A stretch of DNA of 63,651 nt, filler included, from Octopus bimaculoides (taxonomy: Eukaryota): the NCBI RefSeq assembly GCF_001194135.2. It is 7 parts of 7 records of this genome, joined end to end, with 100 filler letters (N's around TTAATTAATTAA, not from the genome) between each part and the next. Parts side by side here need not be neighbours in the genome. Positions count along the whole stretch, not along the records: positions 51,227 to 56,178 come from NW_026415538.1; 6 more parts are not named here. The stretch is one strand, 5' to 3'. Below the pieces are notes generated by a model. That model was given only the letters and a program-made list of their open reading frames with translations, ran no database searches and was not told the DNA's origin. A program made the translations under genes and the position numbers. Below are positions 1 through 63,651 of the stretch, piece after piece; within the stretch, counting starts at the first letter, position 1; the number at the start of each line of letters is the position of its first letter.

Positions 1-39
<39 letters not shown>

Positions 40-1251
40 CATATATATGCATATATATACATAGAATCATAGACAGACCATGCTGTGTGTTTGTATAAGT
101 GTGTGGTTTACGTGGGTGTGCGTATTCTTTCGACAAATTAGCTATTTTCGTGTTATATGTTTTATATAACGTAGATCATATATCTATTTAGAATCGTTCT
201 TCTTTCACCCAAACAGGAGAATTGCATAACATTTTGTAACATACTAACGTTAGGCTGATAGGAAAAATCGCATACAGTGACCGAAATATTCACTATATAG
301 CATCCAAAACCACCTTACAATATAAGATATGTACATGGGATATGGCTCTGCATTATCCATAAAAAATATCCTGGAGGTTTAAGCCGTAGAATATTGTCAG
401 GTAAAAACGTGTGATGAAGGCGCAAAAGTTTATGTCTAATTACAGTCATCATATAATCTCTGGGAATGATATACTCAAGTAAATGTAAGTACTGGTTTGA
501 AATGATGTAGATAATATGGAGCATCTTGATACATTAGTGATTGAATTTTTATATCAGTTCTTATAACGATCCCATCATTGAAACTTTTGTTGAAGTGTTA
601 TGGCAGATGGGTAAAAGCAACGTCTAGAAACCGATTTTCGTTGAAAATGAGAGCAGAAGACGGAAAGTTGAAAAGCAAGGAGTAAGAGGTTAACAGTGGA
701 GTAGAAGAGAAAATGAGGACGTATTCTTTGTAAGCCTTAAACTTAATCAGTCGGTATCTTACCGAACTGCTAATTTTGAGGGACGTAAGCACACCAACAT
801 CGGTTGCCAATCGATGGTGGTGGTGGTGGTGGTGGTGGGGAAAATAGACACACACACAAAAATATATATACATACACGTATATATAGATAATATTATAAT
901 TAATAAGAGGAATGACCACTGAAGTGTATTCCTAATTTGCTAAAGATAGAAGTCAAATCGCCTTACCACGAAGAGTGTGTTCTCAAGAAAAATCTCAACA
1001 AAAACACCAGAATGCAAGAATGAGAAAATCGAGATCCAATCATAAACTTTTGTTGGCCCGATGCTATAATAACAAACACTTGCCGAATATGCCATATATT
1101 TATTTATTCATTTATTTATTTACTTATTTATTTATTTATTTATTTATTTATTATGCTGATGCACGTGTATATATGTTTAAATTTTGGTATACGATTATTA
1201 AGTAGCATTACGTTTGTTCATTTGCATCTAATAAGAACTGAAGTTCTTATT

Positions 1252-1485
1252 AAGGCGGCGAGCTGGCAGAAACGTTAGCACGACGGGCGAAATGCTTAGC
1301 GGTACTTCGTCTGCCGCTACGTTCTGAGTTCAAATTCCTCCGAGGTCGACTTTGCCTTTCATCCTTTCGGGGTCAATTAAATAAGTACCAGTTACGCACT
1401 GGGGTCGATATAATCGACTTAATTCGTTTGTCTGTCCTTGTTTGTCCCCTCTGTGTGTAGCCCCTTGTGGGCAGTAAAGAAATAA
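1252..1485 (+). mobile_element. tRNA-related SINE family A, full length
   Basis: ggcggcgagctggcagaa head, B-box-like gagttcaaattcc, core gaggtcgactttgcctttcatcctt, tail gtaaagaaataa. taagaactgaa occurs on both sides. Confidence 0.9.
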
Positions 1486-2249
1486 GAACTGAAATTACCT
1501 GATTACACTAACGACGTATTTCGTAGATGAAATATATTGTTATGAATTAAGGTTGTCATAGATGTCTGAATAAAAAAGAAATATTTTGAAACATTTGTTT
1601 ATAACAGGATCAAAATAAACAGTTTCCGACGAGCTGAAGATTTAGCAGATAGCAAATGCAATGATTCATTTCCAAAATATTAAAGCAGTAACATATAATC
1701 ATTCGCTCTACAATTAATTTAAACTTGTACTGAGTCTTTTCTTGGTTACCGGCTTCCATTATCTTTGATTGAAAATATTTAGTATAGATATAAGTAAGCG
1801 TGTGTATATCTGTGAGTATATATATATATATATATATNNNNNNNNNNNNNNNNNNNNNNNNNNNNNNNNNNNNNNNNNNNNNNNNNNNNNNNNNNNNNNN
1901 NNNNNNNNNNNNNNNNNNNNNNNNNNNNNNNNNNNNNNNNNNNNNNNNNNNNNNNNNNNNNNNNNNNNNNNNNNNNNNNNNNNNNNNNNNNNNNNNNNNN
2001 NNNNNNNNNNNNNNNNNNNNNNNNNNNNNNNNNNNNNNNNNNNNNNNNNNNNNNNNNNNNNNNNNNNNNNNNNNNNNNNNNNNNNNNNNNNNNNNNNNNN
2101 NNNNNNNNNNNNNNNNNNNNNNNNNNNNNNNNNNNNNNNNNNNNNNNNNNNNNNNNNNNNNNNNNNNNNNNNNNNNNNNNNNNNNNNNNNNNNNNNNNNN
2201 NNNNNNNTATATATATATATATATATATTCTTGTTCTTATGAATTTTAT

Positions 2250-2700
2250 TTCGATAAAATTTTGCTGACCCATAGGTTAGAAAACTCGTAACTGATATCG
2301 TTCTTCGCAGGTGGGAACTATAGAGAGTCAATCTCTAAATAAATTTTAAGAATTTTTTTATCAGAGATATCAAATCTTTATAAACATCTGTTTTAAAGCC
2401 GTAGAATACTTTTAAGATAGTAGAGTATTCCGTCATTTCAGTTTTGAGGCAGTAAATTAACTTGTTGTTTTCAAATTATTTTAACACAACTCTCATAAAT
2501 GTTAAATAACGTTCATTAGTTTCGTCAGAGAGCATTGCATATAGTTATTCACTTGCATGATTCTTGCCAAAACCAGAAGGTGCTATTCGCAAATGCCGTT
2601 TTAATGTGTCCCCATTGCTAAGAATTCTTTATACACTGTTGCTTCTCTCTAACAATCTTACGATTGAAAGGGGAATAATTTCCATCAGAACCTCTTCATC
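2250..2700 (-). mobile_element. Decayed hAT-like transposase relic
   Basis: One stop-interrupted frame reads QWDTLKRHLRIA...LYAMLSDETNERYLTFMRVVLK, like hAT-family QW.ELK.HF...LY.ML.D..N.LYL.FL..VL. Confidence 0.5.
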
Positions 2701-2904
2701 GTTGATTGATTGATTGAAATTATTGTACGTTAATGTATGATTCTAACCGTTGCACTGATCTGTGAAACCAGTTAGTTGATTCTTTTAGCAGATATTCAGT
2801 GTTGAAAGATAATTATTCCGTAACATGGAAGTATGCTAGATAGAGAGAGAGACAGAGAACGGCAAAAACATTTTAGAGAATCAAGTTTAGATTATTTAAT
2901 TTGA

Positions 2905-3965
2905 CTCATTTGTTGAGAAAATTGTTAACGTCACGAATGTTTTGAAGTTCTGAGCCTTGCAATAACAAATCAGTTTTTGTTTTTATTGCTAAAATCTCAC
3001 ACCACTCAAAACCTGCTTCATGTCCAAATACAATATTAATCCTAAACATTTTGATACACAAATTTATTTTGTCCTTTATCGCATTATCGAACAAAAAGAA
3101 GGGGATACGTGTCCAAATTCAGACAGGACGTACTGTTACATCTGTTCTAATTTTGTTCTTTTAGTAAGGGTAGAATAATAACATTTTTAAATGTTCCGAG
3201 CTGTTCCCTCATTTTATTTAATAGAAAATCAGCTCCAATTGCTGATAAAGGAATTCTTTATTTATAACTTCTACTAAATGATCTACTCTACAAATGCTTG
3301 CACGACAAGTTGTAATTCTTCCTAAATGTAGTTGTAATTCCAATATTTTTCTGCAGGAGAATGAGCTTGGATAGTTTGCTGCGAATTCCAGTTTATCACA
3401 AAACCTGTTAATGTTTAGTTAAAAGAAGTATGTTCTGATTACCACTGGGTTTTATTTCTGCCACACAATTTCAAAATTGTAGATCCGGTTGTGAGTATGT
3501 TCGATACATTTTGTCGTATTTTGACTGACATGCAGTATTGTTAAACACAGAATTAAATCTTTGAATTTTATAATAATGACGGTGATTCTATAACTTGGTT
3601 CTCCAAGAATATGCATTTACAGTATAAATGAAAATATTTAACATTATTCACTGCAGATTTAATTTAATTTGTCTATGCTGCTAAATAACCAAAAATATCA
3701 TTATTTCAAATAAAATAGATATATAGCGGGAATTTTACACACACCGTCATATGAAATATTTATCTAGCACCCAAAGTAGTAGTGAAACTCAAATTAAACA
3801 AATGAATTTTGATGAAAATGCAGGCGTTTAAATCAAACGAGATGTCGGTATATAAGTAAAAACACTTAGTACAAAATACTACATCACACACATACTCACA
3901 CAAATATACATACACGCATACACACATATACACACACATACAAGCACGCACACACACACACACAT

Positions 3966-3999
<34 letters not shown>

Positions 4000-5960
4000 T
4001 ACCAGAAGATGTTGATGATCCATTTACACACACCATAAATACGGTGAATAATTATAGCATGAATTATTTGCGTCATCCGGGCAACGTATAGTAGTTTATG
4101 GAGAAACTGCATTCGACAGAAAACAATCACATATCTATCTATTGTAATAATGTTGCCAATCAATATTTTTTATTTTAATATCTGTCAGAGCTCCATTATG
4201 TTCACGCCGGTCGTTATAGACAACTGGGAAAAAGCATGTAAGGTAACTGAAATTATTTCTGAATATGTGATTTGCTTCTGGAGCCATTTCGCTTGATTAT
4301 AAATCCTATAAAAATCATTGAAAGTAGCTTATAAACTGTTAATCCCATTTACCTGCACTTCTTGTAAGGAAGTGATGCGTATAAATCTTCTATCTTTACA
4401 ACATGTGTCATGCCTTTAATTTTATTGTAGAGAAATGAAAGGCTGGATGTAGCGTAACACTGCACATGACCTTCGTTTCTTTCATGGACTCTCGACTCTC
4501 TATTGGGGTGGTGAAACACGTCATGTTTTTTGCATCTTAAGCCACGCGGAGCTCATCTCTTTCCAGGTCTGAGAGCAACTTTTTTTTCGAAGATAAATAA
4601 AAAGAACAAATTTCAGATCTAGACTTGTGCATTACACATTGGTACCGAAAGTATGAATGGCAAAGCTGACTTCTGCGGCATTTGACCTGAAAGTGTAAAT
4701 ATTATATGAAATTCTATCCGACGTTCTGACGACTTTGGTATTTCAGCACCTTCTGCGAATGACAACTAATGTTTAGGATGTATGCATCCTTTCAGCATCT
4801 TATTTATGTTCTCCAAGAACAGAGTACAAATCAATTAATGCGTGTCGTTGATAGTTATTATTTCTGTTATATTACGGTATTGGATCATATACGTTTACGA
4901 CGATTTTGTGTCTATCACATTTAGATGAGTAATCTTAATTATCGTTCTGTTTAATGGAGAGGTGCTGTAATTATTTAACAGAATAGGCACTTGCAGCGAT
5001 TTACTATGAAAATGACTTTTCAAGTGATGCGAGAAAACGCTCTAAAACTAAATTTCATCACAAACTCTATCTTCATAATTTAGAAAAAGATGTTTTTCTT
5101 CAGTTCTCGTTCATCTTGTTTCATTATCTAAGTGTGTTTTCTTCTTTTATACTTCTGTAAAGCTGATGCAAACTTGTTATTTATTTTATTTTCTAAAAAT
5201 ACAGTTCGCCATTGTGAACACATCCCAAATGTCTGATCTGTATCAGTGGTCAAAATTGATTCGTCATTTGTCTAAGAAATTTGGCGAGTACTTCTGAAAC
5301 TAATTCTGCTATGATTACTACTCAAACACTTGCAGCTGCTTCTGTAATTCCAATACTTTCTTCAGAGGGAAGTGACATGGGAGATAGCTTGATTACGTGA
5401 TGGCAGCTCCAATTCTTTTATTTGTGCAATGAATTGTTTCTATGATAGTATGATCAGAATGCGTTTGACAACTCTTAAATGGTTGATTTGTGGTTAGTAG
5501 CGACAAGTTATGGTTAGTTATGCGCCAAAGTGTTCATTTGTCTTTTTTCTATTATGTGTTGCAGATATTTTTATATTCTATCATATTCTATCTAATAATA
5601 GGAATCAATATCACCGTTATCTTCTGGAATTCAAAGATTCGCACCATATGTATTTATTACTTTTACTGAGTAGAATAGATGCGATGACATTGAAAGAACT
5701 CTTCTTTGGAAAGTTATAGTTGTTCATAGTCCGACTATAATCCAAACTATTTAAATAATGAATGTCTGTTAGTCTATAGATAGAGAAAATAATCAAATTT
5801 TGTCTGCAGAAGATTGATTTGTAAAATGACAGAATCATTTCCATATTTAGTGGTATCTACCATACATTAAAATTTCTAGTTTGATTTTGTAGCTCACCAT
5901 CAAAATTACTGATTTCTCTCCAACAGTAATTTTCCCCTTAATAATTTCAAAGAGCAAGTT
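2905..5960 (-). mobile_element. Two possible MULE-like transposase relics (about 2905-3660 and 4950-5960)
   Basis: Decayed coding-like segments with weak MULE-like motifs (ELPSRN, TDQTFGMC, IFLENQVI/YKIQR, KYWNY in both). Low certainty. Confidence 0.3.
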
Positions 5961-7138
5961 AAAAGCCAATGTAATATCTTTGACCAGTTAAAGTCCAGTT
6001 CTGGACTGGACACATTAGACAAATCTCATAAAACACGACATATGAATCGACATTCGTTAAAGGTGTTTGATCATGATACCGTTTCAGTTAAAAAGGCGGT
6101 AGATTACAGAATGGCTGGAACATCGGATGCATTACCATACATTCCTTTATGTTATTAATTCTAATCACGCCGAATTTAACTTTGATTTACTTCCTTTTAT
6201 CGGCTATATAAACCTCAGCATTTACCGAGGATAATACAAAAGATAGTTCCGTCCTTAAAATTTGTGGAATTTTGACAATATTAAAATTTAATATAATTGC
6301 ATTTAACTGGTCAATACATTTCATGATAAGTCTTGGTATGTCTTAATACTATTTTTCATAATAAATTTTGGTAGCAACTGTATAAGTGTCTTAAAGTCAT
6401 TAAGTTTGATAGCGTGTTGAATACAGTTGTGAAAATAGCAAATGAGATCATAATAAATGAATTGACGTTAGTTAGCGAGATCCTATTATTTGTAATTTTA
6501 TTAGTGTAACACTTTCAATATTCCAGACTTGGAATATTAGTACAAGTTGCTCTGAAAGACAGTTCTGTTGAAGGATTGCCTCATCCAAAATGTGGTGGAA
6601 TTGTATGTTGTGTGTCGTCAGAAAATATTCATTAGACATTTAAAAGTTGTGTGTTAGTATACCATGTTAGGTGTTATTTAAAATTTCATGCTACAATCTC
6701 AGGTGCCAACGAATTCAGCTACATGCATTTTATAACTGACTCTATTTTAAATATAAAGTGTAACCAATTTTATGCCTTTAGAAGTGTTTATAATTTAATC
6801 AGGACTAGCTCAATCCGTTAATATGTGATGATGAATATTGTAATTATTCATTGCATAATTCTGTAATTAAGATATTCATTTTGCAATAATAATTCCTTCC
6901 CACAGTCAGTGGCGTAGCTAGAACATATGTTCTTCGGTGCAATCCTTCATTTGGCCGCCTCTCCGACCAATAGGCTTATACAATCCTATATAGCAGACCA
7001 CAAATTACCACACCTATACAAGTGTCACCAAGGATGATGTTATTACCCACAACACGGAACCTTACGTAAATATTTCAGTTGGGCTCTAACATTTGTGAGC
7101 GAAAATGTGTATCCAGAAATTTCATAGTAGTCCCCGAT

Positions 7139-7362
7139 AAAGGCAGCGAGCTGGCAGAAATGTTATCACGCCGGACGAAATACTTAGCGGTATTTCGTCT
7201 GCCGCTATGTTCTGAGTTCAAATTCCGCCGAGGTCTACTTTGCCTATCATCCTTTCGGGGTAGATAAATTAAGTACCAGTTACGTACTGGGGTCGATGTA
7301 ATCGACTTAATCCCTTGTTTTTCCCGTCTATGTTTAGCCCCTTGTGGGCAGTAAAGAAATAA
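7139..7362 (+). mobile_element. SINE family A with 16-bp TSD
   Basis: TSD aatttcatagtagtcc at 7118-7133 and 7365-7380. Confidence 0.9.
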
Positions 7363-7488
7363 GGAATTTCATAGTAGTCCGCCGGATAGTCCTCTAATTT
7401 CAAGTATTCAAATTTGTCTCATATTGAATGGCACGTCATTTGTTTCACAAAAGCATTAAATCGTTTAAGGAAATAATCTACCAGTTGT

Positions 7489-7760
7489 ATCGTAAAATAT
7501 ATTTGCCAACTAAATGTGGCGGGCCTATAGAGGACGGTACTACTGTTGTTGAAGACATCTCCTCCAGCTGGCCAACGACACACAATCTGTGTCCGATTAG
7601 TATTTGCGAGGGAAGTCATCGCTCCCATTCGCATATACTAATCGGACACAGACTGTGTGCCGTTGGCCAGCTGGAGCAGATGTCTTCCTGGGGCTAAAAA
7701 CAGCATTAGCACTCTCCTCTATAGGACAGCTACGTCTAATTGGCAAATGCATTTTACGAT
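7489..7760. repeat. Long imperfect palindrome (272 bp)
   Basis: Inner arms 7551-7609 / 7629-7687 (4 mismatches in 59); outer arms about 7490-7534 / 7715-7759 (8 mismatches in 45). Confidence 0.95.
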
Positions 7761-8738
7761 TCCGTATTGTTATTGTTTATCTCTCGCTCAGAGATTAAAT
7801 ATAACTACCACTTTTAGTTGTAGTTTAACAGATCGAATGGCCATAACATTCATACTTCGAAACGGCCGTAAGTGTTCAATAAGTAGTGTTAACCAATCTA
7901 ATATCTTTTCTGGTTTCTATCCCAACCTTGTTGTTATCAATGAAAGTTTTGAACATCTTTATCTATATTACGTTTCATAAGTTCAAACTCACAATTAACA
8001 ACACGTATTTTCTATTTTATTTCTAATACAGTTTTACGTAATATAACGTTTTTAGCGATATCTTATTTTAATAAACCAGCTCTTCGAGACAACTGACCAA
8101 ATATAACTCTAATTGCTAGAGGGTTGGCTAACAACGCAACTAATTGGCAATATTAAAGGTCAACGGGTTACTTTAAAATTAGAAAAAATTAAAAACGCAA
8201 AAACAAGACAATCAAGAAATAAAGTTATTTTGAAAGAAAATAATGTGAACTAAGACTTGCACAACATAGTTATAATCTCATTGGAATATAGAAGATGATG
8301 ATTAATTAATATTATCATTTATTCAGAAAACAATATTTTGGTTACAGATTAAGTGGAATCGGAGAAGAAAAAATCTGAAGACATTGTACATATGCGTATA
8401 GAAAATATATATACACATATATAAAGGCTAGTAGAGTTAGCGGTTGGAATAACCGTCTAGGGGATAAGAATATCCGTTTTACTACCGATATAACCCTGGG
8501 CATACATATGAAGGTATATGATGCTTATAAGATATAAGCAATAAAGAAAATAAGCAAGAGTTTATCAGGAATAAAATTTTAATTAAGCAGGAAATGGAGA
8601 AATTCTTGATCAAGAACAAATTGACTACCATCGATTATCGATTATTATTTTTTAATACAAAACTTTATATATAAATAAAATGGGGTATATTATAATATTA
8701 ACTTAATTCAAGATATAATCGTATGTTTCCTGTACCTG

Positions 8739-8790
<52 letters not shown>

Positions 8791-8800
8791 NNNNNNNNNN

Positions 8801-8833
<33 letters not shown>

Positions 8834-8961
8834 CACATATGTATATATATATATATAGGCATATAAGCATATACCACATAGAAATATATCTGCACACAAG
8901 CACATAGACACATCCCTACACGTATACATATGTACATAAATAATTGTATGCATGTATGTAT

Positions 8962-9074
<113 letters not shown>

Positions 9075-9646
9075 CACTTCAATAGCTATGAGGTGGAGGT
9101 CAAGGCGATTTTAGCACATTTTATCAGTAGGACCAAACACCTGAAAGTGCTGGAAGATTTATGCCGAATGCTGCCAGGAAATGATGTAGTGAATAAAGGA
9201 TGATGTTATCCTGCGCGTTCTTCCTCGGCTTTGAAACAATAAAGTGGGATTCGATCAAAGTTTCACTGCTATTCCAAGCAGTTTGGAATTCTACGTAGAA
9301 TGATGCTCTTTTGGTTCCCGTCTAGTATGTACTAAATCACTTTATGAACACGCTTAATTTCTACATATTGTAGCCTTGCTTTTCGAAAAGGGCAGTGAAC
9401 TGTCACAATAAATTCTGCACATTTTAATCTCGTGTTAATTAATTACTTTTAATTATATTTATCTTGCCACAAACCCTCAAAGTCTTTACAAGTTTTGGCG
9501 GTGGCATTGTGATATAAATAGTATTTTGGTCATCCAACACTAACGGAGCCCACGTCTTCCCATGTGTGACAATAGCCGATTTCTTCCAGCGATTGAGGAA
9601 TAACTATCAAGATGGATAGAGTGAAAGACAGAGAGAAGGAAAAAGC

Positions 9647-9684
<38 letters not shown>

Positions 9685-10024
9685 AAATGAGCGACAGAAA
9701 GTGAGAGAGAGTGTGAGAGAAGAGAGAGAAATATTCCATCTCTTACAGTGATCGAGAGATGGGCAGATACATACAGAGATAAACACAGATAGAGAGCAAC
9801 AAAGAAATGGAGGAAGAAGGACAGAAAGAGAAGATGAACTCATTACTGGTACTTCATCTTTTCGAGCTCACCGGCAATCCCACTACAAATGACACGCAAA
9901 GCCGGACGCAGGGAACTTTGAGACCAGAGCAATGTTAGAAGAAACATGTTGTAAACTATTATATCCGACGCTCAAGCGACTCTCCGAATTCATTATGTTA
10001 CTTCACTAATGCCACATCTGTGAA

Positions 10025-10385
10025 AGCGCAATGGCCCAGTGGTTAGGGCAGCAGACTCGCGGTCGCAGGATCGTGGTTTCGATTCCCAGAGTTGTGAGTG
10101 TTTATTGAGCGAAAACACCTAAAGCTCCACGAGACTCCGACAGGAGTGTGGTGGCGAACCCTGCTGTATTCTTTCGCCACAACTTTCTCCCACTGTTTCT
10201 GCTGTACCTATATTTCAAAGGAGCCAGCCTTGTCACGCTCTATGCCACGCTGAACCTCCCCGAGAACTACGTTAAGGGTACACGTGTCTATGGAGTGCTC
10301 AGCCACTCACACATTAATTTCGCGAGCAGGCTGTTTCATTGATCGGTTCAACTAGAACCCTCGTTGTAGTAACCGACGGTGGTCA
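10025..10385 (+). mobile_element. tRNA-related SINE family C
   Basis: gcgcaatggcccagtggttagggcagc A-box and ggtttcgattccc B-box. The same head occurs at 33705-33990 with a different 3' tail. Confidence 0.8.
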
Positions 10386-10749
10386 CAATGAATGCTACAT
10401 ATATTGCTATGATATTGTTTATTATTCATTATACCTAAGCAACTATCATATATAGTATTTTTCTGAAGCTTAATTATTCTCGCATATTGTTTAAATATTT
10501 TTTTATCACTCAGTACTGTAACTATCATGTTATTTAACTCAAGTTATTTCTCAACATTAAGCAAGTAAGCCAATGCTGTTGTTGTCGTAGATGTCGTCGT
10601 CGTCGTCGTCGTCGTTGTTGTTGTTGTTGTTGATTAACCCCAGATCAGCTCTATCGACTAGATCTATAACCAGATATATTCCGACAGTGATACTATCATC
10701 CAATTTTCAGACATAGCGTATCTACCGCATCAAATATTTAAAAAGTCTC

Positions 10750-12700
10750 CATGGTTGATGTTCTGCCTCTTTCAGCTCTGATAAACGTGAATTATGATGA
10801 AAGCTGTTTCCAGCTCTGAAGCTCCTGTCTTTATCATGAGTCTACAGGTATATCTTATAAAAGTGAGCCGTTTGAAGATAGTAACGTGTGAATTAAGGCT
10901 GGCTTTTGAGTCTAATTCTGTCAGATCAAGCGAATACATAAAGGCTTTCAGGTTTTCATATCTGTAGCCCCAGTAGCTATAATAGAAAATTGGTGAATTG
11001 GCAATCAACTAATCAAAAACTGAGTTGGCGAGTAGGCTTTTTTCATGAATCCTCAACTTGGTACAAATAGATGGACATATTACAACGTATTGTTTTAAAA
11101 ATGTAGAGACGCGTTCGATAATGCACTCCGTGATAAAATAACATTCAAAAGGACGACTGGATGGCCTCGGCCAGAATGTCTTTCATCATTGTTCTGTTAC
11201 ATAATCACTGACTTGGTATTAAACCATAGCAATAAAAACAATTAATCCCATTAGTTACATCTTCGTCATGAAATAGTTGTCGCTTTCTCGCATTCAAAAG
11301 TTCTAACAATAGAACAGTTTCCTTTCTCTGCTGCTGATTTTGTTGCTCATGGAATCTTATTTGCAAATATATATAACCATTGTGTCACTCCACATCACTC
11401 TTTCAGAAATATTTTCTAAATATATTTCTGAATATTTGACATTATATTCAATTTTATTTGTGTATATTATCTTCTCTAACTGATCTTCACTTACACTGAG
11501 TATCATTCCTAATTGTCTAATTGTCATGTTTACATTACCATCCTCCTAAAATAACTGTCGTTGGAATAACTAATTATATTAATAGTTATATCTTGTAAAT
11601 CTTTTATGACGGATCCTAACAGTTTTCTGTGGCTTTCCTTCTCGCATAGCTAATGCGGTTTTTAACTTTAAATTACCTGCGTATTAACAGGATATTGTTT
11701 CAATGTTGTAAAAATGCTATAAATATATCTATAGACTTGTAGCCAACACTTTAGTATGAACAGATATAAAGAAAGCGTTGTCTTCATATGCAATGACTTG
11801 GTGAACAAAAAGTCAGATTGGTTTCAATCTTGGTTTAGGAGTTCACTCTCAACTGATGGCTTTCTTTAACTGTTTACGAAGACTGCTCATTAACTTAACA
11901 TATCTAAAGGTTAAAATAAATCAGATAAACGAAATAGCAGATATAAGAATGTTAGTTCGAGTTTTTTTATGGTATAGAGTATCGCAGAATATATCTATTG
12001 ATATGTAGCCAAATGTAAATATACAAGGTTGTAGACATCTTGTTTTCTAGAGAGTACCATCGTGTACGAACAATAAAATGGATCACACAGTTTGGTTTCA
12101 ATTCTGAGTTAGGGGTTCATAACGCCCTGAGTACTCTTTTTTATTATGTAGAAAGATACGGCTTAAGAAATAAAACTCTTACTATTTCTGTGGAGTTAGA
12201 TAAATCGGAGACACTATTCCACACCCTTATCAGATATTTCGATTAATGAATATGATTGTTGATATGGCAATATTTTCCTTCAGCGCTATACAGAACTACA
12301 TAATATATCTGTAATTATAAATCGATGAAGTTGAGTGGGACTTCAAAATTCGCCTATCGGTTTGTTCAACTACTGGTTGAGGACGTTCACAGGCCAAACT
12401 CTCTGTATAAAGTCACCCCATCGATATATGTTCCGTTCTTACACTCAAACGTGTTTTAAAGCAATAACCTTATTTTAAGAGTTACAAATAAATCGTACAG
12501 GCTTATCTCTATTTTTCTGTACAGGAATATATTTTGTTTAAATCCATGGTGTTTACACTGATCTTTCCATATAGTCTCGGTTGATAATCGATAGCAGTAT
12601 TCTGTAGAACGGAGAAGAATTGAAACAAAACACTCCTAATGCAATAATAATGTAATAATCATACTAGCTGCCAAAAAACTGGTGTATTCAATGCACCTAG
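10750..12700 (+). mobile_element. Heavily decayed APE-type LINE (endonuclease to RT remnant)
   Basis: RT motif remnants at 11990-12240 (YKVVDILFSR...QFGF...SVELDKS) and a second copy at 11720-11900 (QIGF). The upstream sequence looks like decayed coding DNA with many stops. Confidence 0.45.
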
Positions 12701-15339
12701 GTCCTTAGTAATGGTGGATTTATAAGCTCACTTGGAGGGAGTTATGAGTCACTAACGAAATACCAGCATAAGTTTGAATCTAGAACGATTGATCTCTCAT
12801 TTTCCTCACTGCGAAGATATCGTATATAAAGCCAAGGTGTTTACATCTGTCTAAAAGATTGTTGCTTAAAAAAATCTATAGATAAAATACGTAGTACAGT
12901 ATAGCTTTTAATATAACATCATTTCCAATCCTCTAAATTGTTTTCATGATATTGTGCTCGCTATTTCTTCTTTGATCTAAGCTAGTAAATATTTCTCTCT
13001 TTTATACTAAGTGAAAAGAAACCTGCCGAGCGATTTTGCAGTGAGATTTTTTTTGTTTTGTTTTGTTTTTTGCTTTTTCCCAGAGTTCACAAGATTACTT
13101 TCCATGCACAATTTATTGTTTCCCAATAATACTGCGAAGGTTTATTGCTAAACTTCACTTTGTGTTCAATATTGAGACGGAATAGCTTTGTTCCTTTTTA
13201 ATGGAACAAATATTCTTCTTAATTTCCCTCTTTTCCTAGCAGTTCATTCTTCTTTCTCATTTTTCTATTTAAAAAATACAATGACCACTCTCACTTTTCT
13301 TTCAATGCATAAATATTTCATTGCATATATCTTTTTGCACAAACACTCGCTCGTAACAACCAAGGTGGTCATATTATATAATGTCTCTCTAAAAAAGCAG
13401 ACGACGTGCCTTTCTTAACCGAATTTCTGTTCAGAGATTCGTCTTTATATGATGTATATCTTCTTTCACAACTTTCTTGTTTTTTTTTAATGACGCTATA
13501 GAAGGAAGAAAGGGAATGTTATATGCTTTTCAAAAATTTTGTCTGTTAGGCGAAGAAGAGAAATTTATCTGAAGAACATGCCTTGAATAATTGCCATAGA
13601 ATGGACTATGATAAAAACACCTATTGGTCGGACGTTGCAGTTAAAGAGAGCAACAAATTAATTCTACCCCTGGTTCAGCTAGTTAGGAGATTTACAGAAA
13701 CCAAGTAAGGTAAAACAAACGTACGACAAAACGGTGGATGAACTTCAGGTATTGCCAGTGAACATCTGTTAATAATCCGGGTTGTTGGAAACTCAGTGTT
13801 CTTTCCGTTGAGACCACTGGGAGTGAGGTACGTATTAGCCTTTTTGTAAGTATATCTCTTAGAGAAGGTACTCATCTATCCACAGCTACAATGCTTACAT
13901 AGCTGAGTGTTTGGTCTTTGTTCGATAGTCTTGGAAGGTAGCTAGACTTGGAGAAAAACCCGAGCATAAACTCTTCCTATCGACCAATGCCTGCGAAGAG
14001 GAGCAGGCTAAACAGAGGCCGGCCTTGCCGACTCTAGATATCCTGAACAGAGCATAAAGGTCCAAAAATGTGTTTCATGTGAGGTTCTGAATTTCAGTCG
14101 CGATGCTAAGAATATAAATTCTAGAAGTGGAACGGCCTTTTCGAGTGGCCACCATACAAATCGCATCTACCAACAATCACTTGCGGTCGATCGAAGACTG
14201 TATGAGAGGAGAATGCACCAAGCTGTCGTGCAGTGGGTTCGAACGTTCTTGCAAAGCATGCTTGTGAACTATTCAGACATACCTGCGTTTCTACATGAAA
14301 TCTCATCATTGTTTCTACTCATCGATTACATCAACTTGAAAGACAGATATGATATTTTAAACACATTTATGTATTTCTCTTCTATATCTTGCTTAGTCAA
14401 TTCTAAACTTCATCCCTTAAATTATTTGCGAAACGGCGAATCCGAAGAGTCATTAGAGCAACGAGTAATAATATCCGTCAATATTTGTTCTTCAAACGCG
14501 GTGATCTTGCAGAACCGTTAGCGCGCCCGGCAAAATGCTCATCGTCATTTCATCCGTTTTTACGTTCTAAATCCAAATTCCGTCAAGATTGACTTGGCCT
14601 TTCATCCTTTCGAGTTGATAGAATAAGTACCAGTTGAGCACTGGGTCGATGTAATCGATTTACTCTGTCCACCAAAATCGTTAGCTGATGCCAAAATTTG
14701 AAACCAATATTTGTTCTTTCATATTTATTGTCTATGTTTTATCACTTTAATTTCTATTTGATTTCGAATGTATCTTGTATTTCTTCAATCGACATAATGC
14801 CGCTTCTGAAATTAACAGAAATGTCTTAGATAGCAATTCGACACTGAATGCCTATTTCTGTGTTTGGTCGTAAGATCAAAGTCTTCATCGATCAAGTTTC
14901 TGTAGTATTGAGTTTTCTTAGCTGAAAATATTCGATTCTCTTCACATCCGCATTTTCTGCATTCATATTTCCCAATTCGTTTGGCTTTTGTAACAAAATA
15001 TGTCTTTGTTTCGTCCTCCATAGCTTGAATCAATGCACCTTTAATCTGTACATCATATCTAGTTTGCTATTTTGGCCTTTAATGATGTTTTGCAACATTA
15101 AAAAATGAAATTGACGAGCTTTTAAAGACTTTATGCTGGGTCTGGCATCTCAAAATTTACTGTAGTTAGCATAGAAATAGCTAAATGAAAGACACGAATT
15201 TGTTTTCATCAGTTACAATGTTTTAAAGAAGTGTCGGTCATCCACAAGTTGTTAATAAATCTCTCACTATACACAAATTGGCTAATTTTTCAGGCAGAAT
15301 AGGAAGACAAGTGTGACAGAAACGTATTAAACGTATGAA

Positions 15340-15561
15340 AGACGGCGAACTGGCAGAAACGTTAGCACTCCGGGCAAAATGCTTAGCGGTATTTCGTCTG
15401 CCACTATGTTCTGAGTTCAAATTACACCGAGGTCGACTTTGCCTTTCATCCTTTCGAGGTCGATTAAATAAGTACCAGTTACGCACTGGAGTCGATATAA
15501 TCGACTTAATCCGTTTGTTTGTCTCCTCTGTGTATAGCCCCTTGTGGGTAGCAAAGAACTA
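15340..15561 (+). mobile_element. SINE family A with 16-bp TSD
   Basis: TSD agaaacgtattaaacg at 15318-15333 and 15562-15577. Confidence 0.9.
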
Positions 15562-15889
15562 AGAAACGTATTAAACGAGGCGCAAGAAATGTTAGTGAAC
15601 AACAATGTCTATTCATTCCAGAATCTTAATCTCAACCAATAATAAAAGGCGGCAAATTGAGAGAGTCATCAGAGCGTTACATGGGATATTTCAGGGTACA
15701 TGTTTCGACTCACATCGTTATGAGTTCAAGTTCCACTGCGTTCAGTTTAGCCTTGCCACGTTCCAAGGTCGATGAATAGTAGTACCAACCCAAAGCGGTT
15801 CTGAATTCTTCTCAAGGTACTTGAAGCATAACCAGTAAACAAATTTCACCTTAGTCTGCTGGCTCTGGATAGCTGACACTTTCCATCAT

Positions 15890-16394
15890 ACCCAGCAAAA
15901 TAAGCTGTGAAATTTCATCACATGATAATGATAATACTGATGATGATAACAACAAGAAAACAACAACAACAACAACAACAGTAAAAAAAAGAGAAAAAAA
16001 ATGCTTTCTAATTGATGTATCAATACCAGCAGATGACAACGTTTCTCTAAAAGAAATGGAAAAACTTTCAAAATACAAAGACCTGGAAATAGATATAACT
16101 CGAATGTGGAATCTAAAAACAGAAACAATTCCTATCATAGTAGGTGCTTTAGGTATAATAAAAACATATTCAGACAAATACATAACAAAAACACCAGGAC
16201 TTACAAATATATATAACATACAGAAAATTGCACTACTGGGTACTGCACACATTCTACGCAAAACACTTTCAATACAGTAAACATAAGAGCACCACAGCAA
16301 ACCACAGCACATACCCAAGGCGCACAGAGCTGCGCTCGGTAGTGAAGTGAAAGCACGTTATAAAAATAAAACTACTGAACAATAATAATAATAA
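15890..16394 (+). mobile_element. 3' end of RLE-type non-LTR retrotransposon (R4/Dong-like)
   Basis: KCFLIDVSIPADDNVSLKEMEKLSKYKDLEIDITRMW...IPIIVGALG...QKIALLGTAHILRKTLSIQ-stop is a restriction-like endonuclease C-terminus. It is followed by a short 3' UTR and an (AAT)n tail. Confidence 0.85.
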
Positions 16395-19063
16395 TCCTTT
16401 CTACTATAGCTTCAAACGAGAAATTGTGTGTGCGTGTGATGATGGGCTAAGGTAAGATAATAAGTTACATCGACTCTAGTACATGACTGGAACTCATTTT
16501 ATCGATCATGCGTGGTGAAACGCGAAGTCGACCTCAGCAGATTTTGAACTCAGAAAGTAAAGACGGGCGAAATGCTGCTAGCACCATTGTAATCGTAATG
16601 AAACACATGATAAAATATGTTTATTGATAGAATTATTGTCATTATAACCAGTACGTTGATCATTATTATAATTATCACTGGCATTAACAAGATCTCCAAT
16701 GAGTATCTTTACGATGATGATTATCATCATCATATACATTATCATGGACAAGAATAGTAGCAGCAACACTGACAGTAACATTATTAATAGCAGCATCTCT
16801 AAGATTTCTGGTATTACGAGAGTTAATGTTGTCATTCATGCAGCAGTAATGGCTATGGGTATTTAACAAACCTAATACGCGTTCCTTGATTTCTTTCTGT
16901 AAATTAGTGATGACAAAATATTGCAAATAAAAGAAATACAAGTTATTATAGAATCGGAATCCTTACATAAACGGCAGAAACTTGATGAGTTCTGTTGAAA
17001 ATACCGAGGTTCTATGTTCTTTCAGTTGTATGCAATTAAAGAGTAAAATCCTTAAACGTGATGTAGTTTATAGCTAGCATCTGACGTGATCAGAAGTTAA
17101 AATAGGTGCCGTGATTAAGTAGCCATCTTTACAACACTCTATTTGGAATTACGATGAGTTACGTAAGAGTATAAAATGTCTTAATTTGTCATCGTGTTAT
17201 TTAAATTCTATTTAAATGAGTGCTGAATTGGTGGTGACATTTGAGAGGAATTTAGAGAAGTGTTTACAAATATATATATATATGCGTTGTGAATTCCTAT
17301 GAAGCCATACAAAACACAAATCCGTAACAGATTCATGGTTCACGTTTGGATTACCTCCGCTAATTGCTTTTGACTAGTCACATGGCTAAAGTAGAAATGA
17401 TTTTATATTCATTTTAAGATGACTAATGCTAGCATTAATAATAAATTTTCTTCATTCCTAGGAACCAAAAAGAAAAAGAAAAACAAAGATGAAGCAACTC
17501 GTATGGTAAAAAATACAAAAAAGAGTTTGGGTGGGGACGCTGTATGGAGAATTTTAGAAACAATATTCGCTAGACACCGTAGATAAAATAATTACTACAC
17601 TAAATATTAGGCACTGAAAGGAAAAAATATTCGTCAGTCGAGATGGTAATACTTCGGTATTATTTCATACTTCTATTCTTTTACGTGTCTCAATAATTTG
17701 ACTGCGGCCATGCTGGGGCAGTACCTTGAAGGGTTTTAGTCGAACAAAGTGACCCCAGGACTTATTTCTTTTTAAAGACTAGTTTTCGTTTACCAAATCC
17801 ACTCACAAGAGTTTGGTCGACCCGAGGCTATGGTAAAAGACACTCACCCAAGGTGTCACACAGTGGGACTGAACTCGGATGCATATAGTTGTGAAGCAAT
17901 CTTCTTACCACATAGATACGCCTGCGTCTAAGTATGCAGATGAACTGAAATAGTATACATGTAGGATACTGAAAAATATAAGAAGGAAAATATAAGAATT
18001 GTTTGGGGTCCGGAAAAAAACTCCCTTGGCCAACAATCCCTCGGAAAAAATCCCTCAGACAAACATCCTAAGTTAAAGTGCGAAAGAGAACAAAACCCCT
18101 TGAGTTATACTTTTGGCAGAGGTCTACAATAAACACTCCCACCCCTCTTTTCGGTTTCCTAGTATTTTTGCAGATTTCCACGATTTTGGCATCAGCGATT
18201 GCGATTCTGAAAAAAGATCGGCATTTCAAAATTTAAATCCCCACCCCAAACCAATTTTTTCATTTTTCGTTTTTTTGACAAATTTAAGTGGGATTCCGCG
18301 TAGAAAAATACAAATATTATGATACTCTGGAAAAAAAAAAACAAGAATGTTTTTCTAAAATTTGAATTTTTTAAACAAATAGACACCCTGTCCCACCCCA
18401 CGCAGATCTACGCCAATATTCCGGATGTTTTAAAACTCGTTCGCTTATTTGCGCATGCGTTGGCGACTTTCAACCAGCGCATGAAGTTAAGCCTGGAAGG
18501 TCTTTTGACATGTTAGAACCAACAGCCAAATCTTTTGATCTTTTTTTTCTTTTCTTATGCTTAAAAGAAAACGGAAATCGAGTTTGTGAAAAAAATTTAT
18601 TTTGCAAAATTCCAATTTCTAAATATGCAAAAATATATTTAATCGAAAATAGATAAGTAGAATAAAATAACAGAACACAATACACTTTGCAATTCGAAGT
18701 ACATATTTTCTGAATTCTGACATAAAAGGAAAGGCATTTACTACAAGAAATGTCTTTTAAAAGTCAAAACCATTCATCATCATCATCGTCAATGTCATCA
18801 TCATCATCGTCAATGTCATCATCGTCAACCTTACCACCGCCACCATCATCACCATCATCATCGTAACTATCACTATCACGATCGCCAGGACCAAATCCAT
18901 GACTAGCAATAAAACCAGGATTACCAGCACCACCATCTGCTACAAACTCAAACTCATTTATCATCATGAAAACTGAATGCTAGAAAAAAAATGCAGATTT
19001 GTTTTGTCAGGATCAGAAGGGTTTCGTCCTACACTCATGTCGTTTATATATATATATATATAT

Positions 19064-19163
19064 NNNNNNNNNNNNNNNNNNNNNNNNNNNNNNNNNNNNN
19101 NNNNNNNTTAATTAATTAANNNNNNNNNNNNNNNNNNNNNNNNNNNNNNNNNNNNNNNNNNNN
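19064..19163. other. Artificial scaffold spacer (44 N + TTAATTAATTAA + 44 N)
   Basis: Identical spacers at 27752-27851, 51127-51226, 56179-56278, 59472-59571 and 61382-61481. The 12-mer places stop codons in all six frames. Confidence 0.95.
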
Positions 19164-19181
19164 TATATATATATATACATA

Positions 19182-19585
19182 TGTAACGGTAACTGTTTTT
19201 GTTTGTTGTAGCGGGTCACCGTTTGTAAGGGTAAGGCTTTTGTTTCACGAGGTCACCAATTATAATGGTAAAGGTTTTGTGTGAAGGCTGCAATTCTCTT
19301 GTTCGGGTTCACCAATTGTACGATAATGTTTTTGTTTGTAGCGATGATAATTTTGTGTAGTTACCAATTGTAACGGATGTAAGATGAACGATGAACAGTG
19401 ATCGAAGTTGTTAAGAAATATTTATTTACCGTTACTTTAATAAATGCCATACCACGACGGGTAGGTTAGTGTAATAGTATAACACAGTTCGTAAAGCATG
19501 CAAGGTAAAGAAAGTTAATTTCGGCCTGTATATGTTTGTACACGATCTTGTAGTAGTAAATAGTCAAAGATATTGTAATGTTACA
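19182..19585. mobile_element. Candidate solo LTR
   Basis: 404 nt bounded by TGTAAC...GTTACA, with internal ~35-nt degenerate subrepeats (caccaatt.ta...gtaa.g.ttttgt). No TSD is visible because the flanks are microsatellites. Confidence 0.4.
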
Positions 19586-20052
19586 GAGAGNNNNNNNNNN
19601 ATTTTTCTTGGGTTTCCTTGCTTTTATAACTATCTAGAAGGATAGATATATTATTGAGAACAATAGATTTTGTTGGTGGTCTTGTTATCTCTATTCTAGA
19701 TTTTGGTGATGTAGAAGAGGTTAGAAAGGGTCAAGCGATTAAAGACATTGCTTCGGCCTCGCTAAAGGCATCTGGAAAATACTAAACTGTTGTCAGAGAA
19801 AAACCATTGTTCCACCGTGGGAAAAGTTCTGTTGCAGTGTTAATTTAAATTTGGCTATAGTGGATCGAATCCACTTCATGCACGCAAGGTCCACTACATA
19901 TACATATATACATATACATATATATATATATATATATTGAGACCTCCTTTGGTCATGACTGACCATGGGATTGCCCCGAGAAAGTTACCCTCCCAGGAAC
20001 AAGTCCGGGCAAGGTTGTTTATGGAAGACCAGCAGTCTTCCATAAACATACA

Positions 20053-20088
<36 letters not shown>

Positions 20089-20593
20089 TATATAGTAGTC
20101 CTCAATTAATTGCGTAACTTCATAATTTCTAGTTTATTACGTAAGCGAACACTTAAGCATCATATTTGTAAAATTGATCGGTTAATTGTATATGCAGTTA
20201 AGTCATTTTCGGTTAACAGCATAAGATAGTTTTCAATTGTGTGTAAAATAGGCGAATGTAGTAAGTGACTAAACACTTAATTTGCAACGAATAAACAGCA
20301 GATTCCGGATTCTTTTGAATTCCTGTTAAGTAAAACTAAGTCGTTTGCGTAAAAATGTTTATGAAACAACCGTATCTAATTAAGCGGTATTGAAATTTTG
20401 GTTACGCTGTAAATTCATCGTTAATTATCTTGAATGATTTATCGTCAGAAGAAATAAGTCTTGTGAAGTAATGAATGAACGTTGCTTTCATATTTTCGTC
20501 TTCGACTACATTAACGTGTAGTAGTGAGGCCAATTAATTTTTATTTTAACCTGCACGATCCTACTTGTACTCGTTTATCTATGTATGTCAATG

Positions 20594-20940
20594 TTCAGTT
20601 TTATTTCAAGATTTCTTGCCAATAGAGAAAGAACTGGTTTCTAACCTAGATCCAAGGTTCCTTCATTGAAATTTCAACATCAACAACAGGGTATTTTTAT
20701 TTGTATGTATGTATGTGCAGATTTGTATGTTTTATGTATGTATTCTCGTGCATATAGTTGCATATCTAGATATGCTCATATATATTTAAATGATAAACTT
20801 CTGCAAAGTTTTACAGATTTTTACAGTTCCAGTGATGGATTGGATCTGTAGTCTTCGAATTAGCTTTCTCCTTTCTGGTTTTGAGAAGCCTAATTTCTCA
20901 AGATTAGTATTTAAGTAGTGTGTTACATATCCCAGGACCC
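20594..20940 (-). mobile_element. LINE 3' end (C-terminal ORF plus 3' UTR), copy 1
   Basis: [51 protein letters not shown]-stop, followed by a UTR shared with 27212-27410. Confidence 0.55.
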
Positions 20941-21125
20941 CGTATGTATGTATGTATGTATGTATGTATGTATGTATGTATGTATGTGTGTATGTATGTA
21001 TGTATGTATGTAAGTGTGTGTGTGTGTGCATGTATGTATGTATGTATGTATGTATGTATATTGGCGTTTTCAAACTTCTTTTTTATAAATATATACCCAC
21101 TCGTATGTCACCTACACCTTTTTAT

Positions 21126-21184
<59 letters not shown>

Positions 21185-21199
21185 TGTATGTATGTATGA

Positions 21200-21461
21200 G
21201 ATGAGAAGAGATCAAAAGAGACTGAAAGTTCCGGTGGGATCGTGTTCTGAGGAAGGATTGAATATTGAAGTTAGTGCAGAGAAGGGGGCATCGGACACTG
21301 TAGAGATGCTGACAGGTGGAAATATGGGTGAATCGGAGGGGGGGGGGTCTGTGTGAGAGACCAGCTAGTTCAAAGGAACACGTGCCATTATAATTGTAAC
21401 AGAAAATACAGAAAGAGAGAGAAAGAGAGAGAAGGAAGGAAGGAGAAAAGAAAGAAATGAA

Positions 21462-21495
<34 letters not shown>

Positions 21496-21850
21496 GAGGT
21501 GGGGAGCAGATTGCCTGTGGAGCAGAGGTCGGAGTGTGTCTGTGAATGATGGGGATAGCACTCAGCCGATTGTACCTTGTCTGCAGATCATTCTGGACTT
21601 CAATGGATGTAGCAGAAGCAACGTTCCAGATGTAGGATCAGTGATCCTTTGTGGTCCCTACCAGAGGGTCAGTAGTTGTTAGTGGCTGAAATATCTTTGA
21701 CTAATCTTTGGCGAATGATCCTAGAGATGCTAAGGATGTGGTTTCACCAGGAGAGATCCTCGATGATAGTAAGACAAAACATTTGCTCCTAGATACGCTG
21801 AGGATGTGGTTTCATCAGGACATTTAACAATTGGAAACAGCTTTGGGCCA
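21200..21850 (-). mobile_element. Penelope-like element remnant
   Basis: Decayed VLSYYH...KISQRYF...DPTSGTLLLLHPLKSR resembles the PLE RT-to-GIY-YIG linker (LTYHP...I.RHF..LQ.DP...PPL.AYRR). Confidence 0.45.
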
Positions 21851-23022
21851 CAGATATACTCCACAACGAATGCATGGCTTATGTACATGAGGACTCCGTG
21901 ACCAAAGACCTCTTCAGTCGCTGCGCAATGAGAGACAGTTACTCGTTAACCAGATATTATGTAGTAACGATTGACATCATTAATGCTATACATATCGACC
22001 CAGAACTGATAAAGAAACAAAGCTGTCGCTTGATATTTCACCGAGAAATAATAACTATCTGATATTAGTCTGCTCTACGAGGAGAATATAATAGAGAAAC
22101 TATTTTATTCCTTGACTGCTCGATCGGAGCATATATGATTAAAACTCTGCATCCGGTACTCAGAACTCTTCCTTCCGTTCGTTGTAACTAATGAGCGCGC
22201 GCACACATATACGCATATATATATATATACACATACACACCTGCATACACATACACACCTGCATACACATACACACCTGCATACACATACACACCTGCAT
22301 ACATACACACACACACACACACACACACACCATATTTGCGACGTATAAGACACGCTTTTATATAGTTGTACCAAACTATTTCCTTGCGTCTAATGAGGCC
22401 GTATTGCGAATGGGAGAGCGAGCATTGTAGATAAGGGAGCAGGTTAGATAAGCACAGAAATTGTTACTAATAATGAAATATGAAGAACATGTCATAATAT
22501 CACAGTAGTACAAACTTAATGAAAAATTGCTTACAATATATCGGCAGTTATGTGGAGAATTCGCATCATTTTGTTAGTATATATAATCTACTTCTAGTAT
22601 GTGTCTTAAATTATTTAATGACTGTGTTATCTTAAGAAGCGTTTTTAAATGACCTAAATGAAAATTCTGGGAAAATGAAAGTAGTATTAAACTTTAATCT
22701 GTCAGGTTTTTGCAATGGGTGGATGACAACGAAAACATAGCAGTCGCGCGCGCCACCCTGTTGGTTGATCGCGCTTACATAAAACATCAAGGCCAGAAAT
22801 ATAGGTTTTACACTCTGCATGATAATTCTCTTGACCAAAATATAAGCAACTATTATGTTGGTCTGAAAGAAGAGATACACATATACAAATGCCGACGTAT
22901 ATAGGCGCAGGAACGTTTCGTTATTTCTATTATATATTTTTAATGACAAGTCAAGTTGAAAATCCCCTTCACCCTAATCTTAACCATTTTCCACTGCTGC
23001 TCTTCTATTTACTTGCTAACTG

Positions 23023-23071
<49 letters not shown>

Positions 23072-23394
23072 CAAGCCTGCAAAAATATTTTCTAAGCTTT
23101 CCTTCATTCTATTTCACTTAATGCTTATAATTTTCCATTAGCATTCCTAGTAATTAAGCAAACATTTTCTGCTGTTAGATGTTCCAATTACGAAAGTGAA
23201 GTTAATTACCTCAGTATGCTTTACATTCATATGTTATCCTTTTTGACTTTTCCGTTATACTAACCTTTAGAAAATAAACCCACACTTTTTTTTCATTCCC
23301 TCAAAATTCAATCACGCCATTAGATGCATCTTTTAGAAATGCTAGCAGCTTTAGTCACACACGACTGTAGCTTTCGGCCAGGAAAATAAGTAGT

Positions 23395-23830
23395 GAGCTG
23401 GTATCCAAATTTCCTCGGAGTTTTCGATCCTAAGCACTAACATCTTCCAGATGGCACAACGGCAGTAATGGCGAATCTCTGCTCATTTTCTGCCTTTCAG
23501 CTCATTTTGTACGGCTTGTTCTGGAACTAAGAAAATGCAGTTTCTGGTTTTGTTCCAATCTGCGAGCAACTATTTTCGTATACCTTTCTGCTACTCCCAG
23601 AACTGTCTGCCTCTTCCACAAAGACTGCATCGGTAAACCTCTGGATCCAACAGCAACTGGAAATAACCAATCCCACCAATGCTTTCCTTACATTCTTGGA
23701 CCAAATCCTGGTATTTTGGCAGCTTTGTTCTGTGAAGCTCGTCACAGCCATCTTTCCACGGGATCGTCTGTTCAACACTCGCCTCGCCACACCATACGTC
23801 TATGTAAAGCCTCACAAATATTTAACCTGT
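23395..23830 (-). mobile_element. HERO-clade-like non-LTR retrotransposon 3' remnant
   Basis: IDVWCGEASVEQTIPWKDGCDELHRTKLPKYQDLVQECK resembles the RPDIV.W...ELTVPWEE...KLAKYQ.LV.EC endonuclease motif. Confidence 0.65.
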
Positions 23831-24149
23831 ACCAGGTGAAGCTTCTTTCCTAGGCTGAATCAGTTTTGCGCTAGAGATTCAACGGAGTGTTAGGTAGCAA
23901 TCCGATTATATAACTCTACGCTCATCAGATATATATATATATAGTTGTTTGTTTAACCATGTTAATCCAATCGAAATATTTTATTTAATCTCATCTAACC
24001 TAAGACACAGTTAAGCTGTATTAGATAAACTTTTAATTCTGTTTTACAAACACGGTGCATAGAAGAGTGACAATGTCGAATTTCCGTCAATGGTGAAATT
24101 CTTTCCCCTTTAGACATTCAATCTCAGAGTTATAAAATAATCTGAAGCC

Positions 24150-24529
24150 ATCAATAATCTCCTTAGTTTCTCTGTAACATCCAAATTTTTGAAACGTTTA
24201 GTGAACTTGATAGCCCAAAACTTACACACCATATCGGATTTCTAAACTTGCTTTTCAAATTAGTGAAAATATTAATAACATCTGCTGCCGGGGTTCCATT
24301 TTTCTCATGTTCTTCAGTACTAAATATAAATATCTCCATTACATTCTGCCGGAACACTATATAAACTGCCATAACTTATGGTATCTCTATAGAATCTTTT
24401 GCAACTGAAAACAGTTTGAATAATTACTAAGACGCTCTACTTTAAGAAATAAGAACTTAATACGATGCAAGTGTGAAATTCTTCCACTATACGGCGCTGC
24501 CAATATAACCAACCAATCGGTGCATGGCG
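24150..24529 (-). mobile_element. Decayed hAT-like transposase relic
   Basis: DWLVILAAPYSGRISHLHRIKFLFL resembles TRWLS...ERIL..W..LK.YF. IFIFSTEEHEKNGTPAADVINIFTNLKSKF resembles the downstream hAT helix. Confidence 0.45.
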
Positions 24530-25394
24530 NNNNNNNNNNNNNNNNNNNNNNNNNNNNNNNNNNNNNNNNNNNNNNNNNNNNNNNNNNNNNNNNNNNNNNN
24601 NNNNNNNNNNNNNNNNNNNNNNNNNNNNNNNNNNNNNNNNNNNNNNNNNNNNNNNNNNNNNNNNNNNNNNNNNNNNNNNNNNNNNNNNNNNNNNNNNNNN
24701 NNNNNNNNNNNNNNNNNNNNNNNNNNNNNNNNNNNNNNNNNNNNNNNNNNNNNNNNNNNNNNNNNNNNNNNNNNNNNNNNNNNNNNNNNNNNNNNNNNNN
24801 NNNNNNNNNNNNNNNNNNNNNNNNNNNNNNNNNNNNNNNNNNNNNNNNNNNNNNNNNNNNNNNNNNNNNNNNNNNNNNNNNNNNNNNNNNNNNNNNNNNN
24901 NNNNNNNNNNNNNNNNNNNNNNNNNNNNNNNNNNNNNNNNNNNNNNNNNNNNNNNNNNNNNNNNNNNNNNNNNNNNNNNNNNNNNNNNNNNNNNNNNNNN
25001 NNNNNNNNNNNNNNNNNNNNNNNNNNNNNNNNNNNNNNNNNNNNNNNNNNNNNNNNNNNNNNNNNNNNNNNNNNNNNNNNNNNNNNNNNNNNNNNNNNNN
25101 NNNNNNNNNNNNNNNNNNNNNNNNNNNNNNNNNNNNNNNNNNNNNNNNNNNNNNNNNNNNNNNNNNNNNNNNNNNNNNNNNNNNNNNNNNNNNNNNNNNN
25201 NNNNNNNNNNNNNNNNNNNNNNNNNNNNNNNNNNNNNNNNNNNNNNNNNNNNNNNNNNNNNNNNNNNNNNNNNNNNNNNNNNNNNNNNNNNNNNNNNNNN
25301 NNNNNNNNNNNNNNNNNNNNNNNNNNNNNNNNNNNNNNNNNNNNNNNNNNNNNNNNNNNNNNNNNNNNNNNNNNNNNNNNNNNNNNNNNNNNNN

Positions 25395-25476
<82 letters not shown>

Positions 25477-27211
25477 TGCATGTATGTATGTATATGTATG
25501 TATATACTCACTCACACACATACATACACATACACACACACACACTCTCTCTCTCTCTCTCTCCCTCTCTCCCTCTCTCACTCTCTCCATCTCCTCCACA
25601 CACTTGCTTCTCAGAAATTCGTCTTAGTAGCAATGTCCCTCCCATTGCGACCTTGTGGCAAATAAAGAAACCAGAATTATTTTTGTTGTTATTTCCATTG
25701 TTATTATAATCTCCTCCACCTCCCTCTCCTCCTCTTCCTCCTCCTCCTCCTNNNNNNNNNNNNNNNNNNNNNNNNNNNNNNNNNNNNNNNNNNNNNNNNN
25801 NNNNNNNNNNNNNNNNNNNNNNNNNNNNNNNNNNNNNNNNNNNNNNNNNNNNNNNNNNNNNNNNNNNNNNNNNNNNNNNNNNNNNNNNNNNNNNNNNNNN
25901 NNNNNNNNNNNNNNNNNNNNNNNNNNNNNNNNNNNNNNNNNNNNNNNNNNNNNNNNNNNNNNNNNNNNNNNNNNNNNNNNNNNNNNNNNNNNNNNNNNNN
26001 NNNNNNNNNNNNNNNNNNNNNNNNNNNNNNNNNNNNNNNNNNNNNNNNNNNNNNNNNNNNNNNNNNNNNNNNNNNNNCATCATCAGCAGCAGCAGCAGTA
26101 GCAGCAGCATCATCATCATCATCAACACGTTTATAATAAGTTTCATGTGAGTTTCTCCTACTCCACCAGTTCATACTCGCAGAGTACTCGAGGGGTTGCA
26201 TCATTTTGTCCGCTGCGCCAGTTTTTCTTTTCCAGTATCTGAAGTGACTTTTTTAGTATTATGTCTTTTTTATTATTATTATTTTTTTTATTTTTTTTTT
26301 TTTGTATTATGTGTTGTGCAAAATGTTTTTCAAAGGAGTCTTATCTTAGGAATCTTACAGCGTACAATTGTTAGTCTGCTGTTTAAAAGTGCGAAGGCAT
26401 CGGTAGGCCCGAGATTACCCAAGATGCCATGCGCTGGGACTGATCTCAGAAGCATGTGGGTTGGAAACAAACTTCTTGCCACACATGCCTGCGTTTATAT
26501 CTCTCTATGTATGTATGTATGTATGTATGTATGTATGTATACATACATACATACATACATACATGCATGCATACAAATAGTGGGCTCTCACACAGTTTTC
26601 GTCGGCGAAATTCATTCACAAGGAACCGGTGGTTCCGAAATAATGGCAGAAGTCAACTCTATGCTCCAATGTGCTAGTCAGTGCGACTGAACCCGATACC
26701 ACGTGACTGAGAAGCGAACCTAACTGCATACCCACGTCTACAATATTAACTTGGCCTGCATTTTTTTATTTTGTCTCTTTCTTCCATAGCTTGCAAATCA
26801 GAAGAGAATTTGGTCGATCTATGTTTATGGTGACAAACAATGAAATACTAAATCCTAAACAGACTTCGTTTATACTGTTAGTTTATTTTATTTCAGATAA
26901 GAAATAACAAAACAACCAACATTTCATCACACCTACCCACGGTTTATTTCATATAATATCGACTCTACATTCAGACATGCATACCACGGTATTCACAGCT
27001 GACCTACATACATATCAACACTTACACCCGACCAAACAAGCCGCTCCTCTATCGTCAATTCATTTAATAACTATATTTGGTTAATAAGAAGAACAGTGAT
27101 TTTCTTTTTCCTTTATTTTTATTGGTATAAATACCATCGTTCTCCTCTACGTTTGTTAGGTCTCGCGTTGAATATGGCTGCCCAAAATGGTTTCCTCACA
27201 CACACACACAC

Positions 27212-27410
27212 ATGAGCATGTCTAGATATGTAACTGTATGCATGAGAATATATACATAAAGCAAAACATACAAATCTGCGCATATACATACATACATACA
27301 AAAATACCCTGGTGTTGATGTTGAAATTCCAATGAAGGAGCCTTGGATCTGGGTTAGAAACCGGCTCTTTCTCTATTGGCAAGACATCTTGAAATAAAAC
27401 TGAATAATAA
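27212..27410 (+). mobile_element. Same LINE 3' UTR, copy 2 (opposite orientation)
   Basis: atgagcatgtctagatatg...ttggatctgggttagaaacc...gaaataaaactgaa is the reverse complement of about 20594-20780, with scattered mismatches. Confidence 0.7.
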
Positions 27411-27851
27411 CATACATATGATAAGAAACATATACATACACACATATTAATGTGTGTGTGTATGTGTGTGTGTCTGTGCGTGTGCGTGTGCATGTGTGCT
27501 TGTGAGTCAATACTATAACATGTGGTTATGGTTAATAAGCATATATTTAAGTTCACTGTGAGAATATAAGGCGTGAATAAGTTAGCAGAGCTTCGGCAGT
27601 TAAGAGTAAGGATTGTCTGAGACGAGTCTCGGCATTTTTACTGTTATGTCAGATATCACTTGTCTCGCCTTTCAAATCTAGAAGCTCGTGTGTCTTATAC
27701 GCGCCTGAAATTCTCAATGTTTTATATATGTATATATATATATATATATATNNNNNNNNNNNNNNNNNNNNNNNNNNNNNNNNNNNNNNNNNNNNTTAAT
27801 TAATTAANNNNNNNNNNNNNNNNNNNNNNNNNNNNNNNNNNNNNNNNNNNN

Positions 27852-27902
<51 letters not shown>

Positions 27903-29059
27903 TAGATTACACCAGAGATACCTTAGAGTATGGTTCTTCTTTCAGATTTATGTTTTTACAGATGATATATATATAAATATGTGTGTGTTTATATATATAT
28001 ATGTATATATATGTGTGTGTGTGTATATTTATATATGTATGTATTTATATAAATATATATATTTATACATACACACACACACACATATATATATAGTGTA
28101 TATTTATATACTTGTGTAAATATTGTGGGTGTGTAAATATTTCTGTTTACATATATTCACACATTCGCACACACACACACACACATACACACACGCACAC
28201 ACATGCGGGTATATATGTACAAACAAGTATGTGTCTGCGTACCTGCAACTGTATCATTTACAGAATAATGCATCAGTATCTATGTATGTGCATTTGTGTA
28301 CATATCTATGTATATATGTGTATAGATTGATTTTTGTTTCTTTTTATATAATTTTGCTATAAATGGAAAAGAATGGAAAACATTCTTCCCCACCCCCTCT
28401 GTCTGTTAGACAAGATGTCAATATTTGGTATGGTAGAATTGATAAATGGTATTCTAAAGCTTTGATATATATATGCAGATATCAATGCTATTATCAATAA
28501 TATATTTATTGCATTTATTGTACAATTAGAAAATCTTGTTTTGACTTTTCCTCCCTTTCTATTTATTTTTCATAACTATTTATACTTTCATGGTTTATTG
28601 GGCATACATTAGATTAGCTGCGAAAGGAGAGAATCCAAACATTCTGATCTTTCAACCTTACAATTAACATAGAAACGAACTTAACAACAGTTTATTTTAG
28701 CAGATATCACACTAGGTTTAAGCTTTAGCTTATATAAGCCTTTAGGAAGCTTTACAAAAAACTTTCGTAAATATTGAGTCATACCAACCCACTTTAGTTT
28801 TCAGAAACCTCATAAATAATATCAGCAGGATTTTGAGTGCATCTGCTAATAAGATACACACACACACAGGCACACGCATATATATATATATGTAAGGGCT
28901 GGTTCAAAGTTTAAATCTATATTTTAAATTCGATTTGGTATTTATAAATCTACAGTATCCTACCAATATCTGATATCTTCATGTGAACCCTGTATTATTG
29001 TACCAAACCATTTCTGGCATCCTATGTATTGTTATGCCTAGATTCTATTGAATCCTATA

Positions 29060-29100
<41 letters not shown>

Positions 29101-29216
29101 NNNNNNNNNNTATATATATATATATATATATATATTACATATATATAAGAGGGTTATATGTAATATAATTTTTCTGAATCTTCAGATTTTTCAATTTGCT
29201 ACACCAGTGGATTTAA

Positions 29217-29250
<34 letters not shown>

Positions 29251-29254
29251 CAAC

Positions 29255-29610
29255 CATGCTGGTGGCACATAAACAGCACCTTAGGAGCACTGGGCTTCAT
29301 GGAGGCAATGACAAGTGACCAAGGCCTTTGGCAATATGCTGTGCTTAAGAAGGAAGATCCATCAAGCCAAGTGAAATCATAATTGTGGCAGATACTGGTG
29401 TCACGCAACTGGCGCCTGTCCCAGTGGCGCATAAAAGCACCTGTTACACTCTTGGAGTGGTTAGCATTAGGAAGGGCATCCAGCCATAGAAACCATGCTA
29501 AATCAGACTGGAAGTCTGGTGCAGCCCCTCAACTTACCAGTCCTGGTCAAACCATCCAACCCATGCCAGCATGGACAACGGATGCTAAATGATGATGATG
29601 ATAATGTGGA
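29255..29610 (+). mobile_element. SINE family D (aggaagggcatccagc core, Nin-domain-like), representative copy
   Basis: Core ttaggaagggcatccagc..tagaaac and tail ccatccaacccatgccagcatgga...(gat)n. Further copies at about 31190-31420, 31455-31640, 38570-38830(-), 45985-46200(-), 48850-49140(-) and 54835-54925(-). The Nin label is from memory. Confidence 0.75.
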
Positions 29611-30604
29611 TGATGTAGATGATGATGATATATATGAAACTAAGTAACTGGGTGGCCATTTGTCCTTTGACAAGTTTTGTTTTTCATACTACAGGGTGTT
29701 AAAAAAAAATTCACCCTAGTTTAATCACTAATGGTTAGACCATACAACAGACTATGACCAACATGTGGTATGGGGTTACATTTTACCCATAGCACATAAG
29801 AGTAGTCTGTCACCAGCAGCACAGCACTTACCACCACCACCACCACCACCACCACCACCACCAGCAGAAGCAGTAATCTGACTGACAGACAGTCAGTCAA
29901 ACAGACAGATAGATAGGTGAGCAAGCAGGCAGAGAGAGAGAGAGGTTGTTGTTTTGAATGAGATAGCTTAACAGTTAACTGTTGCTTAGAACATGTAAAT
30001 CCATGTTTATCCAACTTCCAATCCGGTATTAAACATAATTTGTCTTCAGAGGTACTTTTAGTATTATATGCATCTTACATTATAAAAGAAAAGCTGATCT
30101 CTGTCTGTCTGCCCATAACAGCATTTGTGTAGAGAGGCAGGAGAGGGGGGTGGGAGAAAATGTCATTGATGAGAGAGAAATACAGTTAGAAACAGCCAGA
30201 CATTCTGTATGAAAGATAGATAAATAGATGGTGTTGTCACCTTAGTAACTAACAAGTTTTGATTAAAAACGCAGGAATTTTAAGTGCAAGTCTGTCAACA
30301 GAACATAGACTTCAAAACAAGGACTATATATATATATATNNNNNNNNNNNNNNNNNNNNNNNNNNNNNNNNNNNNNNNNNNNNNNNNNNNNNNNNNNNNN
30401 NNNNNNNNNNNNNNNNNNNNNNNNNNNNNNNNNNNNNNNNNNNNNNNNNNNNNNNNNNNNNNNNNNNNNNNNNNNNNNNNNNNNNNNNNNNNNNNNNNNN
30501 NNNNNNNTATTGTTATTGTTTTATGGTAATTTGTGTGTGTACATGTCTCTGTGTCTTTCAGTATATAGACAATGCAACACACACTTTAAAAGACTTTCAC
30601 TTTG

Positions 30605-30988
30605 GCTGTGTGGTAAGAAACTTGCTTCCCAACTACATGGTTTTTGGTTCAGTCCCACTGCATGTCATCTTGGGCAAGTGTCTTCCACTATAGCCTCAGG
30701 CCAACCAAAGCCTTGTGAGTGGATTTGGTAGATAGAAACTGAAAGAAGCCCATCGTATATATATGTATGTATCTGTTTATTTATCTATATTTGTACCCCC
30801 TACCATCATTTGACAACCAATGTTGGTGTGCTTACGTCCTCGTAACTTAGCAGTTCAACAAAAGAGACTGATAGAATAAGTACTAGGCTTACAACGAATA
30901 AGTCCTGGGGCCGATTTATTTGACGAAAGGCAGTGCTCCAGCATGGCCGCAATCAAATGACTGAAACAAGTAAAAGAATAAAAGAATA
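30605..30988 (+). mobile_element. tRNA-related SINE family B (internal microsatellite), representative copy
   Basis: ggctgtgtggtaagaa.cttgcttccc...gtggatttggtaga.ggaaactgaaagaagcc...aaaggcagtgctccagcatggcc..agtcaaatgactgaaacaagtaaaagaa. Further copies at about 17690-17920(-), 26430-26720(-), 46290-46800(+), 48540-48745(+), 49405-49550(+), 56460-56850(+), 57755-58135(-), 59820-60155(-) and 60815-60960(+). Confidence 0.85.
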
Positions 30989-32116
30989 TGTGCATGATTA
31001 ACTTATATGTTTACCGGCAGCATAGCAATGGGTAACGATCTAGTTTGATTAAATTACAAGGTGTATAGCTGAGAGCAGAATAAAACTGGTAAACGTTTTA
31101 TTATAATATCATAAATTTGTGATGTTATAATAAAATGTTTAACTGAATATTATGCTTTGTCTTATCGAAAAAATGTAAAAAGCACCATTCAAGCGTGGTC
31201 AATGCCAGTACTGCCTGACTGGCTTCATGCCGGTGGCACATAAAAAGCACCCGCCACACTCTCGGTGTGGTTGGTGTTAGGAAGGGCATCCAGCTGTAGA
31301 AACTTTGCCAGATCGGATGGGAGCCTGGTGCAGCCTTCTGGCTTGCCAGCCCTCAGTCAAGCCATCCAACCCATGCTAGCATGGAAAGCGGATGTTAAAC
31401 GGCGATGATGATGATGATGATATATGTATATATATACGACAAAACAGAAGATTCAGTTATACACATAAAAAGCACCCACCACACTCTCGGTGTGGTTGGT
31501 GTTAGGAAGGGCATCCAGCTGTAGAAACTTTGCCATATCGGATGAGAGCCTGGTGTAGCCATCTGGTTGCACCAGTCCTCAGTCAAATCGTCCAACCCAT
31601 GCTAGCATGGAAAGCGGACGTTAAACGATGATGATGATGATATATATATGTATATACNNNNNNNNNNNNNNNNNNNNNNNNNNNNNNNNNNNNNNNNNNN
31701 NNNNNNNNNNNNNNNNNNNNNNNNNNNNNNNNNNNNNNNNNNNNNNNNNNNNNNNNNNNNNNNNNNNNNNNNNNNNNNNNNNNNNNNNNNNNNNNNNNNN
31801 NNNNNNNNNNNNNNNNNNNNNNNNNNNNNNNNNNNNNNNNNNNNNNNNNNNNNNNNNNNNNNNNNNNNNNNNNNNNNNNNNNNNNNNNNNNNNNNNNNNN
31901 NNNNNNNNNNNNNNNNNNNNNNNNNNNNNNNNNNNNNNNNNNNNNNNNNNNNNNNNNNNNNNNNNNNNNNNNNNNNNNNNNNNNNNNNNNNNNNNNNNNN
32001 NNNNNNNNNNNNCAAAATGCCAGTAATACATAATTTTTGTACAACACACACACACACACACATATATGCATATATATACATATACATACATATATATATA
32101 CATACATACATCCATA

Positions 32117-32165
<49 letters not shown>

Positions 32166-33049
32166 TATACACACACATATATATATACACACACATATAT
32201 ATACATGTATATGTATATATACAAACATATATATACACATATATATATATCTATACATATGTAAACATTTGTATATATGGATACACACTCACACACACAC
32301 GTACATATACAATATCAATAATAATTTATAAATATATATTCGTTGTTTCTATGTTTTCTATGCACTCATCCATCCTTACATTTTACACACTTGTTTTAAA
32401 GCTGTCTACAAAGTCAATTAGTATATATACATCTCTGCGCATACATACATGTGTGTACATGATTCTGCGTATGCATGCATGTGTGTGTGTATGTGTGTAT
32501 GAGTCGTTATCAGGATAATTAGTATGACAATGATTGAGTTATTAATCTCATCTTTTATGCATATTCCTGTTTCCCTCCATATTTTAGATTAATCTAATTA
32601 AATCACTCCATCCTTGCCGCCATCACCACCACCACACATATGATGTGATAATTCTTTCTGGAAAATACTGGAATGACTGCCAACATAGAAGTTTCATTAT
32701 TGTCATTTAGTTTCTCATCAGCCCTGATCTAACATACCTCCGATCAAAAACACGCCACACATGACCATCCCATCTTGTAGGATTAAATTTCCGTCGGTGT
32801 CTTCCATTGTTTTAATGCTAGCTGCTTTACCTATGAGGTGGTTAGCTGGCGGAGTTGTTAGCATGCCTGACAGAATGCTTGGTAGCATTTCTTCTGAAAC
32901 TTTACGTTGTGAGTTCAAATCCTACTGAGGTCAACTTTGCCTTTCATCCTTTCAGGGTCAATAAAATAAAGTACAAATCAATCAATGGATCCAGTGTACT
33001 TGTACATGCAGAGGCATTCACGCAGGGTAGGCTGAGCCAGCTCTGACCA

Positions 33050-33480
33050 AGTTCACCACATCCCTCACAAATTCTGATCACATTCAATGGTCAGCCACTG
33101 TTGAGACTGTAGTGGACACCCGTCCTGTTTCCCCTAATGAAGACCATAGACACAGGGTCCTGATTGTACTTCCACAACTGCTTTTACTATGACACCCACT
33201 CCTGGTTCCCCTACAGAAGACCATAGACACAGGGGCCCAACTGTGCTGCCATGTCCTCCTTTACCATCGCCAGCCATGGCTTCAGTTGTCCTCCAGCTCA
33301 TTTGCACCTGCCTGAAAAGTGGGGTGGGGACCAGGTTGACTGCCTTGAGAATGAATTCTCCTGGAGGCTGACAGAGAGTATGGCCAAGACACCTGATATG
33401 TCTTGTGAGTAGAGCTTGTTGCAAAGAGTTGATGCAACAGCCTTGTCATATTTTGGGGGCCAAAAAACGAAGTCCAGTGA
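33050..33480 (-). mobile_element. RTE-like LINE 3' coding remnant
   Basis: RHIRCLGHTLCQPPGEFILKAV...SWRTTEA resembles the RRLRW.GH..R...GRP..TW C-terminal motif. Confidence 0.5.
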
Positions 33481-34228
33481 GTGAACATGCAGAATTCAAC
33501 ACTGGGGTCAATGTTACCGATTAGCCCTATCTTCCAAAATTTGAGGTTTTATAGTAAAAAGGGTTATCATTAGGATAATGTTATTGTTGATCAGCCTCAA
33601 GTCAGTCCTGATCCAAAAGACCTATGATCAAAAGTGGTCCAGCTATGGCCATCACTCCTTTTCCTTAAGACATATTGTATCTCCTAATACAGTATTCGGA
33701 GGCCCAGTGGTTAGGGCAGTGGACTTGTGGTCAGAGGATTGCGGTTTCGATTCCCAGACTGGGCGTTGTGTGTGTTTATTGAGCGAAAACAACTAAAGCT
33801 TCACAAGGCTCTGGCAGGGGGTGGTGGCGACCCCTGTTGTACTCTTTCACCCCAACTTTCTCTCACTCTTTCTTCCTGTTTCTTGAGTAAAGCTGCGATG
33901 GACTGGTGTCTCGTCCAGCTGAGGCGGGGAACACATACGCCATAGAAACCGGGAAACCGGGTCCATGAGCCTGGTTAGGCTTGAAAAGGGCGCATAAATA
34001 AAAATACATTATTCAATGTGTCCATCTTCTTTTGAGGAAGTAGGGAATGGTTTGATGGTGAGATGATTTAACTACCATTTCCAGCAAGTCAGAACAATCC
34101 TAGCACTTAGTTTTTAAGCCTGGTACTTTTTCATCAGTCTCTTTTGTTGAACTGTTAAGTTATATAAACAAACCAACACCAGTTACCAAGCAGTGGTGGA
34201 GGACAAACACAGAATCACACATACAAAT

Positions 34229-34265
<37 letters not shown>

Positions 34266-34419
34266 CATACCCTACGTGGTCCAAAGAAGATGGTTTTGTA
34301 ATTTCTTGCGTGCATCTTTCACAAACGATTTGTTTATGGTGATCAAACATGTGTATGTACATGCTGTACATTAACGTACTCCCTCCATCAAATCAATAGC
34401 CTTTTCTACTCTAGTTGCA

Positions 34420-35790
34420 AGGCCCAAAATTTTTGGAAAGGCGGTTGGGGAGCAGTCGATTAGATCAACCCCAGTGCACAACTGGTACTTAATTTATCCA
34501 CCTCGAAAGGGATGAAAGGCAAAGTTGACCTCGGTGGAATTTGAACTCAGAACGTAGTGACATATGAAATACCGCTAAGCATTTCATCCAGTGTGCATCA
34601 AATCAGTATTGCCAACACAGGGGCACAGTGTGCCATATGTCAGAGCTGATCGTGGAAGAACATGAGATGAAGTGTTTTGCTCAAGAACACTGTGCACCAT
34701 CTACTCTGAGAATTGAACCCATGATCTCGTGATGGTGAGTGCAATACCCTAATTAGGTTATATTATTAATAATGAGTATTCATTAGCATGCCGGGCAAAA
34801 TGCTTAGTGGTATTTCGTTCATCTTTACGTTCTGAGTTCAAATTCCGCCAAGGTCGACTTTGTCTTTCATCCTTCCAGGGTCTATAAAACAAGTACCAGT
34901 TGAATGCTGGGATTGATGTAATTGACTTACCCGCTCCCCCCACCCTCGAAATTGCTAGCCTTGTGTCAAAATTTGAAATCATTATTATGAATGGATATAA
35001 AGCAGCAAAGTGGCAGAACTGTTAGCATACTGGACAAATTGCTTTGCGACATTTCATTTGTCTTTATGCTCTGAGTTCAAATTCTACCGAGGGTGACTTT
35101 GCTTTTCATCCTTGCAGGGTCAGTAAAGGTCGACTTTGCCTTTTGTCCTTCCGGGGTCTATTAAACAGGGATTAAAGGCAAAGTCTACCTCAGTATTCAA
35201 CATGGACCCCAGGATGGACTCCAGGATGAAAGGCCCTTTATCCTTGCAGGGTCAATAAAGGTTGATTTTGCCTTTCATCCCGGGGTCATACTGGGGTCCT
35301 TATTGAATACTGAGGTCGACTTTGCCTTTCATCCTTCTGGGGTCTATTAAACAAGGATGAAAGGCAAAGTCTACCTCAGTATTAAACATGGACCCCAGGA
35401 TGAAAGGCCCTTCATCCTTGCAAGGTCAATAAAGGTCGATATTGCCTTTCATCCTGGGGTCCATCCTGGAGTCATACTGGGGTCCATATTGAATACTGAG
35501 GTCGACTTTGACTTCCAGGGTCTATAAAACAAGTACCAGTTGAATACTGGGGTCAGTGTAATCAACTGATCCCCTACCCCCAAATTGCTGCCCTTGTGGC
35601 AAAAATTTGAAACCATTATTATAAATGAGTTCTGCGGACAAATTGCTTAGCAGCATTTCATTTGTCTTTACATTTTGAGTTCAAATTCCATCCAAGGTCA
35701 ACTTTAGGGTCGATAAAATAAGTACCAGTTGAGTTACTGGGGACAATGTAATTGACTTACCCCACCAACCCTGAAATTTTGCTGGCTTTT
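34420..35790. mobile_element. Cluster of SINE family A-related copies in both orientations
   Basis: Minus copy at about 34420-34600; plus copies at about 34780-34980, 35000-35610 (rearranged) and 35630-35820. Further copies at about 14500-14710, 16480-16575, 32840-32985, 39300-39650, 41410-41630 and 51850-51970. Confidence 0.8.
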
Positions 35791-36899
35791 TGCCAAAATT
35801 TGAAGCTTGTGTTATTATAAATGTGAATGTATGAGCAAATGGACTTTGGAATATGGGTCATAGGATGACTGGAAGAATCTGCTGACATCTGGATCTTAAG
35901 ATATTTGTGAAAACTAGGATAAGACAAGAGAAATAATGGAAGAGATATAAAAAAGAAAAAAATACAACAGCAAAAGTACAAAGGTGAGGAAAAGACACCA
36001 GCATAAATGATGATGATGATGACGATGACAATGATGAGGGTGGAGCAGAGGTGGTGGTGGAAGAAGAAGAAGAAGAAGAAAAATGAAGAAGAAGAAGAAA
36101 AAAATGAAGAAGAAGACGATGAAAAATAAGACAAATTATATAAACGTAATATTCCCAAGAAAAATGTACAGCAAATTCAGAAAAAAAAATAAATAAAAAA
36201 AACAAGAAGAGATAAATAAATATAAAAGAAAAAAGAAAACGAATAAAAAAAATAATAATAAAAGATCTGCAGAAACAGAAAAATCCACAATTTTCTATTT
36301 ATAGACTTGAAAATCTCCAGATTGGCCAGTTGGTCGGTTGGTGGACAGATAAAAAAAAATGCACTGGTTGGCTGGCTGACTGGCTGGTTGGTTTAGTTTG
36401 GTCTGAGTTGGTTTGGTTATTGGTTGGTCAGTTGGTCAGTTATGTACCAATACTACACACAAACAGTGCCGAGAGATAGATTTTTACGACCGATTTATTG
36501 TTGTTGTTGTTGTCGTTATTTAAAACTAGTTGCTAAATAAAGAACATCAGTTTCTGAACACTTTGCCTCCTCCATCACCACCATCACCACCATCACCACC
36601 ACCATCACCACCATCACTACTATCAGCACTGCCACCATCACCACCACCACTATCACCGACAGCTCCACCACCATCATGGAATGGATGTGGAATGCTGAGG
36701 CAAGCATAGGATAGAAGTTGGTGATGAGGAGAAGGAGGAGGAAGAGGTAGGGGTGAGATGTGAGTCAAGGAAGTAAGTGGTGTGGTGGGTGGGTGGGTTT
36801 CATGTCTCGGAAGAGGTGGGCGTGTCACTTCGGTTTAGTTCTAACTGTCTGCCTGTCCATCCATGCCGTCCCATTCCATTCCATCCATCTCTTCCCATC

Positions 36900-37280
36900 T
36901 CATGCATACAGACATAGACACATAGACACATGTACAAGCATACACACGCACACGCACATACACACAGACATATACGTACAGACACACACAAAAATATACA
37001 TATGCACACACACAAACACACATGCAAACACACAGACACATACACAGATAGGTGCCCACAAAATGCACACACACACACTTATGCAAACATACAAAAACAT
37101 ACATACACAGACACATATATAAATATACACACACACACACAAACATACACAGAAAATGCACATACACACACAAACATACATACACAAACACACATATAAA
37201 TATACACACACACACACATACAAACATACACAGATGCACATGAAATGCACACACACACATGCACACACTCAAACACACAC
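36900..37280. repeat. Degenerate CA/TA/ATAC microsatellite field
   Basis: Explains the HTHT/CVCV ORFs. Similar fields at 8740-9075, 20940-21200, 27960-28330, 32040-32310, 44740-45440 and 57385-57730. Confidence 0.95.
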
Positions 37281-39029
37281 ACCCTGTTATCTGTTGGTTG
37301 TGCCTGTTTTATTGATGGTTCCAAAAATGGCACGATTGGATATTTACGCTGTCTGACAACAACTACAGCAGCAACAACAACAACAACAATGGCTGTTACA
37401 ATAAGATTGATATCAAACAGTGGCAATATCCATCTGATAGAAATGGTCAAAAATAACACAGTATTGATGAGGTGAGGGTGGAGAGGAAGAGCAGGGGGGA
37501 GGATGCTGATGGTGATGAGAGTGGTGGTGGTGGTGGTGGTGATAGCAGTAAGTTGATAGTGATGACGGTGATGACGGTGATGATTTTCTCGTTCATTTCT
37601 TTATTATTTTAGTTTATTTTTATTTCTTGTGATAATGATTTTTTTGCCATGATGATGGTGATGGTGATGGTGATGGTGGTGATGAGGGATAAATATGAAA
37701 ACATATCCACGGACAGATAGCTTCATAGAAAACGAAACAAATGAACAAGCAGCACCGATTGAAAAGTACGTACAACAACAAAAGCCGGAGGAGCAGCAGC
37801 AGCGACAACAACAACATCAGTAACACATGTAACAACAGAAATAACCCTAATAACATCAACAACAACAACAACAACAATTACCCCCATCTGATAAAAATAT
37901 TTCACAATGCCGATCGTGATAAGTCAATTGGTTTCTATCGTTGGTGTTGTAGCACCGCTCGTTCATTGGGTTGAGGTGGGGGGGGGGGCGTAGATGAGGA
38001 ACATTCAATTAGAGCAATTCTTGTACCAAACTGTTGTTTTAGATTATCGAGACCTCCTCCACATCTACTTCGTGACCTCCAGAATTATAATAAAAAATGG
38101 CAGAGTTGACCTCTACGAGATGAAGGTTTGGAATTCAGAATCATCACCATCATTGTCATCGTTTAACGTCTGCCTTCCGTGCTGGCATGGGTTGGATGAT
38201 GTGATAGAAGTTGGTCAGGCAGAAGCCTGCACCAGACTTCTGTGTCTGTCTTGGCAGNNNNNNNNNNNNNNNNNNNNNNNNNNNNNNNNNNNNNNNNNNN
38301 NNNNNNNNNNNNNNNNNNNNNNNNNNNNNNNNNNNNNNNNNNNNNNNNNNNNNNNNNNNNNNNNNNNNNNNNNNNNNNNNNNNNNNNGCGTAGATGAGGA
38401 ACATTCAATTAGAGCAATTCTTGTACCAAACTGTTGTTTTAGATTATCGAGACCTCCTCCACATCTACTTCGTGACCTCCAGAATTATAATAAAAAATGG
38501 CAGAGTTGACCTCTATGAGATGAAGGTTTGGAATTCAGAATCATCACCATCATTGTCATCGTTTAACGTCTGCCTTCCGTGCTGGCATGGGTTGGATGAT
38601 GTGATAGAAGTTGGTCAGGCAGAAGCCTGCACCAGACTTCTGTGTCTGTCTTGGCAGAATTTTTTTGGCTGGATGCCCTTCCTAACACCAGCCACCCCAC
38701 AGAGTGGACTGAGTGGTTTTACATAATACAAGCACAGACAAGGTCAGTTTCAACACGGTTTTTACAGCTGGATGCCCTTCCAAATGCCAACCACTTTATA
38801 GTGTGGACTGGATGCTTTTTACATGGCACCAGCATGTGGTTGAGAAAAATATGTACCTGTGATAAACTGTGATAAACTTATTTTATCAACTCCAAAAGAA
38901 TTTGAACTCAGAACATTAAGACAGACAAAATACTACTATGCATTTTGCCCAGTCTACTAATAATTCTGCCAGCTCACCACCTTAATAACGACAATGATGA
39001 TGATGATAATAATAATAATTATAATAATG

Positions 39030-39300
39030 CTAACAGTAAAAGCCGTGCACCAGGAACAGTAAGCCATGATATAGACGAATGGCTGAAGGAGATTGAAACA
39101 GAATGCCTTGTGGAGCTCCTGTAAAAAAGTTTGTCTCTTAGGGACAGCAAGGATTATCAGGAAGGTTCTAAGCACTTGAAAGACAGCTGAAAACTTGTGG
39201 ATACCTAAGGTTACAGGTAGTAACCAGCTATCCACGTAATTCCTATCAGGAATAAGACCAAACCTGATCCAAACCAAAATAGTAATAATAATAATAATAA
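39030..39300 (+). mobile_element. RLE-type LINE 3' end
   Basis: APGTVSHDIDEWLKEIE...LLGTARIIRKVLST-stop, then an (AAT)n tail. Confidence 0.65.
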
Positions 39301-39699
39301 TAATTGCAAATTTTGGCACAAGGCCATCAGTTTTAGGGGTGCAGGAGTTAGTCATTACCATCAATCCCAGTACTTGACTGGTCCTTCATTTTATTGAGCC
39401 CAGAGATGATGAAAGTAAAGTTGACCCCGGTCGAATTTGAACTCAGAATATGAAGAATAGGAAGACGTAACGCTAAGCATTTTGACTGTTTTTGATTTAG
39501 GCACAAAACCAGCAATTTTTGAGGGGAGGGGGAGTAATCGAGACCATTGATTCCAGTACTTGGCTGGTATTTCATTTTATCAACCCTGGAGGGATAAAAG
39601 GTAGAGTTAACTTTGGCAGGATTTGAAATCAGAACGAAAATCTGGAACGAATGCCTCAAGGTGTTTTTTCTCTGATGTTTTAATGACTCTGTCAATGCT

Positions 39700-41054
39700 G
39701 GAAATTGATCGAACACAGAAAATATTTGATACAAATAAAAAAAGGAAAGAGGCAGATATAGGAATAGTAAATTCTAAAGGGAAATATTGTGAACCAGGCA
39801 GTGTAAAGGTAGAAATAATTAAAAAATTAAAAACAATGGATTTGCTGATAAATCAATGGAAGTATTTCCCTTGGGTAAAACGAAATGTTAAGATAGCAAC
39901 AACAACAACAACTGTCAATGCAAACTTGACCATCAACGATTTAATAAAGACAGACACAAACATCAATATCACCAGGTTGCCTGAAATAATTTATACCACA
40001 GACACTGTTGTTAATAAAGTAAATAGATATTCCCTCAGATGTGGCTGAATAGAAATATCAATATCAAAGCAAACAGGATGGAAAGGAAATATAGAGGAGG
40101 AAGAGATTGAAAATAAGAGAAAAGATGTCTCAGTCGTTAATGATATCAATAAGAGAAATGACAAAGCTGAGAAAATAAAGGGGAGACAAATACTATAGAA
40201 AGATAACAAAAGAGGCATTCAGATTTGGAAAATGTTAAACAAGTCATCTTTACTAAATTGTAAAGAATTTGTCTGTTATAGAAACCAACATGAATTCTTT
40301 AAATGCAAAAGAAAGAAACAGTTTAACTGCGATGCAAAACGATTTTCTCAAGAATTTGGCAAGAATGAAATAGGAATCAATGCAGTACAGACTGCAAGAG
40401 AAGTATAATAATTCTGGAAATGAGTATGGAGAGGGAAGGAATTCCTACAGATGGAAATTTTCATACCAATGGAACACAGCATCCGAGAAGCCATAACAAG
40501 ACAAAATACATAAGGCTTCATAATATGATGGAATCTCAAACAGCTGGTAAAAATATTTAACCCATTCGCATTCAAACCAGCCATATCCTGCCTAAATATT
40601 CTTCCAGTTTTATGTTAAAACTGGCCAGATCTGACCTCTTGCACCTATCCTACAATGTCATTCTAAATGTAAGCAGTCACAGGAAAATGTCTTAGCTTCA
40701 AGATAATGCATAATTAATTCAAAACAATGCAAATAAATAAGCCTTAGATTTGACCGGGTAATCTGAATGCTGCCACTCCAAGACTAACGACTGTATTCTG
40801 TCTTTCTTGGACATCAGGAAGTGACAATTATTCCTGTGGTACTTGGTGCACTTGGCACAATACTCAAACAGCTGTCTAAGAGGCTGAAAAATTCTGGAAC
40901 TGTGACACATATTGTTGTCTTGTTTCAAAATATCATCCTACATTCTGTGAGAATTCTAAGAAAGATTCTTGAGGTTTGAAGAAACTTATTTCCAGACCTC
41001 AAGGAACCATCGCTTCTAACTAATATAGCATGTAATATCTTTCAAATAATAAAA

Positions 41055-41093
<39 letters not shown>

Positions 41094-41095
41094 GA
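39700..41095 (+). mobile_element. Decayed RLE-type LINE (internal part plus 3' end)
   Basis: K/E-rich pre-RT-like segments (EIIYTTDTVV...GWKGNIEEEEIENKRKDVS) with stops. The 3' part reads IIPVVLGALGTI...ILRKILEV-stop, followed by (AAT)n at about 41060-41092. Confidence 0.5.
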
Positions 41096-41130
41096 AGCAA
41101 AAATAGAAGTGTCATTGTTATCAATTGAAT

Positions 41131-41374
41131 GATATTTCGACATCTCGTGTGTCTTCCACAGGTTCAAACAATAAACTTGTCAATCTACTTCATTTTGGTT
41201 AATATTTATAGGATTGAGGTAACTTCTCCAGAAGATATAGGAGCAAAAATAGAAGAGTGCCAGTCTATATCTTCTGGAGGAGTTACTTCAATCCTGTAAA
41301 TATTAACCAAAATGAAGTAGACTGACAAGTTTATTTTTTCAACCTGTGGAAGACATACGAGATGTCGAAATATC
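41131..41374. repeat. Long palindrome (110-bp arms, 24-nt loop)
   Basis: 41131-41240 is the reverse complement of 41265-41374 with 7 mismatches. Weaker pairing extends to about 41115/41390. Confidence 0.95.
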
Positions 41375-41638
41375 GTACACTTGATGACAATAATAATAAT
41401 AATAATAATAATCCCTTCTGCTAAAGGCACAAGGCCTGAAATTTTAGGGGAGTGGGGGGATAGTCAATTACATCAACCCCAGTGCGTAACTGGTACTTAT
41501 TTAATCGATCCTGAAAGGATGAAAGGCAAAGTTGGTCTCGGCAGAATTTGAACTCAGAACGTAGTGACTGACAAAATACCGCTAAGCGTTTCACCACCCA
41601 GCATTGTAACAATTGAGCCAGCTCACTGCCTTTAATAA

Positions 41639-42008
41639 TAACAAGAGCAACCAGAGAGCACAAATCTCTGCCAAGGCAACACCAACGTCCTCTCAACAAT
41701 TAGCCAGAGATGATTTTTAAAATGAGAATATCTGAAATAAACTTGACTGCTCTCGCAAACGAGAATACTAAAAATGAACCCGACCACTCTCAAAAATTAA
41801 GTAGAAAAACCAGAAAAATAATCCAGAATCCTCGTTTGGTACTGGATCAATCCCAAAATCTAATCAGTTTGTGCTAGTCATAAGGCCAAACATCCCTGAA
41901 AGTTTCATCCAAATCCATCCAGCAGTTCTTGAGATATCTTGTCCATGGACAAACAAACAGACGTGACTGAAAAACAATACCCCTGCCTTCGCTAAGGCGG
42001 AGGTAATA
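41639..42008 (+). mobile_element. Non-autonomous Helentron/DINE-like element (HINE)
   Basis: Starts aacaagagc after an AAT run. Subterminal inverted motif ctctgcc / ggcggag; 3' hairpin gccttcgctaaggc; ends ggaggtaataa; no TSD. This layout is typical of molluscan HINEs. Confidence 0.55.
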
Positions 42009-42049
42009 ACATTGACAATGATGATTAGATTCCTAAGCTGTGACAGCAG

Positions 42050-42300
42050 CAAGAGTCAAACATAAAGGTTGTTGCTGTTATCATCAGAACATTGGTTCAA
42101 TACCACCCAACCTGAAGAAACATCTGGACACTTTAGAAATATCATACAATCTTGGTGAATCACCAAAATCCATTTTATTTGGAACTGCACACATACTGCA
42201 TAAAGTACTGTCTGTCTGAGGTCCTTGTGACTTGACAGACAGCACAAACCCCTGGTACACACAATATCTTCAACCTACACCATCACAATATTGGATACTC
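42050..42300 (+). mobile_element. RLE-type LINE 3' end fragment
   Basis: ...LKKHLDTLEI...KSILFGTAHILHKVLSV-stop, the same C-terminal motif as the 15890 copy. Confidence 0.6.
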
Positions 42301-43872
42301 TTTTCAATAATAATGGTAATACTTTCTACTCTTGGCACAAACCCTGAAATTTGGGGGAAGGACACAATCGATTTCATTGACCCCAGTACTAGTGGGTCAA
42401 TGTACTAAATAGATAGGAAGGGTGTGAAAACCCAACAGAGGCATATTGTACATGTTATTCAAAGGTCCACCCATGTCACACTTTATATCATGCTGATTCT
42501 GTCTTGCAATTAGATTAAGGGAACATGTATCTGAGGAGCACTCAGCCACTTACAAATTCAATAAATATATGGTTCAACTGATCAAACAAATTAATGGACA
42601 TCAAAACGAACAGAGACCCAGTGACTTTAGACAGTTTTGGACTAATATTTCATCGCATAAACTTTAGGTCTAACTCTGTTCACAAGAACAACCATGCCCC
42701 TCTCTCCTTCCTTCTCTCTTTCTCCGTCTCCCTCTGTTGCTTGCTGTCAAGGTCTGGTGGAGCCAGGTGATTCCTCAAACTGTCAACAATGAAATATGTG
42801 TATCATACACTCTGTATTATTCTTGAAGTTGATTAAATTATGTGTCAGTGGACATGTGCATGCATGTATGTATGTATGTANNNNNNNNNNNNNNNNNNNN
42901 NNNNNNNNNNNNNNNNNNNNNNNNNNNNNNNNNNNNNNNNNNNNNNNNNNNNNNNNNNNNNNNNNNNNNNNNNNNNNNNNNNNNNNNNNNNNNNNNNNNN
43001 NNNNNNNNNNNNNNNNNNNNNNNNNNNNNNNNNNNNNNNNNNNNNNNNNNNNNNNNNNNNNNNNNNNNNNNNNNNNNNNNNNNNNNNNNNNNNNNNNNNN
43101 NNNNNNNNNNNNNNNNNNNNNNNNNNNNNNNNNNNNNNNNNNNNNNNNNNNNNNNNNNNNNNNNNNNNNNNNNNNNNNNNNNNNNNNNNNNNNNNNNNNN
43201 NNNNNNNNNNNNNNNNNNNNNNNNNNNNNNNNNNNNNNNNNNNNNNNNNNNNNNNNNNNNNNNNNNNNNNNNNNNNNNNNNNNNNNNNNNNNNNNNNNNN
43301 NNNNNNNNNNNNNNNNNNNNNNNNNNNNNNNNNNNNNNNNNNNNNNNNNNNNNNNNNNNNNNNNNNNNNNNNNNNNNNNNNNNNNNNNNNNNNNNNNNNN
43401 NNNNNNNNNNNNNNNNNNNNNNNNNNNNNNNNNNNNNNNNNNNNNNNNNNNNNNNNNNNNNNNNNNNNNNNNNNNNNNNNNNNNNNNNNNNNNNNNNNNN
43501 NNNNNNNNNNNNNNNNNNNNNNNNNNNNNNNNNNNNNNNNNNNNNNNNNNNNNNNNNNNNNNNNNNNNNNNNNNNNNNNNNNNNNNNNNNNNNNNNNNNN
43601 NNNNNNNNNNNNNNNNNNNNNNNNNNNNNNNNNNNNNNNNNNNNNNNNNNNNNNNNNNNNNNNNNNNNNNNNNNNNNNNNNNNNNNNNNNNNNNNNNNNN
43701 NNNNNNNNNNNNNNNNNNNNNNNNNNNNNNNNNNNNNNNNNNNNNNNNNNNNNNNNNNNNNNNNNNNNNNNNNNNNNNNNNNNNNNNNNNNNNNNNNNNN
43801 NNNNNNNNNNNNNNNNNNNNNNNNNNNNNNNNNNNNNNNNNNNNNNNNNNNNNNNNNNNNNNNNNNNNNNNN

Positions 43873-43911
<39 letters not shown>

Positions 43912-43913
<2 letters not shown>

Positions 43914-44030
43914 CGGCCATATCACATTGAAAACACCGGTTCTCATCCGCTCACCGAAGTTAAGTAACATTGAGCCTAGTTAGTACTTAGTTGGGTGACC
44001 ACTTGGGAAACCTAGGTACTGTAAGCATTT
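43912..44030 (+). pseudogene. Isolated 5S rRNA copy, probably a pseudogene
   Basis: tacggccatatcacattgaaaacaccggttctcatccgctcaccgaagttaag...ttagtactt..ttgggtgacc..tgggaa...tactgtaagcattt follows the metazoan 5S layout including box A, the intermediate element and box C. It is followed by a T-run. The first bases are lost in a TA repeat, and several expected CpGs appear as CA/TG. Confidence 0.85.
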
Positions 44031-44117
44031 CTTTTTAAAGGTAGTGCTCCAGCATGGCTGCAGTCAAATGATTGAAACAAATAAAAGAATATATGTGTGC
44101 GTATGTGTATGTATGTG

Positions 44118-44177
<60 letters not shown>

Positions 44178-44862
44178 AAGCACGATTTATTTGTGATCAG
44201 AAGTGTTCGGAAACTGAGGTACTACTGTATATAAACAAATTCAAAACTTTGTTTTTTATTTGAAGGAAATTTGGCTTACATCTGTTTCCAATAGTCATTA
44301 TAGGTACATTACAGATAGGTTTGTTCAATTGATTTTTTCTTATCAATTGAGAAAATATGGAATTGTAATGAACCATAACCTTGGACCCTACCATAAAAAT
44401 ACCTAGAGTTCTTCTCTAATTTAATTAATATCGTAGCTGTTGACGAAGATTTCACCTAGCAAATTATTTTATTTGCTAAAATAAAAATCAGAAACTAATT
44501 GGTCCAGGAAACTAGATGGTAAATGTTTTTATTTTATTTTCATTCCTTTCGAAATTTAACCCTAATAGTTGTTTTATAACTTAGCTATTCTTTCTAGCGT
44601 GAGGGAATCTTATGATGGATACCTCTTATGTGTTTAAATGTACACTGTATTTATATGAATAATATATAGTCTTTGGACTAAATTTTATACGCTAGGCCAT
44701 TGGTTGTAGAAATTTCTAATATTTCTATTTCCTTTCAATATTATTGAATATATATATATATGTGTATATATATATTTATTTATATATATATATATATACA
44801 TATATATGTATGTATATATATATTTATTTATATATATATACATATACATATATATATGTATG

Positions 44863-44897
<35 letters not shown>

Positions 44898-45299
44898 GTA
44901 TGTATATATATATTTATTTATATATATATATATACATATACATATNNNNNNNNNNNNNNNNNNNNNNNNNNNNNNNNNNNNNNNNNNNNNNNNNNNNNNN
45001 NNNNNNNNNNNNNNNNNNNNNNNNNNNNNNNNNNNNNNNNNNNNNNNNNNNNNNNNNNNNNNNNNNNNNNNNNNNNNNNNNNNNNNNNNNNNNNNNNNNN
45101 NNNNNNNNNNNNNNNNNNNNNNNNNNNNNNNNNNNNNNNNNNNNNNNNNNNNNNNNNNNNNNNNNNNNNNNNNNNNNNNNNNNNNNNNNNNNNNNNNNNN
45201 NNNNNNNNNNNNNNNNNNNNNNNNNNNNNNNNNNNNNNNNNNNNNNNNNNNNNNNNNNNNNNNNNNNNNNNNNNNNNNNNNNNNNNNNNNNNNNNNNNN

Positions 45300-45356
<57 letters not shown>

Positions 45357-45930
45357 ATGTATATATGTATACATATGTGTGTGTGTGTGTATATACACAC
45401 ATATATTTATGTGCACAGACACACACACACACACACATGTTTGTGTGTTTGTATGTGAACCCCAAAATGAATTAATCACAGTTATACTCTGTACACAAAC
45501 ATTGGCAAATATATAGAAACAAGAGGAGAAGGATTGTCATCTTCATCATCATCACCAAACAATAATGAGGTGATGAATAATAGAGACCTAGAAGAGGAGA
45601 AACAAGGAAACTGAATCCCTGTTCAGCCAACCAACTGACTGACTGACCAACCAGCCACCCAACAAGCTGACAAACCAATCAACCATGTATTAAACTGACC
45701 AAACCACTTGCCAGTGGTCACTTGGCTCAAATTAACATTCCCACTTGAAATTTCTAATTAATTTTATGTTAATTAGACACCTGAAACTAATCAAAACCAC
45801 AGAATTTGATTTGCCCAAATATTTGTCAAAACCTTTTAACAAGCATGGCTGTGTGGTCAAGGAGTTTGTTCTGTAACACTGTGGTTTCAGTTTCAATCCC
45901 ACAGTGAAGCAAGTAAATTTGTACAGAAGT

Positions 45931-45962
<32 letters not shown>

Positions 45963-47649
45963 AGCAGCAGTAGCACCATCATTCAGTCTCCATCTTCCAT
46001 GCTGGCATGGGTTGGATGGTTTGACAAGAGCTGGTCAGCCAGAGGATTGTGCCAAGCTTCACTGTCTCTTTTGACATAGCTTTTGCAGTAGGATGCCCTT
46101 CCTAATGCCAACCACATTACGGAGTGGACTGGGTGCTTTTTATGTGGCACCAGCACCAGTGAGGTCACCAAATAGCTTGTAAACCCAAAATCCCTCAATA
46201 TGAGGAGGGTATTGAGGGAGGTGACTTTGGACCGGGTGATGAGGGTTTAGAGTATGACAGAGGGACAGAAACAGGTATACAGGCACAGGAGTGAATGTGT
46301 GGTAAGTAGCTTGCTTACCAACCACATGGTTCCAGGTTCAGTCCCACTGTGTGGCACCTTGGGCAAGTATCTTCTACTATAGCCTTGGGCCAACCAAAGC
46401 CTGTGAGTGGATTTGGTAGACGGAAACTGAAAGAAGCTTGTCATATATATATATGTGTGTGTGTTTGTGTTTGTCCCCCTACCATTGCTTGACAACTGAT
46501 GCTGGTGTGTTTACATCCTCTTAAGAGACTGATAGAATAAGTACTAGGCTCACAAAGAATAAGTCCAGGGNNNNNNNNNNGACGGAAACTGAAAGAAGCT
46601 TGTCATATATATATATGTGTGTGTGTTTGTGTTTGTCCCCCTACCATTGCTTGACAACTGATGCTGGTGTGTTTACATCCTCTTAAGAGACTGATAGAAT
46701 AAGTACTAGGCTCACAAAGAATAAGTCCAGGGGTCAATTTGTTCAACTAAAGGCGGTGCTCCAGCATGGCCACAGTCAAATGACTAAAACAAATAAAAGA
46801 GATAAAAAAGAGAGACCAAGAGTAAGAGAATGGGAGAGAGATGGCGATGATGTACCAGGCAATACTGTCAAGGTGCAAGGATGTGAAGATAAATGGGAGA
46901 GGATTGCTCAGGGTGCATTCGTAGGGAGTTCATGAAAAGGCAAAAGGAGGGCAGAGGAGAGGCAAAAAGGGGAATGCAGTGAGTGGTGAAACAAGGGTGA
47001 AGGGTGCAACCCAAGACCACATGGTTGCAAAGCAGGTTTCTTACCCACACAAACACACCTGTGTCTCCATCTAAATTGATTTCAATTTTTCTAATTTACA
47101 TTATGCTACATAATTTTATACACACACACACACACACACGTATATATATTCTACATATATTTCATCTGGGATATATATTTCTGTATATATCATAGTCATA
47201 CATTTCTCATATATATATATATATATATATACTTTACGTTTTAAATATAGATATGGTTATATATATATATATTCTTCTTTATGTTATAAATATAGATATG
47301 GTTATATATATATTTCTTCTTTACGTTATGAATATAGATATGGTTATATATATAAATATATTTTTTATTATATCAAATATATATATTTATGCATTGCTCT
47401 TTCCTTTTCTTACATTTTCACTCTTCTCTTTCTTGCTCTCTCTCTCCCCCTCTCTCTTATCTCTCTCTCTCTCATACACGCACATACTCTATCCTTTACT
47501 TTCCTCATCTCCTTGCCTGTCTTTCTCTCACCTCTTCCTCTCTCTCTCTTTCTCCCTCGATATAGTCAGTATTCACACACACTCACGCACACCCTTTCTT
47601 TCTCTGCGTTTCTTTGCACTCTCCTTATATTTCCCATTTCTCTTTACAG

Positions 47650-48019
47650 AATGAAGGCCTTCCCCCGACTCGGCCACCAGCACAAAATCAAACAGAAGAA
47701 GATGGGAGCATGTGGAAAGGAGTCCGAAGTTTGGCAACGAAGCTGATTGATGCCACCAATGATGAGGAACCACTGCCTGAAGTGGAAGGCGTCGATTACA
47801 AACTCGGCAAAATACAGTATGCCATTGGCTACGATTTCCGGACACTAACTTTGACTGTAACTATTTTCCGTGCTTGTCAATTACCTGCCAAGGACTTCAC
47901 CGGAACTAGCGACCCTTATGTTAAAGTGTTGCTCTTACCAGACAAAAAACACAAGTTGCTCACAAAAGTACGAAAGCGTAATTTGAACCCACACTGGAAT
48001 GAACGTTTTGTCTTTGAAG
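47650..48019 (+). CDS. SYT7: Synaptotagmin-7 internal coding exon (linker plus N-terminal part of C2A domain)
   Basis: Pyrimidine tract and ttacag acceptor (AG ends 47649, phase 0); donor G|gtcagt at 48020 (phase 1). Encodes NEGLPP...[74 protein letters not shown]. This closely matches the Syt7 C2A signature I recall ([47 protein letters not shown]). Confidence 0.92.
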
Positions 48020-48114
48020 GTCAGTGCATTTGGTTTCTTTCTCCCTTTTTTCCTTTTCTTTGTCTTTTCTTTTTTTTTTTTTTTTTTTTTTTGCTTTGCA
48101 ATTCTTGTAGCATG

Positions 48115-48146
<32 letters not shown>

Positions 48147-48488
48147 NNNNNNNNNNNNNNNNNNNNNNNNNNNNNNNNNNNNNNNNNNNNNNNNNNNNNN
48201 NNNNNNNNNNNNNNNNNNNNNNNNNNNNNNNNNNNNNNNNNNNNNNNNNNNNNNNNNNNNNNNNNNNNNNNNNNNNNNNNNNNNNNNNNNNNNNNNNNNN
48301 NNNNNNNNNNNNNNNNNNNNNNNNNNNNNNNNNNNNNNNNNNNNNNNNNNNNNNNNNNNNNNNNNNNNNNNNNNNNNNNNNNNNNNNNNNNNNNNNNNNN
48401 NNNNNNNNNNNNNNNNNNNNNNNNNNNNNNNNNNNNNNNNNNNNNNNNNNNNNNNNNNNNNNNNNNNNNNNNNNNNNNNNNNNNNNNN

Positions 48489-48541
<53 letters not shown>

Positions 48542-49903
48542 ATGTGTTTGTGTGTTTGTCCCCCAACATCGATTGACAACCGATGCAGGTGTGTTTATTT
48601 CCCCGTAACTTAGCGGTTCGGCAAAACGGACCGATAGAATAAGTACTAGGCTTACAAAGAATAAGTCCTGGGATCGATTTGTTCAACTAAAGGCAGTGCT
48701 CCAGCATGGCTGCAGTCAGATGACTGAAACAAATAGAAGAATAAAAAAAAAGAATATATCTATACAGACATTTATAAATATGTACAGGGAACATATGGAC
48801 ATTATACGCACACATACATACACACACATATATACACATATCATGATCATCATCATTTAGTGTCCTCCTTCCATGCTGGCATGGGTTGGACGGTTTGACT
48901 GGAGCTGGCCAGACAAGAGCCTGTGTCTGTTCTGGCATGGCTTTTATGGATGGCTGGAGGCCCTTCCTAATACCACCCACCCAACTGAGTGGACTGAGGG
49001 TTTCTTTTCACCTAGCACTTGCACAAATGAGGCCAGTTTAGGTATGATTTTTACAGTTGGATGCCCTTCCAAATGCCAACCACTTTACATTGGATGCTTT
49101 TTAAGTTGCACCTGCACTGGCGGGGTCACCAAGTAACTTGCAAGACAAGGAATCTTTGAGAGGAGAGGGGGCATTGGAGGAGGTGATCTTGTGTCCGATG
49201 ATGAAAGGTTAGAGTGTGACAGAGTGACAGAAACAGATGTCTTGCTGCAGAGGAAGTACATGGTTACGCAGATGGAGAGAGGGAGAGAAAGAGAGTAAGA
49301 GTTAACAAGAATGAGGGCAGAAACAGGTGTGTTGATGAAGAGGAGGGACATGGTTACCTAGAGAGAAAGAGGGAGTTAACAAGAGAGAGAGGTGTGCTGC
49401 AGGAGTGGCTGTGTGGTAAGTAGCTTGCTTACAAACCACATGGTTCCGGGTTCAGTCCCACTGTGTTCATCTTGGGCAACTGTCTTCTACTATAGCCTCG
49501 GGCCGACCAAAGCCTTGTTAGTGGATTTGGTAAACAGAAAGAAGCCTGTTGCACATATATATATATATATATATATGTATATATGTGTTTTGCAAGATTC
49601 TTGATGTGAAATCGTGTGTTGAAACAGATGTTATTGTACTTGGGGATGGTCATATTGCCAGTTTAGCCAATAAAAACACACGCACTGTATATTTGGTGTT
49701 AATTTGCTTCAGCTTTATATTACATTAATCTTAATCTTATTTCGGCCAGAGTTCTTTCATCACACTTCTGTGACCTCATCAGTGGTCCTTTGCTTTCTTC
49801 TTTCTTATGTGTGTCCCACCTTGCTAACTATCAGCCATTTTGTATTTTGTATTCAANNNNNNNNNNNNNNNNNNNNNNNNNNNNNNNNNNNNNNNNNNNN
49901 NNN

Positions 49904-49944
<41 letters not shown>

Positions 49945-50340
49945 GTGTTTTGCAAGATTCTTGATGTGAAATCGTGTGTTGAAACAGATGTTATTGTACT
50001 TGGGGATGGTCATATTGCCAGTTTAGCCAATAAAAACACACGCACTGTATATTTGGTGTTAATTTGCTTCAGCTTTATATTACATTAATCTTAATCTTAT
50101 TTCGGCCAGAGTTCTTTCATCACACTTCTGTGACCTCATCAGTGGTCCTTTGCTTTCTTCTTTCTTATGTGTGTCCCACCTTGCTAACTATCAGCCATTT
50201 TGTATTTTGTATTCAAGGTGTCCTGGAGTCGATTTGTTCGACTAAAGGCAGTGCTCCAGCATGGCCACGTCACAGTCAAAATGACCGAAACAAGTAAAAG
50301 AATAAAAGAATATATATCTATATATATAAATTTAAAGAAC

Positions 50341-50465
50341 ACAGAAAATGGAGATAACGTTGATCAACAACAATTGATTTGCTTCAATTATTATTTATTA
50401 ATTATCAAAAAATAATAAATGAAAATAATAAATTGTTGTTCACCAGTGTTATCTCCATTTTCTGT
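50341..50465. repeat. Inverted repeat (35-bp arms, AT-rich spacer)
   Basis: acagaaaatggagataac...aacaacaatt at 50341-50375 pairs with 50431-50465 (4 mismatches). Confidence 0.9.
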
Positions 50466-51281
50466 TTTCTCCAAATTTTGATTCCTGATAAACTCCTGTT
50501 TATCTTTGTCTTTGCCTATAATTTATGAGCATAGTATTTTTGCCCATGTTTAAATATAAGTAATATATCAGTAGTATTTTGGATATTTTTATCCCTTAGA
50601 CAGTTATTTTAAACTCTAACTCAATTAACCTTATGTATATATATGAATATATATAACATATATACTCCTGATGGAGTAAGAGGAATTCTTGGAATGAAGA
50701 CGTCATCCCCTTTTGCACATCCAGAAAGAATGGTAGCCTCGATAATGTGTGACATCATTTTCTAAATAATGCTCATCTGTTATGTTCGGGTTAAAATTTC
50801 ATCAACATCAAAAATATATGAATTTTCATGGGAGTTATGGCCGTTATGCAAAGAATATAATTTCCAAATTTCATAAAGAACCATTCAGTACTTTTGACGT
50901 AGTTTTGGATAATAAAACAAATGACTAATGTGTGTGTTTGTGTGCATGTGTATGTGTGTGTGATGGGTGTATATCTGTATAGATATCTGTATGCATGTAT
51001 ATATGTATATATGTGTACATATTACATGTACATCTATATATATATATATAGCAATCTCGTTGTAATTCTTCCAATGATTAACTCTGGACTTGTTTCTCTG
51101 GATTGTTAATGTTAACAGTAGTGTACNNNNNNNNNNNNNNNNNNNNNNNNNNNNNNNNNNNNNNNNNNNNTTAATTAATTAANNNNNNNNNNNNNNNNNN
51201 NNNNNNNNNNNNNNNNNNNNNNNNNNAGAATGACAAAGACAGCAAGAACACGATGGAAGGAAATCAAACTGTATATCTTAC

Positions 51282-51530
51282 TGATATTTTCCACTTTGAG
51301 AAGTGCTCCCGGCAGCTTTAAAATGGAGACGAGATCCTCTGCCTTTCGACCTTGGGAGTCTTTCAGTGATTTTTTAATCCCTTTCCTCAGCAACAGTTTG
51401 ACAACTTTTATGTAAAACTGAACATCTTCAACTTCAGTTTGTACCAAGGAATGCAATAGAGTCTCGTTTCTGGCGTTCACCACATTGATGTTCTTGTTGT
51501 TAAGGCCGTAATCTAAAGCATCAAGAGAAC
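51282..51530 (-). CDS. Exon D of TPR-like/ankyrin-repeat gene (ankyrin repeat)
   Basis: Acceptor tttatttcttgcccccag|; donor ATCA|gtaaga; 249 nt, phase 1-1. Encodes SLDALDYGLNNKNINVVNARNETLLHSLV...FYIKVVKLLLRKGIKKSLKDSQGRKAEDL, with the ankyrin pattern N..N..ETLLH...VVKLLL..G.....KD..G. Confidence 0.82.
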
Positions 51531-53163
51531 CTGGGGGCAAGAAATAAACAAAGAATAGATTTATTTAAATGTATATTTTTTGCTTTTATTTGTATTTGGT
51601 AGAAATGAGAGAGTGACTCAAAAGCTGAGAGTTCCATGCGTTGACACTTATCAAAGTAGTCACAAATCCAGATGTTATAAATTCATATACCAATGATAAT
51701 CTTATTTATGATTTGTTCCAGAACTATCCAGGAAAATACCATTATCACCAGTATATGGGACTTATAACCCCAGGATTTCTAACTAGTTTCGTAAGTGCTA
51801 ACACAAAATTCTTGGCCCTTGAAGCACTCTACTATTTTTGTTAAATATCGGTTTCAAATTTTGGCACAAGGCCAGCAATTCTAGAGGAAGTGGTTCAGTC
51901 CATTACACCAACTCCAGTGCTCAACTGGTACATATTTTCTGAACCCCAGAGGAATAAAAGGGCAAAGCGACGAAGCATTTTGTCACGTATTGATAAGTTT
52001 ACTAGGATAAGTTTACCTTAATAATTATAATAATAATAATTGTTTTAAAATAAGCTGAAGGCCTTGAATTTGGGGTGAAGAGTTAGTTGATTCTATCAAG
52101 CACAATATTTGACTGATGCTTTCTTTTGTCAACATCAGAAAGATGGAAAAGAAAATTTTCAAAAGTAATTAATGTTTGTAATACAGATACAAGAGCAGAA
52201 ATTTGGGGACAATGGGCCAGAATCAACTGCATTCTTTGGCTGCTACTTTATTTTATCAACTTCAGTGGCCCTGAAAAGATGGGGGAGCAAGATGAGCTTG
52301 GCAGGATTTGAACTCAGAACATATAGAGCCAGAAGAAATATTGCAATGCATTTTCTCAAATGCTCAAACAATTCTAAATTGGTTTCTCACACAGAAATTT
52401 GAAGGAAGATTTAGTTAATGAAATCCGTCCTGGTACTCAATTGGTGCCTTATTGACCCCTGAAGGAGGAAAGGTAATATTATCCTCAATAATGGAACTAA
52501 TTTCCTACCCAGTTACTATGGAGAATGCTTACAGCTATTGGAGTAAGAGGAAAAGAGTGAAAAAATAGCTGCACAAATGATGGGAGAGGCAGAAGAGCCT
52601 GGTTATGGAGCAAGTGAGAGGAATAAAGCTAGGAGCCAGGAGGAGATGATAAGCAGTGATTTGACCAGCTCTGCTGAACCACCAGTGAGATGGTTCAGGG
52701 TGGTTGAAACACTTGACAATTGCTGGATACCATGTGATGACTTCCCTGGTCAAACCAACATTCACTGAAGATGAATGAAGAAGGAAAAAAACATTTTTTA
52801 AATGTTAAGAGTAAAATCATTTTCCCAAAAGTATCAGGAGAAATGTCACATGGAATGCATTGCAGTGGCTACCAACATGGCCACAGGCCTACAACAATGG
52901 AAATCAGCCAAAGAATAAAATTAAAAGAACCATCTAATCCGAAAGACTCCTTGAATACTTCCAACATCCTGATTATCTTCTTGGATGCTCATGCTCTACA
53001 TCCCAAACATTCTCTATGAAAATGGTACCATCATCTTTATAATATTTATAAACAAGAAAAATTATTAAACAAAAAGACTTAAAAAGATAGCAAAAATTGA
53101 TAAAAAAAAAAAAGCTAACAACAAAAACAAGAGCAAATACAGAAGAAATATATTCTATGTTAC

Positions 53164-53478
53164 CAATATTTAGTGTCAGTTGCAGGATTGTGTGAATTTT
53201 CACAGCACTATCATGTCCCGAGAGAAGACCATTCCTCAGAAGATTCATTAATAATTCAAGAGCAGATGATCTATTGATTTCATTAGATTGTCTTGATTTC
53301 AATAAAGTTGAAATATTCATGTGGGAAGCATTGAATTTTCTAAGTCGTGGTTTTGTTCCACCGAGAAAAAAGTATAGCATTGGCCAGGATTTAGAAGATC
53401 TAGATTTTTCCAGAAGAAATTTGTTCACCTCATCTTCTTCCATTTTATGTACATTTTCTAAAATGGCATCAATATCTG
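53164..53478 (-). CDS. Exon C of TPR-like/ankyrin-repeat gene
   Basis: Acceptor tttttcttgcag|cag (NAGNAG); donor ATTG|gtaaca; 315 nt, phase 1-1. Open frame (A)DIDAILENVHKMEEDEVNKFLLEK...ALELLMNLLRNGLLSGHDSAVKIHTILQLTLNI(G). Confidence 0.78.
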
Positions 53479-53516
53479 CTGCAAGAAAAACAATAAAATA
53501 TCAAACATGTTTGTAG

Positions 53517-53550
<34 letters not shown>

Positions 53551-53663
53551 GGGTAAATGAATTTCGAGAAACACAATAGACATCTCAGCTAGCAGTAGCA
53601 GCAAACTGGCATAAAAGAAGAGCACAGCAGTTCCAGGACAGAAAGACACAAGTCCCAACTTAC

Positions 53664-53769
53664 CATTATCAAACTGTTTAATTGTACGAGAGTGCAGAGT
53701 TTTCTCCAGGAAATCAAGGAAGACAAAAGTATCCTGGGTTGGTTCCGACGGGGCAGTCTTTGCTCTAGA
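53664..53769 (-). CDS. Exon B of TPR-like/ankyrin-repeat gene
   Basis: Long poly-T tract then cccaag| acceptor; donor AATG|gtaagt; 106 nt, phase 0 to phase 1. Open frame SRAKTAPSEPTQDTFVFLDFLEKTLHSRTIKQFDN. It bridges the phases of exons A and C exactly. Confidence 0.75.
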
Positions 53770-53829
53770 CTTGGGAAAAAAAAAAAAGAAAAAAAAATTT
53801 AATTAAAAATTTGATATTTAAAAAAAATA

Positions 53830-54520
53830 TTTAATAATTAGGATTGAAAAAGGAGAGATCCCAACAATGACTATGATGGCCATGACATGGGCCCTGAAGG
53901 AAGGAGTAAGCAGAAAAGACCTAAGAGTATCTAAAGAAGAACTGTTGAAAACAAGAGGCAGATCAGTGAATGGAGAATGTGGAGACCCAGGTTCGAATCA
54001 CAGTCGTAGACAGGCTAGCATGGAGAAGGAGAAATGGTAGGCAAGTGTGTGGCCTGAAAACAACAGGAAGGTGGTCTGGACATGAACCAGGAGCTATAAC
54101 GGAAAATGAGAACTACAGGACCTTGTGGGACTTCCCAATAAAGACTGACCACACTAATGAAGCAAGAAGACCAAATATGATTGTAGAGGACTAAACAAAC
54201 AATGTAATATCATAGATTTTGCAATTCGCTCTGAGAGAAGAGTTGATAGAAAAGAAATGGGAGAAAACTGAGAAATACCAGGATGAAGGCTAAGAGCTGA
54301 GGAGAGTGTGGCAGACCAAGACAACAATTATTCCTGTAGGAAATGGAGCATTTGGCACAACACCCAAAATGCTACTTAAAAGACTGAAAGAGATTAGAGC
54401 TGAAACTCGCATTGTCCAAGTACAGAAAAGTACTGTTCTATATTCTGCAAGAATCCTAAGAAAGATTCTTGAGGTTTGAGGAAACTTGTCAACAAACCTC
54501 AAGATAAAATAACTGACAAC
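53830..54520 (+). mobile_element. Decayed RLE-type LINE 3' portion inside intron A-B of the TPR/ANK gene (antisense)
   Basis: LWDFPIKTDHTNEARRPNMIV, EKTEKYQD, IIPVGNGAFGTTPK, QKSTVLYSARILRKILEV-stop, with stops and frameshifts. Confidence 0.75.
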
Positions 54521-54587
54521 TAAATTAGCATAGGAGGAGGAGGAGGATTAAAAAGAAGTAAATCAATGAGAGACGAAAAAAACTTAC

Positions 54588-54754
54588 AGCATATAAGCCC
54601 TGATAATATTTGCTTAGGTCTTTTACTTGATGACAATACAGCAAAAGGTTAGCACCTCTCCTACACTGAACGGTTGCAAATTCATAGTTCTTCTTATTAA
54701 TAGCAGATTCAATGTTCTGTCTCACACGGGCCATTTCTATACCAGCACATGTAA
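54588..54754 (-). CDS. Exon A of TPR-like/ankyrin-repeat gene (TPR-like helices)
   Basis: Minus-strand acceptor ttcttcattatag| and donor GCT|gtaagt; 167 nt, phase 1 to phase 0. Reads TCAGIEMARVRQNIESAINKKNYEFATVQCRRGANLLLYCHQVKDLSKYYQGLYA. Spliced to exon B it gives LYASRAK, like the TPR LYSNRA motif. Confidence 0.7.
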
Positions 54755-54899
54755 CTATAATGAAGAATTGGATTGGTAAAATAAAATCAATATAAATAAT
54801 TCTGATATGTGTGTATACATAAATATATAATCATCATCATCATTTAGCATCTGTTGTCCATGCTGTTGGCTGGTTTGACCAAGGCTGGCAAGCTGAACC

Positions 54900-56178
54900 A
54901 GACCCCAGTCTGATTTGGCATGTTTGAAGGTCATGCTTCACCACCTCGTCCCATGTCTTCCTGGGTCTACCTCTTCTACAGGTTCCCTCCANNNNNNNNN
55001 NNNNNNNNNNNNNNNNNNNNNNNNNNNNNNNNNNNNNNNNNNNNNNNNNNNNNNNNNNNNNNNNNNNNNNNNNNNNNNNNNNNNNNNNNNNNNNNNNNNN
55101 NNNNNNNNNNNNNNNNNNNNNNNNNNNNNNNNNNNNNNNNNNNNNNNNNNNNNNNNNNNNNNNNNNNNNNNNNNNNNNNNNNNNNNNNNNNNNNNNNNNN
55201 NNNNNNNNNNNNNNNNNNNNNNNNNNNNNNNNNNNNNNNNNNNNNNNNNNNNNNNNNNNNNNNNNNNNNNNNNNNNNNNNNNNNNNNNNNNNNNNNNNNN
55301 NNNNNNNNNNNNNNNNNNNNNNNNNNNNNNNNNNNNNNNNNNNNNNNNNNNNNNNNNNNNNNNNNNNNNNNNNNNGAGGCTCTTTGTTGACAGCAAAGGT
55401 AGAAGCTTTCTAAACTTTGCCCATTTTTATTCTAGCAGCAATGCTCTCAGAGCATCCACTTCCACTGCTAACTTGGTCACTTAGATAACGGAAGCTATCA
55501 ACTACTTCTAGATATCTCCATTGGCATTTCATAGAGTCAATTTTCTGTGTATTCCTACTGTTTACTGTATCTGTGCATCTGCCACACACAAAGACTATTT
55601 TCCCTGTTAACCTTCCTCTAATAATGCTGCCCCTCTTATGTGTCTGTGGCTTGCACTGGGTACACCTTATGGAGTTTCTACCTACACCTTTTCTACAGAC
55701 CAAGCAGAGTCATCTACCTGAAGGGATTTGTGATTTGTCTGCCTTTCTACTTACTAAGACTTTGGTTTTTTTGCTAGATTGACTCTAAAGCCCTTTGACT
55801 CCAGACCTTGCTTCCACTCATGGAATTTTTCCTCCAGCTCTGTTAGTGATTCGGCTATAAGAAGAAGGTCATCAGCATAGAGGAGCTCCCGGGGGATNNN
55901 NNNNNNNNNNNNNNNNNNNNNNNNNNNNNNNGGGGGGGGGGGGGGCAGCCCATCCTAAATTCCTGTCATTGGAGAATTATGACAAACAAAGAGGAAGTTG
56001 AGATTTGAACCTTAATGAACTCCTACTTTCTACCCCGAATTCATCTATTGCCAAGCCTCGCTTTACTGACAGCATTACTGTACATGGCTTGTATAGCTAT
56101 CACCAGCCACTCCTCTCTTCCTAACCACCATATAAGGGAGCAGGGAATCTTGTCAAAGACTCTCTCCAAGTCAACAAA
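54900..56178 (-). mobile_element. RTE-like LINE reverse-transcriptase remnant (gapped)
   Basis: PRELLYADDLLLIAESLTELE at about 55897-55835, then VCRKGVGRNSIRCTQC (C-rich insert) and LEVVDSFRYLSDQVSSGSGCSESIAARI. Confidence 0.8.
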
Positions 56179-56869
56179 NNNNNNNNNNNNNNNNNNNNNN
56201 NNNNNNNNNNNNNNNNNNNNNNTTAATTAATTAANNNNNNNNNNNNNNNNNNNNNNNNNNNNNNNNNNNNNNNNNNNNTGATGATGATGATGGTAGTTAT
56301 CATTATCATTGTCATGCTGGCTGTGGTAGTGATAGTAATAGTGGTGGTGGTGGTGGCGGCGGTGGTGGTGGTGGTGGTGGTGGCGTGATGACAATGACAG
56401 TGGTGATAATGATTATGGCAGTGATGATGATGATGATGATGATGAGAGTGAAAGGTGATGGCATGGCTGTGTGGTAAGAAGCTTGCTTCCCAACTATATG
56501 GTTCTGGGTTCAATCCCACTGCATGCATGGCACCTTGGGCAAGTGTCTACTACAATAGCCTTGGGCCAAACAAAGCCTTGTGAGTGGATTTGGTAAACGG
56601 AAACTGAAAGAAGCCTGTCATATATGTGTGTGTGCGTGTGTGTGCTTGTGTTGTCCTCCACTGTTGCTTGACAACAGGTGTTGGTTTGTTTATGTTTCTG
56701 TAACTTAGTGGTTCAGCAAAACAGACTGATAGAATTAAGAACTGACAGACTTAAAAAAAATAAAAGGAAATAAGTACCGGGGTCAATTAATATGCCAAAT
56801 AGTGCTGAAGGCGTTGCTCCAGCCTGGCCGTAGTCTAATGACTGAAACAAGGGAAGGAGAGATAAAAGA

Positions 56870-57252
56870 TATGTTGATGACAATCATCATAATCGTCGTC
56901 ATCATCATCATCATCATTGTGCCAATCATCATTACCATAATATAGACATTGTCATCACCAAAATGTTTGTCATCATTATTCATTGCTACCACCACCACCA
57001 CCACCACCACCTTCATGATCATTATTCTCATTGTCATCACAACCACCACCATCACCAGCATCATCATCAACATCATAATCATCAGCGTCATCAATTTCAT
57101 CATCATCCCCATCATCATCATCACCACCATCATCATCATCATCATCACAATCACCAACATCATCATCATCATCATCAATATCACCATCACCAACATCATT
57201 ATCATCCTCATCATCATCACAATCACTAACATCATCATCATCATCATCATCA
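56870..57252. repeat. Degenerate (CAT/CAC)n trinucleotide tract
   Basis: Visible triplet array; explains the poly-M/I/H/D ORFs. Similar tracts at 18775-18965, 36570-36675 and 56280-56445. Confidence 0.95.
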
Positions 57253-57382
57253 TCTTCCACTGTTGCAGACATAATACAACTTTACTTCTCTCAATTAAGG
57301 TTATATTCAGACAAGGTAAGACTTTGAAAAGTTTTCTCTGAATATCACCTCTAATAGGCTTCCTTCCTCTTGGTGCCTCTTT

Positions 57383-57424
<42 letters not shown>

Positions 57425-58187
57425 ATCTATGTGTGCCTGTGTTGTGTGTGTTTGTGCATTTTTGTCTGTGTTATTGTGTGTACTTTGATGTTTGTGTGTG
57501 CATATGCTAAACAGTCTGTGCCACACGTGTTTGACTTTAAGGCTATATATGTGTTTGTATTTGTGTGCTTACGCATGTGTGTATATATATATACATGTGT
57601 GTGTTTATACATACACACACCGGCACACATATAATGTATATGTATGTGTGTCAATGTGCATGTATGTATATATGTCTGTATGCATGTGTATATATGCATG
57701 TGTACAGAATTGTGTATAGGTGTATGTATGGGTATTTCCTTTCTTTTTCTTTTCCTTTTACTTGTTTCAGTCATTTGACTGTAGCCATGCTGGAGCACCA
57801 CCTTTCGTCGAACAAATCAACCCAGGACTTATTCTTTGTAAGCCTAGTACTTATTCTATAGGTCTCTTTTTGCCGAACCGCTAAGTTACGGGGACATAAA
57901 CACACCAACACTGGTTGTCAAGAGATGGTGGGGGACAAACACAGACACACAAACACACATACATATATATATATATACACAATGAGCTTCTTTCAGTTTC
58001 TGTCTACCAAATCCACTCACAAGGCTTCGGTCAGCCTGAGGCTATAGTAGAAGACACTTGCCCAAGGCGCCACACAGTGGGACTGAACTCAGAACCATGT
58101 GGTTGGTAAGCAAGCTACTTACCACACGGCCACTCCTGCATCTGAAGTATGTGAATTTATGTGTGTGTATATATATATATATATATA

Positions 58188-59459
58188 CAGGGTACGATGG
58201 GTAAATTGTCGCCATTATATATTTTTAATTTCACATGTGCATATTGTTTGTTTTTGATTTTGTCAACTACACAGTATAGTAGGGTCAGTTGGGCACCATC
58301 TGTGAGTAAGATGGTAAGTAAGCACCATGACACAATTCACTCTCCATGAAATTTGGAAACAACATGTACTGCTTGGCATTCATGCTGGAACCTCCAATAC
58401 AAACATTTCAGAGTGTTTAGCTCTCAATCTAAAGTCAGTTCAGAGGAGTCAGAAAGAGCTGGATGGGTCTGATGGTGATTACAAAGGTAATGCAGCTTGG
58501 AAAACTCACTCTGATCGTTCTGATAAGAAAAGGTCTCCTGAATTTGTTGGTGAGATCCAGGCCATGATTGACAACAATCCCTCCAAGTCAGTCAGGTCCA
58601 CCGCCATGGATATGGGAGTGTCTGTGTTTCTTATCAAGCAGGTAGTCCACAACGACATTCGGTATTCCTCATACAAGATGAGAAAGGGCCAGTTTTTATC
58701 CCAAGCCATCAAGGACTAGAGGAAAGACCACGCTATGAAGCTTTTGAACAAACTCAAGCATCCCCTCCAACAGAACATACTTCGGTTTTTCTCAGATGAA
58801 AAAAATTTCTGCTAGGATCAGTTGGTGAACACACAGAACAATTGTTCGCTTGCTGTGTCCCCAAAACATGTACCGAGAGTGACAAAAATCAAACATCCCA
58901 TCAATATTATGGTGTTTGGAATGATCACTACTGATAGCGATGTTATGCCTCCATTCATCTTTCCTCAGACTCAACACGGAGGCCTACATCAACTGCCTGG
59001 AGGGGGCATTGCTGTCCTGGGTCAAGAGGGTGGCTGCTGGAAGACCCTATCTCTGGCAACAGGACTCTGCACCATTCCACAGAAGCAGGAGAACCCAGTC
59101 ATGGCTGTCAGACAATTTCTGCGACCACACCACCTGTAACATCTGGTCACTTAACTCCCCAGACTGCAACCCCGTTGGTTGTGCGTGGGGCACAGTTGAG
59201 TGAGAGACCAACAAAACTCTTTGTGACATCAAAGATGACCTGAAGGTAACGATTATGGCAGCATTCAGCAACGTAAATAAGGAGACTGTCCAGAAGAGTT
59301 GCAGCAGATTCGTAAGGCATCTGGACGCCGAGGTTGAAGCCAATGGTGATTTTATTGAATAAATTTCCTCTTTAGTATTTCAAGATATTTTCATGGAATT
59401 TTGGTATATCAGTGTTATTTTCATTTTTGCATAATTTAGAAGACATTTTATTCACGTTG
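58188..59459 (+). mobile_element. Tc1/mariner DD37D (maT-type) transposon, near full length, inactivated
   Basis: Transposase pieces at 58327-59360: HTH region, FFSDEKNF, VFGMI, WQQDSAPFH...NSPDCNP with D-37-D spacing (last Asp lost to a small indel). Several stops and frameshifts. TA flanks; left end cagggtacgatgggtaaattgtcgcc with a degenerate right TIR. Confidence 0.85.
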
Positions 59460-60157
59460 TATATATATATANNNNNNNNNNNNNNNNNNNNNNNNNNNNN
59501 NNNNNNNNNNNNNNNTTAATTAATTAANNNNNNNNNNNNNNNNNNNNNNNNNNNNNNNNNNNNNNNNNNNNTTAGTATTATCGATTTTAAATCTTGCTGC
59601 TACTGCTGCTGCTGCAGCTGCTAAGGCTACTGATGATGTCACTGAATGTTGTTAGTGGTGCTGCTGATAATGCTACTGTTGTTGCTGTTACTGATTCTTC
59701 TGGAAGTGCAGCTGATGGTTGTACTTCTAATACAAAGCGTTAAAAAAAATATATGCACAGAAAAGAAGAACGTCTTTGCTATTGAAGTGAATACGACTGA
59801 GTACGAGAAGGAAATGAGTTTAGTCTTTTATGAGTCCTGCTTGTTTCAGTCATTGGACAGCGGTCATATTGGGACACCGCTTTGAAGTCATTCAGTCGCT
59901 CGACTCGACCTCACGAGATTTTCTTCTAAGTTTGGTACTTACTCTATTGGAGAGCTCTTTTTTCGCTGAACCGCTAAGCTATGGGTATGTAAAGAAATCA
60001 GTAGCGTTTGTCAAGTGGTGGTGGTGGTGGTGGTGGAAGGATAAATACAAAGACATGCACGCACACACATATCTATGACGGGCCTCCATGTAGTTTCCGT
60101 CTACCGAATTTAGTCACAAAGCATTGGTCGGTCTAGGGGCTATAGTAAAAGTCACTT

Positions 60158-60230
60158 GAAGAAGAAGAAGAAGAAGAAGAAGAAGAAGAAGAAGAAGAAG
60201 AAGAAGAAGAAGAAGAAGAAGAAGAAGAAG

Positions 60231-60271
<41 letters not shown>

Positions 60272-60275
60272 AAAC
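60158..60275. repeat. Compound (GAA)n-(CAA)n microsatellite
   Basis: An uninterrupted GAA run switches directly to a CAA run. Confidence 0.95.
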
Positions 60276-61282
60276 AAGTGTGCCCAACACTAGTACTCTA
60301 TAAATTGACCCTGAAGGGGGTAAAAGGAAAAGTCGACTCCAGTGGGATTTGAACTAATGGCGCAGAGAACCGAAACAAATTCTATTTGACGTTCTAACAA
60401 CTTTGCCAGTTCACCTCTGCCAACGCCAGTACTATGCTGCAGGGAAATGGTGACCTCTCGAGTTACGGTTGATTTAATTCAGTCGCTAACGCATTTGGAA
60501 GAGGAACAGAGATGAGATTTAAACCTTAGAGCTAAGCACCAATGCAATCTAGACAAACATAAAATAGGCAGACATATGCTCACACCAAATAGCCACAGCA
60601 CCATTAATAATCTCTGTATGTTTCATCTGAACGCCACCTAGAAACATTGCGCTCGGATTCACACTAGTAATGTTAAGTGCAGAAGAACACCTGTCGCGCT
60701 CCAGCTGAGTTCTTCATTCTTGGTACTACTGTTAACACAACCAGAGTTTAATTTGGAGACAGACACGAACGGACAGGACAGTGACTCAAAAGATTTATAT
60801 ATATAATAGGTGCAGGCGTGGTTGTAAGTTAAGAAGCTTGCTTCCCAACCACACTGCCACTGCGTCGTTCCTTGGGCAAGTGTCTTCCACTATAGCCTCT
60901 GGTCGACCAAAGCCTTGTGAGTGGATTTGGTAGATGGAAAGTGAAAGAAGCCTGTCGTATATATATACATATATATATATAGCTAATTCGAGGAAGTCAT
61001 ATCCTCATTAGGGATTATATAATCCAAGTTATTCCACTGGTTTTATCATATAATGTGAAAGTCATTGGTATATGTTTGGTATATTATTGAAATTACTAAT
61101 ATTGGGGGAAAAACAAGAAGAATAAAATGGAGAATAAAAAATGAATGTAATTAATAATTTATTTGGATGTTACAAAAAGACGACAGCTTTTTGAAAAAAC
61201 ATTAACTGTCATGTTTTTGTAACATACTAATAAATAATTAATTATATCCATTTCTTCTCCATCTTCTTCTTGTTTCCCCCCA

Positions 61283-61335
<53 letters not shown>

Positions 61336-61481
61336 CATTTATATATTTGTATGTGTGTGGGTGTGTTTGTTTCCCCACCATNNNNNNNNNNNNNNNNNNN
61401 NNNNNNNNNNNNNNNNNNNNNNNNNTTAATTAATTAANNNNNNNNNNNNNNNNNNNNNNNNNNNNNNNNNNNNNNNNNNNN

Positions 61482-61585
61482 CTGCTGAATTTACTCGTCT
61501 CTTTCTTGAGAAACGAAACGCACTGAAGAAAGGGGCTCAACATACAAACCAATCAAACCGAAAATCCCAACCACCACAAGAAGAG
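61482..61585 (+). CDS. GIGYF2: GIGYF-family (GIGYF1/2, PERQ) penultimate coding exon, 5' end cut by gap
   Basis: The frame from 61484 reads AEFTRLFLEKRNALKKGAQHTNQSNRKSQPPQEE, resembling the GIGYF2 segment AKEFAKQFLERRAKQK followed by a Q/P-rich tract. It ends at a GAG|gtaagt donor in phase 0, matching the phase-0 acceptor at 62698. The symbol is the nearest vertebrate name; paralog assignment is not resolved. Confidence 0.82.
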
Positions 61586-61744
61586 GTAAGTAGCATTTAA
61601 ATTTGGCTTAGAAAATGAAGATTTACTGTGGTGTGTCCGAAGATGTCGTGTGTGTGTGTGTGCCTCTTACTTTTCTCTTGGTGACAGCAATATGTATGTG
61701 TGAATAGTCATATACACATGACTCGGGAAGAATCTTTAGCTTAC

Positions 61745-62110
61745 ATTATTATGGCTTGTTCACTAATCCCTTTGCAGAGTGTACCGAGTGAAATTTTATT
61801 GTGGCCCCCAACACTCCTGTCCACACACATGCGTCATACAGTCTACCTTTTACTCTGAGCAAGAGGCCCTTTATCACCAGCAGGGGTAGGAGCTCTCTGA
61901 ACTTTGCCCAGGCTATTCTTATTCCAGCAGCTACACTCTCAGAGCATCCACCCCTGCTACTGACTTGGTCACCTAGGTAATGGAAGCTATCAACTACTTG
62001 TAGTTTTTCCCCCTGGAATGTGACAGAATTTGTTCTCTGCACATTATAGAGGTTTCTACCTACACCTTTTCTACAGATCGAGCAGGGCCATCTACCTGAA
62101 GGGTGTTGTG
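61745..62110 (-). mobile_element. RTE-like LINE fragment in the last GIGYF intron
   Basis: LQVVDSFHYLGDQVSSRGGCSESVAAGIRIAWAKFRELLPLL...RVKGRLYDACV; same family as 54900-56178. Confidence 0.8.
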
Positions 62111-62697
62111 GTTTGTCTGAAGAAAATTGAAGTTAACAAATTGTATTGAGCTGTTTAAAAGTCAAAACTTGAAGCCCATCAAAACAACTCTACTGAATGT
62201 TATTGAACAAACTGATTCGTCATTTGATTTTGGAATGTGACCAAACTCATTGACCTGCAGAAATCCATTCAGCGGAAGATTCCATTGTTAAACAACTGGG
62301 AGAACACAAATCAAGCCAGCAATATTGCTTGTCTTGAAAGTGTCAAATCGATCAGCTTAATAAAATTAAAAGCACTTCTTTACATCATAACCTAAGCTTA
62401 CACTGGATTGTTCCACAAAGTTGTCAGATTTCTGCAACCTACTTCATAAAAATGAAAATCGAAAGCACTGAAAATCTGACATCATCTCTTCCTGCCAATC
62501 TGGAAGAAAATATACTCTTTTTTTTTAATCTATTAAATGCTTCAGTCATTAGACTGTGGCCATGCTAGGGCACCACCTTGAAGAATTTTTATTATGTTCC
62601 CCTCAAAGAAGCCCAGTTAATGATTTATTTTGTGTTTTTTTTCTGTAGCTTTCTGAATGCTTGTGTTGTTTCTTATCTGAGATTATTCTAATTACAG

Positions 62698-62994
62698 GAA
62701 AGTATTTGGGGTCCAGTTCGTAACACTGCCACAGAGTCTCATAGCAGCAACAGCATCAATAACAATAACCATAGCAACAACGATGCCATCAACTTGACCA
62801 ACCAACAGGAACACTTGTCTGGCAGTGGCAGCAGCAACAACAACAACAGCAACAAAACTAGTAGCAAGAGTAGCAAAAAGAAGAAACGCATGCAGAAGTT
62901 GGACACCAGTGTTCTGGGATTCACCGTCCACGCTGCTTCGGACAGGTTCAACGTTGGATCGATTGATTCCGTGACTCAGGCACAGAGTAAGTGA
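62698..62994 (+). CDS. GIGYF2: GIGYF-family terminal coding exon
   Basis: Acceptor attacag|GAA. Encodes ESIWGPVRNTATESHSS...SSKKKKRMQKLDTSVLGFTVHAASDRFNVGSIDSVTQAQSK-stop, matching the conserved GIGYF C-terminus I recall (DSVWG...KKKKKQKMVRADPSLLGFSVNASSERLNMGEIE). Confidence 0.88.
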   Translation, partial: ESIWGPVRNTATESHSSNSINNNNHSNNDAINLTNQQEHLSGSGSSNNNNSNKTSSKSSKKKKRMQKLDTSVLGFTVHAASDRFNVGSIDSVTQAQSK

Positions 62995-63651
62995 GTGGTG
63001 TGATGTTTTCGGCACGAACATGTGATCCACATATATTGTACAACTTTAGATAAATTTCAGATACATACACACGCATCAGCTTAAATACAGACACAGACAT
63101 TAGTGTGTACACAAACACTTAAAAAATATGTATGTGTATACAGAATGCAAAACTAAAAAAACAAAAGATGATGACAATAAAAAGGATAAGAAAGCAAGCC
63201 AGAGACAGCCAGTCAGTAAAAGCCAACCGTTGAAACCAGTCTTCAAAAAAGAAAAAACTTCCCAAATGATCTTATTGCAAAGAATGTATTGTTAAGTTGG
63301 TGGTGTTTATAGCCATTACTGTGTGGAGTTGCAAGCACTGTCTGGAGGGAGACTGAGGTATATGATGAGAGAAAGAGAGAGAGAGAGGTTGGTTAGTCAG
63401 TCATTCAACCCTGTGCGTGAGAAAGTAAGTGGAAAGCGATTTATATTTTCTTTTAGTTGTAGTTGTGTAAATGATTTTCAGCTTGTGTTTTTTTTTTTTT
63501 TTGTGTCCGAACGTTCAAATAGCTGTATTTGAATATCTGTGAAATACTCTGTAAACTTTTAGTGCCATGTAAGGGTGAAATGTATGGAAACATTGGGTGT
63601 TGGATGTAGTTGTATTTCTACAAAACATTACAGACTTTACACACCCGATAC

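Follow-up and report, generated by a model that had tools for sequence, protein, structure and literature searches.

Four exons on an unplaced Octopus bimaculoides scaffold probably derive from the middle of a large ankyrin and UvrD-type helicase gene

Within the window, the 63,651-nucleotide stretch of Octopus bimaculoides DNA analyzed here, the part at 51227-56178 consists entirely of the 4,952-bp scaffold LGKD02120676.1, which is unplaced to date in assembly GCA_001194135.2. The minus strand of this scaffold carries four exons that we confirm as real, and these coding exons are probably a middle segment of a large octopod gene that encodes an ankyrin-like region and a UvrD-type helicase. 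In the order of transcription, the features are:

54755-56178, minus strand: part of the upstream intron, containing the 3′ half, now decayed, of a non-LTR retrotransposon and two N gaps
54588-54754, minus strand: exon 1, internal, 167 nt, phase 1 to 0; acceptor tcattatAG, donor GTAAGT
53770-54587, minus strand: intron 1, 818 nt, with a stop-broken plus-strand ORF fragment, apparently transposon-derived
53664-53769, minus strand: exon 2, 106 nt, phase 0 to 1; acceptor (T)n-cccaAG, donor GTAAGT
53479-53663, minus strand: intron 2, 185 nt; microsatellite (TG)15.5 at 53518-53548
53164-53478, minus strand: exon 3, 315 nt, phase 1 to 1; acceptor tttcttgcAG, donor GTAACA
51531-53163, minus strand: intron 3, 1,633 nt, with no similarity to the Argonauta hians protein described below
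51282-51530, minus strand: exon 4, 249 nt, phase 1 to 1; acceptor cttgcccccAG, donor GTAAGA
51227-51281, minus strand: beginning of the following intron, truncated where the scaffold ends; the RefSeq tail SKIYSLISFHRVLA is read-through of this sequence

As the preliminary description of this DNA had claimed, the four exons are bounded by GT-AG sites and join in phases 1-0, 0-1, 1-1 and 1-1 into 837 nt (167 + 106 + 315 + 249). The joined exons give a single stop-free frame of 278 codons. Every acceptor combines a pyrimidine-rich tract with AG, and the donors of exons 1–4 read GTAAG, GTAAG, GTAAC and GTAAG. The same description had also noted correctly that the exons escape the ORF track: exon 2 does not occur in the mechanical ORF list, where the remaining three are represented by partial ORFs only. 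The product of exon 1 reads (x)TCAGIEMARV...QGLYA, and exon 3 encodes a helical region with the conserved motif KSWPM(L/I)YF. The exon preceding exon 1 is absent from the readable scaffold sequence, which is interrupted by N runs at 54992-55375 and 55898-55931. The retrotransposon in the upstream intron (RVT_1, E = 1.7e-4; YADD motif) has the same orientation as the gene.

Could such a chain be assembled by chance from open segments lying between AG and GT in AT-rich non-coding DNA? When GTAA donors and pyrimidine-rich AG acceptors were linked into in-phase chains of up to four exons, the longest chain measured 837 nt on the minus strand versus 227 nt on the plus strand. Under identical splice-site rules, first-order Markov simulations (n = 200) gave a best chain of 371 ± 164 nt, and the one simulation of 200 that attained 837 nt is the point in favor of chance. 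Against it, the order, lengths and phases of the exons are conserved in Argonauta, and so is the protein sequence. Given this conservation, the per-exon shuffles described below and the Markov control, we reject chance chaining, the probability of which is negligible.

The sole strong relative of the encoded protein among 1.84 billion representative proteins is a 2,896-aa protein of the paper nautilus A. hians (GAB1610784.1, hereafter P0003; E = 3.2e-50), which aligns through residues 625–909 with ~40% identity. The A. hians gene has four matching exons of 167, 133, 321 and 252 nt in the same order, and the positions and phases of introns are conserved between the two species at 5/5 boundaries. 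The counterpart of exon 1 (L001:11475-11641) equals it in length and phases, and the terminal donor proposed after exon 4 is the very site used by the A. hians counterpart (A/gtaaga). In comparisons of each exon with its counterpart against 500 shuffles, all four exons beat every shuffle: exon 3 (48/105 residues identical, z = 21.6), exon 4 (z = 18.2), exon 1 (21/55 identical, z = 13.6) and exon 2, which is the least conserved (6/35 identical, z = 3.9, with 0/500 shuffles reaching its score). A search of the same 1.84e9 representative proteins detected no relatives of the encoded region outside octopods. The earlier suggestion that the gene is fast-diverging is plausible, given that the two octopod sequences are ~40% identical and that nothing related to this region was detected elsewhere.

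P0003 opens with a low-complexity N terminus, continues through an extended region of helical and ankyrin-like sequence and through acidic repeats, and closes with an SF1A helicase and a short TPR-like tail. The four Octopus exons correspond to its residues 613–903, an internal position and not the N terminus that had been proposed. Pfam searches with eight overlapping pieces of P0003 were uninformative on its N-terminal half. With all 2,896 residues as the query, a word-indexed search retrieved only P0003 itself, probably because it was swamped by low-complexity words. We discarded as spurious a match with P0005, a sea-turtle reverse-transcriptase-repeat protein, because it was short and repeated and included the intronic tail.

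The gene had been described as hidden, which it is not, since RefSeq already models the identical splices. XP_014789804.1 (P0001; "uncharacterized protein LOC106883348, partial") is a 286-aa protein annotated on LGKD02120676.1; it shares three introns with the four-exon model, and 272 residues are 100% identical. The exon comparison revises the RefSeq model at either end. At its start, XP_014789804.1 begins with an internal ATG (position 54734) and overlooks the acceptor at 54755/54754. At its end, it runs past the donor at 51281 to the end of the scaffold, gaining 14 intronic residues. As this donor is conserved in A. hians, the C-terminal tail represents intron read-through, and past the donor the tail has no real similarity.

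Of the two repeat types attributed to the encoded protein, ankyrin was upheld: exon 4 is ankyrin-like by Pfam, PDB sequence, protein library and fold searches. Its product contains approximately two divergent ankyrin repeats, with a core at roughly 51325-51501, on evidence that is weak but consistent. Because the match to Pfam Ank_2 (PF12796; E = 0.016, 16.2 bits) is below the gathering cut-off of 27.3, the assignment of exon 4 to the ankyrin fold class rests on library matches and the fold search. The region matches five bona fide ankyrin proteins in the library of 1.84e9 proteins (E = 1.5e-5 to 1e-3), and the best 50 fold matches of the exon-4 model (pLDDT 61.6) are all ankyrin proteins, with TMq of 0.50–0.67. 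Searching the PDB by sequence identified designed ankyrin proteins (E = 6e-4). Although the product resembles canonical ankyrin proteins (the Pfam Ank clan; DARPins, the tankyrase ARC and the TRPV4 ARD) in sequence and in predicted fold (rmsd of 2.4–4.8 Å across 54–82 columns), its first repeat contains an insertion between the two helices, and the confidence of the model is low to moderate.

The TPR assignment failed, as no TPR family was matched at Pfam E ≤ 10 and none was found in the PDB sequence search or among the fold matches. Exons 1–3 are predicted to be helical in secondary structure (286-aa AlphaFold model of low confidence, pLDDT 54.8) and gave no family match by Pfam, PDB sequence or fold search; fold matches of the 286-aa model were non-significant, and the model is too poor to classify these exons. 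The TPR trace in P0003, a faint TPR_2 match (E = 0.11), is confined to the C-terminal tail after the helicase.

If the fragment is part of a larger gene, does that gene continue into a UvrD-like helicase, as had been predicted? The prediction is supported through the homolog, since P0003 has a UvrD/PcrA-type SF1 helicase at its end. In Octopus the scaffold stops first: only 55 nt follow exon 4, and the helicase is thus observed in the Argonauta gene model and not in Octopus. P0003 matches Pfam UvrD_C at 25.6 bits, which equals the cut-off, as well as UvrD-helicase (E = 8e-4), PADLOC GajB (E = 3e-6) and NCBIfam RecB (E = 1.8e-5), and carries the helicase motifs GRSGTGKST (Walker A), IDEAHD, TGDMAQ and VALTRAR. 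A word-indexed search with the helicase part returned only P0010, an unnamed ENA protein, and P0011, a Pelomyxa 'PcrA'; neither the word-indexed nor the exhaustive protein searches gave a match named TRANK1. The P0003 helicase shares the motifs above with P0010 and P0011, two eukaryotic helicases of the UvrD/PcrA/Rep SF1A group, and is 28–29% identical to them (E = 1e-92 and 4e-41, respectively); from these the Octopus sequence differs in that the catalytic part is outside the window, which contains the non-catalytic upstream region only. A profile built from P0003, P0010 and P0011 matched PcrA (2.8e-7) and UvrD (1.4e-6) in the PDB, and also AddA, HelD and FBH1; the P0003 helicase region as a single sequence matched nothing in the PDB, such that the three-sequence profile alone succeeded.

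Human TRANK1, a protein of ~2,925 aa, has both Ank and UvrD-like domains, and the layout ascribed to TRANK1 places ankyrin ahead of a UvrD-like helicase within ~2,900 aa. Compared by layout alone, P0003 resembles TRANK1 in its 2,896-aa size, in the ankyrin-like sequence upstream and in the UvrD/PcrA-type SF1 helicase near the C terminus, after which comes the TPR-like tail. It differs in its long Pro/Thr-rich and acidic repeat regions, and the stretch encoded in Octopus differs from TRANK1 in lacking a TPR signal. The Octopus protein itself is represented by fragments of 286 and 163 aa, against ~2,900 residues for TRANK1. TRANK1 function is unknown (bioRxiv 10.1101/192815; PMC3463515), and the gene is listed as interferon-stimulated, also within a module of co-expressed genes from the mollusc Aplysia (PMC8195618). 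Our literature search found no paper on this locus or its accessions, on TRANK1 in octopus or on TRANK1 with UvrD.

Should the Octopus exons then be regarded as the TPR and ankyrin N terminus of a lineage-expanded, immune-related TRANK1 paralog, as the preliminary description had it? The ankyrin repeats of exon 4, the helicase in the homolog, the interferon-stimulated listing of TRANK1 and the fast divergence of the encoded region are consistent with such a relationship. However, the absence of a TPR signal, the internal position of the fragment in P0003 and the failure to find a series of paralogs make this full reading distinctly unlikely. An opposite concern is that P0003 itself may be a fused gene model, since one predicted splice (residues 1595/1596, in acidic low-complexity sequence) links its ankyrin and helicase halves. 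The exons would then belong to a stand-alone ankyrin/helical-repeat gene unrelated to any helicase, with P0003 an annotation-pipeline fusion of two neighboring genes. Consistent with this, the joining intron (L001 25374-29703) is a predicted one between acidic low-complexity exons, and word-indexed searches gave no other protein that combines the N-terminal region with the helicase. However, all parts of the P0003 gene are on one strand and in order within a span of 44.6 kb, and an artefact that reproduced by chance both the layout attributed to TRANK1 and its size would be a coincidence. We regard a fusion as improbable.

The claim of lineage expansion can be set against P0002, a 163-aa Octopus protein that contains a copy of exon 1 differing at 2/29 residues. 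P0002 includes the six codons found upstream of the exon-1 ATG (54734) and aligns colinearly just upstream, to residues 542–637 of P0003, overlapping exon 1. Its residues 1–131 have no match within the scaffold, and P0002 could be located on no contig. As this near-identical second exon 1 is the only extra copy found in the databases searched, there is no sign of an expansion. It does raise the possibility that the exons come from a copy that is redundant or in decay and is not independently functional: a haplotig of the placed gene, or else a partial duplication amid retrotransposon debris. The unplaced status of the small contig, the exon-1 copy in P0002 and the decayed retroelement sequence found both inside intron 1 and ~100 nt ahead of exon 1 would all fit a redundant copy. 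Against this, the 278 codons contain no stop or frameshift, 8/8 splice signals are intact and no other annotated Octopus protein with exons 2–4 was found. This pattern fits one gene divided over two scaffolds better than two copies, and we consider a redundant copy unlikely, if the most credible of these alternatives.

According to the reading we prefer, in which the exons lie in the middle of a single large gene, fragmentation of the assembly would have split the O. bimaculoides gene such that this scaffold holds these four exons only and P0002 represents the preceding part. The encoded stretch may serve as a protein-binding scaffold, in which about two ankyrin repeats follow helical sequence of no known family, and would position or regulate an ATP-driven nucleic-acid helicase at the C terminus of the same polypeptide. 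A more speculative idea, which we consider doubtful, is that the ankyrin/helical region is an octopod-restricted, rapidly evolving recognition module on a UvrD-type helicase core of ancient origin that Amoebozoa also have, and that the protein may be a TRANK1-class innate-immune sensor of nucleic acids, with an arms race acting on the part that binds the target. What keeps this idea in play is the ~40% identity between octopods, the lack of relatives of the region elsewhere and the conserved helicase.

tRNA and Rfam scans gave nothing genuine; a SCARNA7 match was rejected, as it fell on the TG microsatellite and reached 21.5 bits where the cut-off is 65. The value of these observations is mainly in annotation, and a five-kilobase fragment alone cannot advance the question of what TRANK1 does. 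If the relationship to TRANK1 is true, octopods contribute a very divergent member to the family of a human gene that is both a bipolar-disorder GWAS locus and interferon-stimulated. For the Octopus annotation itself, XP_014789804.1 and the orphan fragment A0A0L8IFM0 would now be tied to one large ankyrin-plus-UvrD-helicase gene.

The fragment at 51282–54754 is a real, correctly spliced and already annotated part of a large, divergent gene that probably combines ankyrin repeats with a UvrD helicase in a TRANK1-like layout. The piece that contains it (window positions 51227–56178) corresponds, in reverse complement, to the whole of an unplaced scaffold, LGKD02120676.1 (4,952 bp, 38% G+C; assembly GCA_001194135.2, Octopus bimaculoides), with two N gaps (54992–55375 and 55898–55931). 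Direct inspection of the sequence confirmed the four exons, splice signals and phases that the preliminary description had listed, each exon being preceded by a pyrimidine-rich tract and AG.

Exon 1: 54754–54588, minus strand, 167 nt, phase 1-0, followed by GTAAG
Exon 2: 53769–53664, minus strand, 106 nt, phase 0-1, followed by GTAAG
Exon 3: 53478–53164, minus strand, 315 nt, phase 1-1, followed by GTAAC
Exon 4: 51530–51282, minus strand, 249 nt, phase 1-1, followed by GTAAG

Spliced together, these exons yield 837 nt in a single 278-codon frame without a stop. Exon 2 is indeed missing from the ORF list, where exons 1, 3 and 4 are represented by partial ORFs only. As a chance control, in-phase chains of up to four exons with similar splice signals were built and compared with 200 Markov simulations. 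On the minus strand the longest chain measured 837 nt, against 227 nt on the plus strand; since the simulated maximum averaged 371 ± 164 nt and reached 837 nt in only one of the 200 simulations, chance alone is an unlikely source of the chain.

Comparison with the octopod Argonauta hians establishes the exon structure. When 1.84 billion representative proteins were searched exhaustively with phmmer, only seven matches emerged, the sole strong one being a hypothetical Argonauta protein of 2,896 aa (GAB1610784.1; E 3.2e-50, 39–41% identity, residues 625–909 aligned). We retrieved its 44.6-kb gene (L001) and mapped the exact splice junctions. The counterpart exons measure 167, 133, 321 and 252 nt and have the same phases as those in the window, and exon-by-exon alignments beat all 500 shuffles (z = 13.6, 3.9, 21.6 and 18.2 for exons 1–4). 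In both species, the donor after exon 4 lies at the homologous site, with a split codon starting with A followed by gtaaga. That the gene is fast-diverging, as had been suggested, is plausible, given identity of approximately 40% between two octopods and no further detectable relative for this region.

The gene had been described as hidden; however, RefSeq already models the identical three introns in XP_014789804.1 ("uncharacterized protein LOC106883348, partial", 286 aa), which departs from the four-exon model only at its termini. At the 5′ end it starts at an internal ATG (54734), and at the 3′ end it reads through the last donor to the scaffold end, adding SKIYSLISFHRVLA. Because the Argonauta donor is homologous and each exon has its counterpart, the donor at 51282/51281 is correct and the C-terminal tail of the RefSeq model is intronic. 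Upstream, the C-terminal end of a second Octopus protein (A0A0L8IFM0, 163 aa), TCAGIEMARVRQNIESAINKNNYEFATVK, overlaps exon 1, including six codons preceding the ATG, and its upstream portion is colinear with residues 542–637 of the Argonauta protein; exon 1 is therefore internal. The readable sequence of the piece lacks the upstream exon. A0A0L8IFM0 differs from window 54666–54761 at two of 29 residues (K to N and Q to K), and its copy of exon 1 could come from this gene on a further scaffold, from a second haplotype or from a recent duplication. Apart from this protein, the searched libraries, in which cephalopod coverage is uncertain, contained no paralog, and the proposed lineage expansion was not borne out. 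Two orphan Octopus fragments are thus linked to one full-length Argonauta gene and, as a by-product, the RefSeq model is corrected at both ends.

What does the fragment encode? For exon 4, tests that are individually weak agree on ankyrin repeats, as had been claimed: Pfam Ank_2 (E 0.016, under the cut-off), designed ankyrin proteins in the PDB (E 6e-4) and five bona fide ankyrin-repeat proteins among the 1.84 billion (library-wide E 1.5e-5 to 1e-3). In addition, all of the best 50 PDB matches to its structure model (pLDDT 61.6, core about 70) were ankyrin-repeat proteins (TMq 0.50–0.67, rmsd 2.4–4.8 Å). Exons 1–3 are predicted to be helical, and the model of the whole fragment is poor (pLDDT 54.8). 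Pfam, PDB sequence and fold searches matched these exons to no TPR family, TPR structure or other family, and the label "TPR-like" is unsupported.

The Argonauta protein is organized as follows.

N-terminus: Pro/Thr/Ser-rich
After the N-terminus: helical and ankyrin-like region
Residues ~1330–1970: acidic tandem repeats and Asp/Cys-rich low-complexity sequence
From residue ~2180: P-loop GRSGTGKST, IDEAHD, TGDMAQ and VALTRAR motifs
After the helicase: TPR-like tail of about 100 aa, with no more than a faint TPR_2 match (E 0.11)

The helicase region matches UvrD-helicase, UvrD_C and UvrD_C_2 in Pfam, GajB UvrD-type helicase models in PADLOC and RecB in NCBIfam, and a profile built from it and two relatives (P0010, an ENA contig helicase, and P0011, Pelomyxa "PcrA") matches PcrA, UvrD, AddA, HelD and FBH1 in the PDB. 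These matches identify it as an SF1A UvrD/PcrA-type helicase, and the predicted continuation into a UvrD-like helicase thus finds support in the homolog. Since a single predicted splice inside low-complexity sequence is the sole link between the ankyrin and helicase halves, the Argonauta model could be an annotation fusion, which we consider improbable; we favor one continuous gene. At L001 24246–25373 and 29704–31074, long acidic tandem repeats of the unit MGDESEA(T/A)(V/L)Q and low-complexity sequence rich in Asp and Cys separate the ankyrin-like region from the helicase, and the splice that links the two halves lies here. Directly N-terminal of the helicase, residues ~1975–2075 share with P0010 residues ~125–245 the pattern W-x-V-x-(F/C)-T … LY..(C/K)L….RIIW … I.VW.V, which lacks a Pfam match and, we presume, resembles RelE/ParE-type small domains.

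The likeness to TRANK1 is one of domain layout and size: in TRANK1, too, a UvrD-like helicase comes after ankyrin repeats within ~2,900 residues. No protein named TRANK1 was among the matches of the searches run here. Our literature search found no paper connecting TRANK1 with UvrD. TRANK1 function has been described as unknown (10.1101/192815; PMC3463515), and TRANK1 is listed among interferon-stimulated genes, among others in a co-expression module of Aplysia (PMC8195618). The spliced coding fragment is conserved and has ankyrin repeats in its exon 4, and its homolog contains a helicase; we envision that the fragment could form part of a non-catalytic protein-binding scaffold, which may position or regulate a C-terminal ATP-driven nucleic-acid helicase.

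The sequence around the exons contains repeat debris. Within the upstream intron, the minus strand at 54900–56178 carries, in gene sense, a non-LTR retrotransposon of which a decayed 3′ half is left, with the YADD motif of a reverse transcriptase (Pfam RVT_1 E 1.7e-4) and a Cys-rich stretch with weak PHD/C1 matches. It is interrupted by frameshifts, stops and the two N gaps, and its RGRPRKTWDEVV tail is followed by a short stretch of (GAT)n ~100 nt before the exon 1 acceptor. A stop-broken ORF antisense to the gene in intron 1 (53970–54480, plus strand; …RTLWDFPIKTDHTNEARRPNMIVED…GNGAFGTTPKMLLKRLKEI…) has no Pfam match and is presumably a retroelement remnant. In intron 3, GAGTTCAAATCCTGCC (52300–52315, minus strand) resembles a tRNA B-box, which suggests a SINE remnant; ARAGORN detected no tRNA in the piece. 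Finally, a perfect (TG)15.5 microsatellite at 53518–53548, 40 nt upstream of the exon 3 acceptor, accounts for a spurious, sub-threshold match to SCARNA7.
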